64,000 bases of DNA from an uncultured virus (IMG/VR IMGVR_UViG_3300025011_000039). Its lineage: Duplodnaviria > Heunggongvirae > Uroviricota > Caudoviricetes. Positions 1 through 64,000 of this stretch are shown here, piece after piece. The notes under the pieces are model-generated. The model was not told the DNA's origin, ran no database searches, and saw nothing but the letters and a program-made list of their open reading frames with translations. Positions within the stretch are counted from its first letter, which is position 1, and each line of letters starts with the position of its first letter. The stretch is taken from IMG/VR virus record IMGVR_UViG_3300025011_000039; one strand, given 5' to 3'. Both the position numbers and the translations under genes were made by a program.

Positions 1-31
1 CGAAGGATTATATTAAGAGGGAGGAATACCG

Positions 32-289
32 ATGGCAAAACAATGGCAAAGATTAACTAGGCATCGCTGGGTTGCCGGTGCTACCATCACTGAAAGTTGC
101 TCCGTAAATCAAGACAACATCAGGAGGTTTACGGCAACCATAAGAGGGTGGAGAAATTGGCTTATCTTTGAGGGCGACATAACTAAAATAGACGCACAAC
201 AGATAATGGATAAAGTCATAGAAATAATGGACCGTATTGACAATGGTGATAAGGAAATTTTTAACGAGGACACCAGAATTATTGCATAG
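32..289 (+). CDS. hypothetical protein
   Basis: 85-aa ORF with strong RBS (GAGGGAGG) upstream. Confidence 0.6.
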   Translation: MAKQWQRLTRHRWVAGATITESCSVNQDNIRRFTATIRGWRNWLIFEGDITKIDAQQIMDKVIEIMDRIDNGDKEIFNEDTRIIA

Positions 290-762
290 AGGGAGGGCAA
301 CACAATGACCGTAAACACGCACCACAACCCCATACACGAGAGCAAATCCGAAGCAGGTACAAATACACCCGAGTTAAGCAAATATAGTCTAGCAGTATAT
401 TTTCCCGACTTGCAGGTAGGCAAATGCCTTGTCCCTGCCGGGGTGGATCGGAATGAAGTATGGGGAGTGTCGCCGTTGGATGCCTGTCAATGGATGGCAG
501 AGCATTTCCGGTCGGCGGAGTGGGTGGAGGTGGAAAGATAATGTATTTTGGTTCAGAAAGTTGGGGAAAGTTTGGGTGCTCAGGAAGAACCATGTTGCAT
601 GCTTGCCGCGAATGTTCTCGTTTCCGTCCGATGGCAGTGAGGAAATGTGATAAGCGAAATAACGTAAAGGGTGACACGTTTTCTTGTAAGCACTTTTTGT
701 TCCGAGCGGATAAAGGTTTTCGCTAAAGTTTCCTTCCTCTGCCTCTTATTTTTAGAAAGCTA

Positions 763-786
763 AAAAGCAGGGGTTTTATCCCCTGC
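763..786. terminator. bidirectional intrinsic terminator
   Basis: AGCAGGGG-ttttat-CCCCTGCT hairpin between convergent genes. Confidence 0.6.
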
Positions 787-1224
787 TCACCTCAACAATC
801 CTCTTCTAACCGCCAATGTCGTCCCCTCCTCTAATATCCCCTGCCACCGATTATAAACCGTTCTCACATTTACCCCTAGTTCTTTCGCGATTATCTGTTT
901 AGTAGATTTCCCGCTAACATGTTTTTCATGTGTCCGTTTCAATCTTAGTAGCAATTTATCATCATCACACAAACCTGCTACCAATTCCTCAACCACTTTC
1001 AACCACGTTTCAGTTACCGCCAGCGATGCCAACGCGATCCCCGCACTAGCTGTTTTATTACCGACACTGCTACCGCGAGGCATACCGTCAGCAGGCGGGG
1101 GAGAGTTTTCCAATATCCTCTCCCTGTCCTGTTCGTACTGTAACTTTATCTCAAAATAGTTGATTGAATAGTTAGCAACAATTTGTTTTTCCTGCCTAAA
1201 TGGATCTGCGAGAGGTTTTCTCAT
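787..1224 (-). CDS. ArpU/RinA-like phage late transcriptional regulator
   Basis: PRGSSVGNKTAS motif and C-terminal HTH (IAKELGVNVRTVYNR); last gene of the early/middle operon. Confidence 0.75.
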   Translation of the reverse strand: MRKPLADPFRQEKQIVANYSINYFEIKLQYEQDRERILENSPPPADGMPRGSSVGNKTASAGIALASLAVTETWLKVVEELVAGLCDDDKLLLRLKRTHEKHVSGKSTKQIIAKELGVNVRTVYNRWQGILEEGTTLAVRRGLLR

Positions 1225-2065
1225 TTATTGCCTCCCCTTTTCTTAACTTCCGTAAACTTCGGAGGATCGGGTATACCTACCCACCAATTAGGCACATATA
1301 CCATTTCCCCGTCTACATTTTTATAATTAATCGGAACCTGCTCGCTAATCAGGCGAGGATCGGGGCCGACTACTTTCTTTAGTTTACTATTCAGCATCGT
1401 TCATAAACTCCGCATCATCGCTTCTAGCGATAAACATTAGAGACATGATAAACATCCCGACCATGCATCCAACAAATAGACCGATAGCTAAACCTAAACC
1501 AAACATCAAACTTCAACTCCCTGCCTTTTTCGTTGTCCGGACCATAAATTAGCCCTTGCCCTGCGTAAATGATTGCGGCAAAAACTACTGCCAATATTGC
1601 GGAAATTTGTTCTGTCGGCAAAGTTGTGTTGTCGCCAAAGCGGTAAATGTATTTCTATCGGGCAACCGTAAACCAAGTACAGAGTTTCAATAACGATACT
1701 GTCCAACCTCAAACCCCCTTAATTAAGTAAGGTCTAACCGCCCTCAAAACTAGATACTGCGGTATGTGCGGCAATTTCTCCCACAGATAATTCATCCTTG
1801 AAGAATTATCCTTCATTCCGGCCAACTTGTCCCGGTTAAGTTCGCAAAAGTTTATAAACTCGTCGGTTAATTGGTGTTCTTTGTCTGCCGTTAATCTCAT
1901 TTCCCTATGCCGGATACTGACATAAACAGGTAGTAAATAATAGGAGCAATAACGATGAAACCAGCTACTCTATGCTTTTTATCATCATCAATTAAACATT
2001 CCTGCACAATACTAGCAATCATAACTAACAGAGAATACCATCCCAATATCTTAAATAGCAAAACA

Positions 2066-2599
2066 TCAATCTCCCTTCTTCTTCCGCTTCTTCTTGACCT
2101 CCGACTTGCCATGCAGAGCGTCAATAACTTCCTGTTGATATGCCGTCAGACCGTCCGTATTGCCCATATAAGCTAGTCCAATATGCACAAGTACCGCCGC
2201 ATCCGTTTCGTCGTTTGTACGGCACTCTATGCCCCATTTTTTGTACGCCGCAACTGCTATTTCTTCCTTGCTTGCGTTAGCCTTTCCGGTTGCGAATTTC
2301 TTTAACTGCATAGTCCCAACAATTAGCAATTTCTTATTCATTTCTTTAATTAGGACTCTTAATACGCCGCCCAGTTCTCCTATTTGGTGCGCTTGATTAG
2401 TTCTTGAAAAGGCATAATCTTCTAAAACAACTAAGTCGGCAAAGATGATGTTTTCTCTTATTTCTTCCCTTATTTCAATAAGTCTATCTACGCCTTTTAA
2501 CTTACTTTCTATGCGCTCTGTAGCAGTTTTTAGGTTAAATCCGTTACTTACCGCTAACCCTGTACCTGTCAGGGACGCATCAATGCCCACGACTTTCAT
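2066..2599 (-). CDS. RuvC-like Holliday junction resolvase
   Basis: VVGIDASLTGTG, VLEDY, LKKFATGKANASKEE and NDETDAA motifs. Confidence 0.85.
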   Translation of the reverse strand: MKVVGIDASLTGTGLAVSNGFNLKTATERIESKLKGVDRLIEIREEIRENIIFADLVVLEDYAFSRTNQAHQIGELGGVLRVLIKEMNKKLLIVGTMQLKKFATGKANASKEEIAVAAYKKWGIECRTNDETDAAVLVHIGLAYMGNTDGLTAYQQEVIDALHGKSEVKKKRKKKGD

Positions 2600-3543
2600 T
2601 TCTTTTCCTCCAAATGTCCATACGTTTTTCTATCCAACCACCATTGTTCTTTATATAGAAAGCAGTTTTTCTTAACATAGTCCATAACGTCAGTAATGGT
2701 TAGTTTGTCCAGCACTTGGCCGTTTTCTTGACTAGACATTATTTGCCTCATTAAGCAGTCTTTCAAAATGCTCAACACAATCATTAATACAATTAGCATT
2801 TTTATCTATATCTAATACGCAAAAATCCCAATCAGCTAATTTCTCGGCAATTCTCCTGCGTTCTTCCTTCGCCCCATCCTGCCGAATCTTCTCGACAAGT
2901 GCGGATAATTCTTCTTTGTACTCGCTCATTTAACACCCTCCAATGTCCACAAATCCTTCATATTTCCACTTAGGATGATCCATGTTCGGCCTAAAATGTC
3001 TGCAAGGTTTAAACCTGCCGTTCTTGTGCAGGCAGTTTTTGCTTAGTACCCGCATCCACCCCATTTTGCCGGGGTGAAGTTTTGAGAGACACCACCCGCA
3101 ATGAGGTTGCTTTTTCTTTCGTCTGCGCTTTTTCATCCAAACATCAGCCAATCCCGAAGTCCGACAGGAAAGCGTTTGCGTTCTTTTGTTTTTATCTCTA
3201 TCTCTGGAGCATTTAAGTCAGATTCTTTTAAGCTTCTCATACCGTTTACATTTCTCCATCTGCGGATACTGTTTTTACTTCTGACAAATCCGGCGGCACG
3301 GTAAATTTTATATATATCCTTAATTGGCAAATGGAGACTAGCTATTCGCTTTTCCTCGTCGCTCCATGCCCTACTCATGATATCAACTCCCTTTTTCTGT
3401 TCTACCTCCCATTAACTGCACCATAACAATCTTAGTAGTAAGCGCATAGTCGGCATAACATTTCACGCATTTAACTGTCGTGGTGCCTGCGCTATATACA
3501 TTTGACCAATTTTCCTGACCGCACCCACATTTCCATTTTGCGA

Positions 3544-3849
3544 TCATTCAAGATACCCTCGCTCAATCATCTTACGCCAATGCATTTCTTCGGCAACATC
3601 GTAGAAAATGCAAAGATTAAATACTAACTCTACCGCTGCCTGCGCCACGTCCATTGCTTCTTCAATCACCTTATTTCTTATATCAGCAGGAACGTCTTTG
3701 CGCTTTCCTGTTTCTCCGGTCAATTGCCCCAATCTCTCCGACAACTCGCCCATTTCCTCGGAAATTTGCATAAACTGAGATATAGGAGATTTATATAAAC
3801 CTTCTCGAAGTTTCGGCAGTTTTATGGTTTTTGTTTTGCCATTAATCAT
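3544..3849 (-). CDS. MazG-like nucleotide pyrophosphohydrolase
   Basis: EEMGEL...EEAMDVAQAA acidic MazG motif; start placed at ATG 3849. Confidence 0.7.
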   Translation of the reverse strand: MINGKTKTIKLPKLREGLYKSPISQFMQISEEMGELSERLGQLTGETGKRKDVPADIRNKVIEEAMDVAQAAVELVFNLCIFYDVAEEMHWRKMIERGYLE

Positions 3850-4442
3850 CAACAAGTTACCTCCGGCCCAGAAATTTCTAACACAGCATCTTCCGATACA
3901 TAATGGCAAAATCCATATTTGCGGCAATAACTACTTACTTGCGGATGAAACTGACAGCCGTTTGGATGATTAGCTCTCTGATTAGCGCATCCCTCACATC
4001 CCTCATGTTTCTCGTTGGCTGAATGGTGGCAATAGTCATGCTCTATACAGTAGTCTTTCGTATACCATCCAAGGCCAAAATCACAACCTTTCGGCGTGCT
4101 ATTGGTGCAATTTTGGCAATCTTTAAGTAAAGACTTGCTCTGATCCCAAAAGCAGTAGTCACTTTCTATGCAGATTTTTTGTTTTTCAGGATAATAAATA
4201 CATTTACCGCTTATTTCAAAACGGTTAATACAACTATTGCACGATTTACCAATTACCAACTTCCTAAGTTCGTCCTCCAACCAAAACGAGTAGTTCAGTC
4301 CATCCAACATCTCCTGCCTGAAATGCTCCAACCGCTTAAAAATATCGTCGGTGTTTTGCTCTAGGACGGTTCCGTATTTATCCATGCCCTTTCGTGTTTG
4401 CGCTTCATGCAAGGCAATTATCCTGCTTCGGTAGTTATCCAT
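3849..4442 (-). CDS. all-alpha NTP-pyrophosphatase-like N-terminal domain followed by three Cys-rich repeats
   Basis: KGMDKYG...QEMLDGLNY N-terminus; three CxxCxN...C...C...YC/FC units. Confidence 0.45.
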   Translation of the reverse strand: MDNYRSRIIALHEAQTRKGMDKYGTVLEQNTDDIFKRLEHFRQEMLDGLNYSFWLEDELRKLVIGKSCNSCINRFEISGKCIYYPEKQKICIESDYCFWDQSKSLLKDCQNCTNSTPKGCDFGLGWYTKDYCIEHDYCHHSANEKHEGCEGCANQRANHPNGCQFHPQVSSYCRKYGFCHYVSEDAVLEISGPEVTC

Positions 4443-4915
4443 TATTCAATCGCTCCTTCGTCGGGATTTTCCTTAATAATCGGGTCCGATTCTTGGTATC
4501 TCTCAACCTCAACGCCGCCCCGCCTAAGCACGTCAAGACCATTGCCGGGGTAGTCGTCCTTATAAACAACCTTCTTAATTCCGGTGCCTACAATTATGTG
4601 AGCGCAGATATTACACGGTGGACATGTAACATATAGCGTTGCTCCGGTAGTAGTTTTAGTAAACCTTAGTGCCTGAATAATTACTGAAACCTCAGCATGG
4701 ATTATCCTGCACAATTCTAACCTCTCGCCGCTCGGTATACCCATTTTTCGGCGTAGGCATTGACCGTCTTTCTTGCAACTTTCAGGATTATTTACCGAAG
4801 TATTTGCCATTTCAAAAAGGAAGTTTTCTCCCACTAAAACTGCCCCGACCTGTCGCGATAGGCAGTCTGATTTTTTGGCTACTTCATCTGCCATTTTCAT
4901 AAACATAAAACTCAT
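4442..4915 (-). CDS. dCMP deaminase (ComEB-like)
   Basis: CLSRQVGAVLV, HAE and PCxxC zinc motifs. Confidence 0.9.
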   Translation of the reverse strand: MSFMFMKMADEVAKKSDCLSRQVGAVLVGENFLFEMANTSVNNPESCKKDGQCLRRKMGIPSGERLELCRIIHAEVSVIIQALRFTKTTTGATLYVTCPPCNICAHIIVGTGIKKVVYKDDYPGNGLDVLRRGGVEVERYQESDPIIKENPDEGAIE

Positions 4916-5566
4916 TCAGTTAACCTCCTGCACAATACCGGCATAATTATTACATCTCTTACCCTCTGGACAATGCTTCAGCCAATAACACTTAGGTTGT
5001 AGATAACTTGCCAACTTCGGAGAAACTTCGGAAACCATTTTCTTGATTTCTACAACAAGTTCCCTGATCTCCCATTGCGCCCTGCCACATAGACGTTCAC
5101 GGCATAAGTCAATTAAGGCATGATAGTTAATTGACATACTAATTGTCGTAGTACATGCGTTAGGTAAAATAAAACGGGCATCTTCTTCGGGTATATCATT
5201 TTCAATAAAATCATTATAGGTATTGGCAATTTTAGCTATTAAATCGCCGTATTTATTAAGTAATGAAAAATTACTCCTTATACTTTCAGGAACAATGCTG
5301 GTGAATCCGTTTTCATAGTTTACATACCTCTGACTCTCCACCGCAAACGCTACACCTGACCGCTTACGAGTCAACTGAGCCATTAACGACCTACTCACAC
5401 CTTCGATGCGGAAATTAAATACGGCAAACTCTGTAGGAGTTAAATGACCTGCCTTAATAATATGATCCAATATTCCTTCTCTCGGTACAGATTTCCAGCA
5501 CGTTGCCGCAGCTTCAATAATTACCTGTTCTGGGTTAGGAATGTAACTTGTTAGTAAAACTTTCAC
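4916..5566 (-). CDS. thyX: FAD-dependent thymidylate synthase
   Basis: GHLTPTEF, GVSRSLMAQLTR.R...SQRY, EDARFILPNA and RLCGRAQWEIR motifs. Confidence 0.93.
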   Translation of the reverse strand: MKVLLTSYIPNPEQVIIEAAATCWKSVPREGILDHIIKAGHLTPTEFAVFNFRIEGVSRSLMAQLTRKRSGVAFAVESQRYVNYENGFTSIVPESIRSNFSLLNKYGDLIAKIANTYNDFIENDIPEEDARFILPNACTTTISMSINYHALIDLCRERLCGRAQWEIRELVVEIKKMVSEVSPKLASYLQPKCYWLKHCPEGKRCNNYAGIVQEVN

Positions 5567-5670
5567 TTACTTATCCCCCTTCTTCTTAGGCAAATTAACT
5601 TTGGCCGCACTCTTAAACTCGCTATATAGTGCCTGCCTATCCTGCTTTGGCCTACTAATTTTGCGCCCCA

Positions 5671-5862
5671 TTATTCCAACCTCTCAAATCTTTTCCGAAG
5701 TCTAAAGCCACGGCAAACATAATCGGTAAATTCTTCTAAACTTCTCTCGTACACTTCACCAGTATTCCAACTACGATATTTCACGATGTCATTTATGACT
5801 GAAACAATATCGTACAGACCACCTTTGAAATGGATGTATACTTCTCCTGGTTTTGGTGTCAT
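5671..5862 (-). CDS. DUF1653-like protein
   Basis: YIHFKGGLY...VKYRS...YERSLEEF pattern. Confidence 0.7.
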   Translation of the reverse strand: MTPKPGEVYIHFKGGLYDIVSVINDIVKYRSWNTGEVYERSLEEFTDYVCRGFRLRKRFERLE

Positions 5863-5888
5863 AGTGCCTCCTACTTTAAGTAATATTA

Positions 5889-5902
5889 TACCGCAAACGG
5901 TA
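5889..5902. promoter_or_regulatory. putative repressor operator (TACC-N6-GGTA) abutting a minus-strand -10 box upstream of the DUF1653/thyX operon
   Basis: TACCGCAAACGGTA next to TATAAT (minus strand, 5885-5890). Confidence 0.5.
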
Positions 5903-6866
5903 GGTTATTTCCTGCCAATCCACCGACAAAACCTTCTCCATGCGGTGTTTTCGAGTTTATCAACCTTGGCAGCTAGTCCGACGATAATTTCCTGCGCATC
6001 GTCCAAGTTCTTACTCAGCAATTTAATCTGGTAATCGAAGTTACTACGCTTTAGTGCTTCCATGTCACCAATTAAATCTTTAAGTATAACGCTATAACCG
6101 TCTAATGTTCGGCATAAATCAGAACTCGAAACAATCTGCCTACAGATAATTCTAAGTAATATTTCATTCTTACGCTCTAGCCCTCTAAGTCTCGCCCCTG
6201 TTCTCCCCACCCCTTACCACCTCCAAATTTTTGGGAAAGTAAAAACTGTAGTTATTTATGCCGAAATACACATAGCACAAACCGTTTTTGTATATCGACC
6301 TCACCTCTCCCTCTTTGTTTTTATTACGCCCCCGGAGAGGTTTTACTTTATCGTTAATATTAATCATAGACATTCACCTTTACCGCTATTACGCCAAACC
6401 ATAACACCTGCTATTGCGCTAACTTGCACTATCGGGTTAGCAAAACTTTCTTCCATGCTCCAGGGTTTATCCGGCGGTCTAATATTTCCTTCTAATTTCT
6501 GCCTACTAAAGAGATTCACAAATCTATTGTCCTTTCCTCTCTGCACATAAGATGTTGGTCCTTCGTATTTGTCTGGTGCGACAAGGTGTCTAGCACCCTT
6601 ACTGGCCCTCGATATGCCGTGCTTTTTCATATATACGCCAAGTTGTTGCTCGGACATTAGTAAATTTACTCCAATATCGGAGCATGATGCTTTACTTCCC
6701 CATTGCTTCATGTATGCAATTTCTTCCTTAAGCAAAACTCTTGCCTGTGGTGGCATCTTAAAACCCCCTCCCATGCCCCATTAACGACAGCAGGTACAAA
6801 ACTATTCCTGCAATATTAAGTCGCCTGTGCGGGGCTAATTTTGCGGTTATTTTTTAATCTAATTAA

Positions 6867-7193
6867 CTAACTATCCTGCATTTTCAAGTGCTCGGCAACT
6901 GTCGCTAGAAATCTACTTACGATAGGCGGTTTAGTTATGTTCCCGTGAAACATTTCGGCATATTCTACCGTTCCGTTTTCCTGAGTTTTCTTAATAGCAT
7001 GACGGATACATCTTTCAACTCTCTTGCCGGTTGTGCTGAATTTTTCGCCTACTTTGTCGTAGGTTTCGCACCAACGGTACGCGGAGTTCGGAGTATTCAT
7101 AGTTAGCAGAATTGCTTCTCTTGCGTATAGATAACCGGATGTTTCCGGTGGTACCCCTAGAGCCAAAAGTAATTTTGTGGTTTTGTTTTGCAT
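6867..7193 (-). CDS. Spo0A C-terminal DNA-binding domain protein (no receiver domain)
   Basis: LGVP..TSGYLYAREAI...YDKVGEKFSTTGKRVERCIRHAI...FLATVAEHL parallels the Spo0A effector domain. Confidence 0.9.
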   Translation of the reverse strand: MQNKTTKLLLALGVPPETSGYLYAREAILLTMNTPNSAYRWCETYDKVGEKFSTTGKRVERCIRHAIKKTQENGTVEYAEMFHGNITKPPIVSRFLATVAEHLKMQDS

Positions 7194-7558
7194 TGGAGAT
7201 CTCCTTTCATTAATCAATTAAATACCTCCACCGCTGCCACGCAATACCCCGGCGACATTCCGTCCCTATAGTCGTGCAGCAAAACTCCCCTGCGATCCCG
7301 GAACATATTCCGGTACTTCTCGTCGTACCATTTCCGGTTGCCGTCATTGGGCAGGTCAACGATGATTTTCAGCTTAGGTTGTCTATGACGTTTCTGTTTG
7401 GGCATTTGTGGTGTCCTCCTTCTTCTTCCTTCCAAACTCAACAGTTACCTTGCCGCCCCTAATGCCTATTATAATAAAGACAATCCACGGCAAGCAGGTT
7501 AAACATACGGTTGTATAAAGCAATGCCTTGTCAAATAATTCTAGCAATACATAACCTC

Positions 7559-7966
7559 CTACAAATAATAGTTTTCGATAATGTACTGAACGGCATTTTC
7601 CAAATCCTCGAAGTGCCGCGTAATCCTGCCCCTGATATGCGGATGATTGATGATGTTGTAGGCAGTACCCCATGCAATAACTGGTTTACCCTGCCTTCTC
7701 GCTTCCACAATCTCGCAAATTGTACCGATAGAGATATTATCATAATCCAGCTCAGCAAGAATGATATCGCTGTGACTAATCTGAAAGTCGTTACTGTGGA
7801 TAATTTCGCTATCGGATACATTGGTTCCGAAGTCGGTATTTACCGGATTAAGTATGTTAAAACCTGCTTCAATTAGGTCTTCCGCTGCCTTTTCTCTCCA
7901 TTCGGACATTTCTTCTTTGCTCAGTCCGGACATTTTTCCGGCTAAATATACTGTTGGTCTAGGCAT
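7559..7966 (-). CDS. nucleoside 2-deoxyribosyltransferase-like protein
   Basis: VYLAGKM, ILNP, D..ISHSDIILAE, SIGTICE and GKPVI motifs; RBS before ATG 7966. Confidence 0.85.
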   Translation of the reverse strand: MPRPTVYLAGKMSGLSKEEMSEWREKAAEDLIEAGFNILNPVNTDFGTNVSDSEIIHSNDFQISHSDIILAELDYDNISIGTICEIVEARRQGKPVIAWGTAYNIINHPHIRGRITRHFEDLENAVQYIIENYYL

Positions 7967-8363
7967 TGTTTTCCTCCTTCCTTCTAACAACTTCCAAAAT
8001 TTCTTTCCAGCCAATACTGTCACTCAGAATTCCCTTAAAATATTCGTTCTTCTCTCCAAACTCACGGTACAAAGCGACTTTACCATCATCACCCTTACCG
8101 TATCTCGGCATATTCGGGCAAGGTAATCCTTCCTGAGTGCCTTGTAAGCGGCAAATTAGCGGCCTGTGTTCATGTATCGCACACTTATTATAAAAAGTGT
8201 CGCGGAAAATGCAGGTCATACTATCCCTTTTCTGTTTCATAAGATGTTCAATGTTGGCAAAGTTCATATTTCCTGCTGCTGTTACAATCTTATCCCAGTC
8301 CGTATTTGAGATTGGGACGACAGTGCAACACTGACCGCAGTTAATGCAGATAAATTCACTCAC
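7959..8363 (-). CDS. YkgJ-family cysteine-cluster protein
   Basis: CINCGQCC...CIF...CAIHEHRPLICR. Confidence 0.85.
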   Translation of the reverse strand: MSEFICINCGQCCTVVPISNTDWDKIVTAAGNMNFANIEHLMKQKRDSMTCIFRDTFYNKCAIHEHRPLICRLQGTQEGLPCPNMPRYGKGDDGKVALYREFGEKNEYFKGILSDSIGWKEILEVVRRKEENNA

Positions 8364-8767
8364 TTATTTACCTCCTCATACATTTTCTTCACCATTTCCA
8401 AAAACTTCTCGGCATTTTTCAACCGGCGGCGTAAGTCGCTAACTAACTTTTTAGCTTCTCCGAGAGGATACTTCTTGGCACCGCAAAGAGACATTCCAGA
8501 ACCCACGTAATAACCCCTAGCATCTATACCTTTCTTAACCGGTTGACATGTAGCAATGCTATGTTCAGCAATTAATTCTGCCGTTATACCCATTTCATCA
8601 GGTCTTATGGGATACATAACCCTTTTGGGGTTATTAATATATCCCATTACAATTATGTCTCCCTGCTTAAATCTCTCCCCTAGCGGCACAAAACAATTTT
8701 TCGCCTCTTCCGGTGTGCTGTATTCTTTATCACATACCGGACAATGATATTTAACTACTGGTTCCAT
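8360..8767 (-). CDS. hypothetical protein with N-terminal zinc finger
   Basis: CPVC...EEAKNC; RBS present. Confidence 0.55.
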   Translation of the reverse strand: MEPVVKYHCPVCDKEYSTPEEAKNCFVPLGERFKQGDIIVMGYINNPKRVMYPIRPDEMGITAELIAEHSIATCQPVKKGIDARGYYVGSGMSLCGAKKYPLGEAKKLVSDLRRRLKNAEKFLEMVKKMYEEVNK

Positions 8768-8925
8768 AACAATCCTCCTACTTAAAAATAATCCAGCATA
8801 TCACTACAAGCGCAGCAAATCCAGCTATAGACTTTATCAAATCTAATAAATTCGGCCCTATTTCCAACATAGCAATCCTCCTATATTCAGAATATTCCTA
8901 CCGCTTACGGTTGGTCGGGGCGTGG

Positions 8926-10674
8926 TTATGCCTCGGTTGCGAATAATTGTTCTACTTCGGCAATTGTTGGTTCGTCCCAACCAAACTGTTTCGGACTTTC
9001 TCCAAACATGCAAAATCTCTTACACTCTGGTATAAAATTAAGTCCTACCGAAACGTCCTGAGTTCCGCTAAAACGGTTCTTATCTATGTTTATAACTGTA
9101 TCAACGCCCAAATCTGATTTATCCTTGTCGCTTAACCGATTAACTATGAAAATATTATCCGCTCTGTTTTCTGTGTCTGCTGTACCAGATACGGAATTAT
9201 CAGATTTTCTTGGATGCGCTACAAGGTGAATATGTGCATCGTACTTTTGAGCAAAGACAATTAACTTTTTCACGAATTCAGATTGCTTGCGGTAAAAGTC
9301 CCTATCCTCGCTCGTAAATTCTGTAGTCATAAGGTTATCTATCGAAAATACCTTACAACCGTATCTCATTGCCGCATATTCAAAAGTTTCAATAAGGCTT
9401 TTATCTGTAACTGAACCATAACTATCAATCAGGAAGAAGTAGTCTTTATACCATTCTCTTATTTTACTTGCAACTTCTTTTTTAGGGTGTGCTACCTCTT
9501 TGTTTTTTATCTTGTCAAATTTCATTTCCATATTACCGGGTCCGGCAGCTTGCAAGTCAATCCAATAACGAAAAATAGCCTGCTTTAATTCTCCTGAGTA
9601 TGAGCAAACAACAAATCTATTATTTATCGCTTCTAACAGGACTTGTCCCAATACGGTAGATTTACCGCCACCACGCTTGCCGGTCCATATACTTACTTCT
9701 CCAGTCATAAAACCGCCTATTGCTTCGTCAATACCTCTTATCCCCGAAGGTATCCTGGTAGTATTGGAGTAGTCAAACATTGCAATTTCCGAAACCCTAA
9801 CAAGTCCGGTTATTGGAACTTCAACCGCTTTCCTGAAATAACTTCTCAACGCTTCCGGTCCTTCGTAAAATAAAACCTCATTTGCATCTTTACGCCCTAC
9901 ATGGTCAACTATACTACAACGCCAAGCACCTAGTCGATTAATTAGATTACGTTGCAACTCCTGCCCCGGTTCGTCTTTATCTACCCATATTACAACTTTC
10001 TTAAATTGACTCAACCAGTCCCAACACAGGTCAACGCAGTTTAAGTCGTTCGATCCTGACGGAACGCTTACTACATTCGGTATACCTGCCTCATCTAGCG
10101 AAAGTGCATCAATTTCACCCTCAACTATAACCAGCGGTTTTTCGGTATTACACAAATCCATGCCCCAAAATACAGGTTTACCGCCAGTCTCACGCCAACC
10201 CTTCTTTTCGTCCGGTTTAACTTTGTGACTGGGGCGAAACTTTACCAGTACCAATTTGCCGCCTTCAAAATAAGGGAAAACAATATTGCCCTTGGCATCT
10301 TCCCCTACCCCACGACTTTCCCATGTTGCCTTAGATATTTTTCTGCTCTTTAAATACTTCTCTGCCTGGCTAATCGGTACTATCTCAGTTTCCGGTATTT
10401 TGTAGTTTACTCTTGGCCTTTGCTTAATCTCATAGTTTTTTTGGTTCACTGTTTTTTCCCCAAATTCTTTGAGTAGTTGATTAAATGTACCACTAGATGC
10501 ACAACTACCACGCTTACAGTTAAATGTACCAGTTTCAGCGTTCATGGCAAATGTATGCTTATCGTGACTTTTTCCGCCTTGACAAAATGGGCAATATGTT
10601 GGTACTATCTCATTTCCCTTTATCCGGTAATCCCTAAAATATTTTTCCGCAAAATCAGTAGGTGTCATTTTCAT
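8926..10674 (-). CDS. T7 gp4/Twinkle-like primase-helicase
   Basis: N-terminal Zn finger (CPFC), TOPRIM (VEGEIDALS, DKDEPG, KDANE), Walker A GKRGGGKST, HLVAHPRK and KNRF. Confidence 0.9.
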   Translation of the reverse strand: MKMTPTDFAEKYFRDYRIKGNEIVPTYCPFCQGGKSHDKHTFAMNAETGTFNCKRGSCASSGTFNQLLKEFGEKTVNQKNYEIKQRPRVNYKIPETEIVPISQAEKYLKSRKISKATWESRGVGEDAKGNIVFPYFEGGKLVLVKFRPSHKVKPDEKKGWRETGGKPVFWGMDLCNTEKPLVIVEGEIDALSLDEAGIPNVVSVPSGSNDLNCVDLCWDWLSQFKKVVIWVDKDEPGQELQRNLINRLGAWRCSIVDHVGRKDANEVLFYEGPEALRSYFRKAVEVPITGLVRVSEIAMFDYSNTTRIPSGIRGIDEAIGGFMTGEVSIWTGKRGGGKSTVLGQVLLEAINNRFVVCSYSGELKQAIFRYWIDLQAAGPGNMEMKFDKIKNKEVAHPKKEVASKIREWYKDYFFLIDSYGSVTDKSLIETFEYAAMRYGCKVFSIDNLMTTEFTSEDRDFYRKQSEFVKKLIVFAQKYDAHIHLVAHPRKSDNSVSGTADTENRADNIFIVNRLSDKDKSDLGVDTVINIDKNRFSGTQDVSVGLNFIPECKRFCMFGESPKQFGWDEPTIAEVEQLFATEA

Positions 10675-10916
10675 ACAACAAATTTTCTGCCGCCTAACAA
10701 CCTTTCTTTTGCAGATAATTGTTCTCCCTTAATATCATGGATAGTAGGTTGATAGTTGCTTCTTGAAATGTGTTTTTTGAGATTAGTCTTAATGTCATCA
10801 AATGACATTTCTTCTAAATTCTCATGCCACCAATTAATTTTACCCGGTTCAACCTCAAAGTTCGGATATGACCAAAGGATCATTTTCATCAATTCAATAG
10901 TTTCGTTTTTTGTCAT
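10671..10916 (-). CDS. replicative helicase loader/inhibitor (SPP1 G39P-like)
   Basis: MTKNET..LM..I...YPNF...W...L...PTIHDI; lies between the initiator and the helicase. Confidence 0.7.
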   Translation of the reverse strand: MTKNETIELMKMILWSYPNFEVEPGKINWWHENLEEMSFDDIKTNLKKHISRSNYQPTIHDIKGEQLSAKERLLGGRKFVV

Positions 10917-11788
10917 TCCATCATACCCTCCAACATCCTAAGTTTGTCATCGATATTTTGCTTTGCCGAAGCAGTATTTTTATTTCCGCTATTACTAACC
11001 TTATAATTTTCAAATGGTTCGTTTACCGTTCTGAAATTATCAAATCCACGAGTCAAGAAGTCCTCTAACTTATATTTATGTGACCAATAACAGTCTGGAC
11101 TTCTTAATACGGCATCATAGTTATCTATGGTCTGAATAATTTCTTCTACGGGAAATTTCTTTAGTTTGGCGTTGATATGACCTTTCCGCTTATCCGTTAA
11201 TTCTGAATGAGATATTATTTTCTTAGAGTTCCAAAAATCAAAAACAGTATATATATTAATATCTGTTTTAGTCTCTGTTGTAGTCTCTGGTATTGCTGCG
11301 TAATTTTCCACTTCTTGAAGCGTATTTTTTTCTTCTTGAACGGAAATATTTTCGCTTCGAGAAATACTTACCTTATATCCTTCGAGATGATAGTTTATCT
11401 TATACAATTCATCCTGTATCTTTGTTAGATTAACCCTATATTGCATCGTCTTATCCCATTTGAATTTAGGATTAGTTCTCTCAGACAAGAAACCCCTACT
11501 AACTAATTCCTTAACATGGTTTCTTATTGATTTAGCGGTCATATTAAGCATTGTTTCCTTAGATAATTCCTCTGACTTCTTATAAATCCATCCGTTTTGT
11601 AGGTCAATGTTTAATTCTTTTCCGTCACTCTCTACCCTACTGCGTTCTTCCTGGATAAATTTATCGAAGTCTCTAACCCTTTCACTCCAATAGATAAATT
11701 GGTTTAATAATACGGCCTTAATAAAATCACCTGTTAATTCAACCAATTCCTCTTTTATTACAACTCTGCTTAGTTTCTGTTCTTCCAT
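10913..11788 (-). CDS. phage replication initiator protein
   Basis: N-terminal wHTH (AVLLNQFIYWS, GWIYK), IPETTTET linker, C-terminal VFDFWN domain; internal repeats. Confidence 0.8.
   Translation of the reverse strand: MEEQKLSRVVIKEELVELTGDFIKAVLLNQFIYWSERVRDFDKFIQEERSRVESDGKELNIDLQNGWIYKKSEELSKETMLNMTAKSIRNHVKELVSRGFLSERTNPKFKWDKTMQYRVNLTKIQDELYKINYHLEGYKVSISRSENISVQEEKNTLQEVENYAAIPETTTETKTDINIYTVFDFWNSKKIISHSELTDKRKGHINAKLKKFPVEEIIQTIDNYDAVLRSPDCYWSHKYKLEDFLTRGFDNFRTVNEPFENYKVSNSGNKNTASAKQNIDDKLRMLEGMME
11303..11365. repeat. probable iterons (origin) inside the initiator gene
   Basis: Imperfect repeats TTTT..CTTCTTGAA (x2) and TTTTCGCTTCGAGA in the linker-coding region. Confidence 0.45.
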
Positions 11789-11801
11789 ATACTGCCTCCA
11801 A

Positions 11802-12080
11802 CTAATAACATCTTAATGATTCCCTAAACTTTCTATCAGTCGCCACTTTTACCATCGTTAAATATACTTCCTTGGTAGGTTTAAACCATTCTCCACCAAT
11901 GCAATATTCTTTAAGGTACTCATGTAGCGCATATTCTGATGTAAAGTGACCATCCACTACCAGAACAATACTTAACTTCTCCTTTATAGTCTTACGTAGT
12001 CTTTTTAATCTATCATTTGGAGTATGTGATTGACCTATCTTTATTGGACCACATTCGCCTTGCTGTATAAAATAAACCAT
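11802..12080 (-). CDS. GIY-YIG (T5orf172/MUG113-like) nuclease
   Basis: VYFIQ..IKIG.S..P..RL...E..LH......GEWF. Confidence 0.85.
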   Translation of the reverse strand: MVYFIQQGECGPIKIGQSHTPNDRLKRLRKTIKEKLSIVLVVDGHFTSEYALHEYLKEYCIGGEWFKPTKEVYLTMVKVATDRKFRESLRCY

Positions 12081-12233
12081 TCTTTTCCTCCAATTAGTTA
12101 ATTATCTCCGACAAATTAAACCTTATTACGAGTATATTATACCATGAAATACAGATATATGTAAATAATGATTGTTGTATTTACTGATTTATTTATGGTA
12201 TAATATCGGCAAAAAACTAAAGGAGTTACCAAT

Positions 12234-12398
12234 ATGAAGAAAACTAATATGAGTACCACGCTGGATAATGAACTAATCAAGAAATTTAAGAAACTAGCCA
12301 TAGACCAAGGTAAACAATATAATGTCCTCATGGAAGAAGCAATCAAAGGAATACTTCTTAAGTACGGAATATCTCACAAAGAGCAACCCCGAAATTAA
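12234..12398 (+). CDS. ribbon-helix-helix DNA-binding protein (54 aa, absent from the ORF track)
   Basis: MKKTNMSTTLDNELIKKFKKLAIDQGKQYNVLMEEAI; AAGGAG RBS, TGGTATAAT promoter, and a hairpin at the end. Confidence 0.8.
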   Translation: MKKTNMSTTLDNELIKKFKKLAIDQGKQYNVLMEEAIKGILLKYGISHKEQPRN

Positions 12399-14891
12399 CG
12401 GCGGTTGCTCCTTTGCCGTTAACTAGCTAATAACCAGTCCGGTAACAACACGGTTAAGGCCAAAAGTAGAGTTGATAATACTAATCATTTCCTTCTCTGA
12501 GCGATAACCTACGATTTTATCTTTTTCATTACGAATAGCAAGTTGATCCTTAGAAATTTTATATTTATACATTTTATTACCTCCTAAGTTTTATTTTTCC
12601 TACCTCAAATTCCTCCAAATCCACCCTCGCCATTCAACCTCATTGGCCAACGGCGACCAATTCATACCGCAATACTCAGCCAACTTCTGTAAGTTATCAA
12701 CATAAACGACATGATTAGGCCAATCAATGAAGTTGTCTAAATCTGCCATTCCCAGTGTCTTATTGGGGTTCGTTATTTTCATACTTACTCCCATTCGGCA
12801 ACCAACTTTTTTATTTTCTGATCGCCGCTAACTACATTTTTAGCTAAAACAAAACAGCTATCAATTATCAAATTAGAGTTAATATAGTTTATTACTATCC
12901 TAGATTCAGAAATATCAATTATAAGTCCGTATCTATAGTCGATATCTCCGACAAGAGTAAACGCAACCGCACAACCAATAGTAAAATGGTTTAAATCAAA
13001 CCTCGGTAAATTTATAACTCCTTCTATTTCCATTACCCTACCCCCTCATATATTGCACAATCAACTTGTCCAACTCCTGCGACGCTCTCACCACATCGGT
13101 AGCGGTTAGGTTGAAATTAGTCACGGCATCATACATTTTCTGTTGAGCTGCTTTAATTTGTGCTGATAACGCTTGTCTTTCCGTATCGGACATTTAACTA
13201 CCTCCCGTTCAAAGTTTCTGCCTACCGGATGCAGTAGGTTAGGGTAAAACTAAAGTGCTTTCGATAAAACCTGAGCAATCTCGCAGTCGCTAGAATGACC
13301 ATCCTGCTTAGACATATGGCAATATGGACAATTATAAATACCCTGACAACCGCCATAAGCAGATCCTCCTTCATATACACAAAATTCTAATTTCGATAGC
13401 AACTTCCGCAACTTCTCAACCTCTGACTGAAGTTTGTATTCATCGTAATCCTTCTTTAATTCCCGCAATTTACGGAGTTTATCTAATCTTTGCCGAATTT
13501 CAACCATATCGTTTTTTAACTTTCTAACCTCTGTCTCTGCCGCAATTGCTCGCTCCAAACTCTCCACTAATTAACCCCCTCAAAGTGTTTTTGAAGGCTT
13601 TTCAGGATTTCGCCGCCTAAAGTATCTAAATAACTTTTAATCTCCTGTACGTCCCTTAAATCCTCCGTTTTAATGCTCCAGGACAGGCAACCGTTTATCG
13701 CCCCGCCCAATGAGGAATAAAACCCAACCGCATCCCACATAACCCTGCCCGGTTCTGCTGATTTTTCGCCGGCAATGCGTTTCGTTTCTAAAATATAATT
13801 ATGCGGATCAGTTGATATTCTGTAGTTGTCGTTAATCTCTACTTGCATTGTCTAACCTCCGTTTATACCTAAGATACATTTACTCGTCCATACAACGCTC
13901 TGAGTGCTGTTTCCGGTCATTCTGTGATTAGTTAGCTACCTCCACGTCACTCCAAAGCATATGCTCGTCCAATCCCCTGCCGCGAACGCTACCGTACACA
14001 TTTAAATGCGTTCCATCGGGATAGCGGTATAAGTCCTCAAATACCAGCCTAAACGCTCGCTCGATAGGACTGTATTGTTCGATAACATCCCTCATTGCCT
14101 CGTCGCCTCCGAGCAGGGTTAACCTGCCGCTTTCTACTTCTACCGTTACGTATGGCATTCAATCGTCCTCCTCTGGAACTTCGGTATAATCAAACCCAAG
14201 ACAGTCGGTAAGATGATTTCTCAATTCTTCAAAAACAGAACCATTAGGGCAGTAGTGTTTTCTAATTGCTGCGCACGCCATACAGGTTTTGAATGTACCA
14301 AATTCACCTTCCCATTTCCCGGTAAATAACTGATAGTTCTGTCCCTTTTTAATAATCTCTCTGCACTCACAGCAGATATGTTCCTTTCGTGCTTTTGGGT
14401 AAGATTCTTCACATAATTCTGGCACTTCGTCTATTTCGACGCTACAGTTACATGATATACTCATTATATCGCTCTCCCTCTAACCGCACCCTGTACCCAC
14501 CGGGCAACCACGGCATTTCTCCTTGCCGATATACGCCCATCACTGTATCCGGTGCAGTATATTTTATGTTCGTGTAACTATTTTTCTCTGTAGATAATCA
14601 AAACTCCAGAAAATGCGTCGCCAGTGCAACCAGTAAAATTGCTAGACTGAAAAGCGGAAACACTATATAGAATATTGTTAACGACAATTTTGCCTTCCAT
14701 TTCCTCTAACCAATCATTAATCACTTTTTCCTGCGCTTCTTGATAATTAAGAAACTCCTTGACTTGTATCATGTCTTACCTCCTAACCTTCCTTAATCCA
14801 TTTTTCCATTTCCTCGTTGTGTCTATTTACCGTAATAATGAGTCTTTCTATTTCCGCAATGTCGGCAGATGTTACGGTTAATTCCAACTCC

Positions 14892-15854
14892 TTATTCACC
14901 GGATGGTGCTTGTCCTTCCATTTCTTTAAGTTTTGCCTGATCCTCTGCATATACCTGTTTAAGTTTTTCCATTAACTCAGACACTTCTTCGCGCGACCAA
15001 TCCGAAAGACTGGTAATCCTCTTTTTGCGCATAGCACTGGCAATACCATGAACATCATCTTCGCTGTAACCAAGTTTTGATTTAACTCCTGCCCAAAATG
15101 CTGGCCAATTGACTGACTGAGGTATTTCATCTATACCACTTTCAAGCCATTCCAAAAATTGCTTTCCTAGTTCCGGCAACAACTGAAATACCCTGCCATC
15201 TACAATAGATGTTCTATCTTTGCTTGATGTGCATTGATGGTCTTGATCTACGTCTACGAAAGTCGTAAATTCGTATTCCATGCCGTCCCTTTGGACTGGG
15301 TTCATACCTATTTTACGTACCACAACTCTACCGCTGGATGGGTCTTTTTCTTGAACATGCTCCATCTTTGCGCGAAGCGTGGCAACTATATGACATTTAC
15401 TAGATAAAATAGTGTCTACAAGGTTATTGTGCATTGGCGTAATATCTCTCCATGCTGTCCATGAATTTACTCCTGGTTTATTACTTTTTTCTATCTGACC
15501 TTTTTTATCAAGCAATCCACCAACACCGGCCCAAGCATGAGTTAGAGAATCAATTATCACAACTTTTATTCCTGCACTCTCACACTCCTTAATGGCTGAA
15601 ACATATTTTTCTGGTGTGTATGGGGCAGCGAGGGATATGATGTTATATTCTTTTATTTCAACGCCTGCCTTGGTGCTATTGGCATACAGGTCGCCGGAAT
15701 AGTTTTCGCTGTCAATAATGCAGATGTCATTCCAATCACCAGTTATTCCATAGGCAAATAGGAGTGCGCCCAATGTCTTGCCTCCACCAGCTGGACCACT
15801 TATGCCTAGTCTTAGTTTCGCCTTTTTGCGCTGCGCTTTTCTCATTAATGCCAT
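14892..15854 (-). CDS. AAA_24 ATPase, Sak4-like single-strand annealing recombinase
   Basis: GPAGGGKT, IIDSLTHAW and RDGMEYEF motifs. Confidence 0.8.
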   Translation of the reverse strand: MALMRKAQRKKAKLRLGISGPAGGGKTLGALLFAYGITGDWNDICIIDSENYSGDLYANSTKAGVEIKEYNIISLAAPYTPEKYVSAIKECESAGIKVVIIDSLTHAWAGVGGLLDKKGQIEKSNKPGVNSWTAWRDITPMHNNLVDTILSSKCHIVATLRAKMEHVQEKDPSSGRVVVRKIGMNPVQRDGMEYEFTTFVDVDQDHQCTSSKDRTSIVDGRVFQLLPELGKQFLEWLESGIDEIPQSVNWPAFWAGVKSKLGYSEDDVHGIASAMRKKRITSLSDWSREEVSELMEKLKQVYAEDQAKLKEMEGQAPSGE

Positions 15855-16454
15855 TTAAAACATCACCTCGCTACTCACTGGTATAATATCCTTACTCACC
15901 ACAAACGCCTCCCAGTAATCAGCCCAATGTAACAACAGCGTCAATGGATGCTCACGGTTTTTTACGTCCCTACCACTTGGCACATATAACAAATTATGGT
16001 ATAAAATTGCCTGCGCTTCTTCTTCGAGTAAAGGAATAAATTTGCTTACGATATGCAGGGAGGCGTATTCGTGAGCAATTTCTAGTCTGTCCTTGTTATG
16101 CTCAAAGGGTTTGGCGGCACTCTGGATTATGCCCTCACCCTTCTTCTTGCCCTGTATCATGTTTGGCACATACAAGTCCTTGCCGTAATATGCGGTTTTG
16201 CCTATATCGTGAGTTAATCCCACGATAATACAACTTTCACGACTAATCTGCGGTGCTAGTGTATCCCTTAGTTTAAGCATAATGTCGGTAACGCTGAGCG
16301 AGTGTAGAACTAAACCGCCCTCTACTGCACCATGCTTAGAACCTGCACTACTTGCCGGTGCAGTAAAGTAACCGTTATTAATCATGTAATCAAATAATTC
16401 TAAAGCACCAAGTCTTTTAATCTCGGTAAATAAATTGTGGAATTTTTCGTTCAA
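15855..16454 (-). CDS. HD-domain phosphohydrolase
   Basis: FTAPAS..HGAVEGGLVLHS, HDIGK, AILYH and LLHWAD motifs. Confidence 0.88.
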   Translation of the reverse strand: MNEKFHNLFTEIKRLGALELFDYMINNGYFTAPASSAGSKHGAVEGGLVLHSLSVTDIMLKLRDTLAPQISRESCIIVGLTHDIGKTAYYGKDLYVPNMIQGKKKGEGIIQSAAKPFEHNKDRLEIAHEYASLHIVSKFIPLLEEEAQAILYHNLLYVPSGRDVKNREHPLTLLLHWADYWEAFVVSKDIIPVSSEVMF

Positions 16455-17418
16455 AGTTAATCCTCCTTAAAATGGTATTATGTCTGGTTCACTCTCCACC
16501 GCCTCAAAACAATCCACATTCGGACACATCAGGTGGTAGTCTTGCGTTTCCCTCTCGATAAGATACCCTGCAACAACTTCCGTATCGGTGCTGGGGACAG
16601 TAACTTCCACCAATTCACTTCCACAGAATGGACACACGGACATTTGAACGACTCCCTCATATATTCATCCGGCACACTCGACTGCTCCAGGCAGTACGCC
16701 GACACTCTTTCAAGTGCTTCTGCGACTAATACTGCTTGTCCATTGCGAATACCCTGCGCCCATGATGCAGTTATTCTTGATAGTTCTGAGTATTCTTGTG
16801 TGTTCATGCTTCTTTGTTGGTGATTAGGGTTAGTTCTGACTCTATAGCATATTTACCGTGACCTTCTTTACACTTACCAAAGCAATTATGGAAACAGTCT
16901 TTCATGCTATCCATTCTTAATCTATAGATACCTTTAGAATCTAGTACGGTTGCTTTTTCATTAACAAGTCCTTCTTCTGGACAGTTATAGATAACCCGAT
17001 CCCACTCCTTAAACTTCATCCTGCTTGTCCTCCTTCGCCTCAAATGAATAACACGGATTGCACCCCGGCGTTAAAAACTTTATGCCGTGTTTGGTGCATT
17101 TAAACGGTACTTTACCTTCTACTAGTTCCCAAAACTTGTAGTTAGCGCAGGTTTCAATTATTGGTATTTTCACCGATGCACCCACCTTTAATCTGTCTGT
17201 GATTCTGGTTGAAAGGCAATGCATTTACCTTTACTGCACTTAATACAATCTTTATTGTGAAAATCACATTGCTCAGTTCCGCATGATTTTATGTGATAAA
17301 ATCCCTTATACTCAGCACCATATTCAATACACCTCTTGCAACACGTTCCCTTGCCTGTCCACACATTTTTCACCTCGCTAAAAAAATTAATCACAGTTAA
17401 GGGCATCGGCATTGCTCC

Positions 17419-17664
17419 TTACAACGCCCCTATACCGCCCCGGCAACCTTGGCATATTAGATATCCTCTGTACGGTCTTAAATCGGTCTGAGATCCGCAC
17501 ATACAGCAATTTGGCCGATATGCCTTGACGAATATGCCGCCACCCATCATCTCAATTTCTACATCGTCACCGATTTTTAAGTTAAGTTGTTCCCGGAAAT
17601 CAATCGGCATAACAACACGCCCTGTCGGGTCTATCTTTCTTATAGATCCGCTAATTCTTATCAC
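17419..17664 (-). CDS. AbrB-family transition-state regulator
   Basis: IRKIDPTGRVVMP..FREQLNL..GD.VEI plus C-terminal CxxC...CxxC. Confidence 0.85.
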   Translation of the reverse strand: MIRISGSIRKIDPTGRVVMPIDFREQLNLKIGDDVEIEMMGGGIFVKAYRPNCCMCGSQTDLRPYRGYLICQGCRGGIGAL

Positions 17665-17671
17665 CTCCGCA

Positions 17672-18187
17672 TTAATTAGCTATATCCTTATAGGAGTATG
17701 GCATGTGCTTACGTCTATAATCCTTGACTACTTCATCTGCTTTTTCTGCCGTACTAAACAGTCCAAGATATATTAACCTCCCCTGGATCCTACAGTACGC
17801 CAACCACCCATTTTTATGAAGGCAAACTCCACGAATACCAGATTTACTATTTCTCTGCGCGCCCTTGCGGTTTTGTGCGTTTTCCGATGTTGTTGCAATT
17901 CTTAGATTTTCCATCCTATTATCTAATGTGTTATGGTTGATGTGGTCAACGCAATATCCGTCTGGGGCGTTTACTAAAAGTCTGTGTAATGCAATTCTTA
18001 CTCTATTTTTATATCGGGCAGCAATATAATGACCGCTTGAGTTTGTTTTATAAACAGACAAAGAAATAGCAGAAAATAGTTTTTCTAAATTTACAGCATC
18101 GATTAAAACCTCTAAGGTATCACCGTTATTACGCTCAACATAAATTATTGCTAAATTTCCATTAATAACATATTTATTTTTAATCAC
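17672..18187 (-). CDS. HNH homing endonuclease with AP2-like DNA-binding domain
   Basis: LHRL...VDHINHNTLDNRMENLR, SGIRGV and YLGLFST; GTG start after GGAGG. Confidence 0.88.
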   Translation of the reverse strand: MIKNKYVINGNLAIIYVERNNGDTLEVLIDAVNLEKLFSAISLSVYKTNSSGHYIAARYKNRVRIALHRLLVNAPDGYCVDHINHNTLDNRMENLRIATTSENAQNRKGAQRNSKSGIRGVCLHKNGWLAYCRIQGRLIYLGLFSTAEKADEVVKDYRRKHMPYSYKDIAN

Positions 18188-18789
18188 AAAACCTCCATTA
18201 TCATACAAAACGACAAAAAGAGTACCAGTAGTTAAACTTCACTGGTGCTCAAAGGCTCTCTCGAAGTTTAAACCGCTGGTACTCTAAGGTTCTCTGGGTT
18301 TAAATTTATATTCAATTGTAGACTACCGTTATATACGTTTAAGGTTTTACAGCGCGGACATTGAATCTCTAAATCCTGCGCTATACTGTATCTCCCAAGG
18401 AGTTTTTTGCATTTGCTGCAACGTGCTTCCCTATGTCTCATAGGCTCGTCAACCTTTCAATTTAGTTGTTGTAATATATGCGCTCCGTATCACCATGCTA
18501 CATTCTCCCCCTTTATAAAATTTGGTTCGTGTGTGGTCTTTGGTTGCTCAATCGCTCCTACATTTAATCATCCCTGCACCCCCGGTTATTTTTTCTAACT
18601 AACCGGCAGGTTTCAGTCGCTTCTACATTTTGCCATTCTGTATACCTCCATAGAATTTTATATGTATGTTTCTTCAATGTGCAATCTTTGCCAATCCATA
18701 TTTGAAGTATAACCGTATATCCTCACCTTGTCAATAGCTTTTTTTCAGTATATAATAAAAATATTAGAATAATTTTATAGGGGCGTGAT

Positions 18790-18960
18790 ATGATGGCCGA
18801 CAAACTAAAAACCAGTTTAAATTTAGATGCTGAATTGATGCAAAAGTTAAAGATGATTGCTACGGTGAATAATAAATCTGTTACTGAGGAATTAGAAAAT
18901 GCAATTAGAAAATATGTCGATAGTAATATTAAGAAAGTTAGAGAGTTAGTTAAGGAATAA
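18790..18960 (+). CDS. ribbon-helix-helix DNA-binding protein (56 aa, absent from the ORF track)
   Basis: KLKTSLNLDAELMQKLKMIATVNNKSVTEELENAIRKYV; TTGTCA/TATAAT-type promoter upstream. Confidence 0.75.
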   Translation: MMADKLKTSLNLDAELMQKLKMIATVNNKSVTEELENAIRKYVDSNIKKVRELVKE

Positions 18961-19030
18961 CCGGGCACCCACCCGGTTATAAAAAACTTTTACAAATGCC
19001 TATAATTGCACATTTGAAAGTAAAAGTGTG

Positions 19031-19270
19031 CTATACTATTTCTGACACATCTGATTCAGAACCAGACTCCCAAGTTAAATCAGATATTTTGCACTCTAAG
19101 GCGATAGCAATTTTGGCTATGGTGCCTAAGTAAATGTCACCCGTATTACCGTTTTCGATATTTGATATATTGCTTTGAGTTAATCCGGTCAACTCAGATA
19201 AGTCTTGTTGTAAGATACCCTGCTTTTTTCTCAGTCGGCAAATGTTCTGCCCGACTAACTTTAGATTCAA
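19031..19270 (-). CDS. Cro-like XRE HTH regulator
   Basis: LRKKQGILQQDLSELTGLTQSNISNIENG; TTG start after AAGGAGG; divergent from the CI-like gene. Confidence 0.85.
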   Translation of the reverse strand: MNLKLVGQNICRLRKKQGILQQDLSELTGLTQSNISNIENGNTGDIYLGTIAKIAIALECKISDLTWESGSESDVSEIV

Positions 19271-19297
19271 ACTTAAAGCCTCCTTTCGGTAAAGCCC

Positions 19298-19390
19298 TAC
19301 CCATTTAGGTAGGAGTTGTTTAAAAAAATATTGTTTGTCCATTAAGTACAGTATATACCTTTTAAGGTATATTGTCAACCGTTTTAGGTA
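19298..19390. promoter_or_regulatory. genetic switch: lytic promoter (minus strand TTGACA-17-TATACT) with three WACC-N6-GGTA operators
   Basis: Operators at 19298-19311, 19356-19369 (in the promoter spacer) and 19377-19390; -35 at 19373-19378 and -10 at 19350-19355. Confidence 0.75.
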
Positions 19391-19476
19391 AAACATTGTC
19401 CCTAATTGTGGTTAAATAGAAAAGTTTGTATGCTGTATTAGGTATTATGAGATAATGAAAATGGGGGAATATTAAA

Positions 19477-19857
19477 ATGGAATTAAAGGATAAACTGCAC
19501 AACCTAAGAATGAGGCGTGGTTATTCAATGGAGAAGTTGGCTGAAATAGCTAAAGTGGCCCTAAACACGATTGGTCAAATTGAAAGGGGTGAGCGTAAAA
19601 ATCCCGGCATCACTACCGTTGAAAAGTTAGCGGATGCGCTAAACGTAAGTCCCCTGTATTTCTTTCATGACTCTGCCCGTACATTTTTTGACATTACGGA
19701 GATTAACGAGGCCATGACTGATGAATTAAAGCAATTATTAATTGACAAAAAGACTATGCCGTATATGATCCTTGCTAAAAGGGCGTATGATGAACGCATA
19801 CCTTCGACAATTATCGAGGAATTATTAAGCACTATTACAAAAGCAAGAAATTCGTAA
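19477..19857 (+). CDS. CI/ImmR-like XRE repressor
   Basis: LRMRRGYSMEKLAEIAKVALNTIGQIERGERKNPG; divergent from Cro; no S24 peptidase domain. Confidence 0.85.
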   Translation: MELKDKLHNLRMRRGYSMEKLAEIAKVALNTIGQIERGERKNPGITTVEKLADALNVSPLYFFHDSARTFFDITEINEAMTDELKQLLIDKKTMPYMILAKRAYDERIPSTIIEELLSTITKARNS

Positions 19858-20203
19858 TAGTATTTTGTCGGAAAATAACGGTAACTTAGGTATTGAAAGT
19901 TATGTGTATTTTCGTATATTATATAAGATAACATAAAACAAGTGTTCGCAAAAGATAAAGGGGGGTTATGTTTGGAGATTGACTTTAAAAATTATGGAGA
20001 TTACATCGAACTCGTGGTGGACAACGGCGTTTGCACGATTAATAGAAATATAAGCGAGGATGGCATCAAGATACTCAACGATACCGCCCTAAAATCTGCA
20101 AACAAAAACAGGGTGAATAACGGTAAGCAGGTATTGGTGGATAGTGTTGAGTGTTATAATGCTTTCCGTGGTAGTTCCGGCTGTTGCTCCTTTGGATAAA
20201 ACA

Positions 20204-20229
20204 AAAACCCGTCGAATTCGACGGGTTTA
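20204..20229 (+). terminator. intrinsic terminator
   Basis: AAACCCGTCGAATTCGACGGGTTT palindrome. Confidence 0.65.
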
Positions 20230-20434
20230 AATAATTACATTGAAATATTTATCGGGTAATGGTAAGATAATTGTCAAATAAATGCCGAAAGACACCCTCA
20301 ACCTTGGCCGGAATGGGTGTCTTTATCCAAAAGCGGAGGCGTTCTCTGCTCGCTTTGCTATTGTTATTTTAAGCAAATGCGGTCAAAATGTCAAGACTCT
20401 CCGCTATGGAAATTTTAGAGTGGAGGGAAAATTG

Positions 20435-21322
20435 ATGGGACAGGCAGTTAGGAAGTTGGAGAGTTTCTATGAGAAAGCAGGAAGTAGGAACGGATTTAGT
20501 GAGAAATTGCATAGAAAATTCATAGAAAATTCGCACATATATAATAATCTTGATAATGATGATTATGATTATAAGGTTTTAATAGCTAAAAGTAATGCAC
20601 TTAAGATGTATTTAGCTAGAAATTTAGATAGAAACAAGATAGAAAACACGGAGGAAGTGGGAAAAGTGACAATCAGATTAGTGGGAAAAGCAGAAAATGA
20701 ATATCTCAGCGTAGAAGAGGCGGCAAAGTATCTTGATTGCACCACGAAAACTATTAGAAACCGCATAAACAAAGACGGTATGCCTTATCTGTGGGATAGA
20801 AATAAGAAGATGATTAGCATAGAAAACCTGGAAAAGTGGCGGCATGGAAAACCGGATGGGGTTAAAATTCCATTAGTAGAAGAAGTGGAAGAATTGGAGC
20901 AGGATATAAAGCAAGAAGTAGAAACGGTGGAAAACTCAGAAGTGTCAGAGTACATTCCTTCCGTTGTAGAAAATTTTGTCACCCAAGATCAATTAAACGC
21001 ATACACCGCCGCTATAAATAACTTTACTATTGCTCTGGCCGACATTAAGCAGAAAAGTAGGCACGAACTAGATAAGCAGAGAGAATACTTCGAGATTATG
21101 TTGGCCCAACAACAGGAGTTAGCAGTTTCCATGTTTGAGGAATTAAAGAGAGAGAAGAATAATGAGAATAAAGAAATATTAGCCGCCATAGAAAATGTTA
21201 AGAATGATAGTTATAGTAATGCTGAAAATATACTAAAGGAATACGAGTGGATAAAGAAGCAGAACGAGGATATTTTAGCGGCACAAAGTAAGCGGTCATG
21301 GTGGAAGTTTTGGAAAAAATAA
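20435..21322 (+). CDS. HTH_17/MerR-like DNA-binding coiled-coil protein with C-terminal amphipathic helix (Par/TubY/RacA-like architecture)
   Basis: YLSVEEAAKYLDCTTKTIRNRI HTH, long coiled coil, ends KRSWWKFWKK; ATG 20435 follows GGAGGG. Confidence 0.7.
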   Translation: MGQAVRKLESFYEKAGSRNGFSEKLHRKFIENSHIYNNLDNDDYDYKVLIAKSNALKMYLARNLDRNKIENTEEVGKVTIRLVGKAENEYLSVEEAAKYLDCTTKTIRNRINKDGMPYLWDRNKKMISIENLEKWRHGKPDGVKIPLVEEVEELEQDIKQEVETVENSEVSEYIPSVVENFVTQDQLNAYTAAINNFTIALADIKQKSRHELDKQREYFEIMLAQQQELAVSMFEELKREKNNENKEILAAIENVKNDSYSNAENILKEYEWIKKQNEDILAAQSKRSWWKFWKK

Positions 21323-24300
21323 AACCGCCGAAGCGGTTATTCTTCTGTTAAATCAGTTATTTGCAAACATCTAAATTTCCATTTATGATTACATTCATCA
21401 CATTGACCATGAATCCCTGTTATGTTTCCTGATTCCTGGATTCCGTCATTTCTATCTATGTAACCATTAACCTGATTCCATACTATTCTAGTTTCTGCTA
21501 TTTCGGTTAAAATTAAATTTTTAGATTTACATTTCGGGCAACGTGCTTTTGATTCATGTATTTTTTCAGGATCCATGAAAACTCCTTTCTAAATGCCTAA
21601 CTCCATAAAAAGTTGAGCATCTTATTAGTCGTGTTCATCGTGTTGATGAATTTATAGAGTCGTGGCGGAGGTCAGAAAAGAAGTTGCCGCGATAGAAAAA
21701 GTTATTTAACCGCGATAAGTCCAACCGATAGAATACTTAATACCGTAACCGTCACTAAACTTCAATATAGCACCAGAGTAAAAATCAGTGTTGAACTTAT
21801 AAAGACCATAATCCATGTCGTTTAATTGTTCGATAGTAAATATTTTAGTTAATTCAACTTCTGACTGCTCTGCGGAAACAGGATTTATTTTATCAGTAGC
21901 AACATGTTTTCCGACAAAACCAACCCAAATAAGAAGCGTTATTATTAGTATTACTAATTTTATCTTCATTCTCTCACCCCTACAATTTACTTATCAACCG
22001 GTTAAGAAGTTTCCGTGGTGGAAGTTATTTAAACATAGACGATAACCTTAAAAATAACCTGCCTTTAAAACTCCTTCTATCAACCCAGTAACTTTTATAT
22101 CCATCACCGTTCAGTGCGCTACACCTATGGCAAGGTTCACTATGTATTGCATTGCTAAACCTAGTGCAATGATGGCATAAATCTTTATTACTCAACGATT
22201 AACCTCCCTTAGTGTACTACTGCATTCAATATAGACTTCTTCCAATCGTCCAGCACTAGAATTCCATTCCTTTTCATCCTCAGACAGTTCCGGTTCAACC
22301 TCAAACGCCCACCATTTACCGTTATCATCCATGGCAATATACTTCGCCCATTTTGGTATCGAATAGAATTGTATTTTCAACGGTTAACCTCCTAGTCTCT
22401 AGTGGTCAAACTGTCCTGACCACAAACGGGACACTTACTTTCCGATCCACCTTCACCGTCATACATAAAATACCCACCTTGCATATTTACCTTGAATACT
22501 GCACTTTTGCAGTCCATTAATCCGGTATTATAGGAACATTCATTACAACAAATATCTACCTTCGCTTTACCATTAGCCTCTATTTCTGCTTCGGTTATGT
22601 TGTTTATGGTTTTATTGCTCAACGGTTAACCTCCTTCAGTTATATTACACCAAGTTCATGGAGAATAATAAAAACATCAAGAATAAGGAAAATTGTAAGC
22701 GGCACATCGTTGAATAATGCAATAGCCAATTCTTTTAAGTTAGTTATGGTTACCACCCACCTTCAAGCACTTTTCCAGTAACCTACCCAACGCAACCGCA
22801 GTTTCATCATCCCACTGGCTAACCCACCGCAAAAAACTTTCATCGTTAGGTGTAGGCATAACCCCGCCACGCATTAGAATCTCCATAAGAACGTCGTAGC
22901 GGATAGTTGTAGGACTACAGATACTTTCACCATCAACAACTCTTTTCTTTCTATCAGGGTGTATTGCGGCACATACAGGGCAAACTATGTTGTTGTCAAG
23001 CGGTACAAAATATACTATGTCGCCAGCAACAAAGGGTTTTCCACACACCTGGCAGTTACGGATTGATGTTGTTTTCATTTTAGCAAGCACTTCCTTTCTC
23101 TGGCATGGGTAAAAGGGAAGCGCAATGCTTACATATATCATATGACTTTCCGTTAATTATTACAGTAATGTTTTTCATCTTCTGTTTGCACAACTGACAC
23201 CATATATTACTCATTACCCACTTCCTCCCCACATCTCTCACAATATCCCTCTGCCCTCTCCGAAGCGGTCAACTTTCTATCGCACCCAAGACAGTATTCC
23301 GGTTCGCATGTTTGTTTTGGTGTAGTCGAAGGGCATTATAGTAGTTCCTTTACTGCCTGCCAGAGAACGTCACAGAGTTCGTTGCATTTATTATCATTTA
23401 TTAGGTTTTCAGTAGAAATAAGCCTATCTTTACCGTAAAACTCAACGTCAATATAATTATTCCCCGAATCATAATTATGTGTAATTCTTGGTAGTCTATT
23501 ATATCTATCATATTCTTTTAATACCTCAATCATCTGCCCAATAGACAAGAGGATTAGACAATCTTTTATCATTATCTCAAAATAATTATCATTAGCATAC
23601 TCTGGTAGTAGTAGGCAAGGTTCCTTACTAACTTGACTTTCATTATCAATTCCCTCTATATTTCCGATATAGTACACACTATCTTCATCCGATAATTCAT
23701 CTTCCCATTTACCATACCCGTCACCGAACCTTGTTCCTGTAGGAATAAATATAGCATCGCCGTCCTGTGGTTTCCGCAACTCCCGAAGTTTCTGCTTCTG
23801 AACATCGGTAAGTCCCTCTAAGTCTGCCGGTTCAATACGTTGTTTCACTCTACTTCCTCCCCTCCGTCAATAATCCGTTTAATCTGCCTGAGTTGATCGA
23901 GAGTAAACTGCTTCTTGTTTCCGTACCTAAAAGCATTTTCTATTTCCAGGTGCAAGGAGTAAAACTCCTGCTCATCAAGGTAATCCTGTATTAATAGATA
24001 AACCTTAAAACTCCGATAATCGACACATACAAGGTTATCTATTTTTATTTTATACTCCCTAGAAGTTGGCCCCCTACTTGCATAAAAATAAACTCTGCCG
24101 ACTCTTACTATCTCGTATTCTTGCGGTTCCTTATTACTATACAGATCTTTAAGGTAAACCTTCTGACCTACTTCCATAATCAATCACCTTCTACCTCTAA
24201 TAATTCTTCCTTAATAGCGCACTCGTCGCAAATATCATCGTAATATTCTGAACCATCCATAAGACCACCGCACATACTGCAATATTCGTCGTGTGGTATC

Positions 24301-24533
24301 ATCACTTCCCATCCCTCCTGCCGCTAAAATATCTACCAATCACAAGTCCAGACACACAGACAACGGTGATTATGGTGATAAGGTAAATCCACTTCAATGG
24401 TTTTCCTCCTTCTTCTTAATTAATTTCCATAGAATAACACTAAAACTCATAACAATCATTCCTAGCCATAACCACCAGTAATGAATAAGTTTCTCCCCCT
24501 CGGTCATGTGAATCATGTCGTATATGAATTTAC

Positions 24534-24917
24534 TCAATTAGCTTCCTCCTTCTCCATCACAGCACATAACGCCGCCTTGCAAACTGCCTCCGGTACATTA
24601 TCAGCTAACGCCCAATATTTGCCGTTTAATCTTTTTACTACATCGGAAACATAAATAACATCATTGGTTACGGTAGCATACCAACCATCTTCCGAACAGA
24701 TAGCGCTTATCCGCATCCTAATCATTATCGGTAACGCTGACTTAATTTCGGTGCTATAGTTGGGCAGAGATTCTGCCCTATGCCTTATTCCGCTAGGACT
24801 AATATATATTTTAATTACATCGTCGTTAACATCTTCTTTCCAACCAAAAACATTAACGGCAATTAGAGCATCTAGCTCGCGCCCAGGTTTCATTGCTAGG
24901 ATTTCAGTTTTAGTCAA
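24534..24917 (-). CDS. phage ABA-sandwich (BC1872-like) protein
   Basis: GRELDALIA...FGW...PNYST.I..A....EAVCKAAL pattern. Confidence 0.7.
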   Translation of the reverse strand: MTKTEILAMKPGRELDALIAVNVFGWKEDVNDDVIKIYISPSGIRHRAESLPNYSTEIKSALPIMIRMRISAICSEDGWYATVTNDVIYVSDVVKRLNGKYWALADNVPEAVCKAALCAVMEKEEAN

Positions 24918-25625
24918 TTGGTTTCCTCCTTCTTAATACAACCAAGCATCACAAAAATGGTAAATAGCATGCTTATCTAATATCTCCCAATGCCAATTTA
25001 TCTTTGCTTCAACCATAGACCTGAAATTATCCCAAAAATGTTCGCGTCTACTCTCCGAAGCAAGTAGCCAACCAGTAGGACTTCCGATACACCCAACATA
25101 ACAAACTAATTCATCCAAGAGTTAGTTTTCCTCCCCTAGTTCAATAATTGGACAATCTTTATGCCTTCCAGACTCAGGACAATACTCAGCTATCGCATTG
25201 CAAAAGAGTAGGGGAATTTTCTTGCCGTGATCCGAATTATCAACACAACTAACAATACAATCAGTGCAACATTCAGGCATATCAAAAGTTAATTGTGCAT
25301 TGTCGCTATACCTATCATCCTTGTAACTACTGAGAAGTTTATAGTCAGTTACCACGACAACATATAGACCTTTTTTCTCAGCAATAAATTTGTCTATTTC
25401 CTCTATATCATCATAAGAAGAAATTTTTTGATTTCTAGTAACACATATTCTTCCTATTCCGTCTTTGTAATTATAGATAACCATATATTTATATACTCTC
25501 ATTATCTCACTCCATTTCACGCCGTCGAATTTGCGAAGCAAAACGACTATGTTATTTACTAAATCTTAATTATAATAAATAAAGTCAATTGTTAGATTAA
25601 CATCAACTCTTAAATAGTGGTTCAC

Positions 25626-25690
25626 ACAGAACCTTTGATATAGGTTCCTAAAGAACCTTTGATATCAAAAGTCCTCACAGAACCTTTGAC
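25626..25690. repeat. three direct repeats AGAACCTTTGA (iteron-like) next to an AT-rich tract
   Basis: cacagaacctttgata / aagaacctttgata / cacagaacctttgac directly downstream of the HTH gene. Confidence 0.7.
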
Positions 25691-26014
25691 CTATTCTTTA
25701 ATGCGAAAAGCGGTTATTTTCTTCTTAGATAACTTACCTGTTTCAGTATCCTTCCAGTGCATTTGCCACATTTGAACGATTGGTCTAAGTTCTTCTTTTG
25801 CTCTCTTAATAGATGAAATACTTAATCCTGTGTCATTTGCTAAGTCCTCATTTGAGCGAAAAAAATAGTTTTCCTTCCTTCCAGTAAACTTATGCTCTAA
25901 TTCATTAAGAACAACATATAGCCATTTCGCGTTAAGTGACAACCCCTTAAACCTATCATCATTAAAGAGTTCGCGCGACAACTGAATATAGTTACCTTCT
26001 TTGTATTTAGACAT
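25691..26014 (-). CDS. small winged-HTH protein resembling a Rep/initiator N-terminal domain
   Basis: LSLNAKWLYVVL...FFRSNEDLANDTGLSISSIKRAKEEL. Confidence 0.75.
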   Translation of the reverse strand: MSKYKEGNYIQLSRELFNDDRFKGLSLNAKWLYVVLNELEHKFTGRKENYFFRSNEDLANDTGLSISSIKRAKEELRPIVQMWQMHWKDTETGKLSKKKITAFRIKE

Positions 26015-26166
26015 TATTTTTTAGCATCAAAGTATTGTTTCATTATCCGCACAGCAACGGCAGTCTTACTTTCTCCCTTCTTTTCCGACTCCGTAATAAT
26101 CTTATCGTGCAACTCAGGAGATATTCTAATCTGAAAAGTAACTGTTGCATTAGCTTTTTTAGCCAA
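26014..26166 (-). CDS. Arc/CopG-like ribbon-helix-helix protein (50 aa, absent from the ORF track)
   Basis: TTG start after GAGGTG; TFQIRISPELHDKIITESEKKGESKTAVAVRIMKQYF; stop overlaps the ATG of the HTH gene. Confidence 0.7.
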   Translation of the reverse strand: MAKKANATVTFQIRISPELHDKIITESEKKGESKTAVAVRIMKQYFDAKK

Positions 26167-26490
26167 AATAATTCACCTCACCTTACATATATTATATATT
26201 AATTTATTTATTAATGCAATACATTTCTACCGTATCCAGCACAAATTTACCGAAAAAAATAACCCTTTCGGGTTAACGACCTAACATTCTATCCATATTA
26301 GCGGCAACACGTTTATCCCGTATCTTCTCCCAGGCATCGCCGTACAACGACTCCATGCGCTTATTGAATATCTTTTCCTTTCGCACCTGTTTCTTGTAAT
26401 ATTTCTCATGGTCAGGAGTATTGTCCGGCGGGCCCAAATGATAAAGAGTTCCCAGAATATAACCAATGCCCCGACCTGCTCCCGCTAAAC

Positions 26491-27120
26491 TCATTTAATC
26501 ACGTCCTTTACTTCACTTAGTAGACACACACGAACCACAACTTTACTAACCTTAACCAACTTCTCAATCCTTGCTTTGTCTTTGAGATTATCAACAACTA
26601 CAACAACTCTTGCAAACTTACCCGGCATCGGCCAACCTTCGGTATCCCATTTACGACTAAGAGCATATTGATCGTATTGCTGAATCTTAACCGACATATC
26701 GGAATGATTAATCGCCCTCTGATATTCAACAAAATACGGCCTATTTTCGACCACTATAAACGCATCAGCTACGCCAATACTAAAGTCAAAATCACTCTTA
26801 AATATGGTGCTAATATGCCGCAAATTAAGGTATATCTGATTGACTCCCAATCTATGTTCAACGTGCTTCGGCTGCTTTCCCATCCAATAAATATAATCGT
26901 TAGTAGACATACACCTGCCACGGTAAATCAGCTTTGCATCAAAGAGTTTTTTTAGCTCCGTTCTGCATTTGTGCTGACCATAATTGGAATCATCGAACAC
27001 TAACTGATTAATCTGCCAACGAGAAAGAACACCAAAATCTTTAAGAAAGTTAATAATATCAAAACGTCTTTGAGTGGAACGAATCGGAAAACTAACAAAC
27101 GCCAAATTTTCAACGGACAT
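26491..27120 (-). CDS. replication-relaxation family protein (wHTH + PD-(D/E)xK)
   Basis: wHTH N-terminus, EHRLGVN, VADAF...YFVEYQR...KIQQY; lies downstream of the FtsK-like gene. Confidence 0.75.
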   Translation of the reverse strand: MSVENLAFVSFPIRSTQRRFDIINFLKDFGVLSRWQINQLVFDDSNYGQHKCRTELKKLFDAKLIYRGRCMSTNDYIYWMGKQPKHVEHRLGVNQIYLNLRHISTIFKSDFDFSIGVADAFIVVENRPYFVEYQRAINHSDMSVKIQQYDQYALSRKWDTEGWPMPGKFARVVVVVDNLKDKARIEKLVKVSKVVVRVCLLSEVKDVIK

Positions 27121-27402
27121 AAAGGTTAACACCTCACATTTAAAACAAGTGGTTTATGATACGCTGATTAATAAAAGTATCGGTATATCTACCAGCCTAA
27201 AACCTCTCAGTAGTCTCATTGATACTTATTTCCCAAGCAGGATAATCACCGCTAACATTCCCCTCTTTAAGTTTCCTGGAAATATATTCAAGTTCATCCG
27301 CCAATAAGGAGCAACCGTCTTGCTTAGCAGAATCATAACTTGTTCCTTCGATTAAGGTTGGTTCAAGACTGAATTTAAATTCAAAAAACATTATAAATCA
27401 CC

Positions 27403-28638
27403 TCACCAACTTAAAACCTTATCTTCCTCGGTAGCCAAAACAGTAACAACCTTATCGGACGGGTATACCTCTTTAATCATCTTCTTAACCATGCCGGGGT
27501 GCAAATCCATAACTTGAACCTTTCGCATACGCTCTTTGGCCTGGAATATACACCTACCGGGACATTCAAGATATGCGGCCTGGTTACGTTCTTCGCCTAA
27601 TACCATCCTGGAATACCGGCGCGAGCTCACCTTAAAAGCTATCGTTGCCGGGATTAAACTTCTAACTTCGCCGGATACCACCTTACATGAAGGGTGCTGA
27701 GTGCAAATAATAGTGTGGATCCCGGCAAACCGACCCTGCTGCACAAGTGTTAATGCTAACTTTTTAGCGTCCTCGTCAAGACTCATCCATTCGTCAATAA
27801 CAATAACGGCATGAGACATTTTATCCTTACTTGCCTTATTGTAGTCGGCAATAGAGGACACGTTGGCCTTACTGATCAACTTAGCCCGATAATCCAATTC
27901 GGCAAATGCAGCGGTAAGAACTCTCTTAGCGCCGGCCAAATTGCAGGCAAAATCTTTAACGTGCGGAGCCAATTGGAACCCCGACAATTCAACGCCGCCC
28001 TGCTTCATATCAACCAGGTACAGAATAACTTCATTTAAAGCATAGTTAATGACAAGAGACATTAACGCCTGCCGGATAAACGATGATTTGCCGCCCCCGG
28101 GCATCCCAGCAACTAACACGGAAAAACATTCATCGTCAGATAGATTGAGCATAACCAAACCCTCCCTGCCAATGCCCACAGGCACGGCACAAGGGTATTT
28201 CTTTGCTCTACTAGCTAAACTACCTACATACTTAAAACGCCTCGGTATGCCCCTTGTAAACACTCTCAGGTGTATATACCCCTTACTGTCCTGCGTAATC
28301 TGCACCTCGGCATTTAAGGCAGACTCTAACTGCGCATGGTATTTAAAAAAGTCACCTATCCATATGCCAGGGTAAGGTTTAACAATCATATGAATTCCGT
28401 AATCCGTCTTAATCTGCTTCATAATTACCGGTTGATTGATTTTCCCGGTTTCTCCGTCTTTTCGTACCATGCCAACATTTCTGAATAACTCCTTGGCCTT
28501 ATCTCGCTTATTATCACCGTACTTATCTGCAAAATATTTCACCACATCGGTGATACAGCGGGCCCCAGCATCCACGCCCATCCAAATACCTTTACCTAAT
28601 CCGTCAAACGCATTGGCCGAACCGTAACCGTTACTCAT
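27403..28638 (-). CDS. FtsK/SpoIIIE-domain ATPase
   Basis: VLVAGMPGGGKS, LVDMKQGGVEL, IVIDE, GRFAGIHTIICTQHP and PGRCIF motifs. Confidence 0.9.
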   Translation of the reverse strand: MSNGYGSANAFDGLGKGIWMGVDAGARCITDVVKYFADKYGDNKRDKAKELFRNVGMVRKDGETGKINQPVIMKQIKTDYGIHMIVKPYPGIWIGDFFKYHAQLESALNAEVQITQDSKGYIHLRVFTRGIPRRFKYVGSLASRAKKYPCAVPVGIGREGLVMLNLSDDECFSVLVAGMPGGGKSSFIRQALMSLVINYALNEVILYLVDMKQGGVELSGFQLAPHVKDFACNLAGAKRVLTAAFAELDYRAKLISKANVSSIADYNKASKDKMSHAVIVIDEWMSLDEDAKKLALTLVQQGRFAGIHTIICTQHPSCKVVSGEVRSLIPATIAFKVSSRRYSRMVLGEERNQAAYLECPGRCIFQAKERMRKVQVMDLHPGMVKKMIKEVYPSDKVVTVLATEEDKVLSW

Positions 28639-29103
28639 TTCCCCACGACTCCTTACTGTCCGGGATATTGTCTGTCTCAGTCCACACCGACTTAATTTTC
28701 TCCCGTTTCATATAAAGTATTTCGATTAAACTATAAACGCTGATAGTTAGTAATGTTGTGCCGATTGTCACTAAAGCCATGCTTCCTTCCACTCCTTTGA
28801 ATATTTTACTTCTTTCCATCCTACAAGCACATCTCCCTTTACACCCTTGGCCTTAAGGATATACTGCTTATCCTTTCGCCAATCTAAGGACATGCTGTAA
28901 AGTTCTCTTTCGGGATAGATAGAATCCAAGGTATCAAACATTGCTTTGTTATCAAGGGATTTAGCATGAGAATGTGCCATAAGCATATCGAACAACTGAC
29001 CACCCCACTTTGTTATAAGTTATGCAGGGGGAATTTGTCCATATTGCAGGTAATTTTAGGGAAAATAGTTGAAATGTATTCTGAAGGGTGGTATAATGTT
29101 CTA

Positions 29104-29359
29104 ACAGATCCCGCCACGCTTCCTTCACTAAAAGCGTACCAGGGTGGGACGGCAAACGACAACAATGGTCAGACATAACAAGTTACTGGTGGCTAAAAGT
29201 GGTTAATAACCGCCCGCGGGACAAAACCCCTCTGCGACATACGGCATGGGAGCTAACCCGACCACTACCAGGCATAAATTTAGGCATAATCGTTACTTCT
29301 GCGCGTGAGGAACGACTGCCGGGCAAACTCTCCTATTAATTTAGGGGAGTTTTGTTTTG
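29104..29359 (+). ncRNA. candidate structured non-coding RNA (about 255 nt)
   Basis: TTGAAA-17-TATAAT promoter (29069-29097), several stems, terminator at 29324-29359, no ORF with an RBS. Confidence 0.5.
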
Positions 29360-29547
29360 TGTGTTTCTTAGTTATTGACGTTAAGAAACGATAACCGCTT
29401 AAAGTTTCTCAAAAAAAATAGGCCGACCGTGGAAGGCGACCTTTGATAGATATACTTGGGATTATTTTATGCCAATAAGATAATCCGGTAAAATGTACTA
29501 TTATTATTCTATGTCGGACATTGTTTCTCCTGCAAACGGTATGAATA

Positions 29548-29588
29548 TACCGTAAACGGTTGAATTTTTATTTACCGAGTGGTATAAT
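29548..29588 (+). promoter_or_regulatory. sigmaA-type promoter with TACCGTAAACGGTT operator overlapping the -35
   Basis: TTGAAT-17-TATAAT; near-duplicate of 30182-30222. Confidence 0.7.
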
Positions 29589-29624
29589 TGAATGACTAAT
29601 AGAGGACTATGGAGGGATAAAATA

Positions 29625-30110
29625 ATGGATACCAAAGATTTGATTGAAAAGTTATCCGAGAAAGTACATGATGCTTGGATGATGGAGAAAGCAGCACAGG
29701 GTTTTCATGCACCTTCATATCATAGGGACGGTTGTTCGTCTTGTACCAAATGCCACACCGACATGATTCCTTACGCTGATTTAGCTGAAAACATAAAGGA
29801 CTATGACCGCGTAACCGTTAATACTGTCTTGCAGGCATTGGATGATTTAAGTATTGAGACAAGGGACGGTACCCAAAAGACAGGACTTAACTTCGGGCAG
29901 GCGTGGAAGGCACTCGAAAAAGGTTTATCAATTGCCCGTGTCGGCTGGAATGGGAAAAATATGCACATTAATATACTCAATCTATATACTGCCGATAATG
30001 TTCCAATTGACAATAAATGCCTTGTGCTGTATAACGTACACGGCAAATACAATACATGGATTCCAAGTATAACCGATCTTCTTGCTGATGATTGGGAAAT
30101 AGTTAACTAA
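29625..30110 (+). CDS. RyR-domain / DUF2829 (Tad2-like) fusion protein
   Basis: N-terminal LSEKVHDAWM.EK..QGF...MIPYADLAE..KDYDR (RyR repeat); C-terminal FGQA...G..IARVGWNGKNM...WIPSITDLLADDWEIV (DUF2829). Confidence 0.8.
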   Translation: MDTKDLIEKLSEKVHDAWMMEKAAQGFHAPSYHRDGCSSCTKCHTDMIPYADLAENIKDYDRVTVNTVLQALDDLSIETRDGTQKTGLNFGQAWKALEKGLSIARVGWNGKNMHINILNLYTADNVPIDNKCLVLYNVHGKYNTWIPSITDLLADDWEIVN

Positions 30111-30181
30111 CTTAAACACACAAAACTCTCTCTAACCGAGGGAGTTTTTTATTTGCCCATAAACTTTATACAGCACACTTC

Positions 30182-30222
30182 TACCGTAAACGGTTGCAAC
30201 ATAACTAACCGAGTGATATAAT
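30182..30222 (+). promoter_or_regulatory. sigmaA-type promoter with TACCGTAAACGGTT operator
   Basis: TTGCAA-17-TATAAT with extended -10. Confidence 0.7.
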
Positions 30223-30228
30223 AATCTC

Positions 30229-30399
30229 ATTGAACCGCTACGCCTCTGTCTCGCGTGACAAGCGCACATGGCGGTCACTCCGACAAATATAATATAAAGG
30301 TAGGTGAATTCCTCCGTGTAGCGAGTAATTGTTGTTGAATCTAGTAGTGTAATCCATAAGGTTAAGTTTTTGTACGGACGCTGCGGCGTTCCTTTTTTT
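30229..30399 (+). ncRNA. candidate small RNA (possibly skipping-rope-like motif)
   Basis: Promoter, 5' hairpin ACCGCTACGCCTCT...GCGCACATGGCGGT, terminator GGACGCTGCGGCGTTCC-T7; no ORF. Confidence 0.5.
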
Positions 30400-30519
30400 G
30401 CGTAAAAGCCCTACTGAGTACAGAATAAATTTACAGTATTGAGTTGAAAATAATACTTTGCGGTGATATAATTATCTACATAGGTAAAGGGCAGAGCAAA
30501 GAAAAGCGAGGTAATAAAG

Positions 30520-30978
30520 TTGAGTAAAGAAACAGTAAAAGGAACTATTGATGCTGAGTGGTTGGCAGTTGAGGTAACAAGTTCTATCTATAATAAGGGG
30601 AAAGCGCATATTTTTAACGTGCTTGAGAGCATTTATGCTGATGCAGGAGATCCGCGACTTCGGGCAAATAAGAAGTTAGTTGAGAGTATCTTAAATGGCA
30701 TTTGTAATACCGTTACCGATCTTGTTGTTGATGTTCTTGGGGAATGGAAACAAGAGGTAGAAATGGGCGGAGAGGTTTCTCCCGAAGATGCTGCTGAGAC
30801 TAAGAGGGATTATGACGAAGCAAGAAAGGTTCTTAGCTTACCTCATACCATGGATACTGACGAAGTTGCCGCAGATGTTTCAGTTAAGATTGGAATAGAT
30901 GTTGATACTGTTAGTAGCGTTCTTAAGGCAGAAACAGAATGGATGATCGAAAAAGGTTTAGCCGAGAAACTAGACTAA
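30520..30978 (+). CDS. hypothetical protein
   Basis: 152-aa acidic ORF with GAGGT RBS and an upstream promoter. Confidence 0.7.
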   Translation: MSKETVKGTIDAEWLAVEVTSSIYNKGKAHIFNVLESIYADAGDPRLRANKKLVESILNGICNTVTDLVVDVLGEWKQEVEMGGEVSPEDAAETKRDYDEARKVLSLPHTMDTDEVAADVSVKIGIDVDTVSSVLKAETEWMIEKGLAEKLD

Positions 30979-31014
30979 TTAAACCGGCCTGCCCTTGCCG
31001 GATAATAAGCATAT

Positions 31015-31090
31015 TGTGGAGTAACTCAGTTGGTAGAGTGGTTGACTGTTAATCAACTTGTCGTAGGTTCGAGACCTACCTTCACAGCCA
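31015..31090 (+). tRNA. tRNA-Asn (GTT)
   Basis: 76-nt cloverleaf: acceptor TGTGGAG/CTTCACA, anticodon arm GTTGA-CTGTTAA-TCAAC, GTTCGA T-loop, encoded CCA. Confidence 0.95.
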
Positions 31091-31210
31091 AAACACAAGA
31101 TACTCTCTTTAGTTTACATTAAGGAGAGTATTTTTTTGCGCAAAAATAAAAACCCGGCAACCTGTAAGAATTGCTTACAAGTTCACCGGGTAATAAGAAA
31201 ATTATTCGCG

Positions 31211-31435
31211 TTATTGTAGTTTAACCGCTTTGTCGGTATCTTTATTCGTTTCCGCACCGACTAAGTTGCTGTAGAATCTACCGCCAGTCGCTAATCCTAT
31301 GCTTGTACCGAAGATGAATATTAGTTCTTTTATGTTGTCTAGTGGTTTGCCGATTAGACACGTATATAGATATGTAGTCAGGCAAATAGCCATGCACCCA
31401 GCAAAAAACCAGTCCATCTTAGTAAATTCTTTCAT
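31211..31435 (-). CDS. putative holin
   Basis: 74 aa with two hydrophobic segments, directly after the endolysin. Confidence 0.6.
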   Translation of the reverse strand: MKEFTKMDWFFAGCMAICLTTYLYTCLIGKPLDNIKELIFIFGTSIGLATGGRFYSNLVGAETNKDTDKAVKLQ

Positions 31436-32109
31436 TTTATCATCCCCTTATCCAACATTTTGCATATAATAGCGGCCATTTGCTCACGGGTTAATGCCGC
31501 CTCCGGATTAAAGTATCCATCTCCGCCGCCTACCATCAAGCCAAGTTCCTTGACTCTAGCGATATGTCCAGCACTCCACCTATCCCCGGCAACGTCAGGG
31601 AATGGACCAGGAACAGTCCGTAAGTCAGTAAATAACCTATCCCATGGAAACGCCTGACCCGGACAATTGGGACGGTTAACGCTGTCAATGCGGTAATGTC
31701 CGATGATGTGATCCTTATCTATGGGAATACCATGCTTAGCGATTAACTGCTTATGTAGTCGGAGAGTTGCTTGATATTGTTCCTCGGTCAAATTTCCATC
31801 ACCACCGGCACCAGTATATCCTTCATGCTCAATACCGATAGTATAGTTGTTGGGATTGGTACCGTCGTATACTGGCCAATTAGGTTTATTTACTGCCCCG
31901 GCGTGCCATGCTTTGTTTTCATCAGCAACTAACTGATATATTTCTCCGGCACGGGTAATAACATAATGTGCGCTTGCTTGAGACTGAGGATTGCATAGCC
32001 AGTCACGACACCCGGGAAACGCCCCCGAAGTGATATGATCGACAATGGCAATAATCTTGCTGCCCTGTCTGCTGCTAAAATTCTTACTCAGTTTTTGTTT
32101 TATTTCCAT
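31432..32109 (-). CDS. endolysin: N-acetylmuramoyl-L-alanine amidase (Amidase_2) with C-terminal SLH domain
   Basis: IVDHIT, SAHYVI, AWHAG, IGIEHEG, IIGH...CPG; FPDV..RWSA...GLMVG...FNPEAALTREQMA. Confidence 0.93.
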   Translation of the reverse strand: MEIKQKLSKNFSSRQGSKIIAIVDHITSGAFPGCRDWLCNPQSQASAHYVITRAGEIYQLVADENKAWHAGAVNKPNWPVYDGTNPNNYTIGIEHEGYTGAGGDGNLTEEQYQATLRLHKQLIAKHGIPIDKDHIIGHYRIDSVNRPNCPGQAFPWDRLFTDLRTVPGPFPDVAGDRWSAGHIARVKELGLMVGGGDGYFNPEAALTREQMAAIICKMLDKGMIK

Positions 32110-32124
32110 AGCGGGTTATCCTCC

Positions 32125-32412
32125 CTACTCCCTAAACTTCTTCTTAATCAAGGCCAGTCTCTTGTCCCCGATGCCCCTAATCAAATCCAACTCTTTCAAT
32201 ACGATAGGTTTATGTTTCTGTCGATACTCAATTACTCTCTCAGTCAGCACTGGTCCCATACCCTTAATACTGACCAATTCTGACCTTAGTTGATTGTCGG
32301 TTAGTTGGTTAATGTCCTGCTTCTCCCCAATAGTGCAGACGAAAAACAATACTGCTGTAGATAAGATAATGGATAATAAGATTACCGATACTTGTCCACG
32401 ATGTATTTTCAT
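32125..32412 (-). CDS. membrane-anchored ComEA-like helix-hairpin-helix protein
   Basis: N-terminal TM segment; DINQ...LVSIKGMGP..TERVIEYR...LDLIRGIGDKR. Confidence 0.85.
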   Translation of the reverse strand: MKIHRGQVSVILLSIILSTAVLFFVCTIGEKQDINQLTDNQLRSELVSIKGMGPVLTERVIEYRQKHKPIVLKELDLIRGIGDKRLALIKKKFRE

Positions 32413-32642
32413 TTAGCCAACCACCCACAAATGCCCATTAGTGCCGCTATGAGTGTTGATGCCCATACTGGAGGACGGTTCTGGAATGTTTTATACATTT
32501 CATCCATGCGCTTCAATACCTCCGCAAATGCTTGTTTATCTTCTTGCTCATGTCGCTCTAAATCTACCGATAAATCCTTCTGAGCTGCAAATAATGTCTT
32601 TACCTGCTCCTGTAATCGCACAACGTCCTGTTCCTGTGTCAC
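32409..32642 (-). CDS. XhlA/holin-like lysis protein
   Basis: Coiled coil plus C-terminal TM segment; first gene of the lysis cassette. Confidence 0.6.
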   Translation of the reverse strand: MTQEQDVVRLQEQVKTLFAAQKDLSVDLERHEQEDKQAFAEVLKRMDEMYKTFQNRPPVWASTLIAALMGICGWLAK

Positions 32643-32692
32643 ATTAGCGTACCTCCTGGTAGTCAGATTAATCAGACTATGCTATACTGTTT

Positions 32693-32767
32693 ACGTGATG
32701 CAGGGTGTCGTAACCACCCACCGCCGTAAGACCTCCTGGGTCGGCGGGCATCACGTTTTTGTTTTTG
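32693..32767 (+). ncRNA. candidate antisense small RNA to the lysis leader
   Basis: Extended -10 TGCTATACT (32680-32688), multi-stem fold closed by ACGTGATGC/GCATCACGT, followed by a U-tract. Confidence 0.5.
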
Positions 32768-33459
32768 TCGATAAATAGTTAATTAATTATACCATATTTA
32801 GATTAATTTTTCTGTAATGGGTAAAATAAAACACCCCGGAGGGGTGCTTATCTTTTTTTATTAATGTTATTCCAAAAAACATTTGCATCCAGGGCAATAA
32901 AAGAACCAGGAATATGTTTGCTGTATCTAACCTTTAAACTACCACTAAATGTGTGAACAACTGCATCGCAAGGATCGCCCTGCATATACATAGTAATGTC
33001 CTTAATAGAGCAGTTATTTTTAGCTATAAAATCAGCTATTACGTCATCAAGTGGGGTTCTCTTGGTAACGCTGTTTGCAATCTCAATAGCTTTATTAAGA
33101 CTGTCTAATGTAAACGCACTTTCTTTATTATCATTAGTGCAGGCACTAGCATATGTTTTGCGTCCAAGCAAAACATCGTCAAGATGATTAAATATGCGAT
33201 CTTTTATATCTCCCATGAACACACCTCTATTATTTACAAAATCATCACCCCGGAGGGGTGCCTTAAAATAAACTATTTCTTATTATCGACAACCAAGCGA
33301 ATAGTTTTTTCTTCCTTGTGTTCATAGCAACAACAAACCGCCTCTTCGCCTTTTGGAGAGATAATTGTATTCCCAACACTAGATATGCAACCACCTTCAC
33401 CGTCATTATAAAGGCATGTTTCGACTAAACATATTATAAAGTTATGCTTCTTGCTCACA

Positions 33460-34338
33460 TCAAACCTCCTGACCGGCACCAGACTTACTGTTAAGAAAGT
33501 CATTGATCGCATTAAGGACCTTTGGTTTCCAAAGTATCTGAAATCCTTCCCACTTATTATTAGCGGCATCCTGCATCATTCCGTATTCTTTGCCCTTTTC
33601 GGTCAATTTCCATGGGTTTCGCTTTACCAATCTTTCAGTCCCAGGTTTCTTACCTGCTTCTCTTATGCCGTATTGAAAACCCATTTCCTCTAGTAGTAAA
33701 TTAACTGCGCTGGATTTCATGTCTAACTGCTCACCTATTTGACTAGCGGTTAAAATCTCGGCATCTTCTTCGCTGACAGCAGGTAAAAGTTTGCGGTAGT
33801 CGGTTAGCTGTCTGCCTGTTTCCTTCTCAGTTCTGGCAATGGCAACTGCAACCGCACGTTCCGGTCTAATACCTATTGCCTTGGCAAATTCTTTAGCGAA
33901 TCTTATTTCTGCCATTGCTTCACGATCCCATGTCGGCATCCGGCGGCGAAGCGACTTCGATTTATGTAAAAATGCTTCTGCTAAAACGTCCTTCGCCTTT
34001 AATTGGTATTCGACAAGTCTGTTCTGCACTTCTTCGCTCTCAATGATATTGGCATTAATTTTAGCCAACCATATCGGGAGAAAGTCTAACTCTAGAACTA
34101 AAATATCTTGATTTCCCCCGGCAGTAAGGGTGGAGATTTTACGCCCCCCTTTAGAAAGTACAATATCGCTATTAATTTTGTCTCTCTGTGCTTTGGTTTG
34201 GTTTTCTTTAAGGCCTAAACCATCACACACCCAACTAACTCCCACGTAAACTTTATCGTCACTGGCCTTAACCGCCATAATCTCAGCACCATTAAAGTTA
34301 ACAAGTTTCTGCTCTACCGGAATAAGTTGATTGTTCAT
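33460..34338 (-). CDS. phage antirepressor (P22_AR N-terminal + KilAC/ANT-like C-terminal)
   Basis: VNFNGAEI...VYVGVSWVCDGLGL; LTASQIG..L...S..VN.LL...GFQY...WKLTEKGKEYG. Confidence 0.85.
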   Translation of the reverse strand: MNNQLIPVEQKLVNFNGAEIMAVKASDDKVYVGVSWVCDGLGLKENQTKAQRDKINSDIVLSKGGRKISTLTAGGNQDILVLELDFLPIWLAKINANIIESEEVQNRLVEYQLKAKDVLAEAFLHKSKSLRRRMPTWDREAMAEIRFAKEFAKAIGIRPERAVAVAIARTEKETGRQLTDYRKLLPAVSEEDAEILTASQIGEQLDMKSSAVNLLLEEMGFQYGIREAGKKPGTERLVKRNPWKLTEKGKEYGMMQDAANNKWEGFQILWKPKVLNAINDFLNSKSGAGQEV

Positions 34339-34619
34339 GCCATACCTCCCACTATCTTATTCAAGCGCAACCCATCCCTCATGCCCTGCTCATATGCTAA
34401 ACGAGTTTCGCAAATCTGCCTGTAGGAATAAGCATCAAGTAATTGTGTAAGTAATCCCCGATTATCTGGACTCAATAATTGACTAACCCGATTACTTGCA
34501 ATTTTTAGCTTGTCCATCACCTCGACATACTCAGTATCCTTCTGTCGCGCCGATACGATTGCATCACTCGCCCGGTCAGCGCATAACTCCGCAAAACTGT
34601 CCTTGAAACTTTTTTCCAT
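34335..34619 (-). CDS. helical hypothetical protein (DUF6809-like)
   Basis: AYEQGMRDG motif; co-transcribed with the antirepressor. Confidence 0.55.
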   Translation of the reverse strand: MEKSFKDSFAELCADRASDAIVSARQKDTEYVEVMDKLKIASNRVSQLLSPDNRGLLTQLLDAYSYRQICETRLAYEQGMRDGLRLNKIVGGMA

Positions 34620-34672
34620 CTTTCTACCTCCCCGTATTTAACTTCTATATATATGCTTTAACCTCTAAGGTT

Positions 34673-34701
34673 ATTATATATCTTTATAAATTTCATGTCA
34701 A
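34673..34701 (-). promoter_or_regulatory. consensus sigmaA promoter TTGACA-17-TATAAT
   Basis: Exact consensus on the minus strand upstream of the 34619 ORF. Confidence 0.75.
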
Positions 34702-34787
34702 TAGCTTTAGGAGTTATTTTGAAATTTAATATTGCAATTCGATAACTCTTAGTGTTATACTGTATGCGGTAGGAGGTGTAAAATGCA

Positions 34788-34997
34788 ATGATGATAATAA
34801 AAGTATCAGATATGATGGGTAAAAGAAAAATAACAATGAAACAATTATCCATTATGACAGGAATTAGGCCAAATACAGTAAGTCAGTTATGGCACGGTAC
34901 TTCTAGGAGAATAGAGATAGAGCAGATCAGCAAGTTGTGTCAAGTCCTCAAATGTCAGCCAGGAGATTTATTTGAATATGTGCCGGAAGAGAAATAA
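34788..34997 (+). CDS. Cro/C1-type (HTH_26) regulator
   Basis: MKQLSIMTGIRPNTVSQL...ISKLCQVLKCQPGDLFEY. Confidence 0.88.
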   Translation: MMIIKVSDMMGKRKITMKQLSIMTGIRPNTVSQLWHGTSRRIEIEQISKLCQVLKCQPGDLFEYVPEEK

Positions 34998-35026
34998 CCA
35001 CTTCATATGAAGTGGTTATTTCTCTT
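34987..35026. terminator. perfect 40-bp palindrome, probable bidirectional terminator
   Basis: AAGAGAAATAACCACTTCAT|ATGAAGTGGTTATTTCTCTT between the converging HTH gene and the repeat-RNA locus. Confidence 0.75.
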
Positions 35027-35030
35027 ATTA

Positions 35031-35115
35031 CCCTTGCCTTAACTAGCCAATCCGAACCAAACCACTCCGGAACTTTCCATGCCCCTACGTTCCGTTCCAG
35101 TCCAGACCTTTCCAT
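35031..35115 (-). ncRNA. pentanucleotide-periodic (NN-GGH) guide-like RNA tract A, 17 units (VIPR vrRNA-like)
   Basis: Minus strand: at-gga aa-ggt ct-gga ct-gga ac-gga ac-gta gg-ggc at-gga aa-gtt cc-gga gt-ggt tt-ggt tc-gga tt-ggc ta-gtt aa-ggc aa-ggg. Confidence 0.75.
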
Positions 35116-35179
35116 GTTAGCCCATCTTGTCAACTACAGGAGGCTAACCTGTAGGACTACCCCGAAGGGTAGTTTCGAA

Positions 35180-35274
35180 TCCTTACCATTTCATTGCGCA
35201 CCTTAACGTGCCATGCCTCAGCTCTCCGTACCACTCCGGACCGCAACTCACCATTCCGCTTCGTTCCCGACCTG
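35180..35274 (-). ncRNA. pentanucleotide-periodic (NN-GGH) guide-like RNA tract B, 19 units (VIPR vrRNA-like)
   Basis: Minus strand: ca-ggt cg-gga ac-gaa gc-gga at-ggt ga-gtt gc-ggt cc-gga gt-ggt ac-gga ga-gct ga-ggc at-ggc ac-gtt aa-ggt gc-gca at-gaa at-ggt aa-gga. Confidence 0.75.
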
Positions 35275-35291
35275 ATTAATTATACAGTATA

Positions 35292-35582
35292 TTAATCACC
35301 CCAAACCAACTCACGCCAATTCGGAGGAATAATACCATCTTTAAGTGCCTTGCTAATCATCCCTCTATGTCGCCCATCCTCACGCAAAACATGACAGCAA
35401 CGACATAGAGTTCTAAGATTGCTTAACTTATTTGTTCCTAACTTACCAGAACGAATATGATCTATGTGACATTTATCTAAGTCAACTAGTTTGCCACAGT
35501 GCTTACATTTACCCTTATCTCGTTCCCAGACTATTGTTCTTAGTTTTTGCCATATTTCTTTAGGAGGTCTTTTCCTCGGCAT
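35292..35582 (-). CDS. HNH endonuclease
   Basis: WERDKGKCKHCG...HIDHI...N..SNLRTLCRCCH; AGGAGG RBS; overlaps the end of the RAMP gene. Confidence 0.9.
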   Translation of the reverse strand: MPRKRPPKEIWQKLRTIVWERDKGKCKHCGKLVDLDKCHIDHIRSGKLGTNKLSNLRTLCRCCHVLREDGRHRGMISKALKDGIIPPNWRELVWGD

Positions 35583-36192
35583 TATCTTCCTCCTGTATTT
35601 CAAAAGATAATACATCAAATCTTCCATATCCAACAGAACGACCATCGCCAATGCCGGACAATTTACCTGCATCAATAATAGCAGAGTGCATCTCTTGGCG
35701 ACTAACAACCGTTTTATCGAACATTATTGAAAATTTACACTCCCATCCGGGGCAAGTAGCAACGCGATAACGAATGTTTCTAGACTTGGTTGACGGATTA
35801 CGTACTGAGCGAACGTCAATATAAACCAATTCTTCGTCAGCATTATAATACTTATGCGGTTTTTCGTGAATATCTTCCGGTAAATTACGATTAACCAATA
35901 CCTTATCATCAAGTACCTGCAATGTTGCTGATACCAAACTTTGAATTGAGCCTTTGCCCTTCTTAATGAACTTAGCGCCTGCAATGTATGTTCCGAAGAA
36001 ATAAGAACCAGGTAAATATAACTGTCCACTCTTGGTTGCTACATATGTTTTGCGCCATTCCTCCGGATCGTGTCCGGCAACTCCTGTCCTCTCTTGTTTT
36101 TCAAGTGGCAAAGAATCAGGACCAAATACATGCCACAACAGAGGTCTAATTCCTTTTATTTCGATTGTTGCCGTTAGAATGTTTTTGCCCAT
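35560..36192 (-). CDS. stand-alone Cas7/RAMP-like protein (Vipr-like)
   Basis: N-terminal strand TIEIKGIRPLL, LYLPGSYFFG (compare Csm3/Cmr YIPGSSLKG) and C-terminal Gly-rich loop GIGDGRSVGYGRFDV. Confidence 0.75.
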   Translation of the reverse strand: MGKNILTATIEIKGIRPLLWHVFGPDSLPLEKQERTGVAGHDPEEWRKTYVATKSGQLYLPGSYFFGTYIAGAKFIKKGKGSIQSLVSATLQVLDDKVLVNRNLPEDIHEKPHKYYNADEELVYIDVRSVRNPSTKSRNIRYRVATCPGWECKFSIMFDKTVVSRQEMHSAIIDAGKLSGIGDGRSVGYGRFDVLSFEIQEEDNAEEKTS

Positions 36193-36361
36193 GCCGTATT
36201 CCTCCTAAGACACCTTATTGGTATGTAATTATTTACAACTTCTTAAATATTATTATAACATATCATAAATATAAGTCAATATAATTATCTTTGATTTGTC
36301 GAATATTTTTTGATATAATAATATATATATTTAAGATATAGTAAACAGGAGGTAAATTAAT

Positions 36362-36565
36362 TTGATTAGCTATAAACTATTCCAAAAAATGTTGATTGAT
36401 AAAAATATAAAAAAACAAGATTTAATGAAACAAGCCAAAATATCTGGAGGCACTATGGCAAAACTAAATACCAACGAATATGTTTCATTGGAAGTTATAG
36501 ATCGTCTTTGTGCTACACTTAGATGTCAACCGGGAGATCTATTTGAATATGTCGACGGTAAATAA
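36362..36565 (+). CDS. Cro/C1-type (HTH_26) regulator
   Basis: MISYKLF...KQDLMKQAKISGGTMAKL...VSLEVIDRLCATLRCQPGDLFEY. Confidence 0.88.
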   Translation: MISYKLFQKMLIDKNIKKQDLMKQAKISGGTMAKLNTNEYVSLEVIDRLCATLRCQPGDLFEYVDGK

Positions 36566-36585
36566 AAGAAGGAAACTAATCCACC

Positions 36586-36945
36586 ATGTTGAATATAGTT
36601 TTAAAAGGGGTGATAACTATAATTACTTTCTTATACTCTCTATTGGTACTATATATACCTATATGGGTGCTTGCCGTACTTTTTACTCTTACTATTCTAA
36701 TGCATACTAAGTTCCCAGACAATGCTTTAACTAAGAGACTAAAAAACTTTCTAACCAACAACACACTCACTTTTAGATACAGTAGAGCTTTTCTACTTAT
36801 TTTTCTGGGTAGTTACTGGCTGTCAGAAGCGGATACTATTAGAAATACATTAATAATAATGTTGTATAATGGGATTAAATTAATAATTGGCTATATCGCA
36901 GTAGATACATTAGTAAACGCCACAGAGAAAGACCGACTTAATTAA
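36586..36945 (+). CDS. AT-rich membrane protein
   Basis: Several hydrophobic segments; converges on the ejection-protein gene. Confidence 0.6.
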   Translation: MLNIVLKGVITIITFLYSLLVLYIPIWVLAVLFTLTILMHTKFPDNALTKRLKNFLTNNTLTFRYSRAFLLIFLGSYWLSEADTIRNTLIIMLYNGIKLIIGYIAVDTLVNATEKDRLN

Positions 36946-36952
36946 GTCGGTC

Positions 36953-39900
36953 TTATTGTTGTCTAAGCACTATCCCATTGCCCTTATTCCTAAAGCCAAT
37001 ACCCCTTTGTTGTAATACAAATTTTCTGCCCTCTAGTCCGGCTTTACCTAAAGCATCGATCATCCTGCGTATCTTTTTGTCATCACTAGCATTTTGCGGT
37101 ATTCTGGAAAATTCTTTTAGTGTTCTTTCTCCAACAATCCTTTGCATATCGCTATATTCTTTGGCAGTTAGTTCTATTTTTTGCCCACTAATAGTAAATG
37201 ACTTAGATGCAACTCTAGGTAGTTGCTTTGTTTCTCCGGTATTTCTAAATGTTTCTATGGCCAACTTCGCTTCTTCTGGAACTTTGTATTTCGATGTAAA
37301 TGCTGGATTAAAGAATACATTGAAAGCATCATTACCTCCATCTTGATATATTTCCTTCGGTTTTCCGAAAGTATCATATGCGACAGGCAAGTTGCCAGCA
37401 ATTCCCGGTATTTTGCCTTTAACTTTATTTTTCGATTCCTCTACCCATGAGGGGTCATATGTTGAGCGAGTTGTATTGTCTATATACTGTCTTACTTGAT
37501 TAGCTAATGTTGGTGCAAAACTAGAGGGAATATTTTTAACTGTATTGGTTACATTTTCTCCCATATCATATCCTTGTACTGCCCGTGTAAGACCTTGCAA
37601 AACAGGTTGCTCGGCAACTGTATTTAAAGCACCTTCAAGACTACCAGCAATAGTTGAGGATATATTATCTAGTTTGCCTTGTCCATCATTAAGGTTTTTG
37701 CTGATATTTGCGCCTATGCTTAGTGCCATTGCAATTGGCTGCGCCCAATCATAGTTAATTATTTTATCACCAGCAATAGGTTGCGCAGTATCTTTATTAA
37801 AACCGCTTTGCACCCACCTAGATAATGCGCTTAGATTTATACGATATTGTCCTTGCCCTGTCTGTCGCTGTAAATCTCTTAGGTCTTTATCTTTTTCTAT
37901 TGAACCTGTTATAATTCCTTGATCGGCAAGAAAATAACCTAATCCAGTTAATCCTGCTGTGCCAGTTATGGCCCTTGATAACGCAAGTGTTGTTTCTCTT
38001 TGACTAGGATTGCCCTTAAATATACCTGTTACTTTTGCTAGTTCGTAGGCAGACTTTAGAAAGCCAGCAGGCGAGTATTCTAATCCTCTTGCTATTAAAG
38101 CCCCCGGTGTGCGTGGGAATTTAAGAATAACACTCCCTACACCCCAATCCTGATTTATGTTTAAGGCATCCTTTACTCCTTGTAGTCCACGAGAAATAAC
38201 ATTGTTATCTTGAAATGTAACATATTTTCCATATTGGTCAGCAATATTCAGGACATTATCCTCAATATCTTTCATAAACCCCTGTACTATAGTCTTATCA
38301 GCTTTTCCAGTAGTATTTATAGCCTTTAAGGTAGCTAGTTCTCCAATAGTGTTATTTTTTGCCCTGGTATATGCCGCAAAATCAAAACCTTTCAAGGCTG
38401 CACCTAGAGTTCTTTCAAGATAAGCCATAGTTTTTTCAGCAAAATCAAATGTGCCACCAACAACTTTCCCAGTTGTCGTATTTGCGTTTTTAGCTCTTTC
38501 GGGATTAATATTAAATGCCGGTGATCGACCCAAGTCGTATTGTGTCTGTATACCTTCTGGGTTAACACCTTTCCAACCAGCTTTTGCGCCCTTGAAAAAT
38601 CCCTGCCAGTAACCACCTTGCCCAGCCGTTCTAAATGTTACCTGGCGGTCTGCTCCGGTCAGTTTACTAACTGTCCAGTCAATAGGTGTAGCAACTATTT
38701 TATTTAACCTTTCTAGGCGATAAAACATTTCATTGCCAACTGTGTTCCTAATTAAAGTTTTAGGATTTAATAACATCGAAATGGTTTGCGCCGAATCTAT
38801 TTTTCTAAGTATCCCAGAAGGTTTTAGAGAATTCAGTGCTCCCTGTAATTCTTGACCTGCCTCCAATCTGGCATTTTCATCGGTTGCATTTTTAAGTCTA
38901 TTGGCAAGTTCCTTTAGTATTTTAGCCATTTCGGGAGTTAATTCAATGTCCTTACCGAATTTTTTACCGCTGTTAAGTTTATTTATTTGTCGTTGTGCAA
39001 AAACTAAAATACCATCAGGTTTTAGTGCCCCCATAATTCTAGCGGCACTAATTTCTTGACCAACTTTCGTTAGTCTCTCTGCCATAGCTAGCGAAACATC
39101 TATGGCCCTCTCGTAATTACCGGCGTTTTGGTATTTTTCAATTAAACGAATACCTGTTGCTGTTTTAAGTGCAGAAGGTTCTTCTCCTTCAAGAACAAAG
39201 CGAGTAGCCTTTTCTATGTTCTGGGAAATTAAATTTTGTGCTTCAACGTCTACCTCACGTAGTTTTATGGGGCTATATGCCCCTAGTCCTCCTGGATACA
39301 TTTCCATAATATTGGCTATTTTAACGTCCGGAGAAGCTATTTCAGAATTAGCAACGGAAACATTAAACGACCTGACTTTTTCGTCAGTACCGGGGAGAGT
39401 TGATTGCTTTTCCGGTACGGTTAACCTTGCCGCCCCAATCGTCCCTTCGTCATAAGTTTCCGCTTTTTCCGGTTTTAGTCCGATATCCTCTGCCATGACT
39501 TTAGTTTCCGATGTAGACTTACTTCCTACTTCTGCGGATAACTCAGGATAGTCCTTTAATACTTCGGGAGGTGCTGGTTTGTCCTGCCCAGACTTAAATC
39601 TAAGTATCTTGTCTTGCGTTACAGAATCAAGTTTACTTGCCTTATCTAAATCATCCTTAATAGCAACCTTATTTCTATCTAAGACGATCCAGTTATCTTG
39701 CAATCCTTCCGCATAATGAACCGAATCGTATTTACCTTTTTTAAGCGCATTAAGCATGATAGGAAGGTTTTCACCACGGAATAGACCAAATACTTGACCG
39801 CTATTCTGTTCCATTTCATCAATACCAAGTCTATTTATAAATTCGTTAAACTGCTTATCATCTAGCTTAATTCCTAAGTCGTTTAATAGGTTATCTACTT

Positions 39901-41929
39901 CGTCTAAACTTATTAGACCATTCTCATACTTAGTCAAGTCAAAAGTATTGTCAAATTTTCCTTTTAACTCATACACGGTTGGGTTATAGCCTTCTGGCTT
40001 CTCTCCAAATAATATTTCAGACTTACCTTCGAGTTGCTTAGCATAAGACAGGGCATTTTCTTTTTGACTTGTAATGTAAAGGAGATTGTTTTCTTCTGCT
40101 ATCTTACTTATTTCTTCGTCATTTTTTATCTGCTTCCTAAGTTTATCAATCTCCTTTTGATAATTACCAATCCAATAGTTAGAATTCTCTATTTCCATTT
40201 TAGCATTGTCGCGTTTACCGTAATCCTTAAGCGGATCAGTAGTATCAAGAATTTCCTGTGCCTTTTCCTTTATATTTTCTTGTCTTGCTATGTTTGCTTC
40301 ATGCTTCTTGATTAGATTATCAGGAGTCCAATTAAGAACATCTTCTATGCTTTTTTGACGGATAATATTATTTTTCTTACCTTTTGCTCCCTCTGGAACC
40401 ATTTCCCCACGATAAAATACCTGTCCGTCATTAACCATATTTCTATATGATGTTATTGCCTTTCGAGCATCCTCGAGGGAATTGAATCCAGAATCCTTGA
40501 CTAACTTATCTATCGACTGTTGCTGTTCTGCTGTTAATTTAACAGGTTCGCCTGTTAATTGCGGCAATATTTCCTGCGCGACAATTGGTTCCTGCTTGAC
40601 TGATACATCAGGTATATTTTCGTCAGCAAAAGTCTCGGCACCACTTCTGTTATTTAGTCGCGGAACATCGCTAATAACGGGTTGCTGTTTAATCTCAGGA
40701 GTCGTAGTCTCCGGCACTTCCGGCATTGCCTCACTCACAACCTCCGGAACTTCTGTCTTAACCTCCGGAACCTTAACGACTTTACGACCAATACTAACCG
40801 TCTTTCCATCAACATCAACTTGAATAATCATCTTGTCCGCTGTTTTAACTATTGCTTCTTTTCCATTTGGCAGAATAACTGTATCGCCTTGCTGTAGTCT
40901 AAAGTGCGGAAACTCGCTTTCAAGTTCCGGGAATTCGTTTAGTATCTGATTGGCCTTTTCGACATTCAGCGTATTTCTAAGCGTTCTCTGCGCCGCCGCT
41001 ACCTCTTTAGTGGTGACTGTCTCAGGAGTTATCATCTCCCCAAGACTTGACTTACTCCTGAAATTAGCCAGTTCCTCCGGCGTAAAATCTGACATATCCG
41101 GTTCTTTATACTCAGGCATCTTAAAATCAGTAGTTTTGGGCGGTGTATTGCGTTTGCTTAAGGCACTCCCTGCACCATGTAATAGCATAGCCAGGGCAGC
41201 ATTAGACAAGCCTGCCTCTGCCGCTTCTCCCGGTTTAAATTCACGGTCGTTCAGTGCCGCTACGGTTGCTTCATACGGGACTGTCGCCCCGCCAATCTTA
41301 GCACCTGTTTGCAATATTTTAGGCAAATTTTCAGCTTTGGGGATATACTGCAATCCTTTAGCTATAGCTTTTTCGCTAAGTCCAAATAGTTTTGCCCCTG
41401 CGCTCTCAGGATTAGCACCAAAACCAACAAGTCCACCAACTAAATCGGCAATCATGTCCCTGTTATCATTACCGGTAGAAGTCTTTTCTGGCCTGTCGGT
41501 TAATGTAACGATTTCCCCAGCAGTTTGACTTGAACGATTCATAAATGGATTATCCATGATAGCCTTGAAAGGACTAGCAATCGTCGCTAATCCCCGACTA
41601 ATAGTTGGGTTATTTTCCGCAAACTTTTCGCTTATTCCGTAATCTCCTGGCTTAAATATAGTACCTCCCGGCAACACCCCGCCAAATTTATTATCCAGAG
41701 ATTCATATAGACTTCTTTTAGGTGGCATAGGTACTTTCATTTCCGGTACAGGAGGCATTGTAGTGCTATAATCTACATCTGCCATGCCAGGATCGTTAGT
41801 TATTTGTTGGTTGCTCGAAAAACTAAGCAACCTTCTAATGGCATCTTCCCTGGAAGTATCTCTACTTTGACTGTATGAATTAAAGTTACTATACGGCCCT
41901 TTGTATAAATCGTAGGCCAATAAAATCAC
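36953..41929 (-). CDS. large internal virion / DNA-ejection polyvalent protein with ADP-ribosyltransferase-like domain
   Basis: 1658 aa; last gene of the podovirus structural operon; FYRG...LYITS...A..YA...VYE...FDL...GKYDSV ART-like motifs; likely TTG start at 41920. Confidence 0.7.
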   Translation of the reverse strand: MILLAYDLYKGPYSNFNSYSQSRDTSREDAIRRLLSFSSNQQITNDPGMADVDYSTTMPPVPEMKVPMPPKRSLYESLDNKFGGVLPGGTIFKPGDYGISEKFAENNPTISRGLATIASPFKAIMDNPFMNRSSQTAGEIVTLTDRPEKTSTGNDNRDMIADLVGGLVGFGANPESAGAKLFGLSEKAIAKGLQYIPKAENLPKILQTGAKIGGATVPYEATVAALNDREFKPGEAAEAGLSNAALAMLLHGAGSALSKRNTPPKTTDFKMPEYKEPDMSDFTPEELANFRSKSSLGEMITPETVTTKEVAAAQRTLRNTLNVEKANQILNEFPELESEFPHFRLQQGDTVILPNGKEAIVKTADKMIIQVDVDGKTVSIGRKVVKVPEVKTEVPEVVSEAMPEVPETTTPEIKQQPVISDVPRLNNRSGAETFADENIPDVSVKQEPIVAQEILPQLTGEPVKLTAEQQQSIDKLVKDSGFNSLEDARKAITSYRNMVNDGQVFYRGEMVPEGAKGKKNNIIRQKSIEDVLNWTPDNLIKKHEANIARQENIKEKAQEILDTTDPLKDYGKRDNAKMEIENSNYWIGNYQKEIDKLRKQIKNDEEISKIAEENNLLYITSQKENALSYAKQLEGKSEILFGEKPEGYNPTVYELKGKFDNTFDLTKYENGLISLDEVDNLLNDLGIKLDDKQFNEFINRLGIDEMEQNSGQVFGLFRGENLPIMLNALKKGKYDSVHYAEGLQDNWIVLDRNKVAIKDDLDKASKLDSVTQDKILRFKSGQDKPAPPEVLKDYPELSAEVGSKSTSETKVMAEDIGLKPEKAETYDEGTIGAARLTVPEKQSTLPGTDEKVRSFNVSVANSEIASPDVKIANIMEMYPGGLGAYSPIKLREVDVEAQNLISQNIEKATRFVLEGEEPSALKTATGIRLIEKYQNAGNYERAIDVSLAMAERLTKVGQEISAARIMGALKPDGILVFAQRQINKLNSGKKFGKDIELTPEMAKILKELANRLKNATDENARLEAGQELQGALNSLKPSGILRKIDSAQTISMLLNPKTLIRNTVGNEMFYRLERLNKIVATPIDWTVSKLTGADRQVTFRTAGQGGYWQGFFKGAKAGWKGVNPEGIQTQYDLGRSPAFNINPERAKNANTTTGKVVGGTFDFAEKTMAYLERTLGAALKGFDFAAYTRAKNNTIGELATLKAINTTGKADKTIVQGFMKDIEDNVLNIADQYGKYVTFQDNNVISRGLQGVKDALNINQDWGVGSVILKFPRTPGALIARGLEYSPAGFLKSAYELAKVTGIFKGNPSQRETTLALSRAITGTAGLTGLGYFLADQGIITGSIEKDKDLRDLQRQTGQGQYRINLSALSRWVQSGFNKDTAQPIAGDKIINYDWAQPIAMALSIGANISKNLNDGQGKLDNISSTIAGSLEGALNTVAEQPVLQGLTRAVQGYDMGENVTNTVKNIPSSFAPTLANQVRQYIDNTTRSTYDPSWVEESKNKVKGKIPGIAGNLPVAYDTFGKPKEIYQDGGNDAFNVFFNPAFTSKYKVPEEAKLAIETFRNTGETKQLPRVASKSFTISGQKIELTAKEYSDMQRIVGERTLKEFSRIPQNASDDKKIRRMIDALGKAGLEGRKFVLQQRGIGFRNKGNGIVLRQQ

Positions 41930-41951
41930 CTGCCTTGATATTAGTCACTTT

Positions 41952-42887
41952 TTAGCTATCTTCGTCTTTAGTCATTTCAAGCAACGCCTGGTAATCGCTC
42001 GGTGTCAGTCCAGCAGCTAAAAACGACTGTATAAACTCAGGATCGCTAATCACGGTAGGGTTTGACGATATGGCCTGATAAGCAGCGGCATATGCAGCAG
42101 ACTTGTCATTGCCACCGCTCTTACTAAGCTGCGCTTGCTGATATGGCGTCGGTCCCATATTATACTGCAACAACGAATTAGCAGAGGGGTATTGATAAGG
42201 TAACATAGACCTTTCCTTATCCCAGCTAAATCTCTGCATTGCTAAGTTATTGGAAAACTCGTCCTGCTGTCTCTTGTAAGCATCCTGCTGCTGCTTGTAT
42301 GACATATCGGCCTGCTCTGAACCGTATTTCTGTAGGGTATCAGCTAAAGAACTCTTCCAGTCACGAAACCCCTTAGTATCAGCTTGCATTAACCTTGTCG
42401 CCTCGGCAGCAACTTTTAATCCGCGATCTTCTTTCTTGGCATCAATCTTTGCAACACCACTGCGGTAGTTAGTGTTTATATCTGCAATATTTTCTGAGTG
42501 CCTACGCTTCAAACTGTCTAACGAAGGCTGATAGCTGTCCGTTATCTCCTGTGAGCGATACCCGCCTATGCCCGATCCTTCCCCTGCCCCGCCTAGTCCT
42601 GCGGCAATAGATCGTTTCACGGCTGAGTTAATACTGCCTGTCCGGTTAGCCGTAAGCGTTCCTTTTGAATCCCGGTAAGATGCCCTCTCTCTGTCACCTG
42701 CCGTGTTTCTTGCCTGGTTTAATCCTCTATACACATCTCCGTAATTAGGATTTGCCACCTGCTGATCAGCTATGTATTGCCAATCGTAGTAATTCTTGGG
42801 CTTATAATTAGGATTATTTAAGGCACCCTTAAGGAAACCAAGATTACCTTGATCCCCTGTCGGCTTAGTATATGCCAATAATATCAC
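41952..42887 (-). CDS. putative DNA-ejection (internal virion) protein
   Basis: Helical, Gln/Ala/Gly-rich; precedes the large ejection protein. Confidence 0.55.
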   Translation of the reverse strand: MILLAYTKPTGDQGNLGFLKGALNNPNYKPKNYYDWQYIADQQVANPNYGDVYRGLNQARNTAGDRERASYRDSKGTLTANRTGSINSAVKRSIAAGLGGAGEGSGIGGYRSQEITDSYQPSLDSLKRRHSENIADINTNYRSGVAKIDAKKEDRGLKVAAEATRLMQADTKGFRDWKSSLADTLQKYGSEQADMSYKQQQDAYKRQQDEFSNNLAMQRFSWDKERSMLPYQYPSANSLLQYNMGPTPYQQAQLSKSGGNDKSAAYAAAYQAISSNPTVISDPEFIQSFLAAGLTPSDYQALLEMTKDEDS

Positions 42888-44227
42888 CTCTTTCTATTGA
42901 GATATGATTCTAGGTTTCTGAAATTTTCACAGCAGACATTAATAATACTGCGCATATTTGGGGAACATCTTTTAAGACTTATCGGGCCGTAAGGTGTCGG
43001 TTCTACGGCAGTATTTACGCCCAAATGCGGATATTCCCCGGAGTTAATACCCCATACCTCGTTAAAATCCCAGTCAGTAAAAGTTGACCGAGTTTTCATT
43101 TGCGCCGTAGTTTTTGCTGTTGCGTAGGAGTCCGACACCCCAGCGGTTTGGGAGTCGTAATAACAGTCACTTATTGTAGCGACTGTTGCTTTACTTCCGG
43201 CAAGTGCCTTACCGCCCCCATATGCAACATATACTAATCCAGTAGAATAACATTTAGTCGCTGAACTAGAAACATAACCGAATGCACCACCACATCTAAC
43301 GCCGTGTCCAAGAGTAAGCGTAGAACGTACAGGGCCAAGCGAATAGCAGTTTTCCGCAGAATGACAACTACCCGCGATACCACCCACATAGTCGTATGAT
43401 CTGGAAGTCATTTCCCAATGTGCGGGGATAATGGTTACGCCGAGAACGGGATCGTATACATAATCAGTGGGGTAATACACCCATACTTGAGCAGAACTAT
43501 TGGCAATTGTGGTTATATTTGAACCGCATCTAACTATCTTGCCACTAGAAGAAGATATGCCAGCAATACCCCCGACATAATAAGAACCCTCAACAGCACC
43601 CCCTTCAACAGTACAATCCTCAATTGTCCCAGCATTATAACCAGCTATTGGACCTGTGTATATGCCTTTGTATTGATCTTCGTAAGTTGTTGTAGGGCCG
43701 ATGCCAGCGTATACGGACGGGTCTATTAATTTAACTTTTTTAACTACCCCACCGACACCAACGTAGCCGAAAAGTCCCACATATAACGTAGGATCGTTCA
43801 TGTTTAGGTTGCTTATGGGAAAATTATTGCCGTTATACACGCCAACAAACCTATTAGCCGTACTGCCTATCTTGGCGAAATTAGCATAAACCGATAGGTC
43901 TATATCTGCCATTTGGATATATTTGCCTGATAGGTTATTTCGGACGTTATATAAGTCCTGGGCAGTATAAACCCCGACGTATCCGGCAGGGACGGTTGTT
44001 TCGTGCGACGATACGCTATTTCCTAAAATCACAGCCTTAAGGAAAAATGCTTCGAGTAACCGAAAATTATCGTTATTAATATTTGCTATTCTCTGCTCAT
44101 TATCTGAGTAACTTATTCTTTTTAGACTGATATTAAATGCAGATTCAAGTATCCTGTAATAGCAATTACAGGCATCGATGATGTTTTTTACGTTAAGGGT
44201 AGTAGGTTTCTTAAAAAATACAGCCAC
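42884..44227 (-). CDS. GLUG-motif tail/receptor-binding protein
   Basis: YIQMADIDL, FVGVYNGN, GLFGY, VGGIAG repeats and TTAQMK...WDF. Confidence 0.75.
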   Translation of the reverse strand: MAVFFKKPTTLNVKNIIDACNCYYRILESAFNISLKRISYSDNEQRIANINNDNFRLLEAFFLKAVILGNSVSSHETTVPAGYVGVYTAQDLYNVRNNLSGKYIQMADIDLSVYANFAKIGSTANRFVGVYNGNNFPISNLNMNDPTLYVGLFGYVGVGGVVKKVKLIDPSVYAGIGPTTTYEDQYKGIYTGPIAGYNAGTIEDCTVEGGAVEGSYYVGGIAGISSSSGKIVRCGSNITTIANSSAQVWVYYPTDYVYDPVLGVTIIPAHWEMTSRSYDYVGGIAGSCHSAENCYSLGPVRSTLTLGHGVRCGGAFGYVSSSATKCYSTGLVYVAYGGGKALAGSKATVATISDCYYDSQTAGVSDSYATAKTTAQMKTRSTFTDWDFNEVWGINSGEYPHLGVNTAVEPTPYGPISLKRCSPNMRSIINVCCENFRNLESYLNRKR

Positions 44228-44239
44228 TATATCACCACA

Positions 44240-44548
44240 CTATAGAACGCTTAGTAATTTAAGTCTTATCTCATCTACAGTAGTAAAACTGGTAATACCA
44301 AAATCAACCTTAACTTCCGCGGCATAGGAACCCGGAGTATCTGTATCCGAAGAAGTTAGTACACAGTAACAAATACCTTCTTCGGCATCCTTTATGGTAC
44401 AAGATTTAGTTATTTTTTTATAGATGTCGCCGCCTGAAATAGTACAAGTTATCGTAGAATTGGTTAAGTTTAAGGATAAATCCTGATTATCTTTTACGTT
44501 AAAAGTCAACTTTGTACCTTTGTCGTTCTGCTTTATTCTCTGCGTCAT
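44240..44548 (-). CDS. BppU N-terminal-like domain protein
   Basis: IKQNDKG..L.F......NLT......DAEEG......DT..PG.Y.AEV. Confidence 0.7.
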   Translation of the reverse strand: MTQRIKQNDKGTKLTFNVKDNQDLSLNLTNSTITCTISGGDIYKKITKSCTIKDAEEGICYCVLTSSDTDTPGSYAAEVKVDFGITSFTTVDEIRLKLLSVL

Positions 44549-44552
44549 AACA

Positions 44553-45785
44553 TCAACCCACTTCCATGTTAAAAGAAATTTCATCTGCAACATTAGCGTC
44601 AAGAGAAATACTCTTAGAAACGCTTAAGATTGAAACAAACTCTTTAACTACCGTGCAATCAAGCGTTATCTCTATTAATGAAATGTCATAAGTATCGTCG
44701 TAAACATTCCTTAGAGTATCGGCAAGAATAGTCTCGTTAACTAAGATAGTGCGTTTTGTACTAACTGAGACTAATTCACTCCTAATGATCTGCCGTAGCG
44801 TATCTATGTTTGCGGTTTGTTCAATACCCTCGATTATCCTCCTAAGAGTATCGGAAAATACTGACTCGGTAACAACGGTTTGGCGTAACATGTCAATTAA
44901 TACTGACTCGGTAACAACGGTTTGGCGTAACATGTCTGCATTTATGGTTTGCATAACTCCTGTAGCGAAAACAAGTAATGCCGGGTAAGACACACCCTCA
45001 TTTATAGACCATATGCTATTAAAATCCCAATTCGCAAAAGTCGCCTGCTGTTTCATTTGCGCTGTAGTTTTGCCGGTTCCTCCACCAGAAGTAGTTTGAC
45101 CGGAGGTTTCCGTATCCCAAAAGCAATTAATTACTGAACCGCTATACGTATATCCAATCAATCCTCCGCAATAATTAGCCGCTAATCCAGTAACGACTCC
45201 TATGGAGTAGCAATTTGATATCGTTCCTGTTGAGTGTCCTCCTATTAATCCCGCACCTTTATTGGGACAATTTACAGCTACGCCAGCAAAACAATCTGTT
45301 ATTGTGCCGCTATTGCTACCAGCTATCCCTCCGGCGTTATAACCGCTATTTAACGCTTTAACATAGCCTCCTACAGCAAAGCACTTCTGTATAGCTCCGT
45401 AATTATTACCAACTATTGCCCCATGATTAAATAATGTTGATCCAATTGCCTCTATTCTTCCGTCAACCATACCTAAATTTTTCACTACTCCACTAGACGA
45501 AACATAACCAAATAAGCCATTATTATCGACACTTCTCTTGACATATAACCCAGTTACTCTATAGCCCTTGCCGTCAAACGAACCGCTAAACTTAGTCGTA
45601 AAATTTCCTATAGGAATGAATCCTGCGCCGCTATTCCAGTTAACCGTATCACTTGCATCAATATTGTTAATAAGTTCATAATAGGTGGTTAGATCATTCC
45701 TTACCGCATCTAGGTCGAGTAAATCCTCAATTAAGTATGGCGTTAACTCAGTTCCGTTACCACCACCAAATAATCCATTAGCCAT
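44553..45785 (-). CDS. GLUG-motif tail/receptor-binding protein
   Basis: FGGGNGT..PYLI, GFIPIG..FSGSFDGKG, GLFG and GGLIG repeats; C-terminal D(T/M)LR repeats. Confidence 0.75.
   Translation of the reverse strand: MANGLFGGGNGTELTPYLIEDLLDLDAVRNDLTTYYELINNIDASDTVNWNSGAGFIPIGNFTTKFSGSFDGKGYRVTGLYVKRSVDNNGLFGYVSSSGVVKNLGMVDGRIEAIGSTLFNHGAIVGNNYGAIQKCFAVGGYVKALNSGYNAGGIAGSNSGTITDCFAGVAVNCPNKGAGLIGGHSTGTISNCYSIGVVTGLAANYCGGLIGYTYSGSVINCFWDTETSGQTTSGGGTGKTTAQMKQQATFANWDFNSIWSINEGVSYPALLVFATGVMQTINADMLRQTVVTESVLIDMLRQTVVTESVFSDTLRRIIEGIEQTANIDTLRQIIRSELVSVSTKRTILVNETILADTLRNVYDDTYDISLIEITLDCTVVKEFVSILSVSKSISLDANVADEISFNMEVG
44857..44936. repeat. 42-nt-period tandem duplication in the tail gene
   Basis: AATACTGACTCGGTAACAACGGTTTGGCGTAACATGTC at 44857 and 44899 (DMLRQTVVTESV x2). 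Confidence 0.85.
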
Positions 45786-45800
45786 CCCACATCACCGCCT

Positions 45801-46214
45801 CTACGCAGCTGCGACAGTCGCAGATACTTGCAAGCTAACAGATACGTCATTCGACGGACTCTCGTCACTTGTAGCCTTAGCCTTCACCCAAAATATCGTA
45901 TTTGTAGCATCTATTGCGCTGGAAATGGTAAGTGCCGCTCCATATGCTCCATAAGTACCTGCTGCTCCTGCGTTATCCGGTGCTAACGCCCATTTTGCGG
46001 CAGTCGTGCCGGTAGGAGTAATTGTCGTATCCCCGGAAGTAGTATAACCAGTATCACAACGAATAGCCAGTTTTTGGTCTGTAGATACTTCGTTATTTGT
46101 GGCGTTCAGTTGGCCTATTTCGATAGGCGAAGTCTGCGCCCCTGCCTCAGACACCAATGTTCCATTAGTGCCGCCAGCAGTAACAGTTCCTTTGTAAATA
46201 TGAATATCTGCCAA
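45801..46214 (-). CDS. virion structural protein
   Basis: Thr/Ala/Gly-rich beta protein within the tail operon. Confidence 0.6.
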   Translation of the reverse strand: MADIHIYKGTVTAGGTNGTLVSEAGAQTSPIEIGQLNATNNEVSTDQKLAIRCDTGYTTSGDTTITPTGTTAAKWALAPDNAGAAGTYGAYGAALTISSAIDATNTIFWVKAKATSDESPSNDVSVSLQVSATVAAA

Positions 46215-46230
46215 CTCAAACCAACTCCTT

Positions 46231-47664
46231 TTACTTTAATTGCCCGGCAGTTACCATAATAGTTCCTCCGGTTAACTCGTTAATGATATCCGTACTTGAT
46301 ATTTTAATAGAAACATCAAAACCTTTCCGACTATTTACTTTTACAGTCTGGGTTGATTCTGATCCTTCGCTAAAACTACAAGTCTCATAGTCTGATTCCT
46401 CGTAATCATCCACGACAGAAGACACATCAAGATCGAAGTAGTTTACTGGTTTTGCGTTGATATGAAAATTTTTAACCTTGATTTTTCTTGACTGCATATT
46501 TATCGGGCCTATCGTAGATTCAGTTGTTATAGCTGTTCCGGCATCGTTTACACTGTCTTTAAGTTGTAAAATAGTCCCGGTAGATGTGCCAAAATGAATT
46601 ATTCCATTCCGCATACAGGCAGCAGAAATATTCACAGGAAATTCGTAAATATACCACTCTTTTTCGTGGGTATCGAAAACATACGCCTTGGTTGTTGCGC
46701 CCCTAAAAATAATCCAGAATTGATTGCCGAAACTATAACAACGTACAGTACTGTTGAATGTTTGCGCTGATAGAAACTTATCTACGGGCAAGCTAATATG
46801 CTCTGCTGTACTTCCGGTATAGATATAAACTTTTTTATCTTTACCTAGCCAGCATATTACATCTCCAACTAACTGACCATGATTTAGGTTATAGCACCCT
46901 ACATTTCCCTCGCGGATTATTTCAAAATCATCCTCATTATTACCGTATAAATGCCAATAACCCATGTCGGTCAAGATAAATACGCTAGATCCGACAGGAA
47001 TAACGGATAATACATCTCCGCCATCACTGGCAGATAACTTAAACTTCTCGGGCCATGCAAGTATGTCAACGTCCTCGATTTCCTCAGTGTATTCTTCTGC
47101 CTCTTCATCCCAAACATATCTATAGCCGTTGAATGGGATTTCGTAGTGCGTATAATTCGGTCCGAACAAAAACGCCCTATCTTTAAATACGGCAACGCCT
47201 TCACCGGAAGTACCACCACCTATATCGCCAGCAGTAAAATCAACTGTCAGCGTAGGTGTTTCGATGCCGAAAAGGTTCATCTGATTGCCGCCTGCTAAAA
47301 TGATTTCGTTGCGCCATATAGTAGATGAAAACCCATAATTGTTAGCATATCCAGCGTCTAGTAAGTCCCAACCGTTGTCGTAGTAATATATTCCATCAAC
47401 GGTTTCGGCTAGAAATCTTTCATCGGAACTTCCCGTCTTTGCAAAATGAAGTGATCTAATTTCTTTCGTAAGTGCATTTATACCGGGAGCAGCAATCAGT
47501 CCAGGACGTGTTTTAAAAACACCTCCAACGGTATAAAAATTCTTCCCAGCGGAAGATTGTCCTATCTGCCTGGAAGGTAGTGTATTTATTCCACCAAAAC
47601 TTTTTATTTCGATAGATATTTTATTGCTACTGCCGCCCCTTTTAGGTATCTTCGCCATCACCAT
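46231..47664 (-). CDS. tail nozzle / DNA stabilization protein (P22 gp10-like)
   Basis: FGGIN...N....G..KTRPG N-terminus, beta-propeller-like, 477 aa, follows the adaptor. Confidence 0.7.
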   Translation of the reverse strand: MVMAKIPKRGGSSNKISIEIKSFGGINTLPSRQIGQSSAGKNFYTVGGVFKTRPGLIAAPGINALTKEIRSLHFAKTGSSDERFLAETVDGIYYYDNGWDLLDAGYANNYGFSSTIWRNEIILAGGNQMNLFGIETPTLTVDFTAGDIGGGTSGEGVAVFKDRAFLFGPNYTHYEIPFNGYRYVWDEEAEEYTEEIEDVDILAWPEKFKLSASDGGDVLSVIPVGSSVFILTDMGYWHLYGNNEDDFEIIREGNVGCYNLNHGQLVGDVICWLGKDKKVYIYTGSTAEHISLPVDKFLSAQTFNSTVRCYSFGNQFWIIFRGATTKAYVFDTHEKEWYIYEFPVNISAACMRNGIIHFGTSTGTILQLKDSVNDAGTAITTESTIGPINMQSRKIKVKNFHINAKPVNYFDLDVSSVVDDYEESDYETCSFSEGSESTQTVKVNSRKGFDVSIKISSTDIINELTGGTIMVTAGQLK

Positions 47665-48497
47665 GCCATTTTCACCTGAAATGAATTACTATCTATCTCC
47701 ATTTCATTAATCAGTTTATTGATGGAGTTCTGGAACTCTAGCATCCATCTCGAAGAATCGGCATCCTCGGAATCATCATTACTTCTGAATCTTGAAGCGA
47801 TAAATTTAGCCATTGCGTACTCGCAGGCATCTGGCAGGGGTACATTCACAGATATACTGGAAACTGTTGGATATGCTATATATGTTAATGCGTAATCATC
47901 AGCATCGGTAAAGGAAATTTTTCTATTGCGGATAGAATAATAATCATATTGATTGCCAGTAGTATCCTCGGTAGGGGCATTTTCAGAGTCACCGGCAAGT
48001 CCCGTATCATCCAAGGTAGTATCTGTAGTTGTCCCAATTAAGCCCGTTGTAGTGCCTCCATAAGTACGGTATATGTTATAACTTGTGGCATCGTCAACCT
48101 CGACCCAAGACAGGGCGTTGTAGTTTGTTTCGGATAATGTAGCGTTGCCGGAGGTTGATGTAACCTCAGAACAAGGGATAGTCTCTCCCGATTCGGTAAC
48201 TGCCGTAACTTGGTATTTATATGTAGTCGCTCCGGTAGTTCCGGTTGGTGTTACTGCTAGTCCTGCCGGAGATCCAATAGTAGTTGATAGACTGACTAAA
48301 CTAAAAAAGTCGCTAGGAAGGTTATACGACCTCTTTGCGACTACTGATTTGTACTCTTTTGAGTTCTCTTGCCATAGTTGAGAAGGGATATTGTCTTGCA
48401 GACATTCCTTACCCCATATTAGCAGGTTAGTATCATCTATCGTTTCGTTTAGCAATGAATCTGCAATTGTTTTGCAGCTTGTTAGTGTGAAGGACAT
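47658..48497 (-). CDS. head-tail adaptor with inserted FnIII-like domain
   Basis: Adaptor-like termini (YNLPSDF; LPD.....MAKFIA) flanking a TYKYQVTAV...GET...LSW..V..ATSYNIYR insert. Confidence 0.65.
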   Translation of the reverse strand: MSFTLTSCKTIADSLLNETIDDTNLLIWGKECLQDNIPSQLWQENSKEYKSVVAKRSYNLPSDFFSLVSLSTTIGSPAGLAVTPTGTTGATTYKYQVTAVTESGETIPCSEVTSTSGNATLSETNYNALSWVEVDDATSYNIYRTYGGTTTGLIGTTTDTTLDDTGLAGDSENAPTEDTTGNQYDYYSIRNRKISFTDADDYALTYIAYPTVSSISVNVPLPDACEYAMAKFIASRFRSNDDSEDADSSRWMLEFQNSINKLINEMEIDSNSFQVKMAW

Positions 48498-48802
48498 TTT
48501 ATCACCTTCTTTATGTAAAATGGGAGGCGGTTAGACCTCCCTGCGGTTATCGTAACTAACTATAGGGTTAATGGGAACCAACCAACTCTCGCACCTTGTT
48601 AGTTCGTTATTGACTGAACCAATACATTGGATTTTGCCGTCCATAAAAAATTGCCATCATCACCTACAATTAACACCTCGTCAATCCCTGCATTATAATC
48701 ACGGTAAAAATCTAAGATTTGGTAATCCTGAGAAAGAGTTATATTAGGTTCTTGGTTTTGAAATTTAACGGTAATTATTGGCATTATTATCTCTCCTTAA
48801 TA

Positions 48803-50884
48803 TTAAATATTATAAAATTTTGTTAAAATAACCTCATAATTGTGGGCATTTGTCGCGTCTGTATTATTAATACTAAAAGCTATATATCGACTACGCAATG
48901 TAGCTCTATTCATAATAAACGAACCAGTTGCACTACTAAGTAATTCCTGACTAAGAATCGTATTTCCGGCAACATCTTTGTATTCGACATTTCCCTTCAT
49001 CGTATGTGCTTGTGAGTTTATCTCTCTTACTGAGATTGTATAACTACAATCATATATAAAATCGTATAGATTGGTAACATATACGATACTTGATGCTGGT
49101 ACATTTAGGCTAGTTGCTAAAGTCTCCACAACTATCGGCATTAAACTACCAGTTACTTGGACAAGTGCCTCGCCCTTAGCGTTAACACGTATAGAACCTG
49201 CATCACCATCTGCAAGCACCGGATCAGTTGTACGATACACACCACCAACCTGTACGGGATTTCCCGTGGCGGCGGCATCATGGGCTGAACTACCTACAGT
49301 AGTTACATTAGCGGTAAGCGGTCTAGCAACGCCCACGGCAAGAGATTTAACAGTTAGACTCGTACCTGCCCCTGCTGTAGAAATTACCGCCCTCACGGAT
49401 TTATAGCCGGATACGTTGGTAGAGTAAATTCCTTCCGCTGTTGCCGTTGTCGCTTCCACACCCGTATCTGTTTTTGTGGCACTAAAAGCCGTATAGTTTG
49501 TACCGTCAACAGAACCTTCCCAAGTTACTGTTGCACCATCAGGGGTTCCGGTAATCTGAAAAGATATCGGCCCATACCCGCTTACCGTAGCGGCGGTACC
49601 ATTGCCGTCTGTCGTTGCTGCGTTTTGGTGCGTGGTTTCCAGAGTTGTTGCCGGGATACCGCCTTGTGCTAATGTGGCCTGTACAGCCGCTAAAGTCGCC
49701 TCAGTCGCCGGTGCCGCTATAATCTTAGCCAGTATAGCGGCCAAAGTTGTCTGTGTAGCGAAGTCTTTTGCTATAAGCGTGTCCTGTTTAGACTCGGTAG
49801 CCGGGGAGGCGATAATTTTAGCTAAGACTGCTGCAAGAGTTGTTTGAGTTGCGAAGTCTTTATCCTCGAGTTCCGCAAGAGTAGTTTCGGTTGCAGCGTC
49901 AACAGGCAAAGCAGTCAATACAGCAGGTATCGGGTTTCCCGCTGCAACGTCAGCATTACCTACTTGCAGATTGGCGTTGGCGTTAAAGTTGTCGTGTATA
50001 GACTGATCAACAGTAATACTACCGCCACCATCAGCAATAACATTCTTCCGCATAATCTGATATACAGAACCGGAGGAGGCGCTTACAACTGCAACACCAC
50101 CAGAAAATTCAACGGGAGTAACGGTAACAGGTACAACCCCATCAGAACCAGTCATGGTTGCGGTAAATTCTGCTAATTCATCAATCTTAACTGCAACGAG
50201 AGTGGCAGTATTTTTGGTATCGTCTAATTCTCCGGCAGTTTTACCAAGATAAACAGTAAGAACATTATCGGTAAAAGATGCCGACAGGTTGTCATTATCC
50301 CCTGGTGCTGCCACTACTTCAGCAGTTATCGAGTTACCTGCAACTCCCTCATTTACATAAACTACCGTAACTTCTGCTGTGTCGAGAGTGCCAACAATAG
50401 CACTTGCCGCCGCACCAGGGAGAGTAGCAATTGTCAAAATTGTTGCTGTATTACTCGCTACTGTGCGGTAATAGTCAACTCCGCTAATGGTAACTCTCGC
50501 CACATTCCCGGCGAACATATTAGTTTCAAAGTTTTTCGATGTATCGGCAATGGTAGTTTTACTTCCACCAGTCGCTATGCCGCCGTCGAAATTACTGTCA
50601 ACTATTGCCGGATTAGTAGTAGTAAACTTCTCTGTACCGTCCGCATCTACAGGAATAAACTTACCTACTATCGACGTACCTGCACCCAATTTTGCAGTTA
50701 CTGAACCGTCTGAATTTAGGACTAGACAGACTATATCATTGTCACCATCAACTCCGCCAATAGTGACGGGGTTAGTATTAGCCGCAGTTACGCCAACAGG
50801 GTTTTTCCCTTGAATGTTAGTTGCTATCTTTAACACCACCCTTACAGTTCTTTTCGTGGTTAGTGCGGACACGGGCATTATCAA
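48803..50884 (-). CDS. virion fibre/decoration protein with internal repeats
   Basis: Ala/Thr-rich; KDFATQTTLAA.LAKII..PATE repeats; true start probably near 50827-50839. Confidence 0.6.
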   Translation of the reverse strand: MIMPVSALTTKRTVRVVLKIATNIQGKNPVGVTAANTNPVTIGGVDGDNDIVCLVLNSDGSVTAKLGAGTSIVGKFIPVDADGTEKFTTTNPAIVDSNFDGGIATGGSKTTIADTSKNFETNMFAGNVARVTISGVDYYRTVASNTATILTIATLPGAAASAIVGTLDTAEVTVVYVNEGVAGNSITAEVVAAPGDNDNLSASFTDNVLTVYLGKTAGELDDTKNTATLVAVKIDELAEFTATMTGSDGVVPVTVTPVEFSGGVAVVSASSGSVYQIMRKNVIADGGGSITVDQSIHDNFNANANLQVGNADVAAGNPIPAVLTALPVDAATETTLAELEDKDFATQTTLAAVLAKIIASPATESKQDTLIAKDFATQTTLAAILAKIIAAPATEATLAAVQATLAQGGIPATTLETTHQNAATTDGNGTAATVSGYGPISFQITGTPDGATVTWEGSVDGTNYTAFSATKTDTGVEATTATAEGIYSTNVSGYKSVRAVISTAGAGTSLTVKSLAVGVARPLTANVTTVGSSAHDAAATGNPVQVGGVYRTTDPVLADGDAGSIRVNAKGEALVQVTGSLMPIVVETLATSLNVPASSIVYVTNLYDFIYDCSYTISVREINSQAHTMKGNVEYKDVAGNTILSQELLSSATGSFIMNRATLRSRYIAFSINNTDATNAHNYEVILTKFYNI

Positions 50885-51098
50885 ACTCCCTGCCGCACTT
50901 TCTACACGAATACTTTTTTGTTGACTTAGGTTTCTTTACCGATACAGTACGCACAATATCTTTCTTGGGCGTTTCAACTGCTTTTGGTGTATGTAAAAGT
51001 GAGGATATTTTACGCAATTCCTCCAATATGCCTAAAAGCAATCTCTCTGTATCGGTAAAATTTTCCGGTTTTTTGGTGTATTGCATAAAGCACCTCAA
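50817..51098 (-). CDS. small C2H2-type zinc-finger protein
   Basis: CRKCGREF......HEKNC. Confidence 0.55.
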   Translation of the reverse strand: MRCFMQYTKKPENFTDTERLLLGILEELRKISSLLHTPKAVETPKKDIVRTVSVKKPKSTKKYSCRKCGREFDNARVRTNHEKNCKGGVKDSN

Positions 51099-51127
51099 AA
51101 ATAAAGTAGGGGTATTTACCCCTACTT

Positions 51128-52081
51128 TTAGTCGTTAACCGAAGCAGTACCAATCAGCGCACCAGTCTCAGGGGCAACCTCACTGTAGTAGTTCTCAAAC
51201 AACCAACAACCATCAGCAACAATGGATGCGGCAATAGTAGTTAAGTTTGTTGCAATATAGTTATTCGCTATAATACCAGTTGTACCAGTAAGCAATTCAA
51301 TCCCTGGTTCTGTTGCTCCTTGCTGCATAATGTTATCTTTTATGAGTAGATTAGTGCTAAGTGTGGTTATGCCGTTAATGCAGGCGGTAGAATGTGCGCC
51401 GGTAAAGCGACAATTTTTAATGGTTACATCGTCAGAAGCACCAGTAATGCTTATTGCTGTTACTGCTGCCTGTGCCCCTGCCCCGAAGAAACAACCGTCA
51501 ATTACTGTACCGTCACAACCTGCGTTATTTCTCAGGGCAATTGCAAACTCGTCCGTTGCTGTTTCGGCAAATCCAAACTCACAGTCTAAGACTTTTGCAT
51601 AGTCTTTTCCTGCTTCAATGTCAAGTCCAACAACCACCGCATTAGCTGAAGTTCTGAACCTAATATTGCTGATAGTTACATCGTTGGCCCCTATCGCTAC
51701 ACTAGCTGCGGTATTGTCGAAGTCGATTGTGGGTTTTAGGGAACCGCTACCTAAGCCAATAACGGTTATTCCTGCTACATCAAGGTCGATGTTGGCGGCA
51801 GTAGTTATGCCCTCGTTATGACCTGGTGCTACCCAAATAACGTCTCCCTTGCTGGCAGTACATTTTCCTACTGCTGAGTCGATACTTGCCAGTGCTGTTG
51901 CCCATGTTAATCCATCATTGGTTGCGCTGCCTGTGGCAGAGTCAACGAAGAATTGGCTGCCGGGTTCAAAGTTAAGATACATTCTTCCGAGTGCGTCAAC
52001 TACTGCTTTCTCAGAACCTACGGCACCGACGTATAAACCTTCAATACCGCATACCTTTTTGTTGTGTGAATATGTTGCCAT
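51128..52081 (-). CDS. beta-helix (pectin-lyase-like) virion protein
   Basis: FFVDSATGSATNDGLTWATA.ASI..A...C....GDVIWVAPGH followed by beta-helix repeats. Confidence 0.65.
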   Translation of the reverse strand: MATYSHNKKVCGIEGLYVGAVGSEKAVVDALGRMYLNFEPGSQFFVDSATGSATNDGLTWATALASIDSAVGKCTASKGDVIWVAPGHNEGITTAANIDLDVAGITVIGLGSGSLKPTIDFDNTAASVAIGANDVTISNIRFRTSANAVVVGLDIEAGKDYAKVLDCEFGFAETATDEFAIALRNNAGCDGTVIDGCFFGAGAQAAVTAISITGASDDVTIKNCRFTGAHSTACINGITTLSTNLLIKDNIMQQGATEPGIELLTGTTGIIANNYIATNLTTIAASIVADGCWLFENYYSEVAPETGALIGTASVND

Positions 52082-52124
52082 TTTGTACCTCCTTGTGGGA
52101 AAATTAAAAGACACCGTTAGGTGT

Positions 52125-52949
52125 CTAGTTTGTTGATTGCTTATTTGTCCAAGCGTAACCTGCTGCTCTGCGACATTCCATGCTATCGTATTTTACCTTA
52201 CCCCTTTTATATCTCGATAGTGGTACTGTAAATTCCTTACCGCAATATTCGCAGTTTAAAGTTACTGTATTGGTTTTTGAGTTACGTTTCTTTTGACACT
52301 CCGCACTACAATACTTACCCCTGCCACCCTCTATGAGGTAGGTTGTTGTATTAAACTCCTTACCACAAACACCGCATACCGCAATTATATGTATTTCTTG
52401 ATTAATTGGTTTGCCGTGCTGTTTGCCGTGACAAGATGAACATAGGGTAATTAGGTTGCTAGGATCATCGTTGCGGTTTTCTGTTTGTCCGGTATGGTCC
52501 TTGTGGTGGACAGCAAGTTTTTCTACTGCACCACATTCAACACATTTATATCCATCACGCTCCAAAACCAATTCCCTATTTCCTGAGAATCTTGTTTTGT
52601 CGTGATTTTTTGCATCACTCGCCCTTTTATAATCCATTCTTTTAGCGTTACGCTCCCTATCTTTTAGGCGAATAGCATCAATATTTTTAAGTCTATATTC
52701 ACGAGACTTCTCTTTCTTTTCTTCGGCATTTTCAAGGTATATTCCCTTAAACGTATGCTCTTTGCAGCAATATTTTTGCTTACCAGACGAAGGCATAAAA
52801 ACTACACCACAATATTTACACTTTCTTTCAGTTAGGGGTGGTCTTAAATGCCTTTCTTTCCTTGAATTTTCCCTGCACTCAGAACTACAATACTTCTGCG
52901 ATCTGGTTGCATTAAATTCCTTGCCGCATCTTGGGCATTTCTCTATCAA
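52125..52949 (-). CDS. HNH homing endonuclease with multiple Cys-rich zinc repeats
   Basis: VLERDGYKCVECG...VHHKD...N...NLITLCSSCHGKQH; repeated CxxCG.EF...KYCS.EC. Confidence 0.88.
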   Translation of the reverse strand: MIEKCPRCGKEFNATRSQKYCSSECRENSRKERHLRPPLTERKCKYCGVVFMPSSGKQKYCCKEHTFKGIYLENAEEKKEKSREYRLKNIDAIRLKDRERNAKRMDYKRASDAKNHDKTRFSGNRELVLERDGYKCVECGAVEKLAVHHKDHTGQTENRNDDPSNLITLCSSCHGKQHGKPINQEIHIIAVCGVCGKEFNTTTYLIEGGRGKYCSAECQKKRNSKTNTVTLNCEYCGKEFTVPLSRYKRGKVKYDSMECRRAAGYAWTNKQSTN

Positions 52950-53022
52950 AATATACACCTCCGATATGTGTTTTATTTATTATATCACATATCGGAGTAC
53001 ATTTCAATATAAATATTTCACA

Positions 53023-53994
53023 TTACACAGGAATACTGAATTGGAAAGGCCTCCACGACTTACTGCCACAAGAATACCACATTATGGAACCTACTTTCCA
53101 GACCTGATTCTCCATATTCTTCCAAGAGATAATATCGTATTTATCCCCAGATTCTAGGCGATTAATCCACTTCATGGATTTTTTAGCCATCTTAGAGTCC
53201 ATAACACACCATGGTTGACCGGTCTTTCCTGCTTGACGACGGAATTGCTTATAGACAATCAATTTCATCGAACCGTTGTAAATGTTCGGGTTGTTGTCGG
53301 AAGAATCTACTTTACCTTCACCGCCGATTAATTCCAAACCTTTCTTGCGAAGGGCTGTAGGCACAATTAAAGTATCAGGTTGAAGATTTGCGTCCTTGCC
53401 CGAACTGTCCTTAACATCAAACATTTTTTGACATAAAATTTCGAGATTCTCGTCGTTGAGTTCTAGGGCCTCTAAGTTATCCTGAGTGCTTCCATAGTTA
53501 GCAGAAGTCTGAGCGTTTGAAGCAAGCGGCAACCCATTGGCTGTCAAAGTCCAGTTAACAGGAGTTCCGTTAACCATAAAACTTGTCTGGTCGGCATAAG
53601 TAAGTAAACCGGATGCGCACGCTTCGCGGTGTCTTGCTGCGCCAATAGAGAAACCGGAAAAATCATCCTTTAAATTAATAAGTTTAGCATTAGACAGTAA
53701 GAATCTGTCATACTCCATGCCCGCCTGCCACACGATTGGGGTCCAGATCTTCGTATCGCCTTGTTTCATGGTGCCATAAGTGAATTCACCGTTCCACTTA
53801 CTGTAGTCAATCGCCCCAACCATCTCACCGATTGCCTCAGTGGGGTTATCTGATTGCTCAGGAGTATACAACTCGTCAATCATACTATCTTGAATAGCAT
53901 CGGTAAAACCGTCCTGCCAAAATTCCAAGAGCGCATGTTCATATTTCCCAACTAACTGTTCAAAATCTCCGCTTTCTTGAATTAAAACTGCCAT
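53023..53994 (-). CDS. major capsid protein (Mu gpT-like family)
   Basis: 323 aa after the scaffold and decoration genes; PDTLIVPTAL motif. Confidence 0.8.
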   Translation of the reverse strand: MAVLIQESGDFEQLVGKYEHALLEFWQDGFTDAIQDSMIDELYTPEQSDNPTEAIGEMVGAIDYSKWNGEFTYGTMKQGDTKIWTPIVWQAGMEYDRFLLSNAKLINLKDDFSGFSIGAARHREACASGLLTYADQTSFMVNGTPVNWTLTANGLPLASNAQTSANYGSTQDNLEALELNDENLEILCQKMFDVKDSSGKDANLQPDTLIVPTALRKKGLELIGGEGKVDSSDNNPNIYNGSMKLIVYKQFRRQAGKTGQPWCVMDSKMAKKSMKWINRLESGDKYDIISWKNMENQVWKVGSIMWYSCGSKSWRPFQFSIPV

Positions 53995-54036
53995 TTCATA
54001 TCTCCTCTCAATTTACAAAATAAAAAGACCAACTAA

Positions 54037-54462
54037 TTAGCTGGCCTCAGTGAAATTCTTTTTGACAATCATCTTTACTTTCAGTCCAACGGTATCCTTT
54101 TCCAAGATGACCGCATGACCACCAGTAACGGTTGCGGCATCCACATTGTCTCCATTAGAATCCAAAATTGCTACAGTAAGACCTGGCAAAAATGCTGCAT
54201 CTGCGGTTCCTGTGTAATCTGCCTCAATAATGTCACCAGTCTTAACGACCGCCATAATCGGCAATACATCGGTACCGGCATCTGCCGCCTTAACGCAAAT
54301 TGCCTCAATTGCTGCGGTTGTTGCGGATTTAGTCCATCTACCTGAGGCAAGATAATAACCACGCCCCGCTACTGCCGCCTCCGAATCGGTCATATAGATG
54401 TTATCAATAAACTTATCCCTCGAAGCACCAGTCAAAATGCTCCCAATAATTCTTAATGCCAT
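54037..54462 (-). CDS. capsid decoration/cement protein
   Basis: Small beta protein between the scaffold and the MCP. Confidence 0.55.
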   Translation of the reverse strand: MALRIIGSILTGASRDKFIDNIYMTDSEAAVAGRGYYLASGRWTKSATTAAIEAICVKAADAGTDVLPIMAVVKTGDIIEADYTGTADAAFLPGLTVAILDSNGDNVDAATVTGGHAVILEKDTVGLKVKMIVKKNFTEAS

Positions 54463-54472
54463 GATAAACCCC

Positions 54473-55303
54473 CTATTTCTTCTTAACGTATTTTGCGGCA
54501 CGTTTTTTAAGTTGTGCCTCTGTTTCGCCAGGAAACATTGACTTCCAGGTTTTCATCTGCTCCGCGCTCAAACTAACTTGAGTACCCAAATCCGTACTAT
54601 CATTAGATTTCTCAGTACCCAAGTGCGCCTTACTGCCCACCTGCTTAATCGCCTTATGCGCCGCTTTTTTCTGCAACGCCTCGGCAATAGCATCCTCGTT
54701 AGCAGTCAACCATGCTGATTTAAGCGGCATACCGCTATACAGCATATCAACGGTTGCTTGGTCAAGATTATTCAAGTCGGGAACAATGTCACCGTACTTA
54801 CCCTTTAAATAGGCATGGTCCTTCACAATCTGCTGTTCTGCCTCCTGCCTATTTCTCAGGTGTCTTTCTTGCTCTAACTGCTGCTTATTGGCGTTTAGCT
54901 CTGCCTGCATCTGCTGAAAAGCAGGGTCCATTTTCAGATATTTGTTAATTTGACTAACAGGAAATCCCTGTTCTTCTAACTCTGCGGCAAGTTTTTCCCT
55001 CTGAGCATCCATATCTGCCTGCAACTGTCTCTGTTGCTGTGCGTTATTCTTCTGCTCAAAGTCACGTTTCCACTGTTCAAGTTCATCTGCCTTGCGCTTA
55101 GCCTCTTGTGCTTCTCTGCGCATTTGAGCAAATGCCCTGTTTTGTTCCTGTGTTTGTTTCTGCTTCTGCTGTTCAACGACTTCAGCATCACTCATTTGTT
55201 GAGTGCCGGTTACGTCCCCGGTATCGGTTTGATCGTTAGTGTCAATGTCTGTTTGAGGTGAAACGACTTCCTCTGTTCCTGTTTCTAATACTTGATCTTC
55301 CAT
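54473..55303 (-). CDS. capsid scaffolding protein
   Basis: Acidic N-terminus, QNRAFAQMRR coiled coil, basic C-terminus; upstream of the MCP. Confidence 0.8.
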   Translation of the reverse strand: MEDQVLETGTEEVVSPQTDIDTNDQTDTGDVTGTQQMSDAEVVEQQKQKQTQEQNRAFAQMRREAQEAKRKADELEQWKRDFEQKNNAQQQRQLQADMDAQREKLAAELEEQGFPVSQINKYLKMDPAFQQMQAELNANKQQLEQERHLRNRQEAEQQIVKDHAYLKGKYGDIVPDLNNLDQATVDMLYSGMPLKSAWLTANEDAIAEALQKKAAHKAIKQVGSKAHLGTEKSNDSTDLGTQVSLSAEQMKTWKSMFPGETEAQLKKRAAKYVKKK

Positions 55304-56822
55304 ATTTACACCCCACGTTTACGCTCGTCAGCGATATATTCACCGTCTTTCCGGCGTGTCTGTTGTCTATTCCCAACTGCCACCCTAAAGCGGAACAATG
55401 TTATGTAGGATAATAGAAAAAGCAGGTTTTACCCTGCCTTAACTATTTAACAGCACCGTTGTTTTTGCCGGGGCGTGAACGCAGATCGCCGCCTTTTATG
55501 ACACGGGTAACATCTGCTTGCCGACTGCCAGTATTTCCATAAGTAAAAGTACCGCTACAAGGCATAGCTTTGTCGAGATTTTTAGCCACGTCTAACACCT
55601 CCTTTCCTGAATTTAGGCAATAAAAATAGGGATAGTGCATGAGACAATGCGGTTAAGCACTCTCTCGTACACTATCCCTGTGGTTTTCCTACTAAGGATT
55701 GGTTATTTAGTTACTTTTTCCTGCTCGTACCTGTCAATCCAAGGTTTTATTTTGTCATACATAAACGGAGGAAGCATTGGAACACCAATACTACTTCCTC
55801 CTATCGAGACAATTATTTCGTCATTACAGTTATCCTTCAACCAATTGTAAAAATCAAAGGACTTATTTATTCTTTCCCTTGTTTCTTCTTCGTATTTTCT
55901 AAAACTAGAACCATCAATCACACTATCTAAAAAACTTTTTAGATTATCAGGATTTAGCTTAGCAACAGTATTATTATCCCAATTAGCATTATCATTCAAT
56001 ATATCTCACCGTCCTCGGCTATTATTTCATCTTTTTACCGTAACCCTTACCCATGCCCATTTCTTTCTTGTCGGACTTAGGCATACCCTTCATACCTTTG
56101 CCCTTGACCTTACAACCTGCCATAGTTGTCGCCTCCTAATCAAGTTTAATATCCTCAGTCACACTCAGCATAACAGGTTTACCGCCCTTCATCTTGACGA
56201 TGATAGTTCCCCAAGGAGTAGACTTCATTTTGTCGATTACTTTCTTTTCTTTGTTAGTTAGCATTGCTTACCTCCGGTTATCCGTTATTTGTTATAAAAT
56301 CAGGTATTACATAAGAGCATATAACATTGTCCTGCGGTATAACTATCCTGTCACTAAAAAACATATCCTTGCTATCATCAATAACAACATTTAAGATAAC
56401 TGCATTTCCGTCCCCTTCCATGTAGTATTTATTGCTGAAATAAACAGTAATATCTTTAATTAGTTTCATTTCAACTACTTCAATTGCTGGACTTATGGAA
56501 TATCTTAAATTCCTCAAACTTTGATAATTTAAGGGAAGTCCGCAAATATGCAATGCCTCTTTAATTGTGGTCATTTCGGAACCGTTCTTTACCTCAATAG
56601 CATAGACAGGCACGATGTTATGTGACCAACATTTTTTACAGAAAACGCGGTAGCACATTTCAAGTTTTATCGGAAATTTAGAAGATATTTTACCATAACC
56701 TCCGACAATAAACTCTTTTCCATTACCTCCATTACCTATTTTCTGGTCACAATTACTGCACTTAACAACATCCATGTCTTTTTTCTTGAAAAACATTGCT
56801 TATCCTCCCCGGTTCTCCGTTA

Positions 56823-58937
56823 CTAACCTACCATACTCATTACCGCCTGCACCTGCTGTTCTGCCGGTAGTTGCATGATTTGAACAAAGGTATCAGGATC
56901 GTTCTCTTTAATCTGATTTAACTTGTCCACAAAACTCATAACTGCGCCCTGTTGCAACTCGCCGCTCATAGCCTCTTTACTACTTTCAAGGTCGTGCGAT
57001 TGCTGCTGGCGGTTTAGTTCTCCCTGCTGTTTCGTAACAGCAAGTTCTTTCTCATGCTGCTGTTTAGCAAGCATCATATCGGTACTCTGCTGTAGTTGCT
57101 GTTCCTGTATCTGCTTCGCCTGCTCTTCCTGCTTTGCCTGCATCTCCTGTGCCTGCTGTATATCCTGCTCCATTTGCCCAATAACTTCCTTAAGGTGCGG
57201 AACACCGATTTTATCAAGAATTTTCAGTATCAGCATATTTCCAGGAGTAGGTTCAAAACGTCCCTGCCCTGCAAGAGACACGATAGAATTCATCATTTCC
57301 GACTTATTCTTCATGAATCCGACTTCTGCACTAATCTCAATATCGAAGTCTGGATAAATTAAGTCACCGTTAACGTCACGAAGCATAGACAAGCGGTTAA
57401 ACTGACCGTATTTATTCTCGCCCTTCTCTCCTGTAATACGAAAAGGTCTATCATCATCACAGAACGCCAATGCAAACTCGGCAATAGTGCGGTAAAGAGT
57501 CTTGTATGAGGTTGACTTATAGGCAGACTTAATCGCTAATTTATTACTTGACTGACTGATATATGCCTGCGCTTGATCTCCGGAAGTTACTCCTGGTTGA
57601 TGAACTCCTAATGAAGCATCGGTTACGCCGGTAATAAGTTGCATCCATTCTTTGAATTTATCAACCAATTGAATACCGTCAATATTGGTACTTAAATCAA
57701 CTTCCTTGACAGAATTCGGATCATTAACATGGATTATCTCTGATGTTGGGTCCATAAGTTTTCTTTGCACTTCAAGAGAATCGGTTAAAATCTTCTTCCT
57801 ACCACGAAGGAAAGATTCTTCATACATATGCACTGCTTTCTTAATACTCTCCTGCAAGTCCCAAACATCTTCCATAATAGATATACCCCAACAACATTTA
57901 TCACGCATAATAAACGGTTGGTAGACTATATCCCAGCAAGTAGGTATGTAGTGTTCTGCTTCAATATCGCTGTCTATTTTCGAGTAGATAGGATTACCTT
58001 GCTCGTCTATACTCTTTCTCAACATAGATCCTGCTTCAATAGTTTCAGTCATATAGGGTTCGCCTGTTTCCTCGTCCCTACGATAAAAGAACTTCGGCAG
58101 GTGCTTAATCAGTAAATCACCGGACCACCACAACTTACAAATATCTCCGTCATCGTCGCGGTAGGTAGTCTCAATAATTGTATACTTGCCAAGTCCCGTA
58201 TCCTTAGAAACTCCGGTAGTGTCGGTAACGGTAGTTATTCTTTGGTCGCCCAATATCTCGTCATACTCGGCATACAGAATTGCCTTTTCTTCCAGCATGT
58301 CACTCGTTATATCCTTCCATTTGCGAAGAATATACTTTTGTGTACGGTTAACCGGATGATGATAATGCTCCATGTCGTCGCCGAAGTTAATAGATGATTT
58401 GTTAGGTATAATATCCTTCGGGTGAGGGTTGCTAATCTCAATCTCACCGACATATCCAGCACGTTTAATGTTGTTATTCCAGTGAACCTTTTTGAATGTA
58501 CCGCCAAGTTTACTTACTCTGCGCTCGTCTGACATATTCATTTCTTCAAGTGAAGGTGAAGAACTTCTCAGCACATAACCGACGTAACTTTTTAAAGCAT
58601 TAACCGGCACTTCATCGGCAGCGGTAACAGGTTTAAAGTCATGGTCAGGAATAGTCATGTCAATTAACGCTTCTATAATTAGGCGAGGGAAGTTAACAAC
58701 TGTTCTCGCTTCCTTATCTTGCCTATTGTTGACGTTCTCGAATTCGCGATTACCGTTATACATATTTTCCCACGAATCCATAAGAAGATCGTACTTTTTC
58801 TTCGTTTGACGGTCAATCTCGAACTGATCTTGCCAGTATTTCAGCAAATCAAGGGTCTCTTGATCGTATTCTACAGCAGGTGCTACTATTTCTCTCACCT
58901 TCTTTTTTAACGCACGAAATGGTTTTTTCCAGTCCAT
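56823..58937 (-). CDS. portal protein (P22-like)
   Basis: 704 aa after terL; ITGVTDASLG...TSG motif; C-terminal Gln-rich barrel coil. Confidence 0.85.
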   Translation of the reverse strand: MDWKKPFRALKKKVREIVAPAVEYDQETLDLLKYWQDQFEIDRQTKKKYDLLMDSWENMYNGNREFENVNNRQDKEARTVVNFPRLIIEALIDMTIPDHDFKPVTAADEVPVNALKSYVGYVLRSSSPSLEEMNMSDERRVSKLGGTFKKVHWNNNIKRAGYVGEIEISNPHPKDIIPNKSSINFGDDMEHYHHPVNRTQKYILRKWKDITSDMLEEKAILYAEYDEILGDQRITTVTDTTGVSKDTGLGKYTIIETTYRDDDGDICKLWWSGDLLIKHLPKFFYRRDEETGEPYMTETIEAGSMLRKSIDEQGNPIYSKIDSDIEAEHYIPTCWDIVYQPFIMRDKCCWGISIMEDVWDLQESIKKAVHMYEESFLRGRKKILTDSLEVQRKLMDPTSEIIHVNDPNSVKEVDLSTNIDGIQLVDKFKEWMQLITGVTDASLGVHQPGVTSGDQAQAYISQSSNKLAIKSAYKSTSYKTLYRTIAEFALAFCDDDRPFRITGEKGENKYGQFNRLSMLRDVNGDLIYPDFDIEISAEVGFMKNKSEMMNSIVSLAGQGRFEPTPGNMLILKILDKIGVPHLKEVIGQMEQDIQQAQEMQAKQEEQAKQIQEQQLQQSTDMMLAKQQHEKELAVTKQQGELNRQQQSHDLESSKEAMSGELQQGAVMSFVDKLNQIKENDPDTFVQIMQLPAEQQVQAVMSMVG

Positions 58938-59112
58938 TTGTTCACACCCTTAAAAATCTAACTTAATATCGTTAATAAAAAAGCACCTTCCGAAAAACAT
59001 TCTCCATTCGGTAAAGTGCCATACATCGTTTTCTTTATATACTGTTTTGTATTTAAGAGGTAAAATCTGTTTTGCATACCACATTAATTTACTGAACACA
59101 TATGTCCCTCCC

Positions 59113-60711
59113 TTAAAAACCTACAATATGTTCCTGTAACTTCTCGTATTCTTTCTCAAACGCAATGTTATTTAAAACTGCTGACTGCTCAGATAACGAC
59201 ATATCATCGGGAAAGTTAAACTTTTCATCCTTAGAAATGGGAGGTCTTGACATTACGCAATAGCGTAAACTTTCGTTGCTGTGCGTGACCTCGTGTGGAG
59301 TATCTGCCGCATCCTCAGAGTCGTTTTTATCATGTTCAAGTAACGGCAAGCAACGTATCATATTTTTACAGGTATCAAATATTTTTAGTTTAGCAGTAAA
59401 AATAGTCTCCGTCTTAATACCTTCATCTGTCATAATATCCTGCTTTTCTTCCCTAGCTAACAGATACTCTCTTACCGCCCTCCACCCTGCCTTACGCTCA
59501 TGCTTTGCTTTTCTCAGGTTATTTAGCCCGGCACGGTTCATTATCTCCCTGCCGCTTGTCCCTGTCTCTTGCCGTCTATTCCATAAGTCAGGAGAAGCAA
59601 CCGTATAACTTATTTTCTCGTCTTTGGGTGTCATGGAGATAATCTTTTTCGCCGCCTGACTAAGTGTTAAGTTTGGTTGATATAACTCACGATAAGCATA
59701 CATAATCCCTTCTGGTGATACTGCCCACCAGTGACAAGAACACATATCAAGTCCATAGTCTAAAGAGCAGAACCGTTTCCACCAGGACGGTATCTTAAAC
59801 GGTTTAACGACATGCACATCACGACGAAACTCTTTAAAGAACTGCCCTTCACCGGCAGTAAACGCCTCTTCTGGAGTCGCTGGATACTCTGCCATATAAC
59901 TATGAGGTAAGTCTTTTTTAACCTGCTCATACCACTCCTGGGTACGTCTAGGGTCGGTACTCCAAGGCATAAATATAGGCGTAAACGTATTTTCACCGTT
60001 GTACGCCTTCCAAAATATTTCCTCAAATAAGGTACCTTTTTTAGCGGTAGACAACCCAATAACCTGCCCACCAGTAGGACGATTAATAGTCGGGTAAGCA
60101 GCAGACCAAATATCTCTAGCGAACATCTGAAACGCCCATTCGTCGAGTATTACGAGGTTTGCCGTGAAAGAACGTCCACTGTCAGGACCAGCAGACATAG
60201 CGTTAAAAACAGCAGGTTCCTTGCCCTTATGGTAGATAGTAACCGACAATACTGTTGAATCCCATGTAGGGTTAGGGTATTGCTTAGGAGTACCCTTAAC
60301 GTGACGAATCATCCATGAAGGTAGGTACCTAAGAATAAAGCATATACGCCTAATAAGTTCCTTAGCATCTTCTTCCCTCTTAGATAGAGCAACAACAGAA
60401 TATCCAGGTCTAAATATAACCCCGTGCAATCCGTAAATAAGAGATAGCCAAGTAAAACCTAACTGCCTAGCTTTAAGAATAATCGACAACTTACTGTCAA
60501 TAATCTTCCTTAACGCTTCCTTCTGACCGTCCCATAAATTAAGTTTAGCAACTAGGTCAGGAACATCTCTATCCTCAATATAAGCGTATTTATCTATGAA
60601 ATACTCTACACTCTTAGAGGATTTACGATATTCTAATTCAACTTTCGCTGCCGCTTTTTCCCTTAACTTCTGAGCGGATAGTTTTTTCTTTTCCTTCTGT
60701 TGGTCAGTCAT
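59113..60711 (-). CDS. terL: terminase large subunit
   Basis: ILKARQLGFT, GRSFTANLVILDEWAF, LSTAK, EYPATPEEAF and SLDYG RNase H-like domain. Confidence 0.93.
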   Translation of the reverse strand: MTDQQKEKKKLSAQKLREKAAAKVELEYRKSSKSVEYFIDKYAYIEDRDVPDLVAKLNLWDGQKEALRKIIDSKLSIILKARQLGFTWLSLIYGLHGVIFRPGYSVVALSKREEDAKELIRRICFILRYLPSWMIRHVKGTPKQYPNPTWDSTVLSVTIYHKGKEPAVFNAMSAGPDSGRSFTANLVILDEWAFQMFARDIWSAAYPTINRPTGGQVIGLSTAKKGTLFEEIFWKAYNGENTFTPIFMPWSTDPRRTQEWYEQVKKDLPHSYMAEYPATPEEAFTAGEGQFFKEFRRDVHVVKPFKIPSWWKRFCSLDYGLDMCSCHWWAVSPEGIMYAYRELYQPNLTLSQAAKKIISMTPKDEKISYTVASPDLWNRRQETGTSGREIMNRAGLNNLRKAKHERKAGWRAVREYLLAREEKQDIMTDEGIKTETIFTAKLKIFDTCKNMIRCLPLLEHDKNDSEDAADTPHEVTHSNESLRYCVMSRPPISKDEKFNFPDDMSLSEQSAVLNNIAFEKEYEKLQEHIVGF

Positions 60712-61315
60712 AAGATCACCTTATTGTGACTAGATTAGTTTAATGTCGCCGATTTCTTTTTTAAGTCTGTCGGATAGATCCCATAATGCCTTGTTATTGT
60801 CTACCATAATTCCGGCCAAAGTGTATAGTTTTTCATACAATGTAACATCGTTATTCTTTGAACCACTTTCGCATGATACAGGATATGGTTGCCGCACAAC
60901 TCCTTCGAGTATAGAGATAACATTGCTGTTTTCATACACAGATTGGGTTATTGCCTCCAATGTGCTTTCTAGTGGGGTTAACTCCCTAGCGCATACAGGT
61001 TCATTCATCGGTGTAGATATATTACTATAACTTTTTAATTCATTATTCTGCGGAAAATTCATTTCAATTCCTCCATGTTCTCATTTAGTTTTCAGTATCA
61101 ATTCATTATCGTGAGACAATTTATGGATAGTATCCTTACTTATCTCAGTTATTGCTAGCGCATTAAAGTAACTATAAACATCATAGACAGTCATTGTAGT
61201 GCCGTCTTTAAGATGAAAGGTAACAATAAACTCGTCTATACTGTCAAAGTTTTCTTCCATCCAATTGATTAGTCCATTGACGGGGCCGGGAAATATGCGC
61301 TTAATATTATTCATC

Positions 61316-61735
61316 TCATTCACCATCTAATTTACTTCTTGGTTCTGCCAACAACATTTTTGGCTTTTCCGACCACCACGTATCAGGACACACTTTAATA
61401 TCTAAATGGTAGTCAATACAAAACTGTAAGTGTTTATGCACTTTTTCATATGATCTATGAAATACTCTGCCTAAATAAGCACCGTAATACTCCTGCTTTA
61501 TAGGTAGTTTTTTGAACATTTCTTCATATTTGTCAAGTGGCATTATTACCGATATATCTATATCCCTTGGAATTTCTTTATATAGAACTGAACCAACCAG
61601 ATAAACAGGATAGCCAAAATCATCCGCTGCTTTCTGAGCAAATTCTCTCAGTTTCAAAAAGTCACTCCAAGTAATAGGTTTATGATCATATCCATGCGGT
61701 TCTGCTTTACCTAAAATTGGTTCGTTCATAAACAT
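61316..61735 (-). CDS. minimal nucleotidyltransferase-like protein
   Basis: VYLVGS....PRDIDISV (GS, DxD) Pol-beta NTase signature plus a later LDIKV. Confidence 0.6.
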   Translation of the reverse strand: MFMNEPILGKAEPHGYDHKPITWSDFLKLREFAQKAADDFGYPVYLVGSVLYKEIPRDIDISVIMPLDKYEEMFKKLPIKQEYYGAYLGRVFHRSYEKVHKHLQFCIDYHLDIKVCPDTWWSEKPKMLLAEPRSKLDGE

Positions 61736-62139
61736 TCCTCATATTTACAATCACATGCCCAACCAGTAAACCAACCACTACCATCACTTAACTCGATATG
61801 AGTTTTGACCATAATGGTTTTACAGTCAGGACATATGGGGCGAGTGTCTTTGAGTATAATTTCACCAGAACCGTCACAGTTCAATAATGGAGAATATGCA
61901 GGAACACTTCTGGTAAAATATGAACACAAAGGAATATTTTTTTCGACTGGATTTTTCGAAACGTCACTATCTATGGGGTCAATTTCACCCGCCGCCAATA
62001 GTTCCTGAGTTTTCTTAACGATAGCGGCGGTTGCGTTGGAAAGAGTCTCGTGCTTTAAATTCATAAAAGCGTTTACATATTCCTCAATTGATGATTCTTT
62101 GATTTGTTCTGTCATTATTTACACCGTCCTCGGTTAAAT

Positions 62140-62460
62140 TTATTCATATTGTGGCAAGTACACAAAACTAGCACTAACAAATCTTCTAGGTTCAGACTTC
62201 TTGTCCATATGCACACCGGGAATAAAGGTAAGTGCCTCAGCAACCGCATAACTTCCGTCAGGATTCTTCTGTTGGGTAGATACCTGCACGATACAACCAC
62301 CAAATACATTACATACCTTAGTTGATTTCATCCATCCCTGAGACTCGCTAGAAGCCTTACAGAGCAGGGCAAATGTATCTCTATCACCGAACACTTTAAT
62401 GTCAGAGATATTTGCTTTTGCTGTTTTGATGCAGTCAATATCAAGGGTTTTACTTTCCAT
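62140..62460 (-). CDS. conserved phage hypothetical protein
   Basis: KASSESQGWMKSTK...GCIVQVSTQQ.NPDGSYAVAEALTF.PG; AAGGAG RBS. Confidence 0.6.
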   Translation of the reverse strand: MESKTLDIDCIKTAKANISDIKVFGDRDTFALLCKASSESQGWMKSTKVCNVFGGCIVQVSTQQKNPDGSYAVAEALTFIPGVHMDKKSEPRRFVSASFVYLPQYE

Positions 62461-62813
62461 TATCAGATCTCCTTTTTCCACTTAATTACATAACATTTCG
62501 GAGTTTAGTAAAATACGTAACTGTCTGGATGGTGATAGTATAAGGTACTGTTACCCGCCGCCGGAGTCCCGCCAATCCATACCGGGGGTGTTTGACCCCC
62601 ACCCCCTCTTTTTGGCGAATATCCTATCTAAATACGTGCGCTTGCGTCCCTGCTCGCGTATGCGCTGCGCTCTGTGCGTACAATACAGTGTCGCAACCCT
62701 GCGCCTGCGAAGGTGGGTAGATACGGTAAAACGTCCACCAGTGCAGGACATGGAACCAACAACCAAGCGAATATCCAAAAAACCCAGGAAATACGGCACT
62801 TTTGGCCTTATCT

Positions 62814-62841
62814 AGTTGACATAATGCTCATTATGAGAACG
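62814..62841 (-). other. dif-like XerC/XerD recombination site
   Basis: CGTTCTCATAA-TGAGCA-TTATGTCAACT (11-6-11); right arm has one mismatch to the B. subtilis dif arm TTATGTAAACT. Confidence 0.7.
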
Positions 62842-62885
62842 TAAATAGGTACAGCGCGTACATAGCTAAACGACTTTCGGGGTAA

Positions 62886-63347
62886 TTAGTCCTCCAACAA
62901 CTGCTCCAACTCCGCATCCGACATACCAGCTATGCGAACATCTACAGGTCCGCCGTCCGCGCCTGTCAACTCCAATTTTTGTGTATCAGACCACGAATCA
63001 GGTTTCCGATTTTTTAGCCAGGCCATGGCTGCGCCCGTGTCTGGTGGATAGTGCTTTTCTGTTGGCACAATAACCGGCAGACCATCATGGACAAATATTT
63101 TGTCCTCCGGATGTGAGTAACCTTTCGCTCTTTGATACAGACTTTGCGCTATTTCCGTGTCAGCAATTACCTTCCCTCTCTTTAAGGACTCGCAAAATAA
63201 TGGATATTCCAGCTTCCATCTATTTACAGTAGCTTCGTCAACCTCAAAGAAATCAGCTAAACTTTTGTCCGTTGCTCCCAACAGGCACAATTTATACGCC
63301 TGTTCGTTGTATTCTTCCTTGTACTTCGTCGGTCTTCCTGCTGGCAT
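62886..63347 (-). CDS. terS: terminase small subunit
   Basis: GRPTKY, LLGATD..LADFFEV...T...W, SLYQRAKGY, HYPPDT.A...WLKNR and ELTGADGGP motifs. Confidence 0.92.
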   Translation of the reverse strand: MPAGRPTKYKEEYNEQAYKLCLLGATDKSLADFFEVDEATVNRWKLEYPLFCESLKRGKVIADTEIAQSLYQRAKGYSHPEDKIFVHDGLPVIVPTEKHYPPDTGAAMAWLKNRKPDSWSDTQKLELTGADGGPVDVRIAGMSDAELEQLLED

Positions 63348-64000
63348 TCAACTCACTTCCTTCCTATAATACGAAAACTCACCTTCACCATCGGCAAAGG
63401 TCAATTCTCACATAATCTGTATCAGCTTCAAAACTCCTGCACCTGCCAATGCTGACACAAAAACAAGTACAACTACAACTTTAAGTATGTCCTTGCCTGT
63501 CGGAAAACCAAATCCCATGCTTTTCTCACCTCTCACAGCCTCGTACAGCCGCTTAAAATTGTTTTAAGTGGTTTAGTACCTACAAAATCAATCAGGCATT
63601 TCTATTTCCATTTCCATCAATGCCGTATTTTTCTTTGCTAATTTATGTCCTGCTTCTCTCAAACAGTCATTGCACGTAAAATAACACTGAAATATATTAG
63701 AAACAAATTTTACATAACTTTTCTTTGTTAGCGTTACTTCCATTGCATTATTACATTTCACACAATGAACTTTGGCTTGAAATAATGTCACTTTTCAGCA
63801 CTCCCAACACTTTAAAACATAGTTACCAAAACATCTTAGAGTAATAAGAGGAGTCTATTGCGTTCAAAACACCTTCTAGTCGTTGTCGCTATTGGCCTAA
63901 GAGGTATCTTTGATATGTAGTCCACAGACTACATGAAATGCCACTATAGGTATACTACAGACTACATGTTATAAGTCGGTTGTAGTCCAGCAAACACAAG

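What the first reader, a model, noticed from the sequence alone, without database searches (positions are those of the whole stretch)
35180..35274. Tract B: 19 pentamer units with an invariant G and variable dinucleotides, a readable gapped code
Seen: all 19 units carry G at the same phase and 13 of 19 carry GG, while the NN positions vary freely, unlike a degenerate microsatellite. RNA-sense NN string: CA CG AC GC AU GA GC CC GU AC GA GA AU AC AA GC AU AU AA. A TATAAT (minus strand, 35279-35284) sits just upstream, so the tract may have its own start. Inference: if one target base is skipped per unit, the complementary DNA strand reads TTn ATn ATn GCn TTn GTn ATn TCn TCn GTn ACn GGn GCn TCn ATn GCn GTn CGn TG. 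With the skip on the codon wobble position this encodes [FL][IM][IM]A[FL]V[IM]SSVTGAS[IM]AVR, a hydrophobic membrane- or signal-like peptide. This may be coincidence.
Basis: partly seen in the sequence, partly recalled or inferred. Interest (0 to 1): 0.85.

Follow-up and report, generated by a model that had tools for sequence, protein, structure and literature searches.

The report
Phage VIPR guide RNA, already described
The five-base repeat tract is one of two guide RNAs of a phage VIPR system, a CRISPR-like RNA-guided DNA recognition system first described in 2026 preprints, and its variable letters point at a giant gene of rival phages.

Summary
On the minus strand, 35275..35181 is 19 NNNGG units (G at position 4 in 19 of 19, GG in 13 of 19). 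A second tract lies at 35126..35032, past a 54-nt hammerhead-like element.

This is a VIPR locus, a kind already in print (bioRxiv 10.64898/2026.04.26.720920). The 210-aa gene just upstream matches the solved SUSP1 Vipr protein (E 7.4e-9) and its model resembles Cas7/Csm3. An HNH gene sits beside vipr in 36 of 38 related viral loci. Across relatives GG is fixed, the next base is mostly a pyrimidine, and the two NN bases are random.

Guide B matches two viral contigs at 31 of 32 positions over units 1-16, inside a >1000-aa ORF homologous to this phage's own 1658-aa gene; the phage's own copy matches 12 of 38. Guide A matches LPD38 "polyvalent protein" genes (27 of 28 at best). Backward-read control patterns found nothing.

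The real target encodes QRTAIDAPVTDDMTKA. Expression, ribozyme cleavage and HNH function are untested.

Verdict: a new member of a known kind, of modest interest.

The parts
36953..41929 (-). 1658-aa giant protein gene just upstream of the VIPR locus. It is this phage's own homologue of the gene that guide B is predicted to hit in rival phages.
   Evidence: No Pfam or PHROG match. BLASTP to the L043 target ORF gives E 3e-45. At the homologous site the window encodes NVSVANSEIASPDVKI, and guide B matches it at only 12 of 38 positions.
35560..36192 (-). vipr gene: a 210-aa single-RRM RAMP protein with the G-rich loop GIGDGRSVGYGRF.
   Evidence: A profile of 27 homologues hits PDB 36pp_D 'SUSP1 Vipr protein' at E 7.4e-9. 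The AF2 model (pLDDT 68.9) gives Csm3/Cas7 chains as top Foldseek hits, E about 5e-6. PADLOC gives weak Cas6/Csm4 matches. PHROG phrog_4652 matches at 2e-13. At least 1293 homologues were found.
35292..35582 (-). 96-aa HNH endonuclease gene, the likely vipr-accessory (vap) gene of this clade.
   Evidence: Pfam HNH at 3.7e-6 on the longer ORF. PHROG HNH families down to 1.6e-11. A homologue lies just downstream of vipr in 36 of 38 related viral loci (tblastn).
35279..35284 (-). TATAAT, a possible -10 element for the guide transcript.
   Evidence: Read directly. Not listed by the promoter scan because it has no -35. Relatives carry TATAA-like motifs at the same place. Function untested.
35181..35275 (-). 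vrRNA-B repeat tract (the finding): 19 units of H-N-N-G-G. Units 1-16 (35275..35196) are the predicted guide. Units 17-19 (35195..35181) do not pair with the target and resemble the conserved last units of relatives.
   Evidence: 31 of 32 over units 1-16, 1 of 6 over units 17-19.
35127..35180 (-). Hammerhead-like separator: GAAA (35176..35173), stem III hairpin with UUCG loop (35173..35156), C17 at 35155, stem I hairpin (35154..35134), and core UUGACAA (35133..35127) in place of CUGANGA. Predicted cut between 35155 and 35154.
   Evidence: The MFE fold gives the two 7-bp hairpins. The homologous elements of L001 and L004 score 36.3 and 35.8 bits on Rfam Hammerhead_II, against a gathering score of 37. 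The window's copy itself is not reported by Rfam even at E<=10. It is closest to the second hammerhead of L015.
35032..35126 (-). vrRNA-A tract: 19 units in register. The first two (GATGG GCTAA) are a leader shared with L015. Units 3-16 (35116..35047) are the predicted guide. Units 17-19 are the conserved end (CTAGT TAAGG CAAGG).
   Evidence: 27 of 28 over units 3-16 against L048.
34987..35026 (.). 18-bp hairpin that can act as a terminator in both directions. It closes the guide transcript on the minus strand and the HTH gene 34788..34997 on the plus strand.
   Evidence: Folds. Weak Rfam terminator-like matches on both strands. The simple terminator scan did not list it.

Best explanation
Tract B is the guide portion of a vrRNA of a phage-encoded VIPR (Viral Interference Programmable Repeat) system. 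The locus reads, on the minus strand: vipr (RAMP protein), HNH accessory gene, vrRNA-B, a hammerhead-like ribozyme, vrRNA-A, terminator. The mechanism below is inferred by homology to the published SUSP1 system. One Vipr protomer binds each five-base unit. It sequesters GG and the following base and presents the two NN bases. The NN dinucleotides pair with double-stranded DNA in which every third base is skipped, so the guide reads codon positions 1-2 and ignores the wobble. What is shown here is the following. Under that rule guide B matches a >1000-aa ORF of two rival phage contigs, at the point where that gene stops resembling this phage's own 1658-aa gene. Guide A matches giant LPD38 'polyvalent protein' genes of other phages. 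The likely role is inter-phage competition: silencing, or with the HNH partner perhaps cutting, a rival phage's giant gene while sparing self. The central ribozyme is inferred to cut the transcript into the two guide RNAs.
For: (1) Protein. A profile of the 210-aa protein and 26 homologues hits the solved SUSP1 Vipr protein at E 7.4e-9 over residues 9-192. The model's best structural matches are Csm3/Cas7 RAMPs. By my reading of the alignment against the residues named, SUSP1 H17, R138, D177 and R179 correspond to H21, R143, D183 and R185 here. R143 and R185 are invariant in 27 sequences.

(2) RNA. There are 19 + 19 pentamer units on the vipr strand, directly downstream. 29 of 38 related viral loci carry such tracts on the vipr strand. 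Over 883 units from 22 loci, position 1 is C or T in 83%, positions 2-3 are near random, and positions 4-5 are G in 94% and 82% (positions 4-5 were part of the selection rule).

(3) Hypervariability. The window and L023 are 90.2% identical over 920 nt of vipr and HNH. Similarity stops about 13 nt before the tract, and NN agree in only 5 and 7 of 19 units.

(4) Targets. A 10-unit seed of guide B found 3 viral contigs. In L043 and L045, 11 of the 12 further positions in units 1, 2 and 13-16 also match. By my arithmetic this has a chance of about 2e-6 at p=0.25. The skip base is the wobble of a long ORF, and the two contigs differ from each other at skip bases only. Guide A seeds found 6 contigs, best 31 of 38. 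Backward-read control patterns found 0 and 0. In a local all-against-all test the real guides scored 29, 25, 24 and 24, against a control maximum of 15.

(5) Sister phage. The first guide of L023 matches the same L045 gene at 28 of 30 positions over 15 units, starting at the codon where guide B ends. Its second guide matches the L046 polyvalent gene at 25 of 34.

(6) No self target was found in the window.

(7) The literature describes exactly this kind, including hammerhead-interspersed arrays, NNNGG variants and HNH accessory proteins.
Against: There are no expression data, since no RNA run holds the stretch. RNA ends, ribozyme cleavage and RNP formation are therefore unshown. The putative promoter has no -35. 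The base after GG is A in 7 of 19 units of tract B, although the SUSP1 pocket is said to exclude purines. The residue aligned to SUSP1 W178, which stacks on the second G, is an invariant Gly here. The window's ribozyme core deviates from the consensus (UUGACAA) and Rfam does not report it. Guide A's hits fall on a conserved protein motif (MK.LTTGINPVFS), so part of that match reflects codon-level conservation among homologues, and no perfect target was found. The longer patterns found nothing in metagenome or genome collections. The single genome hit, a 69% GC Polyangiaceae MAG, does not extend beyond the seed (24 of 38) and is at chance level. Skip lengths 0, 2 and 3 were tested only on locally held DNA, not on the collections. 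The AF2 model is of moderate confidence (pLDDT 68.9).
Confidence: 0.88

Rival explanations
1. The assignment as a VIPR guide is the same, but the outcome differs: the conserved HNH partner is recruited to the bound site and the rival DNA is cut, not merely silenced.
For: An HNH homologue lies next to vipr in 36 of 38 related loci. The preprint states that some VIPR types carry predicted nucleases and proposes target destruction for them.
Against: No contact between the HNH protein and Vipr was tested. The only experimentally characterised VIPRs act by repression. Small HNH genes are also common as free-standing homing or packaging genes in phages (PHROG hits). The preprint links nuclease types to host defence islands, whereas all loci here are viral contigs.
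Confidence: 0.35
2. The tracts are a protein-binding scaffold or sponge RNA, or a string of two-tier G-quadruplexes, with 5-nt phasing. The NN carry no sequence information.
For: GG every five bases would fit a ring or helical RNA-binding protein, or G2N3 quadruplexes. Positions 2-3 look random.
Against: The NN of two guides in this phage and two in a sister phage match long ORFs of other phages under one fixed spacing rule, with the skip on the wobble. Backward-read controls give nothing. Phase is kept through units that lack GG, which quadruplexes would not require.
Confidence: 0.04
3. The feature acts at DNA level or on the plus strand: a packaging (cos/pac) site beside an HNH gene, or a C-rich Rho-loading site in two halves around a hairpin that stops read-through from the HTH gene.
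For: On the plus strand the tracts are C-rich and G-poor and follow the HTH gene's terminator. HNH genes often accompany terminases.
Against: The terminase lies 24 kb away. In relatives the tracts always lie on the vipr strand and move together with vipr. In L003 the array lies between vipr and the HNH gene. The hammerhead reads only on the minus strand.
Confidence: 0.03

Closest known systems
VIPR systems (Vipr protein + vrRNA), type II of Escherichia phage SUSP1 and the Pseudomonas fulva prophage. Sources: bioRxiv 10.64898/2026.04.26.720920 (Results and parts of Methods read), 10.64898/2026.04.26.720927 (abstract and first part of Results read), 10.64898/2026.10.15.759431 (start of abstract seen in the search listing only).
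   Same: A small single-RRM RAMP protein. Tandem five-base repeats with fixed GG and hypervariable NN on the same strand next to the gene. The one-base-skip code with the skip on the codon wobble. Targets in competing phages. No self target. Phage-encoded, with one small accessory gene.
   Different: The guides are longer: 19 units, 14-16 of them pairing, against 9-16 reported. The base after GG is relaxed (T, A or C; 12 of 19 pyrimidine in tract B). Gly stands at the position of SUSP1 W178. There is no pseudoknot tail; instead the separator is hammerhead-like and the array ends in a terminator hairpin. The accessory gene is an HNH endonuclease rather than a DNA-binding vap1. The predicted targets are giant structural or polyvalent protein genes, not satellites or lysis-lysogeny regulators.
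Hammerhead ribozyme-interspersed vrRNA arrays (legend of fig. S19 of the same preprint, types I and V; the figure itself was not viewable).
   Same: A type II-topology hammerhead sits between adjacent guide tracts. In L001 and L004 the core is canonical (CUGAUGA ... GAAA), scoring 36.3 and 35.8 bits.
   Different: The window's own copy has U3/A8 in place of C3/G8 and C at position 7, and is missed by Rfam. I could not assign this clade to one of the seven published types because the type tables were not readable.
Class 1 CRISPR backbone subunits (Cas7 family: Csm3, Cmr4, type VII Cas7).
   Same: The best structural matches of the model are these proteins. They share the G-rich loop, thumb-mediated periodic base flipping, and filament formation along a guide RNA.
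   Different: The period is five bases, not six. Three guide bases are flipped per unit and only two pair. The guide carries fixed bases within it. There are no CRISPR array, no Cas6, and no large or small subunits.
Natural U3-A8 hammerhead variants of Penelope-like retroelements (PMC4209133, one passage read).
   Same: The covariation U3-A8 replaces C3-G8 in the catalytic core.
   Different: Those are minimal eukaryotic hammerheads. This one is a phage type II-topology element, and its activity is untested.

Membership tests
VIPR system | Vipr protein: a RAMP homologue with RRM core, G-rich loop and thumb | tested here: met
   Profile hit to PDB 36pp_D 'SUSP1 Vipr protein' at E 7.4e-9, covering residues 9-192. 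Foldseek top hits are Csm3/Cas7 at E about 5e-6. The G-loop GIGDGRSVGYGRF is present, with G180, G184, R185, G188, G190, R191 and F192 invariant.
VIPR system | Tandem YNNGG (or NNNGG) repeats, at least 4 units, in the intergenic DNA flanking vipr | tested here: met
   19 + 19 units on the vipr strand, 17 nt after the HNH stop codon. Position 1 is a pyrimidine in 12 of 19 units (tract B), so the form is closer to the published NNNGG/GGH variant.
VIPR system | GG(Y) conserved while NN are hypervariable among relatives | tested here: met
   Over 883 units from 22 loci, information is 0.42, 0.05, 0.02, 1.57 and 1.02 bits at positions 1-5. Window against L023: G4 identical in 19 of 19 units, NN in 5 and 7 of 19, while the flanking genes are 90% identical.
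VIPR system | Targets obey the one-base-skip rule, with the skip mostly on the wobble and no self target | tested here: met
   Guide B: 31 of 32 over units 1-16 in L043 and L045, in frame with a >1009-aa ORF. Guide A: 27 of 28 over units 3-16 in L048. Backward controls gave 0 hits. No self hit above shuffles. Other skip lengths were checked only locally.
VIPR system | A conserved accessory (vap) gene beside vipr | tested here: met
   An HNH homologue lies adjacent in 36 of 38 loci. Whether it equals one of the published vap1-6 could not be checked.
VIPR system | vrRNAs of about 100 nt are expressed and co-purify with Vipr | not testable with these tools
   No RNA run holds the stretch.
Hammerhead ribozyme, type II (Rfam RF02276) | Conserved core CUGANGA ... 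GAAA, scoring at or above the gathering score | tested here: not met
   The window has GAAA but UUGACAA, and there is no Rfam match at E<=10 in a 111-nt search. The homologous elements of L001 and L004 reach 36.3 and 35.8 bits against a gathering score of 37. I therefore call the window's element hammerhead-like, not a confirmed member.
Hammerhead ribozyme, type II (Rfam RF02276) | Three-way junction with stem III and stem I hairpins and an NUH cleavage site between them | tested here: met
   The MFE structure has two 7-bp hairpins separated by C35155 of a GUC triplet. By direct reading, three positions of stem I differ on both sides from L015 HH2 while keeping the pairs.
Hammerhead ribozyme, type II (Rfam RF02276) | Self-cleavage | not testable with these tools
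   No assay and no RNA reads. U3-A8 core variants exist in nature (PMC4209133, passage).

The most novel reading that the evidence does not exclude
The guides are not scattered. In this phage and in its sister (L004/L023, Vipr 96% identical), the first guide of each array hits the same rival gene at abutting sites. Together they cover 30 consecutive codons that begin exactly where the rival's giant gene stops resembling the phage's own giant gene, which lies directly upstream of the VIPR locus. The second guides of both phages hit the same LPD38 polyvalent-gene family at different sites. This may be more than selection for allele-specific sites. It may be a trace of how VIPR guides arise, for instance by a copying process that draws on the rival allele of the neighbouring gene after recombination at the shared flank. 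If so, it bears on the open question of whether VIPR has any form of guide acquisition.
Probability: 0.08. Interest if true: 0.8.

Novelty: new member of a known kind. Interest (0 to 1): 0.3.

Why it matters
The kind is already in print, so this locus does not change the picture. It adds one worked example from an uncultured phage of a low-GC host, in a clade with at least 1293 Vipr homologues. In this example the published one-base-skip code, applied blind, recovers natural targets. It also shows self/non-self discrimination at a mosaic junction of a giant phage gene, a conserved HNH partner in a phage-borne (not defence-island) setting, and a ribozyme separator with a U3-A8 core. These are useful test cases for three questions: how nuclease-linked VIPRs act, which guide units actually pair, and how guides diversify between sister phages.

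Tried and rejected
- **Before the identification.** I considered a TRAP-like (G/U)AG array, a CsrA sponge, G-quadruplex strings, a Rho rut site on the plus strand, and a cos/pac site. All were set aside once the neighbouring protein matched Vipr and the targets appeared.
- **BLAST of the region** (34980-35300) against 50,697 phage records: no match.
- **Rfam.** The 12-kb surround gave only a tRNA and weak terminator-like hits. Twenty related loci at gathering threshold gave nothing.
- **Whole genome.** None is held for this window.
- **Guide B units 8-17 as a seed:** 0 hits. This is explained by unit 17 not pairing with the target.
- **Longer seeds.** A 14-unit guide B seed in genome contigs, a 12-unit guide A seed in metagenome contigs, and a 12-unit guide B seed with CG at unit 2 in metagenome contigs all gave 0 hits.
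- **10-unit guide B seed in genome contigs:** one Polyangiaceae MAG hit that does not extend (24 of 38). I treat it as chance level.
- **Guide A against the full records behind L043-L045,** with up to 3 mismatches: none. The two guides therefore do not hit the same rival records.
- **tblastn of the guide A target ORFs against the window:** no homologue.
- **tblastn of residues 781-960 of the window's giant protein against L001, L003 and L004:** no hit. The sister phage's own allele at the target site could not be read.
- **ARAGORN and folding of the two 47-nt separators of L003:** no tRNA and no fold better than shuffles.
- **Type assignment (I-VII).** The supplementary PDF of PMC13142463 gave only methods text and legends for my search terms. 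Tables and data files were not seen, so they may already list this clade.
- **MAFFT alignment of the five ribozyme elements** was not structure-aware, so no covariance model was built.

Full report
**Observation**

On the minus strand, 35275..35181 parses into 19 five-base units. G is at unit position 4 in all 19, and GG occurs in 13. The phasing is exceptional for this window. For C at period 5 on the plus strand, the best phase fraction in 90-nt windows is 1.0 here, against a mean of 0.348 with sd 0.090.

A sister tract of 19 units in the same register lies at 35126..35032, with G at position 4 in 18 of the 20 units counted. A 54-nt structured spacer separates the two tracts. TATAAT at 35284..35279 on the minus strand is present, but it has no -35 partner and the promoter scan does not list it.

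**Anatomy**

All parts lie on the minus strand, in this order:
- a 1658-aa ORF with no Pfam or PHROG match (36953..41929);
- a 210-aa ORF (35560..36192);
- a 96-aa HNH endonuclease (35292..35582);
- tract B, the spacer, and tract A;
- an 18-bp hairpin (35026..34987) that also closes the convergent HTH gene 34788..34997.

The window is a phage or prophage. It carries a terminase large subunit, portal, major head protein, primase/helicase, an antirepressor and an SLH-domain amidase.

**Identification**

The 210-aa protein ends in GIGDGRSVGYGRF, a RAMP-type glycine-rich loop. It has at least 1293 unannotated homologues. A profile of 27 of them hits one solved chain, 36pp_D 'SUSP1 Vipr protein', at E 7.4e-9 over almost its whole length. 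An AlphaFold2 model (pLDDT 68.9) finds Csm3/Cas7 backbone subunits as its best structural matches, with 123 chains at E<=0.001. PADLOC gives weak Cas6/Csm4 matches.

The name led to three 2026 preprints. I read the Results and several Methods sections of 10.64898/2026.04.26.720920. I read the abstract and the first part of the Results of 10.64898/2026.04.26.720927. For 10.64898/2026.10.15.759431 I saw only the start of the abstract in the search listing.

They describe VIPR systems as follows:
- A Vipr RAMP protein polymerises on vrRNAs made of 9-16 YNNGG repeats.
- It sequesters each GGY and presents NN.
- NN pair with double-stranded DNA in which every third base is skipped, mostly the codon wobble.
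- Natural targets are competing phages and satellites.
- Variants already in print include NNNGG repeats, arrays interspersed with hammerhead ribozymes, and accessory proteins with HNH domains.

The finding is therefore an instance of a kind already in print. This scan has met the kind many times; one search returned 298 notes holding the word VIPR.

**Relatives**

Forty-two related loci were fetched from viral contigs (4, 38; the first four recur in the second set).
- Phased G tracts lie on the vipr strand in 29 of the 38 loci, by my thresholds.
- An HNH homologue lies next to vipr in 36 of the 38. In L003 it lies after the array, not before it. The association is thus with the system, not with a fixed position.
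- After dropping seven duplicate loci, 883 units from 22 loci remain. Position 1 is C (52%) or T (31%). Positions 2 and 3 are close to uniform (0.05 and 0.02 bits). Positions 4 and 5 are G in 94% and 82%, though these two were part of my selection rule.
- The window and L023 share 90.2% DNA identity over vipr and HNH. Similarity ends about 13 nt before the tract, and NN agree in only 5 and 7 of 19 units.

**The spacer**

In L001 and L004 the spacer is a type II-topology hammerhead. It has GAAA and CUGAUGA and scores 36.3 and 35.8 bits on RF02276, just under the gathering score of 37. L015 has two such elements.

The window's spacer has the same layout:
- GAAA;
- a 7-bp stem III with a UUCG loop;
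- GUC;
- a 7-bp stem I with a loop (UUAGCCU) like that of L015's second element;
- a leader GAUGGGCUAAC, also shared with L015.

Its core reads UUGACAA, and Rfam does not report it even at E<=10. The changes at core positions 3 and 8 (C to U, G to A) keep the 3-8 pair. Such U3-A8 variants occur naturally in retroelement hammerheads (PMC4209133, passage read). I call the window's element hammerhead-like. Its predicted cut is between 35155 and 35154, and its activity is unknown.

**Targets**

I kept each unit's NN and joined them with one free base. Ten-unit seeds were then searched in viral contigs.

Guide B, units 3-12, found three contigs.
- In L043 and L045, units 1-16 match at 31 of 32 positions and units 17-19 at 1 of 6.
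- Outside the seed, 11 of 12 positions match. By my arithmetic this has a chance of about 2e-6.
- The site is in frame with an ORF of more than 1009 codons, with the skipped base as the wobble. It encodes QRTAIDAPVTDDMTKA.
- The two contigs differ from each other only at skipped bases within the site.
- The single mismatch is AGA against CG-, both arginine codons.
- The third contig (L044) is a more distant homologue of the same motif (25 of 38).

The target ORF is homologous to the window's own 1658-aa protein (E 3e-45). The two are nearly identical in protein sequence up to ...EKVRSF and diverge exactly at the first target codon. The window's own site (NVSVANSEIASPDVKI) matches the guide at 12 of 38.

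Guide A seeds found six contigs.
- The best (L048) matches units 3-16 at 27 of 28.
- The site encodes MK.LTTGINPVFS within giant ORFs that carry LPD38 and PBECR3 domains of 'polyvalent proteins'.
- This is a conserved motif, so these hits are homologues of a target. None is a perfect target.

Controls were as follows:
- The two productive seeds read backwards gave 0 and 0 contigs.
- Locally, 49 guides were run against all held DNA. The real guides gave top scores of 29, 25, 24 and 24, against 15 for backward guides.
- No self target appears in the window at any skip length, apart from the tracts themselves at skip 3.

**Sister phage**

L023 is the same contig as L004. Its Vipr is 96% identical to the window's, and the contig shares its IMG/VR sample number with L045. 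Its first guide matches L045 at 28 of 30 positions over 15 units, encoding AGLLVDIYAEGPGAY. That site starts at the very codon where guide B ends. Its second guide matches the L046 polyvalent gene at 25 of 34.

Two further VIPR-bearing contigs, L018 and L026, carry guides that match each other's flanks (32 of 42 and 20 of 28).

The gapped, wobble-skipping code is correct. The hydrophobic peptide is not. It is the antisense frame of the real target, open for only about 21 codons between stops. Not all 19 units pair. The last three resemble the conserved terminal units seen in relatives (TAAGG, CAAGG).

**How it most likely works**

Shown here:
- the protein family, the repeat architecture, and the conservation pattern;
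- the association with an HNH gene;
- natural target matches under the one-base-skip rule, and self-sparing.

Inferred from the SUSP1 work:
- one protomer binds per unit, and the protomers form a helical filament;
- GG and the following base are flipped out, and NN pair with DNA;
- an R-loop triplex forms, and transcription is silenced.

Inferred from sequence alone:
- transcription starts near 35272 or reads through from the vipr-HNH operon;
- the ribozyme cuts the transcript into two guides;
- the HNH protein takes part.

Differences from SUSP1 that might matter:
- A follows GG in 7 of 19 units.
- Gly stands at the position of W178.

**Verdict**

This is a genuine VIPR locus. It is a new member of a known kind and of modest interest. 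The natural targets and the abutting guides of two sister phages are the only parts that go slightly beyond what I saw in print.

Noticed in passing
L003:4686-4738 and L003:4822-4874: In the 58%-identical relative, three guide tracts are separated not by hammerheads but by two copies of a conserved ~47-nt element (core GCUAGCC.AG.GGUGCAACUCCG, reminiscent of a tRNA D-arm). Rfam, ARAGORN and folding gave nothing. It may be a tail or processing element of another kind.
   Followed up: partly
L018:3113-3217 and L026:2508-2577: Two VIPR-bearing viral contigs carry guides that match the DNA flanking each other's vipr genes under the one-base-skip rule (32 of 42 and 20 of 28). This suggests reciprocal targeting between VIPR phages. 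The second match is only a little above the control maximum.
   Followed up: partly
window 36953-41929: The 1658-aa protein has no Pfam, PHROG or PADLOC match. It is mosaic with giant ORFs of other phages: 64% identity over one 155-aa block and 43-47% over another. It sits where polyvalent or tail-associated giants often lie, and its function is unknown.
   Followed up: partly
window 34558-34621: Nine consecutive five-base units on the minus strand have G at the same phase, inside the start of the DUF6809 gene (34335..34619). Only two units have GG and the stretch is coding. This is probably chance.
   Followed up: partly
window 33460-34997: Directly downstream of the guide terminator lies an immunity-like module. 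It comprises a Cro/C1-type HTH gene on the plus strand (34788..34997) facing a perfect sigma-70 promoter (TTGACA-17-TATAAT, 34701..34673, minus strand). That promoter drives a DUF6809 gene and a P22-type antirepressor. Whether it is linked to VIPR control was not examined.
   Followed up: no
window 44857-44936: A perfect 42-bp direct repeat (1.9 copies, 100% match) lies within or beside the ORF 44553..45785.
   Followed up: no
window 31015-31087: A tRNA gene (65.2 bits) lies next to the SLH-domain amidase gene (31432..32109). It may be a phage tRNA or an attachment-site remnant.
   Followed up: no
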